Assembly: GCA_951406725.2 (NCBI GenBank) | Contig: OX597827.1 | Location: forward strand, 54,188,001-54,252,000 | Origin: Octopus vulgaris | Taxonomy: Eukaryota | Direction of reading: 5' to 3' | Length of the DNA stretch: 64,000 bases | Shown here: positions 1 through 64,000 of the stretch, one piece after another | Layout of the letters: each line of letters opens with the position of its first letter | Numbering within the stretch: the stretch's first letter is position 1 | Notes under the pieces: generated by a model | Databases searched by the model: none | Told to the model about the DNA's origin: nothing | What the model saw: only the letters and a program-made list of their open reading frames with translations | Program-made: the position numbers and the translations under genes

Positions 1-132
1 AACAAAAGAAATTTCTGTTATGAGAACTAGAGTGATGGAAAATGCAATGGATATTTAAAGTATCAAGTTTTCTATCCGACAATGGTCAACTGTAATTTCT
101 TCTCTGTTGAAGACATTAATATCTGTGACATA

Positions 133-290
133 CCATAAATCCTTGAGTATAATCCGCACTTTTTTCCCCAAATTTAAAGGTCAAAATCCGTAGTGCATAC
201 TATATATGAGGTTAAAAACGAAAATTATCTTCTAAGCAAAGTCCGAGTCTCTATTTGCTGTCCGGCAATGTTTATTCAGACACATTTAGA
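133..290 (+). mobile_element. Truncated left end of pogo/Tigger-type DNA transposon (same family as 4360-5335)
   Basis: TA + CCATAAATCCTTGAGTATAATCCGCAC terminus; ~140 bp align by eye with 4360-4502. Confidence 0.8.
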
Positions 291-1989
291 AATCAGTAAC
301 CATATTGCTTGTTTAGCTAAGTGGTCCCATGATTTAGAAAATAAGAACTAGAATACAACTGTTAGGTGTCTCACAGACAATAATAGTTTCTTATATTGTC
401 ACAAATCTTCTGATTTATATGAAGGGTGACAGTTGCTTGAATTGACTGCAGTATATTTATGTTTTGTATTTTATAAATGCTCATGGAAACAAAAGGCAAA
501 GTCTAACTTGTTAAGATTTAAACTCAGAAAATATTTAGTGAGACAAAACTGTATTCTGAATGTTATTTGATCTAGTTAAGATAACAGTACTATAGAGGGT
601 AATGAATTCCTGTTTACTCTACAATAGATTTGTTATTGTTTTTGTAAGCTCACAATGTATTTAAATATCTACTGTTAAAATACTGAACTGTACCTCCTCA
701 TATAGTTTATCTTATAGCTAGGCAAACTTAACAAATGAGTTTAGTGGCTTTGGTACAGTAATGGTGCTCCTTTAGCTTGGAGGTTGATTGCATAAGGGTC
801 TTGACACTAATTAAATAACAACAAAGTTTTTTATTTACAACCTATATTGCCAATATGATAGAATATCAAAGAAAAGTGTGCTTGGTGGAACCCATCTTAG
901 TAAGGTGAAGTTTTAGATACAAATTATGAGGGAATATTAATATCTTAAGCTAACAACTGAAAATCAGGTTATACACTCAGTCAGCCTGAATATTACATCA
1001 TCACTGCAGTCATCAAGTTAAAAGGATGCAGAGAGTACTTGCAGTTAATGTTACAATAACAAACAAAAAAAAAATGTAAAATAAAAATAATAAATTTTCC
1101 TAAAATTTGGTAATTCATTTTAAACAACTGTTGAAATATTATTTTCTTTCCATTTCCTAAAAATAAAGAAACATCAAAAATATTCCCTACTCTTGTAATA
1201 TCAACTGATGTTGAAAATATAAACAAATATGTAATTTTATCAAAATTACTAGAGATAAATTCTATCAGTCGTGCTAATTTCATTTGAGATATTTCCAAAA
1301 CCACACACATAAAACGCATGTTGGCTTCCTTCAGTAGCTTAAATACATCAAATATTATAGCATCTCTTCAACCTTTAATAATTCCAATGAGTCTATGTTA
1401 AATAAATAAACATTTACAGTTAGGTAGTATAGTGGTACTTGATAAGGTGAGTGTTTTATATTAAATCATTTATGGGCATTATGATCATTTATCATACCTG
1501 CTGCAACTTTTTTTGACTGTGCCTCTGTGCAAGGCATTTAATTCTACATTACCTCAGTTAATCAAGCAAGAGATTCAGTCCAAGCTTGTCTGAGAAAAAT
1601 GATGGATGATAATGATGATGACAGTGGTGGTGGCGGCTGCTGCCATTGCCGACAAGTGCCACACCCAGAAGATTTCACCTCTTAATGCTACAGAAATGAA
1701 AATTTCATACTTTTGCCTAACTGATATGAGAAAAATTTTAAAACAAATATGTAAGCAATGTACATTTGTGTTTGTACATGCACACGCATTCATATGTACA
1801 TGTGAATATAATATAATATATATATGTGCACACACACACACACACATATACACTTAACACATATACATCAAGAAAACTTGCCCTAACATGTTTATATGTG
1901 ATGAGTTTATAATGGCTAAAATCTTAGGTGAGTATGGTGATGCAAATGTCTCGGTAGATGACAATGAACTTAGTGTGGAGAAAAAGATG

Positions 1990-2219
1990 TTAACCCTTTC
2001 GTTACCAACCCGGCTGAAACCGGCTCTGGCTCTGTAGTACAAATGTCTTCTTTCCATAAGTTTTGAATTAAAATCTTCCTCCAAACCTTAGTCACAATTT
2101 ATGTTCCTAATACTAGCTTAATGATAATGAAGTTATTCTACTAAATTCTTTGTTATATTTAAAATTAATTGAAAGAAACACAGAACATCTCAACAGCAAT
2201 ATGGTAACAAAAGGGTTAA
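1990..2219. mobile_element. piggyBac-type MITE (family 1)
   Basis: TTAA-CCCTTTCGTTACC ... GGTAACAAAAGGG-TTAA: terminal inverted repeats with TTAA target-site duplication. Confidence 0.85.
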
Positions 2220-2579
2220 TTTCTGGAAGAAAAAAATAGGCAACTATCTGGAGCTTGTTAAAACCCATTTTGTAATTCACAGTCAATAATATTAGAATCT
2301 GTTAAGAGATCTTGCCCAAATATTTAAATTATGAAACTACATACATGTGAAGGTGCATGGTCTAGTAGTTAGATCATGGTTTCAATTCCCAGACTGGCCA
2401 GTGCATTGTGTCCTTCAGTAAAACACTTTATTTCTCATAATTGCAATCCATTCAGAGAAAATGTAGTAATGATGATTACTTATACACCAGGAAAACCAGA
2501 TAACTGGCCTTTATGAATCCTGGGACTAGAGACAGTAATGTACAGGGGTCGACATTTACATTTTTATTTTTTTGCTACA

Positions 2580-2762
2580 CACTGCTGGTGGTTAAAAGCA
2601 CCCAACATGCAGTGTAAAGTGGTTGGTGTTAGAAAAGCCTTCAGCCATAGGAACTATGCCAGAACAAACAACAGATTTTGGTGCAGACCCTGGCCTTACT
2701 AGATTCTATGAAACTGTCTGACCCATGCCAGCATGGAAAATGGACGTTAAACAATGGTGATA
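2580..2762 (+). mobile_element. Retroposon fragment with RTE-type 3' tail
   Basis: AAAAGCACCC...GTGGTTGGTGTTAG...ACCCATGCCAGCATGGAAAATGGACGTTAAAC motif repeated many times in the window. Confidence 0.7.
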
Positions 2763-2772
2763 ATACATTTAT

Positions 2773-2952
2773 CAGGCATGGTACCAGGAATTTTTCGAAG
2801 GGAGGGCACAAGGTTAGAAGGGAATACAATTCCAGGAGAAAAGGACACAATAACATTATTTAGAAGGGCACACTTCTTTTCTTGAGGGGGCTCACATGCT
2901 CTTCACCCCCCCCCCCACCTCACCACCACCACCACACCAGGATCTGCCTCTG
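2773..2952. mobile_element. Degenerate GC-rich MITE (CAGGGGCGGATCCAGG-like termini)
   Basis: CAGGCATGGTACCAGG ... GATCTGCCTCTG imperfect TIRs around G/C runs; no clear TSD. Confidence 0.4.
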
Positions 2953-4063
2953 TTTATATATGTCTACCAACTTTTTCAAGCATTACAGAGGTGAACTGTA
3001 TGGATTCTGGAATTTAGTATGGTGCTTATTATTTCTGTCTCAATTCAGCTCTTCATTTGTTCTATTTTGTTAACTATAACAATAATTTGCATGTTCACTT
3101 TCAACTGAATTGAGTTGATGTGTGTGTACATAGTTCCACAATTTATAAACCTAGGCAAGATTCTCTTGGCAGTTGTAATAAATATAATCAACTCTTAATT
3201 ACAAATGCGACTTACAAACTGTAACTCACAATGGTTGATATCTTGCTTTTGCAATGACTTCATATTCTGGAATGAAAATAAAACTCAAGGCTTTGTTTTA
3301 CTTCCATTAAGCTTAACTGTTGTTAAAAGAAGGCTTAGAAAAGGATTAACAGGAATATAACACAATCCAAGAACTTAATCTTTAATGCTGTAACAGTTTA
3401 GATTTAAATAATTCAACTGCTTTTGAGCATTTTTTTTTAAAGTTGATGTAATTTACTAGTTCTCTCCACCAAATTTCAGGCCTTGTGCCTCTGTTAGAAA
3501 TCAATATTTTTAAAATATTGTGTGTGTATGTCAAGTTTTAAGATTGCATAGATAAAATCAAAGCTCTCTTCAGTTTTACATTCATTTGTCATGCCTACAT
3601 GGATATGATGTGTAAAGTTAAGGAATAAATGTTTTTACAGCTGAATGATACTCATAATGCTCTTTGATATATCTTTGCAATAGTGTGTGTATGTACGCAC
3701 ACACACACTGCTAAAACAAACACATATACTGGTTTATTATTGTCCCCATTTTGTCCCAGATAACGGTTGAGAAAGCTTGACTGCTATGGAAGTTGAATGT
3801 AATTTGAAATAATTTTGCAATAAAGTAATACAGAAAAAAAGCTCATATTTATTTCATACTATAAGATAATGTTATTGAAGTTTTAGAAGAAACTTAGAAC
3901 TATTTGCCTCAAAATGAAGCAGCAATGTGGTAATTAATTCTGTAACTGATTTGTTTTACTGCTTATCTTATTAAACTTCGGTATAAGGTTGAAAATTAGC
4001 CAAATCAAATTATTGAAATGGGTTATTTACTTATTTGTTTTAATTCTTTATTATTATTATTAT

Positions 4064-4262
4064 GGTGGCAAACTGGCAGAATAATTAGCACGCTGGGCGA
4101 AATGCTTAGCAGTATTTCATCTGTCGTTAGGTTTTGAGTGCGAATGCTGCTGAGGTTGACTTTGCCTTTCATCCTTTCGGGGTCGATAAAATTAGAACCA
4201 GTTACATACTGGGGTTGATGTAATCAACTTAATCCTTCCCCACAAATTTGAAAGGATTATTG
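4064..4262 (+). mobile_element. tRNA-derived SINE with Meta-like central domain
   Basis: TGGCAGAATAATTAGCAC head; GTTGACTTTGCCTTTCATCCTTTCGGGGTCGATAAA core; (ATT/ATC)n tail; multiple copies in window. Confidence 0.8.
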
Positions 4263-4359
4263 ATATTATCATTATCATCATCATCAACATTATTTTCCAA
4301 TTGATTTGCATTTTATTTCATCTTTCAACTGGGTCTCAACCAGAGCCTTAAGGCACTTA

Positions 4360-5335
4360 GTGTAAATCCTCGAGTATAATGTATAATCCACATTTTTTCC
4401 CCAAAATTTAAAGGTCAGAATCCCTAGTGCATATTATATACTAGGTTAAAAATGAAAAATATTTTCTAAGCAATGTCCAAGTCTCTCTTTGCTGTCTGGC
4501 AATTTGTGATGCATTTTGTGATGTCAGGCGCGAAAATACCTTAAGCTAAGCCTGAAAGCAATGATGTCGTAAAAGAATCACCCATAACTTGCAGTAAACA
4601 ACATTTATTAAATTAAAAGTATTCAGATCACAGAATAACATGTAACAAAAACAATTTGCAAACATATTTACATTCCCATATAACAATTAAGAACATCACC
4701 ATTATTGTATTACGCATGCACAGAAGCGTTTTTTCGACTAGGTGCAGCTGGCTTAATTACGCACAAATTGTGCTTAATAGTTTAGTGCTAAATAGTTCGT
4801 CCTGCTGTTTGTATTGGCAATTTGCATCGCATCATTACTGTGACAAACAATAGATACTTAATTGAATACAAGTATTAAATGTTTGAACTACTGTGGGTAT
4901 TTACTAGGGGTTTTATAAATGGGACTTAAACCTGTACATTAATCTCCAATAAAACATTTTATACATTACATGCCCATAAAATGCCTCATAGATCTTATTC
5001 AGCTATGTTTAAATTTGAAGTTATATCATATGCTGAAGAGCATGGTAATAGGGCCGCCGGAAGTAAATTTGATGTTGATGAAAGCAATGCCAGGTTATGG
5101 AGAAGAAATAAAGATGAAATTAAACAGATACCAAAGATAAAGAAGGCAAGAAGGCAGTAATAAAGGATGTTACCGTATACAATTTTACAAACCAAGGACG
5201 TTATATAGACCTCCTTGACTCAAGTTAGAGAAGGGGTGCATATTATACACAAGGTTTAGATTTTTCAGAGGTACAGCCCCCTAAAAATTCTCTGCGTATT
5301 ACACTCAAGTGCAGACTATACTCAAGGATTTACGG
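4360..5335 (+). mobile_element. Non-autonomous pogo-type (Tc1/mariner superfamily) DNA transposon
   Basis: TIRs GTAAATCCTCGAGTATA ... TATACTCAAGGATTTACGG, flanked by TA; internal transposase N-terminal remnant. Confidence 0.85.
4981..5160 (+). CDS. 59-aa mini-ORF, Brinker-type HTH DNA-binding domain of a pogo transposase (transposon-derived; expression unknown)
   Basis: Hand translation MPHRSYSAMFKFEVISYAEEHGNRAAGSKFDVDESNARLWRRNKDEIKQIPKIKKARRQ*; RSYxxxFKxxVxxYAE..N..A...F.V.E.N.R.WR matches the BrkDBD of POGK-like transposases. Confidence 0.7.
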   Translation: MPHRSYSAMFKFEVISYAEEHGNRAAGSKFDVDESNARLWRRNKDEIKQIPKIKKARRQ

Positions 5336-6329
5336 TATATATTAGATGGAGAGAATCTTCTCGAGAATGTGAGTGGTTGATGTCAACAATTTTTTGAGTC
5401 ACAAAGATGGCTGGTTTCCTAGGGATCTGGTCAAAAGATTTGTCAATACCTTGCCTGTAGTAGAAAGGATTAGTATTATTACTCAAGACCTCATAAAGAG
5501 TGGGTTATTTACTGCGTCTTTTTTCTTCTAGTTATTGCAAATAGTAGTCATTATTTATAAAGATAAAATAACTTCAACATCATCTACCCAATGAAAAGTA
5601 CTCTATGCTAACTTACACATGGTAAAATCTAACCTTTGAAAACAGTAAGCTTTATGAAAATGTCAAGCCATTTTCTGGAACATTTTGTGTGAAGGAGTTT
5701 TCAGTACAGTGTATATAGTTGTATCAATACTGGAAAAAAAAATTTATTTTAGTTATTATCAAAAATTTTAAGTTATCCATTCCTTTTGTAATAAATTTCA
5801 AGTTATGATAAGAGTACTGGTAGCTAAGTTCTTAATTTAGTTAATTAATGATTCAATACATAGATCCTAAATTAGACAATTCAGGAATAGGCACTATACT
5901 ATGGTGCCATTGTGCAAACTTTCTTCTGTTTTATATCATAGTCCATTCATGGGTTATGGCCTGTGTCAGGATGAGGTTGCTATGGCAGACCAGCTCTAAG
6001 AAATCGGGCAACTGTTTGAATGTTTATAACTACCTGAGCCAAGCTAGCATGTCGAAATATTTTAATAAATTTTATCGTTGCCTCTTATTTTCTATTTACC
6101 TTTTTAAAATGCTTAAAATATTTTATTGTAACATTTGGTTCACAACTGATTTAGAGAAGTAAAGCTTTGATATAGTCAAAGTATTTTGATTATGTTCATG
6201 ATGACAATATGTCAGTTCTATTTGTGTCAGTTGTGCAGTTAACCCCTCTTTTTTTTTATTAGTTATATTAATGTGTAAGGCTTTATGATAGAGCAGCTCT
6301 TGACTTCAGTAAATAATTCATTCTGGCTT

Positions 6330-6402
6330 CCCAGATCCCCGGTCGAACCGTCCAACCCATGCTAGCATGGAGAACAGACGTTAAACGATGATGATGATGA
6401 TG
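6330..6402 (+). mobile_element. Short, young 5'-truncated RTE-type 3' tail
   Basis: GGTCGAACCGTCCAACCCATGCTAGCATGGAGAACAGACGTTAAACG(ATG)n; CpGs retained. Confidence 0.75.
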
Positions 6403-6736
6403 AATGGGATTATTTCATTATTTTGAACTGAAAAGCAGTGTAATCCAGACAATTTGTAGCAAGGACTGAAGTATTGATTGACTGATACATTAAATGGTTG
6501 AATTCAGTTAAAGAATTGGAAAGCCTATGGATAAAAAAAAAAATTAGAAACCCTTAATGATAATTAGATTATTCAGTAGGGCTACATGTGAACTACTTCA
6601 ATATTTATGACAGGTCAAAAACATAACAGATTTTCTTTTTTGATTTCCAAATTATCCCTAAAAAAAATCAAACTCTGACATGAGAATTTAATGCTCTTTT
6701 GCAGTGTAAATTATATTTTTTAAACTTACTTTACAG

Positions 6737-6839
6737 ATTTGTTTTTAATGTAATAATGTATATTTGTTTAAACTATTTTCTTTTTTCCTTTTTCAGGTAA
6801 GTGACTGTGTTTTTGAGTGCTTTTGATATCTTGGTAAGT
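6737..6839 (+). promoter_or_regulatory. Candidate recursive splice site (AG|GT at 6796/6797) with 37-nt cryptic RS-exon 6797-6833
   Basis: ttttcttttttcctttttCAG|GTAAGT; 58-nt AG-free zone; second donor TTG|GTAAGT at 6834. Confidence 0.65.
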
Positions 6840-7368
6840 AAATTTAATTATTGTCCTGTCTGAGTAGGTGTAAATAAGACACTCTTCTTGCTATTGGCTG
6901 GTAAGAAAAGAGATTACCTTTGTTCAGTTAATATAGAACTGGATGTTTAAGAAAATGATTATTTCGCATGAGGAAAGGAGTTCTGTAAGACTAGGGTAAG
7001 GCACTAGTCTTCAAAATAAATGAGTGAATGTACTTCTGGTGTAATACAGACAAACTGTTGCACTTAAGATTTGAAAATTTCTGAGATAAAAAAAGGCTTA
7101 TTCAGAAAAAGTTTAACTTAGTTGAAATGGAAGAGTTAACTAGACAGTATAGTACAGTGATGGGTCATAAAATTTGTATGTATTGTTTTATCACTTGATG
7201 TCAGCATGAAAAATTTCCATGCTTGGTTGTCCAAGTTTGGGCTTATTGAATTTGTACTTACAGGGTTCTTTCTGACCCATACTTTATGTACCCGTATGTA
7301 TAAGAGGGGCATCAAACCAGCACAGTAGAATAGAAAATGATCAGTGTGTTAGTCTGGGTCAGTTGCCT

Positions 7369-7597
7369 TTAACCCTTTAGTATTCAGATTATTCTGCTAA
7401 ATGTAATGCTTATTTATTCACATTGTTTTGAATTAATCATGCATTATCTCATAGCTTTGAGATTTCAATGAAGTGATTGCTTATTTTTAGAATGACATTG
7501 TAGGGTAGGTATGAGAGGCCAGATCTCACCAGTTTCAACAATAAAACAGGCAGAATATTTGAGTCGGATATGGCCAGTTTAAATACTAAATAGTTAA
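7369..7597. mobile_element. piggyBac-type MITE (family 2)
   Basis: TTAACCCTTTAGTATTCAGA ... TTTAAATACTAAATAGTTAA; homologous to 12379, 38800 and 46503 copies. Confidence 0.8.
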
Positions 7598-8261
7598 ACA
7601 TAGGTACTCCAGCTGTAACTATTCCCTTCTTTACTGTGGATATGCATTTTTAAGATGTAGGATTGTATTCAATGTAGTTCCTATTTAAAAACAGTGAGAA
7701 ATTTGTTAGGAAAAGCATGTTTTTGTCTACACTGGCAGATTGAGACATATTTAACTGGATAGAAGCTTCTCTCTTCTTAACTGTTATGCTCGAACAGTTA
7801 GCAATAGAAGGGGTATCAAGCTGTAATAATACTTGCCTTGTCAAAATACAAATGTATGAACTTACAAGAAAATAAAATTACTACCTATATATCATAGCAT
7901 ATAAAAATAAATACAAAACACAAAAAGTGGAAAAAAACAGGAAAAAAAAACATTTTGTATTCTGTGACTCAGAATCTCAGAAATTGCTGTTATAATTTGT
8001 TACCAACTGTTCTTTTGTCATTTGAACATTATAGTTATTGGAACAACTCTCATAGATATTACTAGACCACTGAAAAATAGAATTCCTACTTAGGAGAAAT
8101 ATTTCACATACATATTCAGTCTACAACATATATTAATTGGTTCAAACATATTGGTCGAAACACCTATTGAGCTGAAAAATTAATGTAGCGGCAACTAAAT
8201 CTCTCTTTTTCTCTTTCTCTCTCCCACTTTCTTTCCCCCTCTCTTTCTCTTTCCCCATCTC

Positions 8262-8310
<49 letters not shown>

Positions 8311-8930
8311 AAACATCTGGAATATTTGTGGCATGCAATTCTAATATATTTGAATTTTTAAAAATGTTTACTCCCTTGGAAAATCAAAAAGAGTTGCTCT
8401 ATTTTATATTAATTCATATACTCTTGTGAATAATAATAATAATAATAATTTCTAATTTAGAAGAAGAATAATAAATGTGCTCTATTCACTAAGTTATGAT
8501 GTATTTCCACTTGACACACCTTTTCCATGCAATGCTATTTCAATTTTTTTTTTTTTTTCAAAAATCAATGCATCATCTGTAAAATGATGTATTGGCAATT
8601 TGCCTCTGAAGCTAGTGTTATTCGTCTAGGATGCTGTTGAAGTGTTTAGAAATGTAAACAATGTTGGTCAGGCTTACAACACTAACCCATAAAAGACTTG
8701 GGGTATAGCTATATTAAGCAAAAAAAAAGAAAAAAAACATTTCATAGTTCTAAAATAACGTAAGTGGTATAATAACTGACTAAGAAATATGACCTGGAGT
8801 TACCATCATTTTAAAAATAGGTTGACAAGCCCTGCTCTATGCCCAGAAAGTATTGTAAACAAGAACGGTGTTTATTTCAGACATAAACTTTATTTTTTTT
8901 TTGTGTGTGTGTGTGTGCTTGGCATTTTTA

Positions 8931-9062
8931 GGCACAGGCGAGGCTGTGTGGTAAGAAGCTTGTTTCCCAACCACATGGTTTGGAGTTCAGTACCACTGCG
9001 TGGCATCTTGAACAAATGTCATCTACTAAAGCCTTTTGCCAACCAAAGTCTTGTGAGTGGAT
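8931..9062 (+). mobile_element. 5' part of tRNA-derived SINE (octopus OR/OK-like family A)
   Basis: GGCTGTGTGGTAAGAAG A-box-like and GAGTTCAGTACC B-box-like head. Confidence 0.75.
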
Positions 9063-9839
9063 AAATAAATCAGGCCAAATGAATTTAGTTGAAAAGAGCA
9101 TCTTTTTAAATTGTTTTATATTAAATTATCGTAACTGCTAAAAAGACCAGAGCTGCTCTAGAAAAGTCAAATACAGAGGTATCAGGTTGATGCATGAAGT
9201 TAAGAAAGTTACAGTTACAGCAGGATTAATTAGGTAAAGAATTGACTTATATATGATACGTTTTGGGCCTATGTCTGGATGGGGAATGACTGAAATTTTC
9301 TTCATAGTGAATCAACTGGAATTCTGAGAGAAAACTAAGGTATTATACCTATAAAGGCCTTAAACAGAGTACCACTTTTTGCAGTCTGATGGTCAATAAG
9401 GGAAATTGTAGATGAATGGCTTAAGAGAGCAATACAAGCCATGCAACAGTTGTTATCAGCAAGGTGGGTGTTAATATTATATACACACACACATTATTTT
9501 TTTAAAGATAATAATAACTTATTACAATTTTGAATTTATACTTGCTTGCTAATGTTCATTTGGAAATTGCTAAACAAATGTACACCGAAATAGTTTTTGT
9601 TGTAAGCCTAGCTGATGAGCTTTGAGTGTCAATTTGGAACAGAAAGCAGGATCAATTGATACTGGGATATCTGCCCTCCTCTTTGTAGTTTTACCTATGG
9701 GGATGACTATTTTTTTTTTTTTTTCAGTATATTTGCTACATTCTCCATGCGCATTTACATATAGTGAGAGATGCGTGGCTTTGGAGAGTTTTAATTCTTC
9801 TTTCCAGCAAACAGGTGTATATTGTAACCTGAATTTTAA

Positions 9840-9844
9840 CACAC

Positions 9845-9884
<40 letters not shown>

Positions 9885-9985
9885 CACATATATATACATA
9901 TGTATACACTCGCACACACATATATACATATGTATGCACACACATATATACATATACATATGTATATATATATATACATATATAT
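9840..9985. repeat. Compound (CA)n/(TA)n microsatellite
   Basis: Direct reading; similar tracts at 8261-8310, 10560-10665, 11590-11656, 13210-13310, 14802-14834, 16388-16480, 42862-42987, 50335-50440. Confidence 0.95.
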
Positions 9986-10299
9986 TATTTAAGTATATAA
10001 TTATAAAAATATAACTATAATTAAGGGTGCTGGAATGCCAGTGCCTATATGCTAGAGGTAAGACTCAAATACCTACAATCCATTCTAAATTTGTTCTCTA
10101 TTTATAACCTCAGGTCGAATGCAAGGTAATAAGCAAGAAGATTTACAAAATTTTAGATGATCCTATATTTTAAGATTTCATGCTCTGCAATAAAGATTAT
10201 TTTGCAATCCTCAGTGGAGATACACCGACAAATATATAAGTGAAAAATACATATACATACCAATAAATCTATTTGTTCAGATACCAATATATACACGCA

Positions 10300-10557
10300 T
10301 TGTATTGTGTTCTTGAGCAAGACACTTTATTTCACGTTGCTCCAGTTCACTCAGCTGTAGAAATGAGTTGTGATGTCACATGTGCCAAGCTGTATCGGCC
10401 TTTGCCTTTCCCTTGGATAACACTGGTATTGTGGAGTGGGGAGGCTGGTATGCATGGACGACTGCTGGTCTTCCATAAACAACCTTGCCTGGACTTGTGC
10501 ATGGGAGAGAAACTTTCTAGGTGCAATCCATGGTCATTCATGACTAAAGGGGGTCTC
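10300..10557 (+). mobile_element. SINE with CORE-like domain (family C)
   Basis: GTGTTCTTGAGCAAGACACTTTATTTCACGTTGCTCCAGTTCACTCAGCTG; related copies at 27710, 31615, 53550, 59640. Confidence 0.75.
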
Positions 10558-10596
10558 AGCATATACACACACTCACATATATATATGTACATACAT

Positions 10597-10655
<59 letters not shown>

Positions 10656-11590
10656 TGCACACATGTACTTCTAAAACATTAGTAATTTGAAAATTACTTT
10701 CTTACTAGTGATGCCTTGGAGTATATTATTTCATATACTTTTGAATGACAAAAAGTGCAGTCTGAGAGATTTGGCTGCTAGTTCTAGCAGGTTAATTAAC
10801 TTCTAAGAGACTCCCTCTTTGTTTCGTACCTTTACATTTTCCAGTTGCTGCACATCGATTTTAATAAGTCATGCAGTGAATTTCATAATGAGACATGATA
10901 TTAATTTGTAGTTCTAATTTCAAAGAAATATTCTGTGTTGTGTATTAAGTTTGAAGTGAGGCATTCTACTCCATAAAAAGGATGCTTTTATTTTCTTTTT
11001 GATGACAAGCACTGTTTGAAATGAAACATTAAAATCTCCCTGCTCTATCTACTCCATATATTTCTTGTAATTCGGAAAGTGAATCTGCTCCCATGTCTGT
11101 GTGTGTACAAGTGCAACAACATGTGCTCTTATGCATATGTATGGGTGCAAGCATTTGTGTACAATTTAATTGTGTGTGTTTGTTTGTGTGTGTGTGTGTG
11201 ACTATAAGGGAGAGAGAGTATGTGTTTCGTTTAGTCAGATCTGATCACCTGATGATATGGAGGTTAGGGGGATTAGTCAGCAGTGAATAAATACTAGTAA
11301 TACTTTAAAGAGGAAACAGAAAATTTTTTTTTAAAAATAGAAAAAGAAAATTAGAAGCAAATAAAAAAAAACTAAAACAAGGGATTGGTTGGTGTCCTGC
11401 CAACCTGTGAGAGCAAAATGAATAGACCCCTAAATAAGGTCTCCCCATTATCAGGAACACTGTGTTATGGTTTGAACAACATTAACTAAACCAGACCAGC
11501 TCCTGATACTAATGACTAAGCCAGACTAACCATAGAAAACACTTAGTTATATAAATAATCTGTTTGTCTGTCTCTATCCCTCTTTATCTG

Positions 11591-11656
<66 letters not shown>

Positions 11657-12378
11657 AACCATACCCTTTTACATGATACTGAACTATGACTGTCTTGTTA
11701 ACTGATCCCTGATAAAGGGTTCAAAGATGCATAAACCATTACTCACACATGTGCTAACATTACTCCCTTTCCTTCCCCTTTCTACTGCTCTCTTCCTCTA
11801 ACACACACAAACACCTACACACAACCAGTCACATGTATATATACCTGGATACATCAATACCTTGAAGATGAGAATTTTTTTTGTCATGACAATCATATAA
11901 TGATATATATTTATTAAAAAAAATCATTTTCACTTCCTTCCCTCTACTTCCTTTATCTAATCTAACTCCTCCCTCATCATGTCCTTCACAAATCTATGCC
12001 CTGACTCATATTTTCTGGGATTTTCCTTGTACTTCCTGAGTTTTAAGTTTCTTCCTGTTTCAAAATGGCATGTGCTGAACACTTCTTGATATCAACTTAG
12101 CCTCATGTTAACACTGCCTACTCATAAGACACTTATTAATCACAGTCCAGTTGGTAAATACTTCGGTTTCAAACCATAAAATGCTAAATACATGCATACA
12201 TTGAGAAATGTTAAAATTCTTTTCATATCACAACACATAAATGTCTTTTAACTGATTTTGTTTTTACTAGAGTAAATGACAAAATACTTATTTGGTATGT
12301 ATGTGGGTTGAGAGAAAAGGTTGTATGAGCTGGGTAACAGAGGAAGGTACCCTTTTGTAAGAATAGACTTAGGAAAGC

Positions 12379-12764
12379 TTAACCCTTTAGCATTCAGATT
12401 ATTCTATCAGTCATAATGCTTATTTATTCACTTTGTTTTGAATTAATCATCTATTATCTTGTAGCTTCAAGATTTCAATGATGTGAGTGTTTATTTTTAG
12501 AATAACTTTATAGAGTATATGTAAGAGCTTGGATCTGGTCAGTACGAATACAAAACATGGAATATTTTGGCCAGACATGGCCAAATCAATCATACATTAT
12601 CTGGTAATTTCAAGGTTTCAATGATGTGATTGTATAGTTTTAGAATGACGTTGTAGGGTAGGTATGAGAAGCTGGATCTAGCCAGTTTGAACATAAAACA
12701 AGTAGTGAATTTGGGCTGGATGTTGCTGGTTTAAATGCAAGAGCATTAAATGCTTAAGGATTAA
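12379..12764. mobile_element. piggyBac-type MITE family 2 with internal tandem duplication
   Basis: TTAACCCTTTAGCATTCAG start; the AATCAT..CATTATC...GGCC block occurs twice (about 12445-12583 and 12587-12730). Confidence 0.75.
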
Positions 12765-14797
12765 AAAGCAATCAGACTGAGAACATTTTACAGTTGAGTT
12801 GACGTTCTAGTTGAAATATATATGAAACAGTGACTGCACTAGTATGATTTTGTAATGCAAATGGACAAGGAATTCTGAATAATAAACGATGGCAGATGAA
12901 GTTGGGGAGAGAAATAGGAAGACATAATGGGGTTAGATTTCATGATGAGATGACAAAATATTGTGTAAAGTGACAACATGATGAATGTCTGTTAGATTTA
13001 CCTAATCTATGTCAGTCTGGGGAAAAAAGTTATCAATAAGGATGATGATCATGATTTAAACATACACACAAAATCTGGTAGCAACAGAATTTGAGTATTT
13101 TGTTGTTTATATAAGTTAGATATGTGTGTATTTGTATGTAGGTGAATGTATACACACATTATGTTTTTGTAGTTTTATAATAAATAAAATACATATTTAC
13201 AAATTATATGTATGTATGTATGTATGTGTATACACACACACACATGCACGCATACATGTATATACCTATATACATGTGCATGTGTGTACACATACACACA
13301 CACACACACATTGTATTTTATATGTAAGTTTATAATTCACATATATGTTATATTTACATATAGATATTGTACATGTGTGAAAATATATACATACACATAT
13401 AAGCATATGTGTGTTTGTGTGTGTGGAGAGAGAGAGAGAGAGATTTACATATTTATATATAATGTATTGTCTCAATGAGTTACCAATGATAATTTTTTTC
13501 CAAAAGCCATAATAAATGTTGTGTTATTAACATAAAAGATTTATGTAGTTACAATTTAAAACAAAACTGAATAAAGTATCTGAGGCCAGAGTTTTTTTTA
13601 TTTTTTGAATAATACTTTGTTACATAATAGAGCATACATATGATCAAAAATAATATAACAGAAGTGTATTTAACTCTGCACATGTCTTTTTATTGTCCAG
13701 TATCACAGTACAATTATTTTAGATTCCAGACATGACCACAGGATAAATTTCTTGCCAAACAAGTACAACAAATGAATTAGTAATCTTTCTGGAAAAAAAA
13801 ATTAAATAAATAAATAAGCACATTGAAATACCATTGTAGTTAAATTGATTCAAATAAAATGTTTCAATTATTATTCATTTTTTCTTTTCTTATTGTTAAA
13901 AGACAATCCATTTCAAGTCTCTAGCGTGAAAAAAATCATAAATTCTATTTGAAATAAGCTGTTGAGAATATAGTGTTTACAATACTGTGGTACCTTTCGA
14001 ACAAATCAGTAACTTCCAATGGGCAGACTATGTTTGCAATTTTGAAATTCTGATTGAAGTCATCTTAGTTTGTTTATGTTATGTATTACTTGTGGGAAAG
14101 CATATGTTTTAATTGCATAATCCGTTCCCCTAACATATAGAACTTTCAAGGCTAATTTTAAAAGAAACCAATACGTTTATCACACAAATTTTTTCAGAGA
14201 CATTATCATTATTAATATTTTCTATTATTAGTTGTCGTAGTATTAGTAATAATGCTGTTGAAAATTCAGCCTTTGGATTTGCTTTTGTTTATTACAGGAA
14301 TAGCTTCTACTAGTTTCTTTTAAACCTTTTCACCTTCATAGAGTGAAAAAAGAAAATTCTTTTTACTGCAAATTTAAAAAGACATTGCAGATGAGAGCTG
14401 TCATCTCTTTCTACTTAGTTAAATCTTACATAAATTACAGATACACAGAGCCTATGTACACTGTAGTTTGGGACATAAATTAACCTGAAATTTTGATTAA
14501 ATGTTTAATTCAGATTAAATTCTGTTCCAGACACCAACTTGATAATATGAACATCATTTTACTTAATTCATTATTTTCAAAATTATTTGAAACAAAGGTA
14601 GTGTATTTCAATAGCATTATGGTGATAAAAGGGTTAATAACTGACTTTTTGGAGTGTAAACTGTTTAACAAGTGCTTATATTATTTTGAGTATACTGAAG
14701 TATATGAAATGATTGTCTTGGAACAATAAACAATCTGCAGCAAATGTGGATCTTTGATTTATGAAACTGTTGTTCAATATTCTATCCATTTTATCTC

Positions 14798-14837
<40 letters not shown>

Positions 14838-15556
14838 AGTCTCAAGACTCACATTTTTAAGTGATGTTTTAAAAATTGCTAATAGATATTAGCAAATTGA
14901 CTTAACTGCTAATATTTCTTATTAATCATAATGGTAGGGATGGGATTATTGTTGTCTATCAACCATGATCAAACAGATCTGTTGTCAAAGATATTCCAGC
15001 CATGACTATGCAGCTTTTCCTCTTAGACACATACTTTATTTCAAATTCAGATTTGTGCTTTTTTTTTTTTTATCATTGGCTGGAATATGAAGGAGATTTA
15101 ACTGCTTTTTCTAGCAAATCAAGTGAACTAGTAGAATTTTTCTGGTATTTGATGTTTGACTATAGTGCAATATCAATTTTGAACCATTGAACAACAAAAC
15201 TAAAATTTGCTACATTACTGCTGTATGTTTGAATATTCAGTACTAATGGTGTTGAGCTATTTGAAGAAAGATAACAATTAATTTTATCAATAATTTCAGT
15301 AGATAAAAATTCCAATTTCTTTTAATTAAATATCTTATAACACACAATCTTTTGAACCAAACTAACATAATAATATATTGTTTGAAAACCTGAAGAATGA
15401 ATTCAGCGATGACAATGATGTCATCGCTAGCAGCAACAGTAATGAACATTATACATTTTTAAATATTTTCCCTTTTGTCATTTGAGATAATACCAATTGC
15501 TGACTAAAATATCGCTCTTAAATCAAATAATTGAAAAACTTTCATTGCGTTTCCCT

Positions 15557-15590
<34 letters not shown>

Positions 15591-15636
15591 AATTAAGAAA
15601 TGGAGTTAAACGCAGGTGTTATTCAAATCTTTATAC

Positions 15637-15722
15637 TTCCGACATACGTTTCAAAGAAAACATTGGTATTATTCCTGAGGGAATAAAATGATGTAAAACA
15701 ATGTAATCATCTCATCAGGGAA
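15637..15722 (-). ncRNA. Type I hammerhead ribozyme (PLE-associated), catalytic core intact
   Basis: Minus strand TTCC-CTGATGA-G[~59-nt branched stem II]-GAAAC-GTAT-GTC-GGAA: stem I UUCC/GGAA, stem III AC/GU, GUC cleavage triplet. Confidence 0.75.
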
Positions 15723-16031
15723 AAAAGAGAAACAAAACACATCAATAAGCCATTTTAACTGAAAGTGATTACTGCATATATGATAAAGCGTACTTTTTTT
15801 AAAAAGTTATTTTTTAAAAAAACGTTAATAGATTTAATGCTAAAGGCAATTTAGAGAAAGAAAGAAATTAACTTGTAATTTTCTGTTAATTTCTTTCTTT
15901 CTCCTCCTCCTCTGACGTTAAATCTATTAACAGTTTTTAAAAAAATAACTTGCCAGCATTCCCTTCATCATATACACAGTAATCACATTCAGTTAAAATG
16001 GCTTATTAGAGTGTTTTGTTTCTCTTTTTTT

Positions 16032-16117
16032 TTCACTGATGAGATGATTACATTGGTTTACATCATTTTATTCCCTCAGGAATAATACCAATGTTTTCTT
16101 CAAAACATATGTCAGAA
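16032..16117 (+). ncRNA. Degenerate mirror copy of the hammerhead ribozyme
   Basis: CTGATGA at 16036-16042, but the GAAAC box reads AAAAC (16102-16106) and stem I is mismatched. Confidence 0.6.
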
Positions 16118-16385
16118 GTATAAAGATTTGAGTAACACCTGTCTTTAACTTCATTTCTTAATTTATCTATGTGATACAAAAACATTTCACTAAATCCTGG
16201 ATTTTCTACGTTTATAAGTAGGCTGTAACATCCTTGGTACTTATGTGAATTTTATGCTACTCTGGTAACTATTTATTTTTTTTCATGTTATTTGTACACA
16301 TAGATGGTGGTGCCCCAGCATGGCTACAGCTCGTGAGCTGAAACTAGATAAAATTTAAAAAATAAAATAAAAATTGAAAAAAATT

Positions 16386-16460
<75 letters not shown>

Positions 16461-18689
16461 AGAGAGAAAGAGAGAGAGAGCTTTAATTATTTTAAATTCA
16501 TAACTAGCATTCCTGTGTAATGACCACCAGATATAACAGTTGTAATCTGTATCTTATTTGTATCCGTTATGCAGGCATATTTGGTAATATCTAATATTAA
16601 CTGAAATAAAGAAGTAAGTAGTTCAACAGATGTGGTAACAAAAGGGTTAAAAGTATGGATACATCTGGTTCTGTTGTGCCTTTGCAATCTTTCCTATAAA
16701 TAGCATGTAAATACCTTTGGCAACATTGTCTCATTTCATGGAAGGGTAGAACCATGCAGACTTTTCTGGATAGCTGCTAATAATGTGGGAGATTATCTCC
16801 CTCACTTGTATGCACAATCAACATTTACTATCACAACACAGGGATTTGGAAAAATCTTTATCGGTAACAACCTCTTGTTCCTGGATATTGAAGGTTTCCA
16901 TATAGAGGAAGTTATCAAAGAAAAATTTATCAAAGAACGTTAAATCCACAACCACAAAGTCAAGTTTGGATTAAAGCTCTTAATATCCATTACCTAATTG
17001 TCCTATGGGACAATGGAATAGTGAATGTAGGCATTGATTAAGTGTTTAGACCATTCAATGTAGTAGTTTAGCTAAGAGGCCTGAGTTCAGTCTCTGAATC
17101 TGTCAAACAATATCACAGAAGAGAGAATAATTGATAGAAAACTATACCTGGTATGGACAACTGCTGTAGCAGTAGTTGTTGATGTTGTTATCTTTCATCA
17201 TCTTTAAGCCATAGAATCTGGGGAAAATATTAAAACTCTGAGAGTTCCTAGTGACCAATGACATGTATCAATCTGTCCTTATTCCTATATAATTTAATTT
17301 CATATTTTACTTCTCCTGACGTACCATGCCTTAGCTCTCAGAGTACAAGTAGAAGTTGGTTATAGATGACCAACAACCTTTCCAAAAGTAATGCCATTAC
17401 AAGTTTGATTAACAACTCATATTTTAGGTAAAAAATTGTTTTTCACAACATTTGAGCTCCTATCAAAATTCATATGAATCCATTAAGTTTTCAGTCAATA
17501 ATCGCACCAGTTTTTATTTTTATTGACTTTTCAAATCTTTAGAACAAATTAGATCAATATTTAAAAATGTCAGTATTTATAACAGAAAACATTACTCTTG
17601 GTTTATTTTAAATTTCTATTTTGAATAATGTACCTGAACTTCCTTAGAACTAATTTAACGCTCAGATATCTATTTTAAAGTTAGTATCTATTTTCTGTGA
17701 CAAAATAATAGGTTTGGATATTTTCCACTCAGGATAAAACTTAAAATGAATTCTTTTATAATAAAGAAAATGACTCAAAAATAAAATTTCTATTCTTTTA
17801 AATATTTTTTTCTTTTTTTACATTTTGTACTATAATTTTGCTTCATACAGACATCATTCAGTAATGTTCATCCTCTGAGTTCTTGATTTATTTCTGATAC
17901 TGTCAATATTATCTGTATTTGGCAGCAAAATCTCTCATCCCATTGTTGCTACATTATTTCCCCTTTCTTCATTCCTGTATTAGAAAACTCTAACTTTTCT
18001 TTGTAGCAAAGGCCAACCAAAAGAAAAGAAATATAGAATCTCTTCAAATATGGAAGATTTTTACAGAAACTCTTCTTTATTATAGTTCTGTGTATCCAGA
18101 TTTTAAAATAGATCACAAAAAGTAGAAATTTATATCAGTTACTACTAACTATTCTTCAGAATGCAGAATGCTTTACTTGACTGTTTTCTCATATTATCTT
18201 AAACGCTATAATCCAAATGAGCTGGTTATAAAGTATGTTTATATTTCTATTTCTGTTTCATGGCTGTATAGTTAAGACACTCATTTCACAACCATGGTTT
18301 CAGATTCAGTCCCACTGTGAGGTACCTTGGGAAAACGTCTTCCTCTATAGCTCAAGCTAATTAACGCCTTGTGAGAAAATTTGAAAGACAGAGACTGTAG
18401 GGAGTCAGTGTGTGTATGTGTGTTTGTGTGTGTGAATGTTGACATCCCATGAATCAAGTGAAACAGTGATATGGACTTTACATTCCTTATTGACATTGAA
18501 GACTTGTGAAATGAAAAAAAACGGGATCCCTTACTTGAAAAACAGGTAAGGCTTCACAAAAAGGGAGGGCATCTGGCCATAAATTGTTGCCTCAGGTATG
18601 TTCCCATCTATCTTTTTTTTGTTGCTATCTTTTTTTTTTGTCTCTCCAAAACATCCAAGATGCATCTAATATCAAAAATGTTGCATCAA

Positions 18690-18890
18690 TGGCACCCATG
18701 CTAGTGGCACATAAAAAGCACCCACTACACACTTGGAGTGATTGGCATTAGGAAGGGCATCCAGCTGTAGAAACCTTGCCAAATCAGACTGGAACTTGGT
18801 GCAACTCCCCAGCTTACCAGTTTTCAGTCAAACCATCCAACTCATGCCAGCATGGAAAACAAACATTAAATGACGATGATGATGATGATG
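18690..18890 (+). mobile_element. Retroposon 3' portion with RTE-type tail
   Basis: AAAAGCACCCACTACAC...AGGAAGGGCATCCAGCTGTAGAAAC...CATGCCAGCATGGAAAAC...(GAT)n. Confidence 0.8.
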
Positions 18891-19269
18891 TAGTGGTATA
18901 ATCTAAGTAAATTAGTTTCAAAAATGTATCGGTAATAATGAATGCAAGGTTACTTTTGATCTTTGATTAGATACAAGGTCAGTGTTTGCAGGAGATGGCA
19001 AATATCAGTTGTAGTGGCTGTAGTATAATAATGATACTTACTTTATCAGCCCCAAATGAATAAGAGGTAAACGAGACTTTGTTGGGATTTAAAATTAGAA
19101 GTAAAATTCTTTATTTCTTTGGCTATCTTCATCATTCTCATTATTTAAAACAATATCTTTTATTGGAACAGGGTTATGAATTTGTTTGAGAGAATGTGTT
19201 GATTCCAGCACATGTCTGGTGAAGATAAAGATGAAAGCAACCCTAAAAAGATTTGAACTCAAAATATTA

Positions 19270-19480
19270 GTTTCCAGTTTTGGCACAATGCCAATATTTT
19301 CAGAGGATAGGTAACTCAATTGCATCAACTTCAGTGCTCTACTAGTACTTATTTTATCAACATCAAAAGATGAAAGGCAAAGTCCACCTTGGCGGAATTT
19401 CAACTCAGAACATAAAGACAGACGAAATGCCACTAAGTATTTTACCTGGTATGCTAATGATTCTGCTAACTCACTACCTT
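19270..19480 (-). mobile_element. Meta-like SINE
   Basis: GATGAAAGGCAAAGTCCACCTTGGCGGAATTTCAACTCAGAAC is the reverse complement of the family core. Confidence 0.75.
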
Positions 19481-20188
19481 ATTGAAACTCAAAATATTGA
19501 GATGAATCTATGAATTGTAAGTTATTTAGTTTGGTGCTCTGTCATATGTCATCCTAGTCCTTTATCTTTTAAAAACAATAACGGTGGTTTCCTATTTACA
19601 CATGAAACCTCTTTTTGATAGACAGCTGCTACAGTTGAAACCATTTCTCAAGGACACAACATTAAATAGAATATTTTTCTTCTTGACATTATACTTCTTA
19701 CTCTATGCAGAGAACAAATAATTAAACCAAACATTAAACATTTCAGTGTGAATAACTAGTCACCAGCAATATGCATGTTTGTGTGTATGTGTGTGCAAGA
19801 GCACATATCATTTTGTGCATATGCTTTTGCACACAAGCACACAAAATAATCATGCTCAAATTATTCTTAACGAATTTACCAGTGAAAATTCTTTCATATA
19901 ACTTTTCTTTCACTAATTGAATTCAAAATTCTTCATAGTATCAAATTAATTGATGATTTTATTTTTCTCTTAGGTTTCACAGGAAGCTACTACTTGTCAT
20001 TTTGTATCGATACATTGCATGACATTTCTGTCATTTCCACCCTATGGTAACAGGAAACCTTAAAAGTCTGCATGATTTACTTGAAATAAAAGTTATCCTA
20101 TAAAATTGCACATTCATTCTGCACTACTCTCACATCTTTTCTTCTTCAATTCTGACATATTTTCCCCTCTTTATTACTATTACACACA

Positions 20189-20298
<110 letters not shown>

Positions 20299-21959
20299 AC
20301 TTTCTTCTCTCCCTTCCTCCTGTTCTTTCTTATCAGTATTATTATTATTGTTGCTGTTGTTGATTTTACTCAGGTTCATTCTTATTCCTGGTAGAATTTA
20401 TGTAGGTAGTTGGTTATTACCTGTAACCTCAGGTACCCACAAGCTTTCAACAGTGTTTCAAGTACTTAAGGCCCTGCTGATAATCTTTATTATTATTATT
20501 ATTATTATTATTGTAAGATGGCCAACTCTTTTGGAACTTGAACCTAGAAAACAGAGTGAGAAAACTATATACTATAAAACATTCAATCCAGCAGACTACT
20601 ACTGCATCCAATAACCCAATGCTACTAATATAAACTCTTTCACCTATTCAGGTATTTCCATTTTGATATAACTAATTAGGAAGTCCATTTCAAGGCATGT
20701 TACACACCTTACAGGTTTCTTTCAATTGAACACATATCCAGTCTTTACTGGAGAGGTGTGTGTGTATAAAGTTGCTTGAATCACTTGCAATATATTATTA
20801 TTGATTTTATAAGCTATCTAGTGATAAAGAGCTTAGTTAGCTTTGATGACTTGGAAGTGTCAAATTAAATAGCATAAAATATCTTTTATGAAGTGGATTT
20901 GCTTCAATCAGAAATTGAAACTGGTTCTCAGATTCAGATTGCCTAGAGTATTTCTTGTCCTTTACAATAGTGTTATCGATGTTCTTACCAATGGGTAGTG
21001 GATTTTACATCCAGTAGTACTTAGTACTTGATTTTCTGTTTTCATTTGCCTTCCATATATTTATTAAGTATAAGTTTGATTATCAATTGCTAGAAATTAA
21101 TTCAAATTGGCAGAGGACTACAAAATTTATTAGAGTATATCAGTTTATGTGTTACAAATTCAAATTAGTAACAGATACTTTTGTTTTAATTCTGGGTCGT
21201 AAGGGAAAATGTAATGGTCATTCCAGGAACAAGCATACCAGAAAAAAGTGATTAGAAATCTCCCTAGTGTATCTTTTCCAAAAATATTCAGCAAATATAT
21301 AGTCTACAGTATCTTCTTGAATCACGGTTGACTTGTCATGTATATAACTGTGGGTAATGTTTGCATATACATTTGTTTAGTTATTAATTCATCATCATTT
21401 TACATCTGCTTTCTATGCTGACATGGGTAGGGTGGCTGGAAAGAATTCAATGATTTGGATGACCATGTTTTTGCAACCACTTCACAGGGTGTACTGGGTG
21501 CTTTTTTTTTTTTTTAGCACTTGCACTATTGAGGTTACTCTGCCAATAGCGAGACTAAAGAGGCTTATCAAGTCCTGCTGCGCAGATTGGTTATTGAACA
21601 CTTAGTGTACTGGGTACTTTTTGTAACACCTTCACTGTTGGGATTGCCTTGTAGTTTGCAATATGAAAGAGAGCACTCCATGATGGAAAGGATCATATTT
21701 CATATTAAGTGTGAGAGGATAGTTAGGGAGGAAATAATAGAGCAAATAGTTTTAGGATGAATGTAGTGGAGACAGAGTTGGAAGAAGAGAATAATAACAT
21801 CAGTGGTTATTAAGAAGGAAAGGGGTTAGGACAATATGATAATTGTAATGGGATGGGTCAAGTGGGTGATGGAGGAGTGAGGAGGAAAAGAGGAATGTCT
21901 GAGGTTAGTTTGAAAGAGAGGAGTAATTAATATTGTTGCATGACTATGTATGGAATTAA

Positions 21960-22700
21960 CCAAAAAAGTACTCAATACAATGAATCAGAGTAGAAGAATA
22001 CTTATTCAAAGCTGTGTTTGAGTGAGCTGCTATTGAAGTTTTGCATTTACACTTAAGTCAGATCCTTTACTTAAATGTTCTCAACCAATATTTATCATCC
22101 TATGAGACTATTGCTGATGTTATTTTCAGATATTTATCTGTTAAGTAATTACTGCCACATTTTGATGAAGTCAGCACCAGGCTCACTGGTTAGATATTCA
22201 GTTACTGTTATATGCACAATCTGTTAAATTTTTCTAAATTTCCTCTGCGATTTTTTGTTTATTATAAAACTTTATTCCATAGCAGCTTATGGTTCTCCTT
22301 GACACACCATATATGTTCTGCAATTCCTGACAGTGATGTTTCTCCTCTCATCAGGGCTTTTTTGATGTTTTACTTTTCCAGTCTTTAGAGGGTATCTTGT
22401 TTCATGAGTATAGAACCTTTCATAACTGTATGGGATGTTATGTAATTCTTTGATTCATTCAATTAATGGGCGAGTTTGACTCTTGGGAGGAAACTGCAGA
22501 AGGCAGTATTACTAAAACTATTCTGATGTCATATTTTCCCAGAATTTTTGTGTAATTTTCTCAGACAGTCTATTATTACTTGTTTTTTTTATACTCCTTA
22601 GTTCTAGTGAGACTTGCATTCATATAGAGTTCAGTGTAAACGTGTTCTGAGTTATGACAGCCACTTCTCTTTGTTTCAACAACATATCAAGGAAAACCGT
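21960..22700 (-). pseudogene. Penelope-like element remnant, GIY-YIG endonuclease region
   Basis: Minus translation with frameshift SYERFYTHETRYPLKTGKVKHQK/KALMRGETSLSGIAEHIWCVKENHKLLWNKV resembles the PLE Y.GET.RPL..R..EH...SG.A.H.W motif. Confidence 0.65.
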
Positions 22701-22739
22701 TTTTAAAGTAAATACTTTACTTTAATAGTAACAATGGCT

Positions 22740-22950
22740 TCAAATTTTGGTACAAAGCCAGCAATATCAGTGGTGGGGTAAGTCGATTACATCAAACCCA
22801 GTATTTAGATGGTACTTATCTTATCCACTCTGAAAGGATGAAAGGCAAAGTGGACATAGACAGAATTTGAACTCAGAAGAAAGAAACAGACGAAATATCA
22901 CTAAGCATTTTGCCTAGCATGCAAACAATTCAGCCAGCTCACTGCCTTAA
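22740..22950 (-). mobile_element. Meta-like SINE
   Basis: AAAGGATGAAAGGCAAAGT...AATTTGAACTCAGAA...CTAAGCATTTTGCC...GCCAGCTCACTGCC. Confidence 0.8.
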
Positions 22951-23284
22951 CTTTGATAGTAATAATATCTTGTAACTTGAGTATACCCCCATCCAACATT
23001 ACATCCTCACCATCTTCTCTTCATACCGCCCCCCCTCTCTCTCTCCAACTGAGATAGCCATGTTTCTTCTCTACTGCAAGATACTTGTTTCTGTCTTATT
23101 CATACTCTCATCACCTGGCACAAAGCCACCTCCCTCAATATTACTTGCCTCATGCAAGTTAGTTGGTGGCCTCACAGCTGCAGGTTCCATAGAAAAGCAC
23201 TCGGTACACTCTGTGAAGTGTTTGGCATTAAGAAGAGCACCCAGCCATAGAAACCATGTCAAAACAAACAGTAGAGTTCAGTGC

Positions 23285-23805
23285 AGGAGTTCAAATTCCA
23301 CCGATGTCAACTTTGCCTTTCATCCTTTTGGGGTTAATAAATGAAGTACCAGTTGAACACTGGGGTCAATGTAATCAACTCATCCCCTCCCTCAAAATGG
23401 CTGCCCTTGTGGCAAAATTTGAAGCTATTATTATTATTATCTTCATCATCATTATCATCATCATCATCATCAATCTTTACATTCGGAAGGCAAATTCCAC
23501 CAAAGTCAACATTGCCTTTCATCCTTAAAATAAGTACTGGTACAATGAAATAAATACCAGTCAAGTGCTAAAGTTGAGGAAATTTTCAGCCCTTGTGTTT
23601 ATAGTAGAAAGAATTAGCAAAATCATTAACATCCAAGAAAAATGCTTAGTCACTCATCTTTACAATTTGAGTTCAAATTCCACTGACGTTGACTTTGCTT
23701 TTTTTCTTTCAGGTTTGATAAAATAAGTACTGGTTGAGTTCTGGGGTTGATTAGCTCGCTTCCCCACTAAAAATTTCAGGCATTGTGCCTATAGTAGAAA
23801 GGATC
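23285..23805 (+). mobile_element. Cluster of three partial Meta-like SINE copies in tandem
   Basis: (GAGTT)CAAATTCCAC..G.T.ACTTTGCCTTT core repeated at about 23288, 23490 and 23670. Confidence 0.75.
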
Positions 23806-24329
23806 ATCGTCATGTTGAAGAAAATAAACATCATAAAGGAATTTAGTTTCTACTTGGAAATGAAAACAGGCTTCAGGGGTCTGGTTCACTGGAACTTTTC
23901 TCTACAGCAATAATGATATTGTTGTTTATGAGAATAACGACAAGGACATTTTGCTATTGCACATGTGCTTTATTTTGGTGGGGAGAGGAAAAGGCATAAT
24001 TGGGAGAACAGAACCAGCAGTATGTTGCTGGTACTTGGTTCATCTGTGCAAAAAAGCTGAAAGCTGAAGTAAACTTCATTAATTATAATTTAAACCACCG
24101 ACTGTAAGTTATGAAATGTGGGTAGTCATTTCAGTAACCATTTCTAGAATATCTTTTGAAATCATTTAATTATTAGGGTGCTTAATTTGGATTTTATTTA
24201 AACTAAATACGATATGACACACACTCTCTCTCTCTCTCATACTTATGTATAGATATGTACTTATACGTAATGTGTAATAAATACAGTTGCACTTATGCAT
24301 AATGAGTAATAAATATATTTTTCAAATAT

Positions 24330-24828
24330 ATCGCCGAGACCTTTGCCAATATGCCGTGCTTGACAAGACCTACGAAGCCAAGTGAAATCATAGTCAAGGC
24401 CAGTGCCAGTGTCATGTAACTGGCACCTGTACCGGCAACACATAAAAAGCAGCCTTTGAATATTAGGCCTCACAGAGACAACAAGTGACCGAGATATTTG
24501 ATGATATACCATACTTGAGAAGACCTGTCAAGCTAAGTGAAATCGTAGTCATGACCGATGCCAGTGGCATGTAAAAAGCACCCATTACACTCTTGGAGTG
24601 GTTGACATTAGGCCAAAGTTTAACTTAATTCTTAAATTAAATGTTTTTATATTCAGGACATAGAAGCACAATATTTATGAAATGTATAATGGTTTGTAAA
24701 TTCAATTGAATATAAATATGTTGTACCACTAGGAAACTGGTGTAGCCCTATAGCTTACCAGTTTCAGTCAAATTGTCTAACCCATGCCAGCATGGGAAGC
24801 AGATGCTAAATGATGATGATGATGATGA
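24330..24828 (+). mobile_element. RTE-tail retroposon with two tandem subunits, interrupted by an AT-rich segment (about 24612-24730)
   Basis: CCGAGA..TTG...GCTTGA.AAGACC...AAGTGAAATC.TAGTC...GCCAGTG occurs twice; tail resumes at about 24733. Confidence 0.6.
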
Positions 24829-25961
24829 GTGGAAAATAGGCTCATTAAAATGTGAAAATGCATTACTCATACATAGAGATATTGCAAGCAGATATTGCAG
24901 GATTTCGATTAATCATTATTTGTATGATCAGTATGAAAATTTGTATATTGAATTACATTTAATAGTTTTAAATAAACCGGGGGGCAAAAGTTTCAATATT
25001 TCAGAAACAAATTTTTTCCTCACTTCTACACAAAATGTTATCTAATGTTTGTTAACTGCCATAGCAACTGAGAAAACATTTGAACAACTATACACTTTCT
25101 TATGCTCTTTACTGAATGATTTCATATTTTTGTATGGATTGCATGATTTGCCAATTTCAGATATTTATTATATATACTTTTATATACTTTTGCTGATATT
25201 CTAATGCCCTTATTTTACAATACTATCATCATGTTAGTGTTGTGGAATTTTTTTTTTTGTCAATTTGACTGATGTAACTCCATGTATCTTGTTAACAACT
25301 GATTTTTTATCATGATATTTGTGCTAGAATTTCAGCCTCTTTTCTGAGGTCAGCATAAAGCCATTCACTTTCAGCTGTACTGTCTATAAAATTTGGATAG
25401 GGGCCAGTTGCAAGCTATCAGTCTTGTTTTATTCCTTCTTCTTCTCTAATAAGCACACTTTATTGAATCTATAACAAAGACTAATTGAAAATTAAAAAAG
25501 AAAAAGGAAAAAAATTCTGGACATCTCTTCTCTGGCCAATATCCATACATTTCAACACTTGAGTATACAAACTGCCAGAAGTCACAGCCACAAGCCTTTT
25601 ATCCTCTATTTCTAACTTTAACTTATCTCTGCTGTCCAGTTTACACTATATTCCACCTTACTTCCTAAATGAGAGTATTTGTACTTGTTTAGAATATACT
25701 TACCCTTCATTTCTACATGTGTATCTGCAACTTCTGTTGCTCTCCAGACCACTTCAAACACCAGCAAAAGTTAGATATATAATCAATGCAGGACTAGAAG
25801 GAGTCAATTCAAGCTCTGTCTGAAACCATCATCTTCAGTGGTTTTGATACTTGAGACTCCTCTTTGCTTTTTCACATCTTCTACATTATTAGTACAGAAA
25901 CCTAATCATTTATGTTCTGAAATTTTTTGCACCAGTTAGTCACCCTCCTATTACATGTAGG

Positions 25962-26165
25962 TAATATTTATCCACATTTAAACATGGATATTCTGTTAGA
26001 ACAAACTATACTGTGGTAGATACCATTAGAGAAACTCTCATATTGGCTTTTGGTGCCAAGAGGGCATTTTGCACCAAAAGCCAATATGTGAGTTTCTCTC
26101 ATGGTATCTGCCATGGTATAGTTTTTTCTAATAGAACATCCACATTTAAGTGGGGATAAATATTA
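25962..26165. repeat. Fold-back inverted repeat, 95-bp arms, 14-nt loop
   Basis: 25962-26056 pairs with 26071-26165; the 17 bp next to the loop (ATATTGGCTTTTGGTGC/GCACCAAAAGCCAATAT) are perfect. Confidence 0.9.
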
Positions 26166-27709
26166 TTTCTCAGTATTATTACTGCCTCTGTCACTAATAT
26201 ATATTTCCTACTACCTGTATCCATGATTGTTACCCCAACTTTCTGAACCATGTATGATCTTTTCCTCATTCCTAAACCAAATTTTTGTCAGCCATCACAC
26301 TCTCTTTTCTCATCAGATTGTTTGACTACTTCCTTCACTCCTTAATCTTCCAGACACACTGCCATCACTCCTACACAAACTAGACACCTTATATCAGACA
26401 TGCCTTCCTTCAATGAACAGAAGCTTTGAAAACATCCCCCACTGAGACATGAAAACCTAGTTTCCTTTGACAGCACCAACACAATCTGTATACACACACA
26501 AAAAAAAAAAGATTTACACTACACCATCCCTATTCATGAAACAAACATTGAAAACTCTTATAATTACTATAAATATTTAGCTTACTGTGTAACAGTATGG
26601 AAACAGCATCTCAAAGAGCAGACTTCCTCTACAGGGTCAGAAAATACCTCAATTTGACCCTTTACAAACCATAAGTGTGACCCATATTAGAGAACTGTCC
26701 ACTTATCTGGGATAGTGCTGCTTCCTTACACACACACACACACACACACACTCTTATACCCTTAACTAGTATTTCTCAACATTTTTTTTGTCTGACACCC
26801 AACTTCAATTCTCCAAAATGATATGCATCACACCCTGAACAAAGTTTATAACATATATATATTCAAAAGAAGTTTCAATTACAACTTTATTGCAAGTTTT
26901 ATTTACCTGTTAACTCATTTTGAAGTAATCCATACCCTACCAAAATATGGTCATCTCTGCACATGCGCCGCCCCCCCCCCACACACACACACACCATTGG
27001 TGGGCACATGCACTCCAGCTTCAGAAGCACTGGCTATTTGGTTGATTGTCAAAGTTTCATGTCTATTTCTGGATCATTATGGACATCTTCCATGTCGACA
27101 ATTTTACATTTCATTGCATCTGGCATTATAATGTATCATGCATTGATTTAAAACAAATTTCAAGAAGGTGATGTTCTCTAGGTCTATATACACTAATCAG
27201 TAGTTTGATAACATATATATGAGATAAATTAGAATACCTTAGAGCATTATCTTCCACAAAATCACTAGATATTTGTTACTGGTGTAATCTTTATATGATT
27301 TCCTCCTTTTTCACAAAATTAATAACATTTTGTTGGTAATTTTATAGAAAAATTTTTAATAATTTGCTTGCAGGCCTAATATTTACATCCATAGAGTTGA
27401 ACTGTAAACTTATTTGACTGATTAACACAAAATGTCTGAAGATAGAATAAATTTTAGCATCCAGAAGAAAATAGGTCTAATGTTTGTTGCATTGAAAAAT
27501 TTTGCCCAACATGTTAAACATTTCTTTTATCTCGTGGCACAATAATTTACTCCATGAAGTAAACTTTTTCTACTGACTATTAGATATAAGCCACTCATAA
27601 TTTTGTCAGTTACCATTGATCCACTTTGATGAATATTTTATTAAGAAACTTATCTAAAGTTGTTGTTAATAAACAAGTAACATTTATCATTTGTTTTTTC
27701 TTTCCATGG

Positions 27710-27995
27710 CTTATTGGTTAGGGTATTTGACTCACAAGTGTAAGAACATGAGTTCAGTTCCCTGTGGCATGTTGTGTCCTTGAGTATTTCATGTCGCTCC
27801 AGTCCACTCAGCTAGCTAAAGTGAGTAGTACCTTTATTTTAAAGGGCCAGCCTTGTTACCTTCTGTGTCACACTGAATCTGCCTGAGAACTATATTAAGG
27901 GTATGCATATCTGTGGTGTGCTCAGCCACTTGCACATTCGTTTCACAAGCAGGCTGTTCTGGTTATCAGATCAACCAGAAACCTCGTCATAACCA
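27710..27995 (+). mobile_element. CORE-like SINE (family C variant)
   Basis: Aligns by eye with 31615-31890 (CTCCAGTCCACTCAGCT...GTGAGTAGTACC...AAAGGGCCAGCCTTGT). Confidence 0.75.
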
Positions 27996-30339
27996 GTTAT
28001 AATTTACATATTTGTGATGAGCAAAAGAAAAAGACTAACCTATTGTAGAAGTGTTTACAATATAACTTACACTGTTTTAAATAGCAGTCTGAGGTGGTGT
28101 TTGAAATTATGACATTTTGTCTTATGATTCTTACTCTAGGTTTTTTCTGTTTTTATATTTTCTCTCTTAAAATATCTACTTGTGTTAAGTACACTTTTTA
28201 CTTACTAGGACTTTTCTCTCTATACTCTTTGGCAATTAATAGCTTACATAAGTCTGAATCATAAATCTCAATCATGAACTTGTGCAGCTGCTAAAATTAT
28301 TAAGCTTGCCTGAATTAAGTTGTTTTGAAACATCATCTACTGGTATCTTAACTTCAGAATGTTTGTATGTATGTGAATAATCTTAAGCCTAGATAAATTT
28401 GCATGATTTTCTTGAACATGTTTTCAGAATAACTTTTTGTAATATTATAATTTCTATATGATAGAACTTTGTCTGAGCCATAAGTAAATTGAAAAGATTT
28501 TATTTACAATTTTTCCTTCTTAAGCTTATATTTTTTATAAGTTGAAAGATTTTTTAAATTTAACTTTTTGTGTGGTATTTCTAACAGTGATGCTGGATGC
28601 TTTCTTCTAATTATTAATTAATGGAATTGAAACAGCAGCTTTGGATCATATAGTCTGAGGCAAATATGTGCTTTTCTTAGTGGTACAACACATTTATATT
28701 TAATTGGATTTACAAACCATTATACATTTCATAAATATCATGCTTCTATGTCCTTAGTATAAAAACATTTGATTTAAGAATTAAGTTAAATTTTGGCTTA
28801 TACAACAAAGATTTTTGTTACACATTTTATTAAAATTTTTTTCTAGAATTTTGAAAAACACATTTAGTCTTCCTTGGTTTTCCTCTTTAGTTCTTTGATT
28901 GCTAGGCACTTCTTTATCCAGCTGTCATCCTTCATAACATATTACATGTCCATACCAATCCTGTCTTATCTTAAGCAGTACAATGTGAAGTTATGTCCAT
29001 TTCAGAACTTCCTATTCTGCTCATCAATGAAGAACTGTTTATGATAATCAATTTCAATGAGTGTTTTTCATGATACATAACTGGAATTTCATTAAGCCTT
29101 TCCACTGAAACTGGTTTATGCCCATCAACAGGAAGCTGAATTTTGAGAAATTTCAATTCAAACTTACCTATTTGTGTGCATTTACTGGGTCAGTTTTGTT
29201 TGTTTTTTTTAATCATTTTTGTTACTTTTCTGAAATTGTTTTCACTTATTTTGCTTATTTTACAATCTCTCTACAAGTGACCTTTTCAATGGCAAAAATG
29301 CTTCAATATGTATACCTGGATAATTCTCACTTGTATGATTTGTGGCCTTATGTCTGTTCCACACTTTTGATTCAATAGTCAATATTTATTCTTTTTCTAT
29401 ATAAACTCAGTACCTGGATTTTCAGCCCCAGGTTTTCCTTCCATAAGCAATCTGTCTCTAATCAAATAATCTGTATCTCTCAAAGCCACAGTCAACCAAT
29501 TCCTCTTTTAATTATGCTAAAAGATCAGCAATTCTTCCATTATTTTGATAATAACAGTAAAAATATCATATCTCAACATCACAAGTTTTCTCTGCCCCTC
29601 AAAGTGTGTCATCAATTTTTCTCAAACTTCAAAACATATTTTGAATTATCATTTGGCATCATCAAAGCATTAGCCAATTTAAACATTTTATCACCAGTTC
29701 CACTGCTAAAATAATTTAATTTTATTTCTTCTTTGATAATTTTGTTCAGATCAAACTAAGTCTCCATTCTAATCAAAAAATCTTTCCATCAATCCTCTCC
29801 ATGGTAAAATGTTGGAAACTTTTCTTTTCCATAAAATTATATGAACTTAATTGTCCAGATATTCCTTCAGTCATTGTAATATAATTTAGTAATTTTCAAT
29901 GACTTTAAAAAAAAAAGAGCTTCTTTGCAAAATCCAAAATTCTAAAATTCTTCGTTGCCAATTTCATTTTTTAAATCTTTGTCATCAGCTTTTGTTTTTG
30001 TCACCAATATTCTTTAAATTCTTTGAAGCTACTGTTTTTTGTTGTTTTTTTTAAATTTTTGTGGCCACTTAGCCAATCTCATCTTCATCACCAGTTTCCA
30101 TCACTTCTTTTACTTTTTTTATTGTTTTGGTCACTAACATGGAATCTAACATGTATGAATAAAACAAAAGTAAATTTTATTGTGACTGCCTGAAAGATCT
30201 AATATAATAATGAGCATTTCAAATAGAGGCAACCTTTACAAAAACATCACTTTACATATACATACATATATACACATGTGGGGGACTGAGAATACACACA
30301 ATAAAAATAACCCTTTTTGCAAATGGACTTTCCCAATGC

Positions 30340-30700
30340 ATGTTACATTTCACATTAAAACATAGCAGTCTTACTTCTAACTACTCCTGTGCATCTATTA
30401 CGAATGTAATACTTCTTGGTTAGCACCCATTGTTGACAGTGGGCACTCTTTGGAATTCCTATTTGTTCCTTTCCTTCTAATCAAGAATGACCACTTCTAA
30501 TATGGTTGTATAGTCTTCTTATCTCCTGCTAAGTAAAACTTTGGTTTTTGCTAGGTTTACTCGAAGACTTCTTCATTCCAACACTCTGCTTCCACATTTA
30601 GAATTTCTTCTCAAACTCTTTTACAGATACACTTATGAGATTTTGGTGATTGACGTACAGTTCTCATAGCTAGCCAATTTTAAGCCTGGACAACTTGAAT
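30340..30700 (-). pseudogene. RTE-clade LINE reverse transcriptase remnant
   Basis: Minus translation LRVNLAKTKVLLSR preceded by a decayed GCPWELLYADD-like motif. Confidence 0.6.
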
Positions 30701-31614
30701 AAACAGGTGGACTGCAAACTGACCTCTGATGAACACCTACTGACATCAAGACAAGGAAATTTAAATATACATAAATCATGCATGCATACATACATACATA
30801 TAAATGCACACACACATACACAATGGGCTTCTTTCAGTTTCCCTCAACCAAATCTACTCACAAGTTTTGGTCATTCTTGGGCTATAGTAGAAGACATTTG
30901 CTCAAGTGTGTGTGCATATTTATTTATATATAAGCCCTTGGATATGCAATTAAAAGAAGAGTAATCAATACGTACATACATACATACATATATGCACTCA
31001 CAATACCTGGGGGAGTAATTTAAACCAGAAAACAACTCACAAAAATTGTACTCACTTTTTATTCATTTCTTAATAAAACTACCTACTATTACGTATCAAA
31101 ACATTTCAGCTCACATATATTACTTAGTCGTTAATATAATTCCTTTGCTTCCACATGCAATTAGTGTGTGTGTGTGAGAAAGAGAGAGTGAGTTCTTAAA
31201 TTACTAAAATTACATTTTTGTAATGTAATTTTCTTCTGTTTTAACATGCAATCAAATCACTTATGAAACAAATACGACTCCAGAATATAAAGATACACTT
31301 ATACATGCATGCACATAAAACTCAAATATATACATGTACATTTAAAAATTCATTTCATGCATATAAGCTGTATTGTTTTCTTTTTCTGCATTTGTTTTGT
31401 ATTCTTCATCAAATTACACATCCTCCACTACGGTCTTAGAAAATGTCAAGTTGAGTAAAGTAGTCCCATGTTCCAGGCTCATAACAAAATTCAAGGAGCT
31501 CTTGGTTGTAATGCCTTTGAACATGGGTCTTTTCAATTCATATTGATCTGGGGTTAAACAATATGAATGGTTAACTTGCTAGAAATAGCTGTCAAATTTC
31601 TATTAATATTACTT

Positions 31615-31890
31615 TTGTGGCTTAGTGCTTAAGGCATTTGGCTCATGATTTGATACTCAGTGACATGTTGTGTCCTTGAACAAGACACTGTATTTCACAT
31701 TGCTCCAGTCCACTCAGCTGGCAAAAGTGAGTAGTACCTGTATTTCAAAGGGCCAGCCTTGTCACATTCTATGTCACACTGAATCTCCTCAAGAACTGTG
31801 TTAAAGACATGCATGTTTGTGGAATGCTCACTTGCACATTCATTTCATGAGCAGGCTGTTCTGTTGATCGGATCAGCTGGAACCCTTTTG
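31615..31890 (+). mobile_element. CORE-like SINE (family C variant)
   Basis: GTGTCCTTGAACAAGACACTGTATTTCACATTGCTCCAGTCCACTCAGCTGG. Confidence 0.75.
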
Positions 31891-32338
31891 TACCATCTTT
31901 GTAAAGGAAAGATTTTTCAGATGATGTGATCTCGATGCACAATGCTTAAAAATAAGATTGTTCTTGTTAGAATGCCTGGTAAATGACAGTCATAGCTGGA
32001 ATGCCTTTCATTATAGGTCTACGTAACTTGGGATGATCTGGCAGCTATAGAACAGCAACAATATACAAACTATCATTATATCACCCAATAAACACTGACC
32101 ATTTTAAATACAACAAAAATAGCACAATAACATAATGTGAGACTCCAAATACTGACAGTGAAATTAATAACCAAAAAGTTGGAAATGTTTATGTTATCCA
32201 TCATTAGTCTTCATCATTTTCTTTTCAATAATATCTGTCTAGGTTGTCCCTCAGGACGCCCCTTTTCAATAATAAAAGTGACTACATGATAATTGTTAAA
32301 TTAGATTAAACTAGATGAGATATAATATATCCAAAGTA

Positions 32339-33277
32339 CAGTAATTACTCACCATATCGCAGTTCACCTATTGTGCCCTCAGTACACCGAGGATTTTTCT
32401 GGCTAATATATTAATATATATAAATTTATATTGCACTCTTCAGTATATCCCTGGTTTCTGCAGCTGATAGGTATTAATTTTTTTCTTTTTAGATTTTAAT
32501 TATTTCTGTGGTAAAATAAGCATTTTCACACCTAAAAATTAAAAAAATCAATAAATAAAAATACAGTATAGTACTGCACTGTATAACACATTAATGAAAA
32601 TATGTTAAAAGAGGATACATAGTGTATTGTAGATGAGTAAACAATGACACGAATATACTGTATGCAAAATGAAAATTGGGGAGGCAAGTGTGTGGTGTTC
32701 TTTTGCATTTATAATAAAATAAAATATATACAAATTATAAAAATAATAAAAAAATATACACTATGGTCTAGATGCACAATGCTTAAAAATAAGATTGGAG
32801 TGGCTGTGTGGTAAGTAGCTTGTCTACCAACCACATGATTCCAGGTTCAGTCCCACTGCGTGGCACCTTGGGTAAGTGTCTTCTACTATAGCCTCGGGTC
32901 GACCAAAGCCTTGTGAGTGGATTTGGTAGATGGAAACTGAAAGAAGCCCGTCGTATATATGTGTATACATATATATATATATGCGTGTGTGTGTTTGTGT
33001 GTCAGTGTTTGTCCCCTAGAATTGCTTGACAACCGATGCTGGTGTGATTATGTCCCCGTTACTTAGCGGTTCGGCAAAAGAGACCGATAGAATAAGTACT
33101 GGGCTTACAAAAGAATAAATCCCGGGGTCGAGTTGCTCGATTAAAGGCGGTGCTCCAGCATGGCTGCAGTCAAATGACTGAAACAAGTAAAAGAGTAAAA
33201 GAGTATTGTTTCTACTTGGTGAATTTTCAACTATCACAGGGGTTTCAGAACATAACTCCTGCGATAGTTGATTACTG
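32339..33277. mobile_element. Tigger/Tc1-mariner-type MITE interrupted by a SINE
   Basis: TA-CAGTAATTACTCACCATATCGCAG ... CTGCGATAGTTGATTACTG-TA. Confidence 0.7.
32797..33205 (+). mobile_element. Near full-length young tRNA-derived SINE family A
   Basis: GGAGTGGCTGTGTGGTAAG head, internal TA/TG microsatellite, GAAACAAGTAAAAGAGTAAAAGAG tail; CpGs retained; highly similar to 51068-51476. Confidence 0.9.
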
Positions 33278-34100
33278 TACATTAAATTTCTTTCAATGAA
33301 GAAAAATAACCTATATTTTGTATTTCCATTTTTCTTAAGATAGTAGGGTGTGACTTGAGGAAGATTTTGTAATTATTTCTTGTAGATAAAATGACTATGT
33401 AGAGGCTTTCTTGTTGCAGATATATTTCATCTATAGATTTTATACTTTAATTGATTGTATGTATGAATATATTTGTGTTTTGTATGTATATGTACACAGC
33501 TGGTGGTACATCTGTACTGCATTTCTACGTTTCTTTCATATGGTAGTATGAAAGTGAGCCATTCATGACAAACTTTAGGCATAGGAAGAGAGTAACAGGG
33601 TAAAACAAACATTAAAGAAAATGGAGGGAAATAAGGAATGACTCATTTAAATTGGCAGGGTTTGAGGTTTTTTTGCCCAGTCTCCAGAACAGCTGTAAGA
33701 ATTTGATAATAGTGCAAATTTTCAAGGTCAGAATCATTCCACTTTGTCTACTGTTTATAACTAAGAAAAGAGGAAGGGCATGTAAGTGCTTTTGCCTGAC
33801 AGCATTGCACAAAAATGGTAAGAGTTTAGCTACGTGTCTATATGGTTTGAGAATTATTATGATGTACCAGGAAAATAAATGAGACAACAGAATTATTTGA
33901 ATATGGGTGATGTTTTTTTTTTCGTTTTGTTTGGTTGGTTTCTTTTTGTAGCAAATTCCTTTATTTCTCTGTTCAGTGATTAATGAGAAACAGTAAAGAC
34001 TTCCATTTAGTTTCTTGAACATTTTACACATTGTCCTGAGCAACTGGCAAAATGTACTTACTCTACCTGGTTCTATCTGAGAAGTACATACCATCTAAAG

Positions 34101-34222
34101 CAATGTTTCTCAACCTTTTTACCCTTACATTCCTAAAATAAATTACATGTCTCAAGGAACTCCTGCACAAAAAAAAATTATATACCATATCTTATATCTT
34201 TTTCATTGTAGTTCATGTTGTA

Positions 34223-34257
<35 letters not shown>

Positions 34258-34362
34258 GTATGTATATGCACATATAATGTGCATGTATAGTAATATTACG
34301 ATCATGAAATTAGCATTAACTTATCTCTCTCTTTCTCGTGGAACCCTGGTTGAGAAATGCTG
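34101..34362. mobile_element. hAT (Charlie-like) MITE
   Basis: CAATGTTTCTCAACC ... GGTTGAGAAATGCTG TIRs. Confidence 0.7.
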
Positions 34363-36399
34363 ACTTAATATGGAACAAGTTAGTGAAAAATAAATTCTTA
34401 TGTGTATTATATTTTAGTCCCTAAATATCTTTAATTATCAGGCAGTAGAAGATTAGCCTTCTGTCACAGATTAAGTTTTCATCCCAGGTTTTAAATATTT
34501 CTCTACATTTATTTCACTAATGCATTTAAGAAAGACATGAACAATGTAAAATTTTATTTCTTTCTCCACCAAATGAGTCTTAAGTTTCATATCAGCTTAA
34601 TATTGGTAATAAGATACTAAATCCAGCATATTCTTCATTGGATACGACAATAAGTTATATCCGGAAAGTCTTTGTTTTTTTTAAAGATAACAGAATAAGC
34701 AAAAGACTTCCCTTCATTTATTCATATAAACATATCTTTGGAAATAGTAAATATTATCTTTTTATAACAGTGATCATTAGGATTCACTGATTTATTTATG
34801 CTAAATAGTCTTTATCAGTTTCATTCCTTTTAATACTTTTGTCTTTCTTACATAGTAAATGCACAAAGACATTTACCTTCCATAGGTTACTGTTGCAGAT
34901 TGTGAATAACTTAGTTATTAAGGAGCTAAGAACTAACTAATCTCTGGAGTTTCTCAAAGTGCTATATTTTTGAAATGTAGCATTTTTTACTTGATTACCT
35001 GAATAGATATTTTACAGTGTCTTCCAGGCTTCTAGTTATCCAATGATGTATAATGAAATTTGGAATTTTATTGCCTATAATCTTGTATGTATGAACGCTG
35101 GTGTAACTCTCCCTTCCTTATTATTTGACTTGAGGCTTCAGAAAGTGATACCACATATCACACAAAGACAACTTTAAATTTCATTCCTCTGAAATTTTCT
35201 GAGGTAGATTTAACTTACAATGTTCTTTCATCTACATGATTGACTTTGTTGAGGTTCAGTTCGTTACTTAAACATACGGACATTTGTACTCTTCATGTAA
35301 TCCTCAGGCAGAATCAGTGTGACAGTGTGTGGCAAGGCTGACCCTTTTGAATTATAGGTAGAGTCCAACACATCCCTTTACTATTTTCAGCTATCTTCTT
35401 TCACATATAAGGCTTTGGTTGATCAGAACCTATAGTAGAAGATACTTGTCCAAGTGACCCTAACTCTTGATTGCAAAGCAGATACTTTAACCACACAACC
35501 ATAATTCTGTACGTTAAAATACACATTCATAGATATTTATGCATATGCGCAATGTTTATATGTGCATGCTTTTCTGCTTTTATTTATGTGTGTGTGTGTG
35601 TGTGTGTACATAGGTATGCTTGTATGTATAGTTATGTGTATAAATGTAGATGATATTTCTTAGCAAAGTTATTCAAGATATAGATTAAAAACTTGAGTTT
35701 TATCTCAGTTTGACTTCTTCATCTTTCAGAATTTGATATTTTGGAATCATTTTCCTGTTTCTCAAGTTGTGATGTAGACAAGTAAGAATCAATAAGGAAT
35801 AAAGAAATAGAAACTTGTTGACTGTGTTTTTAATTTTGTTCCAGCTATGTAGAAGAATTGATATTTTCTTTCTATTTTTTTTCTTTCATTTGATTCATAG
35901 ACTTACTTTGAGTTACCTGCAGCCAACTTAACTACGTTACAATAAGAAAATGTCAAATGCCGATACAGTGCAATTCTAAAGCTTACTTTAATTACCGTTA
36001 TTTACAAAATCATTATCATATTAAGCATTCTTTATTATTTATTATAACCAAAAGAAAACTTTTGGTGAATGATCTCATTAACCTATAAGTGTGAAATAGG
36101 CATTTAAGATTTAATTGTTAGATAAAAGTAAGTATAATGGCCAAACATTGTGGGGTCTGTTTTTGTACTGAGCTGGTTTTGATTCCTTGTCAGAGAATGT
36201 TTGTTCCAATGCCCTTAAGCATTGCAATTAAGCCTAATTGCATTAGCACTGAGAGGATGTACTATAAGGTTGATTTAACTTCAACTATGCCTAATTAAGA
36301 GCTTGCCAACAGCTTTAAATATAAAATTTCTTAAGCAGGTAGGGACAGCCAAGATAGTATAATATCAAAGTAAATGGTACCAGCTCATATCATTTAGAC

Positions 36400-36575
36400 A
36401 TCCATCCATTCATCCATCTTCTCTGCCAACTATTCTTGAGAGGGTTGTAGGAGCAGAGTCCTCAGGCACCTTCTCTATAGGGTCCTATCAGAAGCGGCTA
36501 TCATTACATTTTCCAGTTGGACTCCTAAGTGTGACAAACTGAGCATCTTGTTCTTGGTTCACGCCATTTAAACAT
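36400..36575 (-). mobile_element. LINE (RTE-like) extreme 3' end
   Basis: Minus strand ends in a (GGAT)n tail after a decayed A.DR..WR-like coding end. Confidence 0.45.
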
Positions 36576-37463
36576 TTGAACTCCAAGTTGTATGATAAGC
36601 TTGATGTTTCAATACAGTACCCTTATCTCTATATGAAGTCATTAGATTAGCATATTTTTCTACAAAATCCTTAAATGAATTTATACTTGTATTTGCTTAA
36701 AAATACACAAATATGCTTTCTTGTATTTACTGTCATACAGTCACATTTTTTATGATTGAACATTTATTGACATCTTTACATACAATAGTTGCTCTTTATC
36801 TCCCTCTATTTTTGTGGTTGTGGATGTAAATGCAAATAATGCTATATAGAATGCCTTAAATCTGTGACATATAAGTGTGTTATTATATAAATGTTTACTA
36901 AGGAATAAAATTACTCTGTGTGTGAAGTCCTTTAAATTTTAAAAATATTATCCTCTTATACATTTACTCTGAAAACCGAACATAAAATATAAGTAAATTA
37001 AATAACTTGCAATCAGTTTTGGCTAACAGAAGCAACTGTTTCATTTAATTGTCATAAATATAATTGGGGAATAAATTTAATAACTGCACTATTTACAAGT
37101 ACTACAAACCTTAGTTTGTTTCTAGTTAAGAAACCAACATTACATGCAGAAGTCAGCATTACTAATCAACATTATTAATATTTGTCAATAAAATGGTATG
37201 GAGGATGAATATTTGACGTACAGTGTTTTCAACTTCAAACTGACACATTTATCAGTTTTCCTACAAATAGACAGATATTCTTTAATTCTATAGCTGAAGG
37301 ATGGTTATTTGGAAGAATCACCAAGCTATCTATTAAATATGTTGATAATTAAAATAAAATGAGCAAAACATTTTTTGTGTTTATTAATTCATTAATTATG
37401 TAGATTTATCTTATGCAAATGTCATAAAATCAAATAGAAATATCAAATATATTCCAGTAGTCA

Positions 37464-37621
37464 GGCACAGGTGTGGTTCTGTATTTCAGAAATTTGCTTC
37501 CTAACCATGTGGTCTTGAGTTTGGTTCCACAGTACAGCACCTTGGGCAGGTGTCTTTTACTATAGACCTGGACTGATAAAAGCCTTGTGAGTGGATTTGG
37601 TTGCCAGAAACTGAAAGAAAC

Positions 37622-37653
<32 letters not shown>

Positions 37654-37830
37654 TTCACCCCACCACCACTTAACAACTTGTGTTGGTTTGTTTATATACC
37701 ATAACTTAGCAGTTTGATAAAAGACACTGACAGAATAAGTACCAGGCTTAGAAACAAAATAGTATTGTGTTTGTTTTGTTCAGTTGAACTCTTGAAAGCA
37801 GTGCCCCGTCATGGATGCAGTAAAAAATAA
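37464..37830 (+). mobile_element. Older SINE family A copy
   Basis: CACCTTGGGCAGGTGTCTT...GCCTTGTGAGTGGATTTGG...GAAACTGAAAGAA; CpG-decayed. Confidence 0.8.
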
Positions 37831-38799
37831 ATGATAGCCAACAGTGGTTATTTGTAAAGAATTAGTAGTGTGTGTGCATATATGTATAAATGATGGATAT
37901 AGAGTGATTGACAGATGTGTGGGAGAGAGACAGACAGAAAGAAAGAGGAAGCAGTTTAAGCAATATGAACCATGTCTCAGTTACATATAAATTTTAATTT
38001 TGCTGTTGCTACTCACTGTATATTTGTGATTTGATCATTCTATACTGTGTTGCATGAAATATATAAAGTACTCACTGGAATGCTATTGTCATTTGTTTTC
38101 TTTTTATCTACAACTATCTCTCTATCTATCAATCTACTCTTTACTTTTCTAAACACAACTAAGATACTGCTTTTTTTCTAACAAGTTTTTGAATAAAAAA
38201 AAACCTTTTTAAAAGATCTATGAAGTTCCCAGATCATTCAGTACAAAGTATTATATGTAAATATTTGTATTTAAATATAAATTTATTTTTCTGTATTTTC
38301 ATGATATTTCATTTTCAATGCGTTTAAAGTTGATAAAGATATTTAGCATTATTACTGACATGACAAGTACAATAGTATTACATTTTTTAAAAAAATCATT
38401 TGAAATTATAATTTTCTCTGTTGCAAATGAATAAGCTGCTGCAAAAACCAAGGAAATTCAGCTACTTTGCACCCTGCCAGCTGTGACCATCATCATATCA
38501 TTTAATCATTTAAGAATTAACTGTATAGCAAAATAGTTGCAATGTATTCTGCTTGACATACACACTGCATGGTCTACGACAAACAGTTTTGTAATGTATG
38601 TAGTATGAGAAGAGTTTCAAATCAAACTTACTCTGCTGTGGGAACTAATAGTTTGCTTCTAAATGAATAATCCTTGTGCACTTTCATAATCAAAATGTAG
38701 AATAATTGAGAGGTTAGTTCAGCTTTTGATGCAGCTAAAAGATGTTGGGGAAACTGGTGTGAAAAAGTTCCAGTGGAAAGATAAAATGTCTAAAGTGTT

Positions 38800-39028
38800 T
38801 TAACCCTTTAGCATTCAGATTATTCTGTCAAATGTAATGCTTATTTATTCACAGTTTTGAATTAATCATGCATTATCTCACAGCTCTGAGATTTTGATGA
38901 TGTAATTGCTTATTTTTAGAATGACATTGCAGCATATGTGTGAGAGGTCAGATCTGGCATGTTTGAACAATAAACAGATAGAATATTTGGGCCAGATATG
39001 GCCAGTTTAAATGCTAAAGGGTGGTTAA
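38800..39028. mobile_element. piggyBac-type MITE family 2
   Basis: TTAACCCTTTAGCATT ... AATGCTAAAGGG(TGG)TTAA. Confidence 0.85.
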
Positions 39029-41199
39029 TTGTTAAAGTATAATATAGTGAATGAATTCTTAGATGAGAAGAGATGATTGCATCAAGTGTATATAGGTGGG
39101 GGATAAAATACACAACCAGCAAGTTAAAGGGATCAAAAGTAGGGGTTTGCAGCTTATTGGTTAGTTAGTATCATTAAACTGTTAGTGATCAATATAAATC
39201 CTTTTTTGTTTTTTCCCTTTTCAATATAATCTTGTTTTTGATGCACTCAAGGGCAAGTATGGATTTAAGTTAGTATATTTATATGATCATCAACATTTTA
39301 ATATCAACTTATCCATGCATGCATGAGTTGGCACCTTCCTGTCATCAGTTCTTACCTGATTCCACATGGTTAGACATGTTTTCATTGAAGATTGGAAACA
39401 AAGGACACTGCTTGTATGATGGTGATACTCATTTACATTGATCACATGAAGTAAAGACAAGGAGTCACCATCTTACATCCACATTCACATATGCATATAT
39501 GGTGGCCTTCTTTCAGTTTCCACTTACCAAATCCACTCATAAGATTTTTCTTGTCCCAGGGTTATATTAAAAAAAAAAAGAAACAACACTTGTCTAAGGT
39601 GCCATGCTGTGTAACTGAACCTGCAGCCTAGTGGTTGGGAAAGAAGCTTCTTAACCACACAGACAGGCCTATTAAAAATAAAGTTTCCTATTATTAACAC
39701 AGTTTATTCCATTTAGAATGTAATAAACTGTAGTAGCAGCATTGCTTCCTTAGTCTACTTAGTTTTCATTCTAAAATTTTTGATTGAGTTGTTTAAAATT
39801 GCTTTTAAACAGATAGGTTTCAACTTTCCAAATTCCTCCAGGTTTATCAAAGAAGAGAAACTAATCTATTGAAATTTTTGCCCCCTTTTTACAATTGCTA
39901 CTATCACATCACATTAGAGAACTAGTGCTTATACACTCGATTCTTGGATAACATATTTCCAGTGTTTATTAAAAATGTGGGATTTTCTATGGGTGTGTCA
40001 TGCCACTTCAGTTTCCTGTAGTATTAGCATTACATAGCTTGGCATCTGTGAAGAAAAAGTTAGGGATAAGAAACCAAAAGAAAAATGAAAAATAATGGAT
40101 AAAAGACAAGAGAAAATATTGTTGCTCTTTAGAAAATATTAAATTCCTCCTCAGGGATAAACTACTTCCCTTACATTAGGGCACTTTGTAAATTCTTTAT
40201 TGCAAATCTATTCAAATAAGTATGGCTGAGCTGCTGCCACAGCCAACTGTCAAAATTCTTAAGTAACTAAATCCTGAAAGGATTTTTTTTCTTTTACAAG
40301 TACCATTAGTGCAAATTGAAGAGATGTTAGAATAATATAAGAATGAGAGAAAACAAGTTATTTTTTCTCTTTCCATTTTTGACTCACTCATTTACTGGTT
40401 GTAATTAACTCTTTAGAATAATCTCAATTGTTTGTACTATATTTACTGTAGCCAGTTGTTAAATTAATCTACATGTGAGTGTATGTAGGAATTGAAATGT
40501 GGCAAATCAATGTGTTTCCATTTCAGTTTTTAAAAAATTCTTTTTAGCTATTTTACAAACCATCAGTTTGCAGTCAGCAGGGGATAATACATTCAAGGCT
40601 CATGTGCCTATGAGGGATCTGCTGCAGGGTAGCTTGATGTACTGGGAATAGTAGTGAAGCTTCCTTCTATCCACATACTACTGTCTTAAATTGGAAGGCA
40701 ATTGGGAGAATGTAATGCTGGGATGTACAGAATGATATGGTGGTCATGACTGGAACGTCTTTGGTTATAGGTTTCCCTTTTCAGGGTCTTCCTGAGGATG
40801 AACAATAAGAATATCAGTAGCATACAAGGTTTGAAATTGGTGAAAACCAAGGTTTCCCTTCAAGGAATAGTGATATATAAGCGAATTATATGCAAATGCA
40901 TTTTGTGTTTAATAATCTATTTGTAAATTTCTTATACATTTATGATAATTTCCCTAAGGTAGGAAAATTTTGGTACCTGTAAGTAGTAAGGTAGGTCTAA
41001 GGAAATCATAGAAGAATTTGGTCTAAGCAAGACCCTGTTTAAACTGAAATTTCTTAGCTTTTCTTTGTGGCATCAGATGGATTTAGCACTACCAATGCCA
41101 AACCTTTCAATGATAGCTTTATAATTTATTTAATCTCTTCAGAAATTTAAGTTTATAAAAGAGAAAGAAAAAATATAATAATTCTTATGTAGGATTTCC

Positions 41200-41365
41200 C
41201 AAAGCACTCAGCTCACTCTGCAGAGTGGTTGATGTTAGGAAGGGCATCTAACCATAAAAAAAAAACATTCCAAAACAGACACAGAAGTATGATGCAGGCT
41301 TCTACCTGGCTTACTCTTGTCAAACTGTCAGCATGCAGGGGGGACGTTAAACAATGATGATGATT
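41200..41365 (+). mobile_element. RTE-type tail retroposon fragment
   Basis: GAGTGGTTGATGTTAGGAAGGGCATC...GGACGTTAAACAATGATGATG; an opposite-strand copy lies at about 41690-41820. Confidence 0.7.
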
Positions 41366-42892
41366 ATGATAGAATGTATTTTGAGGATTCTTCATGATTA
41401 AAAATATTAAAAGATACTACTTAAAGCCTTGAGACTCAACCTTGCAACAATTTTGTTAATATCTTCTGAAAATATCAAATAAATTTATGTTAATCATTGA
41501 TGTAGGCTTCTGAATTTTATTATTCCATGTGAAACGGTAGGGGATTTGCAAATGGTGACATTTCTTCGTTCTATCCATTATAACTCAATAAATATTCTGG
41601 GTGGGCGTATGATTATGAGACAGGACTGCATTTCAATATTTTTGGTACTTTAAAAGAAGACAAAGTTTATAAACAGTTTTATATCACCATCATCATCATC
41701 AACATTCATTTTCCATGCAAGCATGGGTTGAACCATTTGACAGTATGCAGCAAGCCACAGTGCTATGCTAGGTCTATGCCCTTTCTCATGCCAACCACTT
41801 TGCTGTGTACTGGGAGCTTTTATTACTTTTTCCTTTAGTTTTCCATACCTGACTATTATAGACACTTTGGTATATGTAGATAATTTCTGTTTATTATTAA
41901 AGAAATAACTTTACAGCTGGGTGATTTTTATAAATAACTATTATGCCCTGAATTAAAGTGTAGAGCCTATTTTTCATGTAGTTTAACTAAAACAATGGAT
42001 TTGATTTTACTCAATGCTCATCATAAGCATATATAGCTGTTGTCCTTCTTGAGCAAATATCATATCAAAATATCTATAGATCTTCAGAAAAGTGCTGTTC
42101 TAATTTATTTTGTATCCAAATAGTTCTCTCATAAAATGAGAGAAATCAATCCTCAAGCCATCTGCTCGTGATACCAGAGGGCGCACACTCTCCAGGGATA
42201 CAGGCATCCAGCAACAGGACCTCCGTAATGCTATGGTGGGCCCTGAAGTCTGGTATAACATAGTAAATTCCATTGTCTCGACCACGGTCAAACAATGATG
42301 ATGATTGCCTAAAGTTATTTCCAGAGCTATCAAAATAAGTCATATATCCAAACAAGATGAAAAATACCTTACAATGGAAAGCAGAAGCATGTGTATTATT
42401 ACAAGGTTGGAACAAAATATTGAAATAAGTTTCATTAAAAACTGCAAAATCAGCTTCACTCATTTCTCTCTTTCGTTTGGGTTTACTTATTCATCTTGTT
42501 GTTGTTTGCTAAAGAGTATATATAAGACAACATTGATTATATGCCCATTTCCATCCAATGGTTATGGCAGCGACTGTTTTAATGGAGTTTATCACTGAAG
42601 CTGTTATCCTTATCAAGTTTCTATTCATGACAACAGAAGCCATTGCAAATCTATTTAATTTTGCATAATCAATAATGCAGAAACTGCAGCTGCTGTTGTT
42701 GTCATTTCTGCTATTACTGTTGTTGATTGAATCATTATTTAAAATAATAAAAAGAAAAGTCAGTTTAACTTTATCTCATTCGATAGATTTAAATTGACTC
42801 TAATACTATTACTTCTACCTCTTGCTCTTTCTCCCTCCTCTCCCCTCCCTCCCTCTTTGTAATATATGTATGTATATATATATAATGTGTAT

Positions 42893-42942
<50 letters not shown>

Positions 42943-43089
42943 GTATTGTAAATATATATATAATATGTATATACACACATATATATAGGCTGGGAAATGA
43001 ATTTGTTCATTTTTTTTTTCCTGTTTTCCCATTTATTTTAATTCTTATTTTTCATCTGCAGTTTTAACAAATCAGTTAATATATTTTCC

Positions 43090-43710
43090 TTCATTGTTCA
43101 TGACTTCTTGCCAGTGTTCCACTAGCATGTCAGTGCTTTGACAATAGAAATCACCAGGTCTTGACTCAAAGAATTCATCAAACTACTTTTTCAGCTGCAT
43201 ATGGTTGCTGAATAAAGCACCTCATAAACTAATGGAAAGCAACTATAAAAGGTAATAATCTGAAGGCACTATGCCAAGAGTATGCATTGAGTGCACAACT
43301 TTCCAAACTAATCTTTAGAGTTGTATTTTTAGTCAAAGTGTGAAGTTGTTGTAGAAGCATGCCATGTCACTCATCAGGTAATATCAGCTGGATTGCCTTG
43401 TTGAGCTGCACATTTAGTGAGCATAAAGCTCTGCATTGGTTATCTATGTTTTCAAGCATTTCGTACTAGACTAGTCTTTTCCAATCTCATCAAATTCAGA
43501 TCCTTTTCATGCACAGATGCATGGCTCGAGGTGTTGCTCCCTTGTTGGGACTCATTTTCTCTTCTGCTTTATATTGATATAAAGGGACCATTTTTCATCA
43601 CCAGTGACAATGCAGAACAGAAATCTGTTTGTGTTGACATATAACCCTCATGTTCAACAAGCAAATTGGTGGTGATAGAGAAGTGCTGCAATTTGTCTCT
43701 TTTGTTCAGA
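43090..43710 (-). pseudogene. mariner transposase remnant
   Basis: Minus translation IVTGDEKWSLYINIK (about 43567-43611) and AYS..VPSDYYL (YSPDLAPSDY-like, about 43245-43290). Confidence 0.75.
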
Positions 43711-43711
43711 G

Positions 43712-44150
43712 TATGCAGATGCAATAAATAACATTACTAGAGGTGCAGGTAAAGGAGTCGGTGATGTGATTTGGATGGTGGTGTTGGAGAGGTATTGGCA
43801 GGTGCAACAGCTTGGGTGGGAGCAGGGAAAGGAGTCGAGCTGGGAAGCGAGGATAAGGAAGAAACAATGGCGGTCATGCAGGTTATGGGTTCGTTGGAAG
43901 GATGGAAGGGATAGGTTAGGGAAGATGTATGAGGTGGAGGGGTCAGACTGGAGTCACCGGGAGGCTCAGAGAATGGTGCATTGGGGTGGTAGGTGAGGGG
44001 AAATAGGAGACAGGTAAGGGTGGGGTGTGTGCAAGGAGAAAGAGCAGAGGCACAGTCCACAGATCGTGCCCAGGCAAGGGCAGTGTAGATAATAGTGAGG
44101 AGATATCCACATAGTATGTAGCAGTGAGCCATGAGTTGAGAATGAGTCTC
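43712..44150 (-). pseudogene. Penelope-like (Neptune-type) remnant: Cys-rich linker plus start of GIY-YIG
   Basis: Minus translation SFPCSHPSCCTCQYLSNTT.. / HITDSFTCTSSNVIYCI. Confidence 0.75.
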
Positions 44151-44559
44151 AAAGTCATAGTCATCACTACGTATACATATATATGAGTATGCATATATAA
44201 ATACACACACATATTTTGTTAAGTGTTGATGATGAATATGATTATAGTAATTATTTATAAAATTTAAGTACGAACAATCAAATAAAATATAATCCCTTTT
44301 TAAATCTTGTTTGTTGATAAATTTGTATATTTTCAATAGATTAGCATAAGACTATGAGAGAAAAGTAAGTGAACTTATTTCTATAATCTATACAATATCT
44401 CACTCTATAACCTACGCAAGTAACTCTTTGTAATCTACTTAGTATCACTCTGTGATTATAATTTCTAGTCTGTGGGCTTTTACATTCTATAGTCTATGCA
44501 GTATCTCACTGTATAGTCTGCTTAATATTGTATTCTTTAGTTACACTCAATATATATAC

Positions 44560-45612
44560 TACATTGAAAAATGTGGGTACATGCATGTTAATTTTCTTAA
44601 GTTATTACACCTGGAAAAGTACAGAACAAGATTTCTACAGTAGAATTTGCCGAATTCATCCCCTCTAAAGGAAACTAATAAGTACCTAGAATGAAAATTC
44701 TACTGAACTTAAAATATTGCAGCTGAGAATAACATTTTAAAAATTTACTATATTTTATTAAAACAAAAATTTTAAAACATTCCTGGATTTTTCCAAAAAT
44801 AAGCCCATCCAATTTTAAGCATATAGGCTTATATTCAAAATTTTTTTCATGTATAACCCTAGTAATTTTTATTATTTCAGAAAAAAATTATCCAAGTGTG
44901 TATTTAAGCCTGTGAGCTTATTTTGGGAAAAAGCAGTATTCTAAAAGTGAAATAAAATAAAATTAATTTTAAAAAAAATATAGTAAAATTTGCCTAATTA
45001 GCCATCCCTAAGAGAAAATTGAAAGTGAATTAGGTAAACTAACAAATTAGCCAGACAAATTTATTTGTCAGATTGAATTTTTTTTTTTGTGTGTGGAAGA
45101 ATTGACTGAGCATATAGTTGATTTGAAATCATTTAATGTCCATTCTATTGCAATCGATGTTTTTTTTTCTTTTTTGTAATGGGATTTCAATTCAAGTGAA
45201 AAAAATCTTGTGCAATATTATTTACAACTTCATATTTTATTGTTTATACTTGATACAACTAAATAAAATGACTTTTGTATATTTCAGAAGACATGATTTA
45301 AAAGATTTTTTGTTTAACTTTACTTTTGATTACTTTTGTACCATGTTTTTAAAAATTTACTTGTTTTTTAGATTCTCATAATAAATAAAATAAATTATCT
45401 CAAATTTACCTAATTTAATGTATTTTGATTTTAAAAATGTTATTCTCAGCTGCAGTATTTTAAGTACTGTAGAATTTTAATTTTAAGTATTCTTTAGTTT
45501 CTTTTAGAAGTGACAAATTAGGCAAATTCTACTGTAGAAATCTTGTTCTTTACTTTTCCAGGTGTAATAACTTAAGAATATTAATATGCATGCGCCCGCA
45601 TTTTTCATTGTA
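44560..45612. mobile_element. Non-autonomous DNA transposon with ~185-bp TIRs (CACTA/CMC-like termini)
   Basis: 44560-44745 is the reverse complement of about 45428-45612; ends TA-CATTGAAAAA ... TTTTTCATTG-TA. Confidence 0.8.
44783..44936. mobile_element. Small nested MITE (pogo-like TIRs)
   Basis: CTGGATTTTTCCAAAAATAAGCC ... GAGCTTATTTTGGGAAAAAGCAG-TA. Confidence 0.5.
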
Positions 45613-46502
45613 ATCCACTTTTGTTCCAGGCAATAGAATAAAACTTATAAATATTCTTTTGTTAGAAAATATTTGAATTAAATGAAATGAAACCTGCCTG
45701 TATATTTATTTCATTTAAAATTAATGATTTTTTAAAAATAATGAGAAATGTAATTATAATTGTAAAAAATATTAGATCGTATATCTTCACTGTATATAAC
45801 ATTTTTATATTGAAACAAAGTGCATGATACAAACGCACCAAAAAAGAAAGTGTGAAAATTCAATATGAAAAATAATTTTCTATGTAATAGGGAATATTAA
45901 TACTATAATAGTAGAATATTAATTGTATATTATATAAATAGTAATAGTGAATATTAATGATCGTAGGAATAGTAAAGTCGTGGCTAATATAAAATTTTTA
46001 AAAATGCAAAAATAGTCAATGCATCCTCTGTAAGGCAGAAGGAGCCACCTGCTCTTGTTAAAGCAAAGTTAGTTTGTTAGTCAAAATTCATGCAAAATAA
46101 AAATAAAGCCTGCAATTCAGCTGCTGTTCTTGTCAACTTGCCTGAAAATAAAAAATCTGAATCCTGCTACTCTGAAAATCCAATCATACTATCTGAAAGC
46201 AAAACCTTGTCAGTTTACCCCAAGAAATAGTCATCTAAATTCATACACCAGTCTACTAAAGTACACATTCTGTAGCCCATACAGTAACAAACTACTCTTT
46301 TAGTTTGCCATTTATTATTCTTTTGAAAGGGTTTTACAGAACAAATTCCCATGAGAATTCTCTCCCTACCCGTCGTTTTTCTCTCCAACAACAAACTTGT
46401 ATGAGTTCAAACATTAATCTCATTCCTTTATCATGAGACAATATTCTTGGAGGGCCTCAACAGGCTTTGGTCTAGTATATATTCTTTTACTTGTTTCTAT
46501 CA

Positions 46503-46729
46503 TTAACCCTTTAGCATTCACATTATTCAGTCAAACGTACAGCTCCTTTATTCACATGTTTTGATTTAATCTTGCATTATCTTGTAGGTTTGAGATTTTG
46601 ATGAGATAACTGTTTATTTCTAAAAGGATATTGTAGGGATGGTGTGAGAGGCCAGATCTGGCTAGTTTTAATATAAAACAAGTAGAATATTTGGGCTGGA
46701 TATGGCCTGTTTAAATACTAAAGGGTTAA
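46503..46729. mobile_element. piggyBac-type MITE family 2 inserted into a minus-strand SINE A tail (about 46480-46860)
   Basis: TTAACCCTTTAG...CTAAAGGGTTAA; flanks TTTTACTTGTTTC..CA and ACTG..CCATGCTGGAGCAC join into the SINE 3' end. Confidence 0.85.
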
Positions 46730-48119
46730 ACTGGGACCATGCTGGAGCACTGCAGAACTTTTTTTTTTAATCTGGTACTTATTTTGTAGATCTCTTCTTG
46801 CTGAACCACTGTGTTATAGGGATGCAGACAAACCAATACTGGTTGTCAAGCAATGAGAGACAAATATAGCAAACATGGGCACATGCACTACACACACATA
46901 TGCTACACACACACATGCTAACACACACAGGCTACACACACACGTGCTTTTGATTCAGTAGTAAAGTTAATAGGTTACTCAAGGGCTTAGATTTTTGTTC
47001 AATTGTCTTATTTTATGGTGAAAAATATGGTCCACTTTATATATAGTTATAATATATACTACATTTTATGCTGAAATTGATAAGCTATTATGTACTGGTA
47101 AGCCCTCATTACCATTATCATCTTCTTCATCCTCTTGAACACAAGACTATGATAATACTCATACATTATGACTTGTTCTGAGCAAATCTTTTTATTAAAG
47201 TTTTTTATTAAATCATTATTTTGCCTGAAGTAGACAGACAGCTTTATATGCTTAGTCAGATTTAATTCAGGCTACTGCTGATTTTTAGCTAAATTGTTTT
47301 GATCATCTATGCCCTCATTTGGCTCACACCTGGAGATGGATGGACGCCCACATTTAAATGCCCAAGAACTGTTGTATGTTATGACGGTACCCCTTCATAA
47401 CAACTGGAATTAAGGGTCCAAAGCAAAGCAAAACTTTAAGATTGTTGGAAAAGAAGAGGAAAATAAAGTTTGTAGCAAGATAGAAAGTTTTACAAAAACC
47501 TTTATATTTCAGGGGCAAAGGCACGTCCTCAGAAGGAAGCAGTCCAAGAAATGTCTGGTTACATTGTTTTCATTATTTTATTTAAATTGCTTGGTGTTTG
47601 GGTTAGCAGCAGCATCTCTCCAACTGTTGGTCGTTGTGACATATTTTCTTTTCCTTGCACACTTTGGTACTACTATACCTCAAGCTAACTACAACACTCT
47701 TATGTAAGATTCTTGTTTTGTTCCAATCTAGTTATTTGGCTGAAACTTTTGAGACACTAGGTGTATCAATATAAGATGCAAAATGATGAGTTTTTATGCA
47801 AATCTGCGTCATTTAACAAGAAAATGATAGCTTTTACAGGGGTTTCTGTTTTAGAAAGCATAATCTTCTCTGTGTTAACATTGATCATTAACCAACCTTC
47901 TGAATCAGACAATAAGAATATATAAATAACACATTTCAAATTCTGTCTCATATTTTCTACTGAATAGTTTACATTCTCTGTTACTTTCCAGTCTATATAA
48001 TTATATATTAGACTTTATTCAATGAACTACAACAATCAACATCATCATACATCATAACAATATTAAATAAACTGATAAATTGTAACCAAAATTGATTCAT
48101 TATTTATAATGCAAAGAAG

Positions 48120-48196
48120 AATAACTGTTTCATTTGTAATTTAAATTCACTTCCTCATCTATTTACCTGTTTCTAGGTAGTGATTTAAAGGTAACT
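48120..48196 (+). promoter_or_regulatory. Weaker AG|GT site with possible 14-nt micro-exon 48177-48190
   Basis: 55-nt AG-free pyrimidine-rich zone, ttcTAG|GTAGTGATTTAAAG|GTAACT. Confidence 0.35.
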
Positions 48197-49737
48197 GTGT
48201 AATTCCTTATCAGCTGCCGACATCAGTAATTAGAAGAACGGCTTGTTTTGGATATTTGTTTTTGACTAAACAAAATATTGTGCTCTGTTTGGTAGATAGA
48301 GGAAATGTATGTTAGTCATCAAGTAGTTGTCTGTATAATATATTTTTTTTTTAATTATAAGCTGCTCTACTGTTACTTTCAATTTTAATGGAAATATTTA
48401 CTTATTAATATAGCTTTATTAGTTTGTGGGTGTCTGTCAGCATCAATTTTACATTGTTTGGTTTATTATTTTCTTTGTTATTAATGGAAAATTAGAAGTA
48501 TACGTGTGTGCGTGTGCAAGTGTATACTAAAATACATATACATACACTTGCATAAAGAACATAAGCATACATACAAAAGACAACAAAATACTTTGATATT
48601 CATTTAACACTAAAGTGTTTCAACATAATTAATCTGCAATTTGTCTTTTGTCTCTGCTTGATTAGTTATTTAATAACTAATAAGCTGAGTTTAAACAATA
48701 ATGGTGATAGTGCTGGTAATGATAATGGAAGTATCTGTGAGAATTGAAAATAATTGTAGTGATAATCATGGTAAATCTGTGAGAAAGTTTCACTGTATCC
48801 CACTGTTACAATTATTGTTAGATTAACTTAAGTTTCAGCTTATTGTCATTGTTGTACTTGTAATCATGTTGGTGGTACTGATACTTGCTGATGGCAGATA
48901 TATATTGGGGCCAATGCAAGACAGATATATAATGACCTTAGATTGCAGATGGGTTTTATTCTGTTTCGACCCGAAATTTTTGCTCAAACCCCTCTTTAAA
49001 TCTCAGTGGCATAGTAATTCTCCATAAACATCTCTTTTGGGTTTTTTTTCATTCTAACTTTAATCCCAGCTTTAAACAGACTAATCCACAAAAATATTTC
49101 TTGAACTGCTATAAATAGCTACCAAATCGCCCTCAAATCAAATCTTGCCATCTTTAAAAAAGAATGATGGAATGCTATGTTGAATTATGTAGTCCTGGTT
49201 ATAGCAGAAATACAGAACAGTTTGTAGTTTTGGTCATAGGGGCAACAACAACAATAGAAAAACATACTCTCTTGGGAATGAAATCAATCAAAAAATGTCA
49301 TACAATGGGAAAACAATCCCAGATTCAAATCCTGAAAACAGCCACCACAAACCAAAGAACTAGAATTCTTTGAAAAGCTCAATAAGAATTATAAAAATTT
49401 AACATCAAAAAGAAGGATTGCCTAAATACTGATTTAAAAATAATAAAATTCTGTGATATCTTTTTCATATTTGCACACAGAACAAGATAAGCAAAGATAT
49501 TTACAATAAACTTTTACATATTAACATAACAAAGTCCTTCAGAACATCCAGCTGCAATGCATACAATGAAATCAATAGAGAGGCGCAACATAGATTTATA
49601 TGCATCATCCCAAAAAAAGAACAGTGTTCATTACACTGAAGGCCAACATATACCCACACATCTAGATAAAAACCAGAATCCATGGAAACTAGTAGTCATA
49701 TACAAATGTTTTTACATACACACGCGCACACACGCAC

Positions 49738-50333
49738 AGGCATGGAAGGACTGGAAGAACAGTGGTAGCAGGGAATTGTAATGCCAGAAGGGAAGCTAAG
49801 AGACAGGTTTACTTAACAATAGAGAGGAAGCAGATAAAAAATTTGCCAATGTTCTGTATTGTGAAGACCAAAGACTTGAAGTTTTTCCTATTGCAAGACA
49901 GCATGTGAGAGAGAATTGTGATGTCATAGGAGAGAAATGATGTCTGCATGGATGATGGCTCATTTGCATTTAATGAGGCTGCAAGGAGAGTTACTTGGAG
50001 ATGCCACTATGAAAGGTTGCTGAATGAACAGAATGAATGGGAGAAAGAGAGTCTGCTGAATATCAACCCAACAGAGGGACCAGCTATCCGAGTTGACACT
50101 ACCTTGGTAGATGAAGCAATTAAGGGTATGAAGACCAGGAAAGCCACCAGCTCATCAGGAATCACTGCAGAGATGCTTAAAATATCTGGCAGTGTTGGCT
50201 ATAGTCTAGTCACCCGTATAGTCAATCAAGTGATACATAAAGGAGTCATACCCAATGACTGGTATAGCTTGCCAGTCCTTAGTCAAACTGTACAACCCAT
50301 GCCAGCATAGAAAGCAAATGTTAAATGATGATG

Positions 50334-50335
<2 letters not shown>
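49738..50335 (+). pseudogene. RTE-clade LINE fragment (pre-RT region) joined directly to the family 3' tail
   Basis: ORF 49948-50310: W..HYERLLN.....MKTRKATSSSGITAEMLK...VIPNDW is the canonical LINE MK.GKA.G.DGI.AEMLK...IP.DW; then CAACCCATGCCAGCAT..(GAT)n. Confidence 0.85.
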
Positions 50336-50364
<29 letters not shown>

Positions 50365-51067
50365 TATATCACTAGCATGCACACATACATGCATATGTAC
50401 ATACATACATACATACATGTATGCATATATGCATTCATGCATGCTAGCAGGTATATATCCATGTATATCCTTTTACTCCTGCACACACATAAACACACAC
50501 ATATACTGTGTTTAATTCAGTTGATTATATCTCTCTGTTATAAATGTGTAGCCTTGTGTGAAAGTATAAAGTCATTATTATCATTTCATTTATTAGCCAT
50601 CGCAACATAGTTTTAATGAAAAAATTATAGAAACAGATTTCGTTTTTCAGGACAGTATATGTAAATAATTTAGTTACAATTAAAATTCCACTACATCTAT
50701 GCAACACTTGCTGTTTAGACACTCTTTAGTTAGACACAAATTTAATTAACTGGCTTGTTAGCAATTATTTTTCTTCATATTGATATAGCAGCTCGACAAG
50801 CTAGCTATTTCACAAACACATGTATGCACATACATACACATTCGAGTGTGTGTGGGTCTGTGTGTAGCTAGCTAGATATAAATTTATCTAAAGAAAGAGA
50901 AAAAGTACTCAATATAGGTAGTAGGATTTATTTATATGTTCAGTCATTCAAAGTTGAAAAGGCCTTCTGTCACAACTCATTGTTTTCTCATTATAGGCTA
51001 TTTATGCTATGATATTGTGCAAGTATTATTACTTGTGTTGCTGCATTTTTTTAAAACTTTATTTATA

Positions 51068-51476
51068 GGCATAGGAGTGGCTGTGTGGTAAGTAGCTTGC
51101 TTACCAACCACATGGTTCTGGGTTCAGTCTCACTGCATGGCACCTTGGGCAAGTGTCTTCTACTATAGCCTCGGCCCGACCAAAGTCTTGTGAGTGGATT
51201 TGGTAGACAGAAACTGAAAGAAGCCTGTCGTATATATGTATATTTATGTATGTGTGTGTATATGTTTGTGTGTCTGTGTTTGTCCCCCCAACATCGCTTG
51301 ACAACCGATGCTGGTGTGTTTATGTCCCCGTAACTTAGCAGTTTGGCAAAAGAGAACGGTAGAATAAGTATTAGGCTTACAAAGAATAAATCCTGGGGTC
51401 GATTTGCTCGACTAAAGGTGGTGCTCCAGCATGGCCACAGTCCAATGACTGAAACAAGTAAAAGAGTAAAAGAGTA
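51068..51476 (+). mobile_element. Full-length tRNA-derived SINE family A
   Basis: Same head, body and tail as 32797-33205. Confidence 0.9.
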
Positions 51477-51784
51477 TGTTTGATTTTAGTGATCAGTGTA
51501 TGTAACATTACTTGCTTAATCACTGTTCTATATGTACATGTATATAAATGTTTCTCTGTGTCTATTGACATATATGTTTATATATGTACTTTTTACACAC
51601 TTTACAGAGTGTACTGGGTGTTTTTTTTTTTTTGTGACCCTGACACTAGTGAAATCGCTAAGTAAATCACAATACAAGACCCTTTGACAGAATGGGGCTG
51701 TGTATCATGGAAGCTGGCTTTGTGCTAGGTGTTGAGTGACTAAAGTATGATAGAGGAACAAGTGCTGGTTTCATGCTGTAGTTT

Positions 51785-52150
51785 AATTTGGCTATCCTCC
51801 CCAACGCTTCAACAATTTCGCATGAGAACGCCATCCATCACAGTGCCTGATGCATGGTCTTAAATCATCAACATTTGTCATTCCACTGTCCTGAAGCAAG
51901 TTGTCCACATAGGTTAGATGCTTTCTTCCTCTGTTGATTCTTCCTTCAGTTGACTGCTATAAAACCAAATGACACACACACACACAGGTTCTTCTAGGTT
52001 CTGATGCAATGACCAACAATTCTCATTCTTCTCTGCTGAATTTTCTCAGTCACTTTGGGTAGATCTCGATAAAGCTGCTTGTTGTTTAAATGAGTTCTCC
52101 ATGCTGTAGAGGAGACAAAAAGAACATCTGAACTACAAAATAGCAGGTTG
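51785..52150 (-). pseudogene. Second RTE-like LINE C-terminal remnant
   Basis: Minus translation GHCIR...TEGRINRGRKHLTYVDNLLQDSGMTNVDDLR....DGWR. Confidence 0.65.
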
Positions 52151-53084
52151 AAGCATTACAGGAACTTTAAATCAAATATTTTACCATTTATTGATATACA
52201 TCTCTAACTATATTATATTTTCTAAGCAGGCTTTACCTCAGCATTCATATCTATTCATGCAATTTCACTTACCATTCATTCTTTACCTATTTCCTATATC
52301 AAATTCTTAACCTTCTCTGTTGGTAAGTGATATTTCTGTTAAAATAAAATTAATCTTTGTCCAAGAACAAGACCAGTTTTCTTATATACAAAGCCTCTAT
52401 AGAGCTTCAGCATATCACCACAAGTATTTACCACATTTATTCATACATAATACTTATGAGTGTACTATGCCTGCTTGTAATAATGGACAATGAACTCTTG
52501 GAAAAAAAAATTTCATGTGCAATTCCCTCTAAGTTATGCATGTGTGCATTTGCACACATCTTTTGCAACCAGTGCTGAGAGGAAATTAATATGTACCCAC
52601 ATCAGTTACCTAAATTAAAGTAGTAATTTGAAAATTATACATTTATATTCTGTGCACATTCACATACTTTCATCACATAAAAATAATTCCACAGCATAAG
52701 ATTTCTGCACACACACACACACTAATTAGTAAAAGACATGAGAAAACTTTTTATTTAATATTACAATGTATAGAGAATGGAGTGTTTAGCCACATTTATT
52801 ATTGTTGTATAAAATTTACTGAAAATGTTCACGTATCTGAAATGAAACAAAAGCAATTCTGAAATGATGGTTGAACTTTACCAGCTAAAACCATAAAAAT
52901 GTATATGCTGTAAAGTTCAAAATTGTACATAAGTAAATACTGTGTTTTTTTATCAACTGTGAAGAATATAGGAAGTTACATTAAGATTTGAGCTTGTAAA
53001 ATTCTAACCCTCACCTCACACCTAACAATTTATTATTTCTGGTTTAATGAATAAGAAAAAAATCTTTTACTTCATTGGATAAGG

Positions 53085-53242
53085 ATCATCATCGTTTAAC
53101 ATCCACTTTCCATGCTAGCATGGGTTGGACGATTTTGACTGAGGGCTGGCGAACCAGATGGCTGCACAAGGCTCCAATCTTGATCTAGCAGAGTTTCTAC
53201 AGCTGGATGCCCTTCCTAACGCCAACCACTCCGAGAGTGTAG
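53085..53242 (-). mobile_element. Young RTE-type tail retroposon fragment
   Basis: CATCATCGTTTAACATCCACTTTCCATGCTAGCATGGGTTGGACG...GGATGCCCTTCCTAACGCCAACCACTCCGAGAGTGTAG. Confidence 0.8.
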
Positions 53243-54887
53243 GATGATATAGTATTTCACGAGTAGCTTTTTCTACCAGAAGAATTAAACTTGATGGTAT
53301 TTATAAGTATGCAAAAAAAAAAATTCAATTCCACAATGTTAGTCCCTAGTTAGATGTTGGAGAATTCAAACATTGAGCTACATATTTTAGTGTTAGGCCA
53401 AATAACCTCTGAGTTCAAATACTTTGTCTCTCATCCTTTCAGGGCCAATACAAAAAACAAAGTACCAATACAGGATGATTGGGTGATAGATTTGTTAGAG
53501 CATCAGGTAAAATGCTTTGTGGAATCTGATTGTTATTTTCCTTTTTGATGGCAACACTTGTGCCAAGCTGTAACATTTCTTGCCTTTTCCTTACGCATCA
53601 TCAGCAGTGCAGAGGAAAGAGGTTTGTATGCATGGACAACTGCTAGTTTCACACAAAACGTTTTTCTGGGCCTTCACTTAAAAGGGTAGCTTTACAGGTG
53701 TAGAAATCCATGGTAAGCTGTAACCAAAGAAGGCCCTAGATATGAACCTCCAACTGCCCAACTATTTATCAGTCCATTACTTAATCAACTTGGCATTGAA
53801 TATTGCAAAGCATTTATTCGAATGTTGTCTTAAACTTGCTACTCTTAAACAAGGTAAAAATTAATGAATATTTTTCTCTCTGGATAATTCAAACATGTAA
53901 TCAAGCGATGCTACAATGGCTAAAAATCAATGTAAAATTATTTCACCATTTTGATTTCCATCATCCACCCCACACGTACTCACGCACTGATGAAAAAATA
54001 ATGATGTTAGCTGAGAGATGGCAATGTAATATCATTAGAACAAAAAGAGAAAAAAAATGAAATAAAATTATAATATCAGTTTTCAAAGCATGTTAAATTC
54101 AAATTATCAATAACATATAAAATTTTAAATTTAGGACATGCTGATAATTTCTCATTGATTTCTTTTACATTTTATCCATTGAATGAGTGATTGTTTAATT
54201 CAGCTGTATGTGTGAGAGTTGTACACATTTGCTTCTCTCTCTCTCTCTCTGTGTGTGTGTGCGTTGCTGGGTGTGTCATTTAAATGTAGACAATATACAA
54301 CCACTCTTTTAATCCCAATAAGTTTAAAATCTATTAAATATTCTTAAAGGTAACTCCCAATAATAGCTTTACTGTTAATAGTTTCATAACTGATTTTGTT
54401 GTTGGTAGTGTTGATGGTGCTGTTCATTGCATGAGAAATGCATCAAAAGTTGATTTTATTTTTTCTTGATAAGAATCAGATACGTGTTTGTGAACATGCA
54501 TAGAAGCTTTCAACGTTAACAAGGTATATCATTATTATTGTTGTTGTTGTTGTTTGCTTTGGAGAGGGTATATCTAACAAATCTCCTGCAGAATTGGTAT
54601 ATAATCACATGTTACTGCATATCAGGTTTTCTTTTATTTGTCTAGAACTTTTGAGTACCCACCTCATTTATTTATATATGTATATATATATATATAATAT
54701 TTTGTAACATTTCATTTACTTCTCTAACAGTTTGGTTTCTTCATTTGGTTTAGTGTTAAGGTAGATGCAGCATCTGTACTCTCCCACAAATTTCAAAAAT
54801 GATCTTGTTGAAAATTATGAAAATAAATATATTGTGAAAAAAACAAGAATAGGCAATAAGAAAATATTTATGCAAATGTATATAATA

Positions 54888-55260
54888 GGTGCAGGTGTGG
54901 CTGTGTGGTAAAAATTTTGCTTCCTAAACACATTATTCCAGGTTCAGTCCCACCACATGGCGCCTTGGTTAAATGTCTTCTACTACAAGCCCTGTGAGTA
55001 GATTTGGTAGACAGAAACTGAAAGAAGCTTGTGTGTATATGTGGGGGGGTGTCTTTGTGTATGTGATATGTTTGTCCCCACTATTGCTTGACAATTACTG
55101 TTGGTTTATTTATGTCCTTGTAACTTAGTGGTTCAGCAAAAAAGACTAATAAAATAAGTACGAGATGTAATAGATATATGTACAGGGGCCAATTTGTTCG
55201 ACTAAACCTTTCAATGCATGGCCACAGTCCGATGACTGAAACAAGTAAAAGATAACAGAT
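54888..55260 (+). mobile_element. SINE family A copy
   Basis: Head GTGGCTGTGTGGTAA, tail GACTGAAACAAGTAAAAGATAA. Confidence 0.85.
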
Positions 55261-56701
55261 ACCACTTTCGAAAGTATAGACACAAAGAAAAAGAAACAGA
55301 TGAATGCATTTGTACTGTAAGCACACATATTGGATAGCTGAAATTTGCACAACATTGACAATGAAAATATAGCTTGGCCAATGTTATGAGCATGAGAGAA
55401 GTTTTAAATATAGGATAGCTCCTTGCAAACGATTGTGAGTGAATATGTCATCTTCACTGAAAATTCTATCCTCAAAGAAAGAGTAAGGAAGAGAGTGACA
55501 TCTGCCTCTTGAAGAGTGATGGGTCTTTCAGTGTGTCCTCAAAGGAGCAATAAAAAGAAGCCCTGAATGAGATAATTTCGTTTCACTCAGCTGCGACTGA
55601 CATGTAGGCGTGTGTACCTGGTCTTCAGATTAATTTTAAGCTAAGGTAAGAGGCACACGCATCTTCTCACAGGCTGGTGCTACAATATAAAGGACACAAC
55701 CAGGGACAGGCTCAGATATTGATTTATGGTTTATCATAACCTTTGCAGTACAGTTTGGGTAGGATGCAAGCACCAAGGTTACCAGAAATGACAGGTGGTC
55801 AGGTGAAGTCTGTGTGGACATGCATGTACTAATGGTACTCTAAGACAACAAAACCAATCCAGAACTGTACTTTGTAGTGGTGCTGGCAGGAAGCTTAGCT
55901 GTTACACGTGTCATAGTAAGAGCTTCTAGAAAGCTTTTCTACCCTAAGGAGATTAAAAGAGAGATAAGGAGAAAGAGCAACAAACAGTAGAACCAGCAAC
56001 AACAGCAAAAGTACCACCAGTTGCAGTTCCAAGGATGGCTAAGGGACTCACTACATCCCTATATCAGATGCCAACAATCAGGAAATCAAATAATGTTGCA
56101 GTAATGATCTGCCAATAAAGAATTTATGACATTGGCCTTGAAATATTGGAGATGCATTGGTAGGCACAAAAGATCATCCTTCTGTTTTATGTAGAATAAA
56201 AGCAACTAATATTAAATGTAAAATTATTGCTTTGGAAACAAGTAGTTTGGTTCAAATTTGTGTTTAAAAAACATTTTGATTTTCTTTTTGGCTGATCTCT
56301 TTTAAACCATCCCCTTCTATTTCAGAATGATTTTCTAGGATAGCCTTAAGTGAATTGTTTATTTTCTTCACTAAGTGTTTATTTAGAATATCTATGAATA
56401 AGGATTGATACTATTAAGTACTTTATTCATATAAAGTACTTACTTGTTATTCATCTCATATGTTACAGCTGGTAATAAACACACTGGCTAAAGTAGCATT
56501 CAAGTAAAATGATGCCAAAAATCAAAAAACATATGTGCACAAGGAAGCAACATGATAAACAAAAGCAAATTAAATTGTTTTACTATGTCAATATCCTATT
56601 TTGTGTTGTTCAAAAGTTGTTGTGTAAATGGAGTTCCTGGTTTTTTAACTATTTCTCTTACATATGATCACAGGAAATATTAAGTGTCAATCCCATTCAT
56701 A

Positions 56702-57098
56702 GATGCAGGAGTGGCTGTACATAAGAAGTTTGTTTCCCAACCACATGGTTCTAGGTTCAGACCTACTGCGTGGCACCTTGGGCAAGTGTTTTCTACTATA
56801 GTCTTGGGCCAACCAAAGCCTTGTGAGTGGATTTGGTAGATGGGCTGTGAAAGAAGCCCATTGTATGTGTATATATATGTATGTATGTATGTATGTATTT
56901 GCTTGTATGTGTTTGTCCCCTCACTATTGCTTGACAACCAATGTTGGTATGCTTACATCCTTGTAACTTAGCAGTTCAGCAAAAGAGACTGATAGAATAA
57001 GTACTAGGCTTACAAAGAATAAATCTTGGAGTAGATTTGTTCAACTCCAGCATGGCCACAGTCAAATGACTGAAACAAGTAAAAGAATAAAAGAAAAG
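56702..57098 (+). mobile_element. SINE family A copy
   Basis: Head GGAGTGGCTGT, tail GAAACAAGTAAAAGAATAAAAGA. Confidence 0.85.
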
Positions 57099-57599
57099 AA
57101 ACGGAAAAGTCTACATCTTTTATAAACACCTTTTGAGAATTGTCCTACAAAGGGGTTTACAGTTAGATTCATAACTCAATGGATAAAACTTTTGAATATG
57201 TTTCAAAAGCTTTACAATTTAAATTTTGATATTCTTATTTCAATTGTAAACTCAAGTGGTGTGATGTTAAAATCCTGCATAAGTATTTTTTAAGTAATTA
57301 GTCAGAGTAGGATTGGCCGCTCTCATGGTATTTGTGGTTCCTTTCAGACTGGTACAATTGATCTGGTTGGTGTTTTGTTGGAATTTTTTTAGGTTGATAT
57401 ATGTTAGAAAGACAGACAGAGAAGGATTTCCAGAGGACTGTAATCTAAGAAAGAAAGATTTGACAAGTGTTTAATGCAGGGGTTGAAGATAGGGGACAGT
57501 AGGGATGACAAGAGAAGAGGTGTGAATATCAGGTGAGGAGGAGCAGAGGTGATACACAGAGAGTAGAAGCTGTTTTAGTTACAGTAGAAGTAACAGAGA

Positions 57600-58235
57600 G
57601 AGAGAGAGCTGGTGGTTGTAATATCTAAATAGACACACCTTTGCTTACCAGTTGAATGTGATCAAGGTTGTTTGTGTATACATCATTATGGAAGAGTACA
57701 TCAATGGAGAGCACACGAGTTTTGTAGGCTGAAGCATTTTGTGATATTGAAGAGAAACCCTTGTATTCGAGATATAGTTTTGGTAATGTTGTACATGTGT
57801 ATGCTTGATTTGCCAAGACATTAGAGATCATGCAATTATTGCGAATTTGGAAGTTGTAGTTGTGTGTTGTTCAAAATGCATTAAGTGGTTCTGGTAGTAA
57901 CCTTGTTTTCTTTAAGATATGTCTTCATTGTATCTTTATATTATTAAAAGAGTACAGGTTGTCATGAACCCTATTGAAAGAGGTTTACTAGATGGCGGCC
58001 AATGCAAGACATGCATGTGGTGTTTATGCTGTGCTTGGTTCATGGTTATATATAGCAATTCACCTTTTTGTCACTATTGTCTTGTTCCATTAGAGGATGT
58101 TATCAAAGAAATCTTGTTTGCAATGCATGTTTGGTAACTGGCATGTAGGTTACACGTTGTAAATGTTCATGTGATGAAAGTTATGAATGGGAGATAATAT
58201 CATCTGTGTAAGAGTGAATGTGTTGTTAGAAGTAA
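57600..58235 (-). pseudogene. CR1/Jockey-like LINE RT C-terminal remnant
   Basis: Minus translation IHSYTDD (YADD motif, about 58200-58220), later ITKTISRIQGFLF, AYKTRV and LDHIQ in the expected order. Confidence 0.6.
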
Positions 58236-59249
58236 CAAACAAGTAGGTCATTAATTTATAGAAGAAAGAGTATGAGAGACAGCCAAATCTTGAGGTATAT
58301 CCAAGTCAATACTACATTGTGAGGGAGTAATGTTACTAGAAACTTATAATCAAAATGTTTCAGTACTAAGCAAATTTCCAAATTTGTGAACATCAATTGT
58401 TATGTATGCGTATAGAAAGATTTATATAAAAACAAGCAAAACGGCCAAGTTTCCATAATGGTAAATAATTTATCAAAGGATGACGAAAGCTATTTTAATA
58501 GAATTATAAATTAAATATATTTCCTTTTACAAATGAGGTTTATAAACAACTTATAATTTGCAGACATTTTTGTTACTTTAGTTATGGTTTTGTGCAGAGA
58601 CTGGTTGTTGTTGTAATAGTAGTAGTGGTAGTGGTAATGGTAGTAGTAGGATGTAAATAGAACTGCATGCAGCTACAGATAAGATCAAAATAATTGCTTG
58701 GTGGGAACACAACGATGAATGAACTCCCATTTCAATCTTTTATTGGTTAACATTGAAATAATGATGATTTATAATTAAAAACAGCAGCAAGCTTTCGTGC
58801 CTGTTACATCATGCACTATGAGCTGTTTTACAGATGCTCTGTGACTAATTGTCAATGTTATTAGGAGGTTAAAAAGAGTCTTAACACCTTGACACTCAAA
58901 CAAGTTGACTCACTAATGTGTCACATTTTTTCTTTTTTATCTTTTGTAGTTATTTTTTTCGTTTTTTGATTTGTATATTAAAGAGACTTATTTTATATAT
59001 TTTAGTGGTCTCACAACAGAACAACAAGAAATGGTTGTTTTTTATATTGTGGCTTATGGAACTTTAACTAGTCTCTCTGATTTTTTGTTAAAACATTGGA
59101 GTCAGGGAAGTTGACCAGTTAGAACCAGGAAAGCTACTATGTAATATGCTCTCACAATTATTGCAAAAATGGAAGTTACCCTTTGATCTCACCTACACTC
59201 CTTCTCTCTTATCATCATCATCACCACCACCATCATTTCAACATCCTTT

Positions 59250-59540
59250 CCCTCTTCTTATTGTTGTTGTTATTAGTAGTAGATTTGAGATCTCTATGTG
59301 AAAGTGTTGAACTGGAATAATATGTCCTTGAGAGCAAGCTATGTCCAGCAGCTTCAGATCCCAAGGATTCTTCTTAAAATCCTTGGTTATTCCAAGCAAT
59401 ACCACCTGCAGTGGTCCCATACTACATTTGAGTTGTATCTTATCCAGTCATGATTTAAGAGTGATGGTTATCATTCCGTCCATGCCAACTACTTTTGGAG
59501 TTACATGTGCTTCATTTAAGATCCACATCTTTTAAGTTCT
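59250..59540 (-). pseudogene. R4/Dong-like (RLE) LINE 3' end remnant
   Basis: Minus translation KMW....VTPKVVGMDGMI...LQVVLLGITK./ILRRIL followed by an ACA/AAT-rich tail. Confidence 0.55.
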
Positions 59541-59639
59541 CTTTTTAATCCACAGTAATTGATTACTTTTTTATATCTTTGTCTCAAGGAACTGCTATGT
59601 CAATAATGTCACATTTTCTATGTTTCATGTGCAGGACTA

Positions 59640-59871
59640 AAATATTTGGCTGTGGTTTCACTCCCAAGACTGGTTGGTGTGTTGTGTTTTTGAGCAAAAC
59701 ACTTCATCTCACGTTGCTCTATGATCACTTCAATACCTGACAGGCAACATCAATTTGATGGAGGGAGTGAGCTAATGTACAAGACATACATTTGATCACT
59801 CTAAACAAATCATTTGTGCAGGTCATTCAGCAAAAGCTAAACACTAATACATTGTCTTCAATGGGAGAGTC

Positions 59872-59900
<29 letters not shown>
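59640..59900 (+). mobile_element. CORE-like SINE variant
   Basis: GTGTTTTTGAGCAAAACACTTCATCTCACGTTGCTC core; (ATT)n tail. Confidence 0.65.
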
Positions 59901-59903
<3 letters not shown>

Positions 59904-60458
59904 TATAAATTGAGTGGAAATCAATCTGGTGAATGTGTTAGTTAATAAGGCATAAGGACAAAATGATTCTCCCCAGACACAACAAAATTAGCATTTATGT
60001 TATAATTCTTCTGAGTTATTACATGCTCTTATCCCAACCCCTGCTAAACAACTTTTCACTCCTTTTGTTATATGTTTTGTATTGTATGCATGGGCTCACA
60101 TAGCTAATATAAAAAGGATTTTTATTATTGTTATTGTTGTTATTTTCCATGTTTTCTTAATTTTTTAAAAATCAATATTTGCACATGTATTTGTAAATAA
60201 TAGTAAAGAGAAAGATAAATAAATAACAAGACATTTTAAAATGTTAATTAGATAGATGTGTTTACATATGACTGATAAAAAGGCTTTGTTTAAGATTATA
60301 TGGTTAGATTAATACTGAGAGTTTATGTAGCATAAAAGTATTTTCTAAAGCTATATGCAGTGCAGCAAGTGCTATAGATTGTTTATACATCAGAGTTATT
60401 ATTTACAGCTAAATGAAAGAATTACACAGCTAGTTTAGTAATGTAATAGATTAAACAG

Positions 60459-60585
60459 ATTTTTAAAAATATGTTTAATACCTGATTTATATTCAATAAT
60501 TATTACTGTTATAAAATTTTAATTTTTTTTTTCTCTCTACTTTTAGGTAAGCAGTCCCATAATTTCTTCTGGTTGTATGGTAATG
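60459..60585 (+). promoter_or_regulatory. Candidate recursive splice site (AG|GT at 60546/60547) with 33-nt cryptic exon 60547-60579
   Basis: ttttttttttctctctactttTAG|GTAAGC; 86-nt AG-free zone; second donor ATG|GTAATG at 60580. Confidence 0.6.
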
Positions 60586-61809
60586 TATCAAAATATCTTT
60601 TAAGTACTTGGTTGTTATTTTATTATAAATTAAGAATTTTTAACAATTCACATTAATTCTAGATGGTAGAACTGCTAATTCCTTTGATACAAAATACTTT
60701 GTTAGGATTTGTTGCACACAATTCATTGTGCTGTTTTATGTTTTGAGTTGAAGTCTTTCCCAGGTCATCTTTGCTTTTCATCATTCTGAATTATTATACC
60801 TAATCAAAGCACAATGACTGAAAAATAAAAGAATCATTCTTGCTAGTCAATTTCTTTTACTTAGCTGTGTTAAAAGCACAACGTATACATATTTATGAAG
60901 GTTGTGTTAATACACACATATACACGTCTCTCTTTCGAAATATAAGTATTATACATATCATTATCATCATCATTTTAACACTCTCTCTTTTCCATGCTTG
61001 CATGGGCCGATGAAGTGTGTTGAGTCAGATTTTCGATGTGTTGATTCTCTTCCTGTTGTCAACTATCTCACCTGCTTCCAAGTAAGGTAACATCTCTCCA
61101 TGATCGGAGACATTGAAATCACAGGACACAGCTCTCATGACAGTTACAAACATCAAGGCAAGGAAACAGTAACACACACACACACACACATATATTTACA
61201 CACACACGCATACTCAGCAGGCTTCTTTCAGTTTCTGTCTGCCAAATCCACTTACAAGGTTTTGCTCAACATTTGTATACATATATGAATACAGTCTATG
61301 ACAGTAGAATAAGTACCTGCAAGCCAAATGTATGACACCATTCCAACTAATTCATTTCATTTTCTCTAATATATGTGATTTCTGGTTAGAGTCAATTCCC
61401 TGGTGAAGGATAGGCTCCACTAGATCAACTTACTCATGACATGATTGAAATATATTGTTGATATACATTATAGAATGAGGTTAATAATCAGAGAAATGAT
61501 CATTTTAGTGTTAATAACTTTTTATATTTACTTTATAAAATCACCGTGTTTTTCATGTTCCTGGCAAAAACAAAACATGGATATACTTTATAATAGCTAC
61601 AATCACCTTCTATGGAACCCATAGAGTTAATCAAACAACAATACATTGTTTGAGATCAATTTTCTAATGTTCACAATGGAAAAACTGATAAAAGTTTTCT
61701 CTAAATACCATACTGCTCCACACACGGTCAATCACTCCCTGGTGATGTGAAAGTACTGGTTGAAACAAAACCTATGAATTGCATGTAGATGTTTGATTTA
61801 CTATATTGG

Positions 61810-62020
61810 TTTTAAATTTTGGCACAAGGCCAGTAGGTATGAGGGAGAGGCTTAATCAATTAAATCAACTCCAGTGTTCAACTAGTACTTACTTTATCGA
61901 CCCTGAAAGGATCAAAGACAATGTTGACATCTGTGGAATTTGAACTCAGAACACAAAGATTGATTAAATGCTACTAAGCATTTTGCCTGGCTTACTAACA
62001 AGGTAACAATGCTGTCAGCT
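61810..62020 (-). mobile_element. Meta-like SINE
   Basis: GTACTTACTTTATCGACCCTGAAAGGAT...GGAATTTGAACTCAGAAC...CTAAGCATTTTGCC. Confidence 0.8.
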
Positions 62021-64000
62021 TGTTTGATTTACTGTATTCATGCCATAGTCCTCAAGTAGAGCTCGCTGGATTTGAATTCACTAATATAAGCTAAAAAAAA
62101 TACATATTTTCTATTAAAATGATATCATTCTGTATAAATTAATTCACTCATTATATATAGTGCTCTTACTGCTAAGAATAATACACTTTACCTATACATG
62201 ATACCTATTTAAAATTAGTCGGTCTGAACTACAATGTGTTCTATCCTGGTTACAGCTCTGTTTAATAGATTCATATAGCATTAAAGAATCATAAAATCTT
62301 GGTTTAAATAGAGTATGTTATCTTGTCTGGAGACACCAAATGTTTACACTACTATTTACATAATTACTTGTTCAGTAGATTATTATGTGGAGGAGACAGG
62401 GTGTAGATGGGTGTAAAAATTAATATTCAAAAACTGTTTTATGCAGAAGAATATCAAATTCATTGGAAACTTGGTCGAACTACTTGTGAGGGAAGCTAAG
62501 CAAATTTCTTTAGAAAGAAAACATATTCATGTCAACAAATAATAGTACATGCATTCTCCTTATTTTAATAATTTCTTTGTAAGGACCAAACACTGTATGG
62601 AGAAAGAAGTAAAGGAAGCAGATTGGAAAGTAAATATTTGGGTTAGGGATGGAATGACCTATGTCTCTTAAATCAGAATTTGCTTCTGATGTGAGAAATA
62701 AGATGTAATCCAAGATTTCTTTTCCAGATGAGATTTAGTTTGGAAACAAATATGTTTGCTTGCTCCTCCTCCTTGTTCATAGAATATTTCAACTTGAATA
62801 AAATAAAAAATTCTCTCTGGGCATAAATTTTCTTGGGGTGGTATGATGGCTGAGAAAAGTAAGTTAACATATAAATCCTTTTTTTTATTTTTTTAGACTT
62901 TTTTTACATTCCACTAGTTGCAATATTATCCAGATTAGAAGCAATGAGATTTGATATTATCCAGATGGAATGCCAAAATAGTCTCAACAAGTATTTAACT
63001 TATTCTGAATGAAAATCTTCCAGTAGATTTCACCTTTACTTTCACCCCTAAGTTGAAAAATAAAATTAACATTGATATTATATTGTGATCCATTTGAGTG
63101 ATTGCACCCCTCTCCACACAAAATTAGGCCACACACATATACATATATCAGTGGCTTTGTAGATGAGAATATAATTACTCTTAGCTTAGAAATAGAGGTT
63201 TTAATTTTTGGTCTAGTTTGGTACTATGTCTACATGTGAAGAATAAAAGCATTTGTGACAATCAAAAATCAAATAATCAAAGTGTAGAGTAGATGTAAAT
63301 ATTCTGAAAAAATATTTTATCTCTAAAGATGATGCTGAAAGTTTGAAAAATTACAATCTTATTAACTGGCCTCGGAAATTTTAACAGGGTGGTTAATACT
63401 GCACTTGAACTCTTGACTGATTATGTGAGGGAGGACTCTGATTGTTGTTTATGGCTGACAAAAAGAATGGGAGTGAGCTCAACAAGAAGTAGACAAATGC
63501 AATCATTAAAAAGAAATGAAAGGATTCAAATAAGATCACTTAATACTTGCAGATTCAGACAATCATGAAACCTCATGATCATGAAAAGCATTAGTGTGGA
63601 TAGTTAAAGCAATAGGTAAGTGGATAACTACCAGCCAAGAGGTTAATATTATTGCTTAAGCATAGGAGGAAGAGCAGTACTCCTGTCCTCTATAAGTCCA
63701 CAGGAGTAAGGATTAAGGTTTTTTTGTGTGGAATCTGGGAGATGAGTAAGGCAGTAGGACTAGAAAAAGAAGATGCAGGTATGTTGACTGTATATAGTTC
63801 AGAGGAACAGAATCTACATCTATTATGGGTTTAATAATTAGCCAGTCCACAGATATCCCTTCTTTGGAAGAATGGGTTACATTGCTGTGTGTTAGAGATA
63901 CTTTTAAAGACACTAAGTCTTCTTTGAGAGATAAGTCACTGATGCAGTCTGAGAAGTTAGGGCATCCCTTGGTTTCTTGATAGGCTATCTTCAGGGTGTT

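What the first reader, a model, noticed from the sequence alone, without database searches (positions are those of the whole stretch)
6737..6839. Textbook ratchet point with a poison-type 37-nt cryptic exon
Seen: CAG|GTAAGT is a consensus acceptor and consensus donor at once, behind a 58-nt AG-free zone, with another GTAAGT donor at 6834. The enclosed 37 nt carry stop codons in all three frames (TGA, TAA, TGA). Known: vertebrate RS-exons often contain premature stops and trigger NMD when included. The site is not part of any repeat I recognised.
Basis: partly seen in the sequence, partly recalled or inferred. Interest (0 to 1): 0.75.

Follow-up and report, generated by a model that had tools for sequence, protein, structure and literature searches.

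The report
Intron ratchet point with spliced intermediate
In a gene-poor stretch of an animal genome (likely an octopus), a fused intron-end/intron-start signal marks the exact base where assemblies of three likely RNA samples begin with other sequence attached, so a very long intron is likely removed piece by piece here, a mechanism known from flies and vertebrates for which we found no report in molluscs.

Summary
The motif is rarer than chance, and a second such site lies on the same strand at 60545. Contigs from 3 of 3 putative RNA runs (two studies) start aligning exactly at the AG (6795), with 28, 28 and 4 unaligned letters in front, and run unspliced through the second donor. A large run from another organism is continuous across the site. 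This is what the first intermediate of recursive splicing would look like. Not shown: the upstream exon (its letters were not printed), re-splicing, lariats, sawtooth, the host gene, deep conservation. A cryptic last exon remains a rival. 'Poison' is unsupported: 26% of GTAAGT-started 37-mers have stops in all three frames, and no inclusion was seen. The octopus identity is recalled from repeats, not tested. The scan noted similar sites in other genomes; the four comparable notes shown report no RNA data. Verdict: new member of a known kind.

The parts
6737..6794 (+). AG-free zone with pyrimidine tract (19/20 pyrimidines; TT at -5/-6) and a weak branch-like TTTAA with A at about -27
   Evidence: branch point inferred only; TT at -5/-6 is the fly ratchet-point trait in 10.1101/006163
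6795..6796 (+). 3' splice site AG; contigs of 3 of 3 putative RNA runs start aligning at 6795 with unaligned letters in front
   Evidence: table 8, records 3, 10, 27
6797..6802 (+). Ratchet-point half donor GTAAGT; a full AG|GTAAGT donor is inferred to be rebuilt after splicing, because the joined letters end in AG
   Evidence: (alignments include 6795-6796 but not 6794); its use as a donor is not shown
6797..6833 (+). Putative 37-nt cryptic RS-exon, not a multiple of three, stops in three frames; no inclusion seen
6834..6839 (+). Second donor TTG|GTAAGT, likely the exon-defining, out-competed donor; read through unspliced by all three contigs
6840..8150 (+). Downstream sequence carried in the putative RNA contigs (unbroken from 6795 to 7415, 7024 and 7307; further separate contigs 7490-7937, 7444-8150, 7626-7941)
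   Evidence: table 8
60459..60585 (+). Second ratchet-like site: 86-nt AG-free zone, 19/20 pyrimidines, TAG|GTAAGC at 60544-60552, possible 33-nt exon 60547-60579 ending at a weak GTAATG; 53.75 kb from the first site
   Evidence: sequence only, no reads laid

Best explanation
The site is likely a recursive splice site (ratchet point) in a long + strand intron: contigs of three putative RNA runs begin at its AG with other letters attached and keep the downstream sequence, and the rebuilt AG|GTAAGT donor would then be re-used to remove the next piece of intron. Steps: (1) the strong acceptor is recognised, probably helped by exon definition across the 37 nt to the donor at 6834 (inferred from the fly and vertebrate model); (2) an upstream exon ending in AG is spliced to 6797 (inferred from contig geometry; the joined letters were not printed); (3) the rebuilt AG|GTAAGT out-competes TTG|GTAAGT at 6834, so the 37 nt leave with the next intron piece (inferred; no inclusion seen); (4) the next acceptor may be the second site at 60545, 53.75 kb on (inferred from sequence alone).
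For:: X1 record 3 (623 nt) aligns 6795-7415 from its letter 29; X3 record 27 (542 nt, other study) aligns 6795-7307 with 28 letters left over on the same side; X2 record 10 aligns 6795-7024 from its letter 5. 28 letters plus AG = 30, which is the overlap expected of a 31-letter-word assembly graph branching exactly at the junction (inference). X20 record 20 (another organism) runs through 6403-6944 unbroken, so the window's DNA is not a mis-join. All three contigs bridge 6833|6834 with 39 letters on the left and 191-582 on the right; the fused motif is rarer than chance, occurs twice on + and never on -; 6795 and 60545 are the two top + strand acceptors in my own heuristic score. Both have TT at -5/-6, like 196 of 197 fly ratchet points (10.1101/006163); 53.75 kb lies inside the fly segment range of 2.6-63.6 kb; fly RS-exons are about 50 nt (PMC8605326). 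No host exon found in the window.
Against: The unaligned letters were not shown (977 loose ends hidden), so the upstream exon is unidentified; the left side has 30 letters, one short of the tool's 31-letter rule for bridging, and only 6 in X2. The runs' RNA nature is the tool's guess and their library is not on record. Re-splicing, lariats and a sawtooth are not shown, and contigs cannot show them. Contig depth is higher further downstream in X1 and X2 (35 against 12, 28 against 3), which a sawtooth would not give, though those contigs overlap a repeat, X3 shows 5.4 then 4.8, and the tool says depth cannot rank parts. No DNA run of organism A was laid. Conservation is untested beyond one organism about 96% alike. 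Tables were cut (159 joints, 37,730 pieces hidden), so a minor inclusion form may be missed.
Confidence: 0.75

Rival explanations
1. Cryptic or alternative last exon: the acceptor is used, and the RNA is cleaved and polyadenylated about 1.1 kb or more downstream; GTAAGT is incidental or only occasionally used.
For:: contigs cover 6795 to at least 8150 in pieces; X1 ends at 7937 (17 letters left over) and X3 at 7941, just after AATAAA at 7871 and 7906; depth is higher downstream in X1 and X2. Such exons occur in long introns of neuronal genes (PMC7997972, passages).
Against: It does not explain a perfect GTAAGT directly behind the AG, nor the second co-oriented site. X2 runs on past 8150; the stops at 7937-7941 fall in an A-rich tract where X2 shows indel differences. 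AATAAA occurs 110 times on this strand of the window.
Confidence: 0.12
2. Ordinary short exon (for example 5'UTR or poison cassette, 6797-6833) caught before its downstream intron is removed; it is included in mRNA rather than re-spliced away.
For: A consensus GTAAGT donor 37 nt downstream (1.3% by chance); the same part-spliced intermediate is expected. Included RS-exons are common in deuterostomes (PMC6224609, passages).
Against: All three contigs pass 6833|6834 unbroken and no listed joint or piece ends at 6833 (tables cut, and contigs drop rare forms). The rebuilt donor AG|GTAAGT matches the consensus better than TTG|GTAAGT.
Confidence: 0.06
3. No splicing: organism A's DNA differs from the window just before 6795 (structural variant), or the contigs are assembly artefacts or DNA carried in the runs.
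For: RNA status is a guess and no DNA run of organism A was laid; the joined letters were not seen.
Against: The break falls on the AG of the best acceptor in 64 kb in three samples of two studies, and another organism's contig follows the window across it.
Confidence: 0.04
4. The foreign letters are a trans-spliced leader, or the poly(A) tail of a - strand RNA ending at 6795.
For: The letters were not printed, so neither is excluded directly; either could give a graph branch.
Against: A poly(A) tail would match 15 of the 19 letters at 6776-6794 and should pull the alignment start to 6789 or below (inference; aligner scores unknown). The - strand has no GT at the break. A leader joined to an RNA closed in all three frames within 37 nt is unlikely; I did not establish whether this lineage has leaders (listing only).
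Confidence: 0.03

Closest known systems
Drosophila intronic ratchet points with cryptic RS-exons (Ubx, kuz, Bx, luna; 10.1101/006163 whole text read; PMC8605326 part 1 of 6 read)
   Same: Fused YAG|GTAAGT, strong pyrimidine tract, TT at -5/-6, short out-of-frame cryptic exon with a downstream donor, tens of kb between sites, part-spliced intermediate starting at the AG.
   Different: Another animal lineage (likely octopus, recalled, untested); upstream exon, lariats, sawtooth and deep conservation not shown; the 53.75-kb spacing is near the top of the fly range.
Vertebrate cryptic RS-exons (CADM2 type; Sibley 2015 not read, described through PMC6224609 passages and PMC8605326)
   Same: RS-exon defined, spliced to the preceding exon, then removed by competition between the rebuilt and the downstream donor.
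   Different: Such fully skipped sites are rare in vertebrates (about 10 in human in PMC6224609); here two lie in 64 kb. A premature-stop or NMD role is not shown here.
Computational RP-site enrichment in large introns of insects and sea urchin (PMC2773006, passages read)
   Same: Sense-strand excess of fused sites: 2 on + and 0 on - here; 0.5-2.2 per 100 kb against about 0.1 on the opposite strand there (different scoring).
   Different: That survey's table lists no mollusc and is sequence only.
Cryptic last exons / intronic polyadenylation (PMC7997972, passages read)
   Same: An intronic acceptor joined to an upstream exon with long read-through downstream.
   Different: They need a cleavage site and no donor at the exon start; no cleavage site is shown here.

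Membership tests
Intronic ratchet point (recursive splice site) | [quoted passage not shown] | tested here: met
Intronic ratchet point (recursive splice site) | TT at -5/-6 of the acceptor | tested here: met
   T6791 and T6792; also T60541 and T60542; trait
Intronic ratchet point (recursive splice site) | RNA joined at the acceptor and continuing into the downstream intron | tested here: met
   table 8: 3 of 3 putative RNA runs; the joined letters are known only by their number
Intronic ratchet point (recursive splice site) | The joined partner is an annotated upstream exon of the host gene | tested here: inconclusive
   letters not printed; no genome held; no host exon found
Intronic ratchet point (recursive splice site) | Re-splicing from the rebuilt donor (lariat starting at G6797) | not testable with these tools
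   only assembled contigs were available
Intronic ratchet point (recursive splice site) | Sawtooth read density across the intron | not testable with these tools
   contig depth is one figure per contig
Intronic ratchet point (recursive splice site) | Lies in a long intron | tested here: inconclusive
   no coding exon found among 210 of 391 open frames scanned or in the exon scan; short or non-coding exons can be missed; intron ends not in view
Intronic ratchet point (recursive splice site) | Local evolutionary conservation of the motif | tested here: inconclusive
   X20 covers 6403-6944 with 20 other letters and 3 gaps in 541; their places are not shown
Cryptic RS-exon | Short exon ending at a downstream donor, absent from mRNA | tested here: inconclusive
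   donor present at 37 nt; read-through and no listed inclusion, tables cut
Poison exon | Inclusion puts a premature stop in a coding frame and triggers NMD | not testable with these tools
   host frame unknown; three-frame stops at chance level, 26%
Cryptic / alternative last exon | Cleavage and polyadenylation site downstream of the acceptor | tested here: inconclusive
   two contigs end at 7937-7941 after AATAAA, a third runs on

The most novel reading that the evidence does not exclude
Cephalopods subdivide their giant introns with fly-type ratchet points, and this one doubles as a switch: the part-spliced RNA is either re-spliced from the rebuilt donor or cleaved and polyadenylated about 1.1 kb downstream, giving a stable truncated transcript, which is why it assembles in three ordinary RNA runs.
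Probability: 0.15. Interest if true: 0.65.

Novelty: new member of a known kind. Interest (0 to 1): 0.42.

Why it matters
Recursive splicing has RNA support in flies and vertebrates and sequence support in other insects and sea urchin. The library searched holds no paper linking it to octopus or, outside reference lists, to cephalopods. If the animal is an octopus, this would be transcript-level support in the third large bilaterian branch, pointing to ratchet points as an old, shared solution to very long introns, and it gives a precise site to test. The mechanism itself would not be new.

Tried and rejected
Whole genome: none held, so no host gene or genome-wide count. No holder is on record as RNA; this blank is not used as evidence. 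The three putative RNA runs have no depth in the bins 5512-6207 and 6440-6787; a part without cover is not used as evidence. A 60-nt AT-rich exon 6737-6796 (upstream AG at 6735, one open frame) was rejected: the contigs do not follow the window left of 6795. Host exons: a heuristic exon scan gave 26 rows, none convincing by eye. Pfam on 150 of 193 + strand and 60 of 198 - strand open frames gave one hit above its cut-off (BrkDBD, 4930-5157) and three below. Rfam: 0 hits. Further ratchet sites between the two: none of the other 11 of 13 + strand YAG|GT sites with >=14/20 pyrimidines matches GTAAGT at more than 4 of 6 letters. Lineage: a LINE-like frame (49930-50307) gave one unnamed relative and none among longer proteins; a repeat motif was in no paper; so 'octopus' stays recalled. 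Earlier notes: none for this genome, this sequence, or octopus plus recursive splicing. Paper searches gave nothing specific. Strong donors at 1447 and 1928 could be the upstream partner but could not be tested.

Full report
Observation. The stretch 6600-7300 has no second match in the window, and in run X20 it shows a depth of about 6-11 against thousands in the flanking repeats, so it is single-copy.

Chance. The fused motif is the unusual part. On the + strand 2 of 5 acceptors with at least 18/20 pyrimidines are followed by GTRAG (0.015 expected), 2 of 70 at 15/20 (0.21) and 2 of 169 at 14/20 (0.51); on the - strand 0 of 131. Neither of two sets of 60 Markov-simulated windows held such a site at 18/20. 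The thresholds were chosen after seeing the site, so these figures flatter it. The second case is at 60545 (TAG|GTAAGC, 86-nt AG-free zone, 19/20 pyrimidines), on the same strand and 53.75 kb away; it was not part of the finding, which makes it the better test. The two sites are the top two + strand acceptors in my own rough score. Other parts are ordinary: 4.1% of AGs have an AG-free zone this long, and stops in all three frames occur in 26% of 37-mers that start with GTAAGT, with two of the three stops overlapping the donor motif. A second GTAAGT within 37 nt is a 1.3% event.

Context. The window is 33% GC, rich in microsatellites and interspersed repeats, and I found no host exon in it. An exon scan gave 26 unconvincing rows; Pfam on 210 of 391 open frames gave one hit above cut-off, a Brinker DNA-binding fragment that I take from recall to be a transposon remnant; Rfam gave none. 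Short or non-coding exons could be missed. No genome is held. The repeats look to me like octopus SINEs, but that is recalled; three attempts to test the lineage found nothing.

RNA evidence. Of 24 runs listed I laid four on 4700-8150: X1, X2 and X3 (organism A, two studies; RNA is the tool's guess, library not on record) and X20 (organism E, 1,503 million letters, kind not on record, covering 29 of 30 bins). In all three putative RNA runs one contig begins aligning at 6795. X1 record 3 aligns from its letter 29 to 7415; X3 record 27 aligns 6795-7307 with 28 letters left on the same side; X2 record 10 aligns from its letter 5 to 7024. X20 record 20 runs unbroken from 6403 to 6944. I infer that an upstream exon ending in AG is spliced to 6797: the match includes AG but not C6794, the - strand offers no GT there, and 28 + 2 = 30 letters is the overlap left when a 31-letter-word graph branches exactly at a junction. 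All three contigs go on unspliced across the second donor, with 39 letters on the left and 191-582 on the right. Limits: the unaligned letters were not printed (977 loose ends, 159 joints, 122 differences and 37,730 pieces were hidden); 30 letters is one short of the tool's bridging rule; contigs show neither strand nor level and drop rare forms; no DNA run of organism A was laid.

Mechanism. The best reading (0.75) is recursive splicing as described in flies. The acceptor is recognised, probably with the 37 nt defined as a cryptic exon by the donor at 6834; the upstream exon is joined to 6797; the rebuilt AG|GTAAGT out-competes TTG|GTAAGT; and the next piece of intron, perhaps up to 60546, is removed. 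Shown: the anatomy, its rarity, and contigs that start at the AG with other letters attached. Inferred: the partner exon, exon definition, donor competition, re-splicing, and the link to 60545. Matches to the fly class: TT at -5/-6 at both sites (196 of 197 fly sites; 10.1101/006163, whole text), spacing within 2.6-63.6 kb, and an RS-exon near the roughly 50 nt given in PMC8605326 (part 1 of 6).

Rivals. A cryptic last exon (0.12) gives the same junction. X1 and X3 contigs end at 7937 and 7941 after AATAAA at 7871 and 7906, and depth is higher downstream in X1 and X2. Against it, X2 runs on past 8150, those ends fall in an A-rich tract with indels, the deeper contigs overlap a repeat, AATAAA occurs 110 times on this strand, and the fused donor and second site stay unexplained (PMC7997972, passages). 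An ordinary included exon (0.06) is weakened by the unbroken read-through. A DNA difference or artefact (0.04) would have to fall on the best acceptor of the window. A leader or - strand poly(A) tail (0.03) cannot be excluded without the letters. A 60-nt exon at 6737-6796 is rejected because the contigs leave the window at 6795.

Poison role and conservation. Neither is supported nor refuted. No inclusion was seen, the host frame is unknown, and the stops are at chance level. X20 differs by 20 letters and 3 gaps in 541 with the places hidden; the differences shown nearest the site in organism A are at 6846 and 6847, just outside the second donor.

Known and new. Recursive splicing is established in flies and vertebrates (PMC6224609, passages) and predicted from sequence in insects and sea urchin (PMC2773006, passages). 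Searches of the open library gave 0 papers for recursive splicing with octopus, 1 with cephalopod, both terms in its reference list only, and 2 with mollus- (listing only, not read). Subscription papers and supplements were not searched, so a list of cephalopod sites could exist unseen. This scan has 93 notes on similar words in at least 7 genomes; of the 8 shown, four describe long-intron sites and each reports no RNA data (unchecked, not used as support). I file this as a new member of a known kind: a well-formed ratchet point with contig-level support for the first step, in what is probably a mollusc. Interest 0.42.

Noticed in passing
window 60459-60585 (+): Second ratchet-like site, TAG|GTAAGC, with 86-nt AG-free zone and a possible 33-nt exon (one frame open) ending at a weak GTAATG; no reads laid.
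   Followed up: partly
window 6324-6402: A repeat tail ending in GAT units is missing from the X20 contig (organism E), which maps 5629-6323 and 6403-6944 with 4 letters between: likely an insertion that differs between the organisms.
   Followed up: no
window 4930-5157 (+): Brinker DNA-binding domain fragment (Pfam PF09607, E 6e-6) next to a repeat; probably a DNA-transposon remnant (recalled), covered by contigs that differ from the window by 6-8%.
   Followed up: partly
window 1445-1452 and 1926-1933 (+): Two strong donor-like sites (AG|GTGAGT) upstream of the finding without convincing acceptors; possible partners, untested.
   Followed up: no
window 6901, 6985, 6996 (+): Three further GTAAG motifs within 200 nt downstream of the site, a local cluster of decoy-like donors.
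   Followed up: no
window 60450-60479: Near-perfect 30-nt palindrome at the start of the second site's AG-free zone (self-blast).
   Followed up: no
window 25965-26156: Long inverted repeat centred near 26065 seen by eye.
   Followed up: no
window 49780-50265 and 42150-42300 (+): LINE-like fragments by eye (recalled); the first has one unnamed relative at 65% identity.
   Followed up: partly
window 7359-7383: X1's contig lacks 25 letters here, and A-run alleles differ at 7930-7942 in X2: polymorphism within organism A or against the window.
   Followed up: no

Follow-up and report, generated by a model that had tools for sequence, protein, structure and literature searches.

Position 60547 of a 64,000-nucleotide stretch of Octopus vulgaris DNA (hereafter the window) is an acceptor to which exon 2 of an ADAM12-like gene is joined, well inside intron 2 of that gene, and we consider it likely that the site serves as the second of two ‘ratchet points’ for stepwise removal of the intron; that the donor regenerated by the join is itself spliced again is a step we infer from Drosophila. 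The window corresponds to G000:C14:54188001-54252000 of the 2.8-Gb O. vulgaris assembly, which the stretch matches once, and 200 kb were fetched on either side of it to scan for exons.

The host gene was recognised from a zinc-metalloprotease exon 59 kb downstream of the window, identical to part of the ADAM12-like O. vulgaris protein P0002. Mapping of P0002 to the locus places every coding exon on the plus strand, and puts the whole window inside intron 2, a phase 0 intron of 170,235 nt that 6797 and 60547 divide into segments of 87,190, 53,750 and 29,295 nt. Intron 1 measures about 84.6 kb, and each of the 18 introns after intron 2 is shorter than 9 kb. No host exon was found among the listed open reading frames of the window, and a Pfam propeptide search of the assembly gave four matches, all away from the ADAM12-like gene. 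We observed, too, that the first bases of exon 2 (L033:9485, window coordinate -80515) are GT, preceded by a strong AAG acceptor, which means that removal of intron 1 regenerates a weak donor (GTATAG), and that P0006, an O. bimaculoides gene model, has a different N-terminus joined to exon 3, which reflects either an alternative first exon or an error of prediction brought about by the long introns.

The features on which the argument draws are the following; those at 6775-6839 and 60459-60544, and the candidate branch points, were read from the sequence.

1-64000, plus strand: the window, from the middle of the ADAM12-like intron 2 (mapping of P0002).
G000:C14:54107606 and G000:C14:54277842 (window coordinate 89842), plus strand: end of exon 2 and start of exon 3.
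6775-6839, plus strand: candidate ratchet point 1, with pyrimidine tract, CAG|GTAAGT at 6797, a 37-nt exon containing a stop, and donor TTG|GTAAGT.
60459-60544, plus strand: AG-free zone with its pyrimidine tract (about 60523-60544).
A at -25, -62 and -69, plus strand: YTRAY-like candidate branch points.
60545-60552, plus strand: putative ratchet point 2, with acceptor AG (60545-60546) and donor GTAAGC (60547-60552), from the sequence and the exon 2 junction in runs X8 and X18.
60547-60579, plus strand: cryptic 33-nt RS-exon, which reads VSSPIISSGCM without a stop in the host frame.
60580-60585, plus strand: weak donor ATG|GTAATG, likely to act in exon definition and unspliced in both contigs.
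60547-61200, plus strand: reach of the spliced contigs as estimated from lengths of 680 and 640 nt (only 60545-60710 aligned).

Every feature to which the sequence-only reading had drawn attention is present where it was placed. The AG-free zone covers 86 bases, from the previous AG (60457-60458) to the acceptor AG; 20 of the 22 bases in the tract are pyrimidines, as are 19 of the 20 immediately beside TAG; acceptor and donor are fused as TAG|GTAAGC at 60546|60547; and a further donor, ATG|GTAATG, stands at 60579|60580, 33 nt past 60547. Two frames of the intervening exon had been called open, and both are (frame 0, VSSPIISSGCM; frame 2, KQSHNFFWLY; frame 1 begins with a stop), the second being irrelevant to the ADAM12-like gene. 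Once exon 2 is joined to 60547 the donor becomes GAG|GTAAGC, which matches the consensus at seven of nine positions against five of nine for the downstream exon donor, and scores 7.3 bits against 1.0 bit on a generic matrix. Length of the AG-free zone was also tried as a marker of ratchet points and rejected, the medians being 50 nt at 52 motif sites and 52 nt at 30 controls (P = 0.64).

None of the sequencing runs is recorded as RNA and eight were guessed to be RNA; X8, X18 and X21 were examined from among these, together with the DNA run X13, over positions 60260-60710. X8, from organism A and without differences from the window, gives one contig on 60545-60710 (depth 3.3), preceded by 23 loose letters, and X18 (organism D, from another study, depth 8.85) likewise gives one contig on these positions, led by the same 23 letters. 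The genomic bases at that place are different, and within the fetched loci these letters have a single match, at bases -25 to -3 of exon 2; the AG with which exon 2 closes is common to the exon end and the acceptor. The junction so formed spans 140,940 nt between canonical sites, and is present in two of the three RNA-labelled runs, from two species and two studies. Both contigs run unspliced through the donor at 60580 and on into the intron, with intron cover zero upstream of the site and present downstream in X8 and X18 alike (451 nt examined, contig depth flat).

The join is not genomic, since the DNA run of organism D (X13) continues over the site without a break and the stretch has a single match in the assembly; and although the RNA label is a guess, a splice-site join absent from DNA is itself a mark of spliced RNA. 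The evidence consists of one low-depth contig per run rather than of reads, to which the three-offset junction rule of Duff et al. is inapplicable, and a junction between exon 2 and 60547 looks identical with or without use of 6797. By length, the contigs extend to around 61160-61200 and stop at a CA repeat, close to which the DNA contigs also end (61159), so these ends are uninformative on the RNA 3' end. The exon stub of 25 letters, together with five that are common to the exon 2 donor and the site, amounts to 30, the assembly word being 31, and a stub of this length suggests that in both libraries the path forks to RNA that is either unspliced or 6797-spliced. In X21 (organism A, from the same study as X8, ADAM12 expression uncontrolled) there was no junction, and only a poor 37-nt match at 60342-60378. 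Absence of splicing to 60547 was what the sequence-only reading had named as speaking against its claim of a ratchet point; the splicing is present in two RNA-labelled runs, X8 and X18, and lends that claim support.

Synthesised with what is known from flies, these observations lead us to suggest how the site might work. The weak donor 33 nt on would allow the site to be defined as an exon; the joining of exon 2 to 60547 would then regenerate the strong donor GAG|GTAAGC, which would out-compete ATG|GTAATG and be spliced to exon 3, such that zero bases of the 33-nt exon enter the mRNA. The whole route would thus run from exon 2 to 6797 (87 kb), on to 60547 (54 kb) and from there to exon 3 (29 kb). 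In Drosophila mutants, according to the available text of PMC8605326, it is donor competition that decides whether an RS-exon is skipped. Exon 2 joined to 60547, with 60580 unspliced, is the first intermediate to be expected of recursive splicing; contigs of this kind cannot reveal the second step.

The site is retained in related organisms, and is used in organism D through the same junction. Between 60485 and 60635 no difference is listed for organisms B, C and E, whose contigs show 29 differences in about 1,200 nt and 16 in about 700 nt. Over the 451 nt organism D has 17 differences, plus 7 gap letters; as far as listed, its AG|GTAAGC core is kept, as is the donor downstream, and the candidate branch points at -25 and -62 are altered; the sole listed change in the 33-nt exon, at 60554, turns Ser3 into Ile. 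At one listed change in 33 nt against 17 in 451 for the whole stretch, the rates are about equal, on small numbers, and by the listed differences the exon is not more conserved than its flanks in organism D. The difference tables are partial (13 of 17 listed for X13, 4 of 7 for X18), and the DNA run X14 of organism D has a gap at 60565-60615 that X13 covers. With relatives only 2-4% apart and partial tables, presence of the site in four other organisms is a comparison of low power, which shows retention and not strong constraint.

Within the window, YAG|GTRAG occurs 12 times on the two strands together, and a strong tract (19 of 20) precedes it only at 6797 and 60547, both on the plus strand; the other ten have 2 to 10 pyrimidines. 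The regenerated donor at 6797 is perfect. Across intron 2, GTRAG follows 2 of 113 sense acceptors with at least 16 pyrimidines in 20 (0.19 expected, P = 0.016), compared with 0 of 81 in antisense; at a cut-off of 18/20, picked after the sites had been seen, it follows 2 of 12 (P = 2e-4). No site satisfying the strict rule was found in intron 1, in the remainder of the gene or in either flank, and intron 1, at 84.6 kb, indicates that introns of that size can do without one. A relaxed rule gives nine sense sites against one antisense in introns 1 and 2, one of the nine being the acceptor of exon 2 itself. Six weaker sense AG|GT sites were also noted in these introns (L030-L041, L004), at window coordinates -108719, -84754, -83626, -39017, -10210 and 86001; that at -39017 would roughly halve the 87-kb segment.

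The motif is in excess throughout the genome. A pattern of 19 pyrimidines, AG and GTAAGY has 52 sites in the assembly, 47 of them GTAAGT; 6797 is one of the 52, and 60547 itself lies outside this strict pattern by one purine. The control GTAA[ACT]T, in the same context, has 38 sites, giving an expectation of 7.9 for GTAAGT against the 47 seen (P = 2e-15), an excess of about six-fold; without repeat copies, the figure is 42 of 79 (P = 4e-13). A broken-AG control gave 57 matches and an expectation of 12.7 against the same 47; many of its matches have one common ending and resemble copies of a second repeat family. A donor scoring at least 4 stands 15-100 nt downstream of 14 of the 52 sites, compared with one of 30 controls (these being the 30 fetched of the 38 GTAA[ACT]T sites) and 6.7% of background windows. 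A single repeat accounts for five of the 52, and some of the candidates may be ordinary exons.

Six pairs of these sites lie within 1 Mb of each other, all six on the same strand, where 0.95 pairs would be expected under uniform placement; of two paired regions fetched, that on C18 yielded one further same-strand site and that on C20 none extra. The same-strand clusters (C18:39832943, 39871999 and 39974981; C13:56.68-57.57 Mb; C18:22.90-23.13 Mb; C20:68.16-68.36 Mb) probably lie inside very long genes. At C18 39.8-40.0 Mb there are 160 strong acceptors on the plus strand and 79 on the minus strand. A dispersed repeat was also observed (L069, L071, L076, L084 and L089, with control L112), made up of a pyrimidine tract and TAG|GTAAGT, most copies having a weak donor about 31 nt on; inserted in sense orientation, such a repeat could act as a seed for new ratchet points. 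Recursive splicing is, in our judgement, quite probably a general feature of long introns in the octopus.

The sequence-only reading went one step further, holding that the site could switch between zero-length recursive use and inclusion of the 33 nt as a coding micro-exon. The first part of this is upheld by the junction at 60547; the second finds no counterpart in the contigs or in three protein records, and the exon donor is weak. Frame 0 of the exon matches the phase 0 intron, so that with the exon included the prodomain would gain 11 in-frame residues after E68, and a recursive site that doubles as a regulated micro-exon, lengthening the ADAM12 prodomain in some cells, would accord with several observations: the exon is 33 nt long and open in phase 0, no indel is listed in it for organisms B-E, the insert would fall in a predicted loop (pLDDT 67-75 for residues 51-90, in a poor model with a mean of 33), and in the available text of PMC8605326 Ubx-m1 and msi of Drosophila are included even though their exon donors are weaker. 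Against this, no joint or loose end at 60579 is listed in X8, X18 or X21, as contigs, which drop rare forms; and the insert is absent from each of the three records whose protein crosses the exon 2/3 junction (P0002, P0003 and P0004, gene models that pass directly from exon 2 to exon 3; P0005-P0007, which do not span it, were excluded from the count). Shorter proteins spanning that junction gave 29 candidates, none significant, and a profile-free search with exon 2 found P0002 only, plus the spurious repeat protein P0010. A stop-free exon with a length divisible by three has a chance of about 0.19, the RS-exon lengths scored genome-wide are multiples of three in 5 of 19 cases, and, in contrast to the ultraconserved Ubx-m1, the exon has a residue changed in organism D. 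The exon is probably skipped rather than coding; a recursive site with a micro-exon function we find improbable, as we do its regulated inclusion and the wider proposal of fly-type recursive splicing throughout octopod genomes combined with dual use of 60547, the 11-residue exon being switched in by tissue or stage. In practical terms, an accidentally included 33-nt exon would leave the frame intact, in contrast to the 37-nt exon at 6797, which breaks it.

The contigs might instead mark the start, at 60547, of an alternative last exon or of a dead-end product, the RNA being polyadenylated or degraded in the intron; a last exon of this kind would encode 68 + 18 residues, ending VSSPIISSGCMVMYQNIF. 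The contigs give the first joint and read-through only, their cover (zero upstream, present downstream) is like that of a terminal exon, and AATAAA at 60824 is followed by eight more A[AT]TAAA hexamers up to 63505. Both contigs, however, extend by length more than 300 nt past 60824 and end at the repeat where DNA contigs end too; a near-consensus donor at the first base, superfluous in a last exon, is found here, at 6797 and in the genome-wide excess; and the short form is represented by none of five protein cluster members. We regard a last exon or dead-end product as unlikely. Noise splicing to a chance motif in A+T-rich DNA might be entertained on the grounds that pyrimidine runs before AG are frequent (113 in sense orientation in intron 2) and that contig depth is low, but the identical junction in two species and two studies, and a motif excess of about six-fold with downstream donors, make it scarcely credible, and the junction in X8 and X18 largely refutes it.

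The Drosophila gene kuz is ADAM10-like, and belongs to a different subfamily from ADAM12. As far as the available accounts of it go, kuz and the octopus ADAM12-like gene are alike in that each is an ADAM gene and has two such sites within a single long intron. More widely, the ratchet points of Drosophila (kuz RP1/RP2, Bx, Ubx-RP and luna; 10.1101/006163, PMC8605326, PMC6110457), as described in the accessible parts of these sources, have in common with 60547 a fused AG|GT in a long intron, a strong regenerated donor, a short exon with a weaker donor and a junction with the upstream exon. Several marks of the Drosophila type are present at 60547: the site is fused and on the sense strand, it is joined to exon 2, the exon donor is the weaker one, and relatives have it too (at low power). 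The octopus differs in being a mollusc with a 2.8-Gb genome, in which the first joint alone has been seen; its intron of 170 kb and first segment of 87 kb exceed the fly maxima of 132,736 and 63,580 bp given in the part of the Duff preprint available (10.1101/006163), and its RS-exon preserves the frame whereas cryptic RS-exons in the fly, in the accounts at hand, are generally out of frame. The expressed RS-microexons of Drosophila (Ubx m1/m2, sm and msi, in the available text of PMC8605326) are, like the 33-nt exon, short, divisible by three, donor-started and open in the host frame; unlike them, it has a very weak donor, is not ultraconserved, and showed no inclusion in three runs and three records.

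In vertebrates, RS-exons of long neuronal genes (Sibley 2015 and Blazquez 2018, as cited in the available text of PMC8605326) are described as combining exon definition with subsequent donor competition in very long introns, as proposed here; fully suppressed mammalian sites cited there number only nine, compared with an octopus excess of about 35-40 under the strict pattern alone. The human ADAM12 gene has five rows among the candidates in the very long supplementary table of PMC6110456 (12 of its 15 files), which we did not use as support. Searches of the accessible PMC6110457 supplements for Meltrin, kuz and CG7649 gave no match, and are uninformative since even kuz was unmatched. A sense-strand excess of ratchet motifs in insect and sea urchin introns longer than 50 kb, computed without RNA, is reported in the available text of PMC2773006, and intron 2 of the octopus gene shares this excess of fused motifs on the sense strand; the 13 species named there include no mollusc. 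RNA-supported recursive splicing has been reported in Drosophila and vertebrates, and motif enrichment in other insects and the sea urchin. Our search, which left most subscription journals outside its reach, found no report of recursive splicing for octopus, cephalopod, squid, mollusc, lophotrochozoan or annelid.

The mechanism is already known; what is new here is a mollusc case, with its junction in two species. The 52 genome-wide candidates form a list that is directly testable with total-RNA data. The octopus result is what the invertebrate trend in the available text of PMC2773006 predicts, and it also touches on the proposal made there that large, repeat-rich genomes lose ratchet points, in that the 2.8-Gb octopus genome retains an excess of them. 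Finally, the finding is relevant to the question of whether long introns have been removed stepwise since early in bilaterian history.
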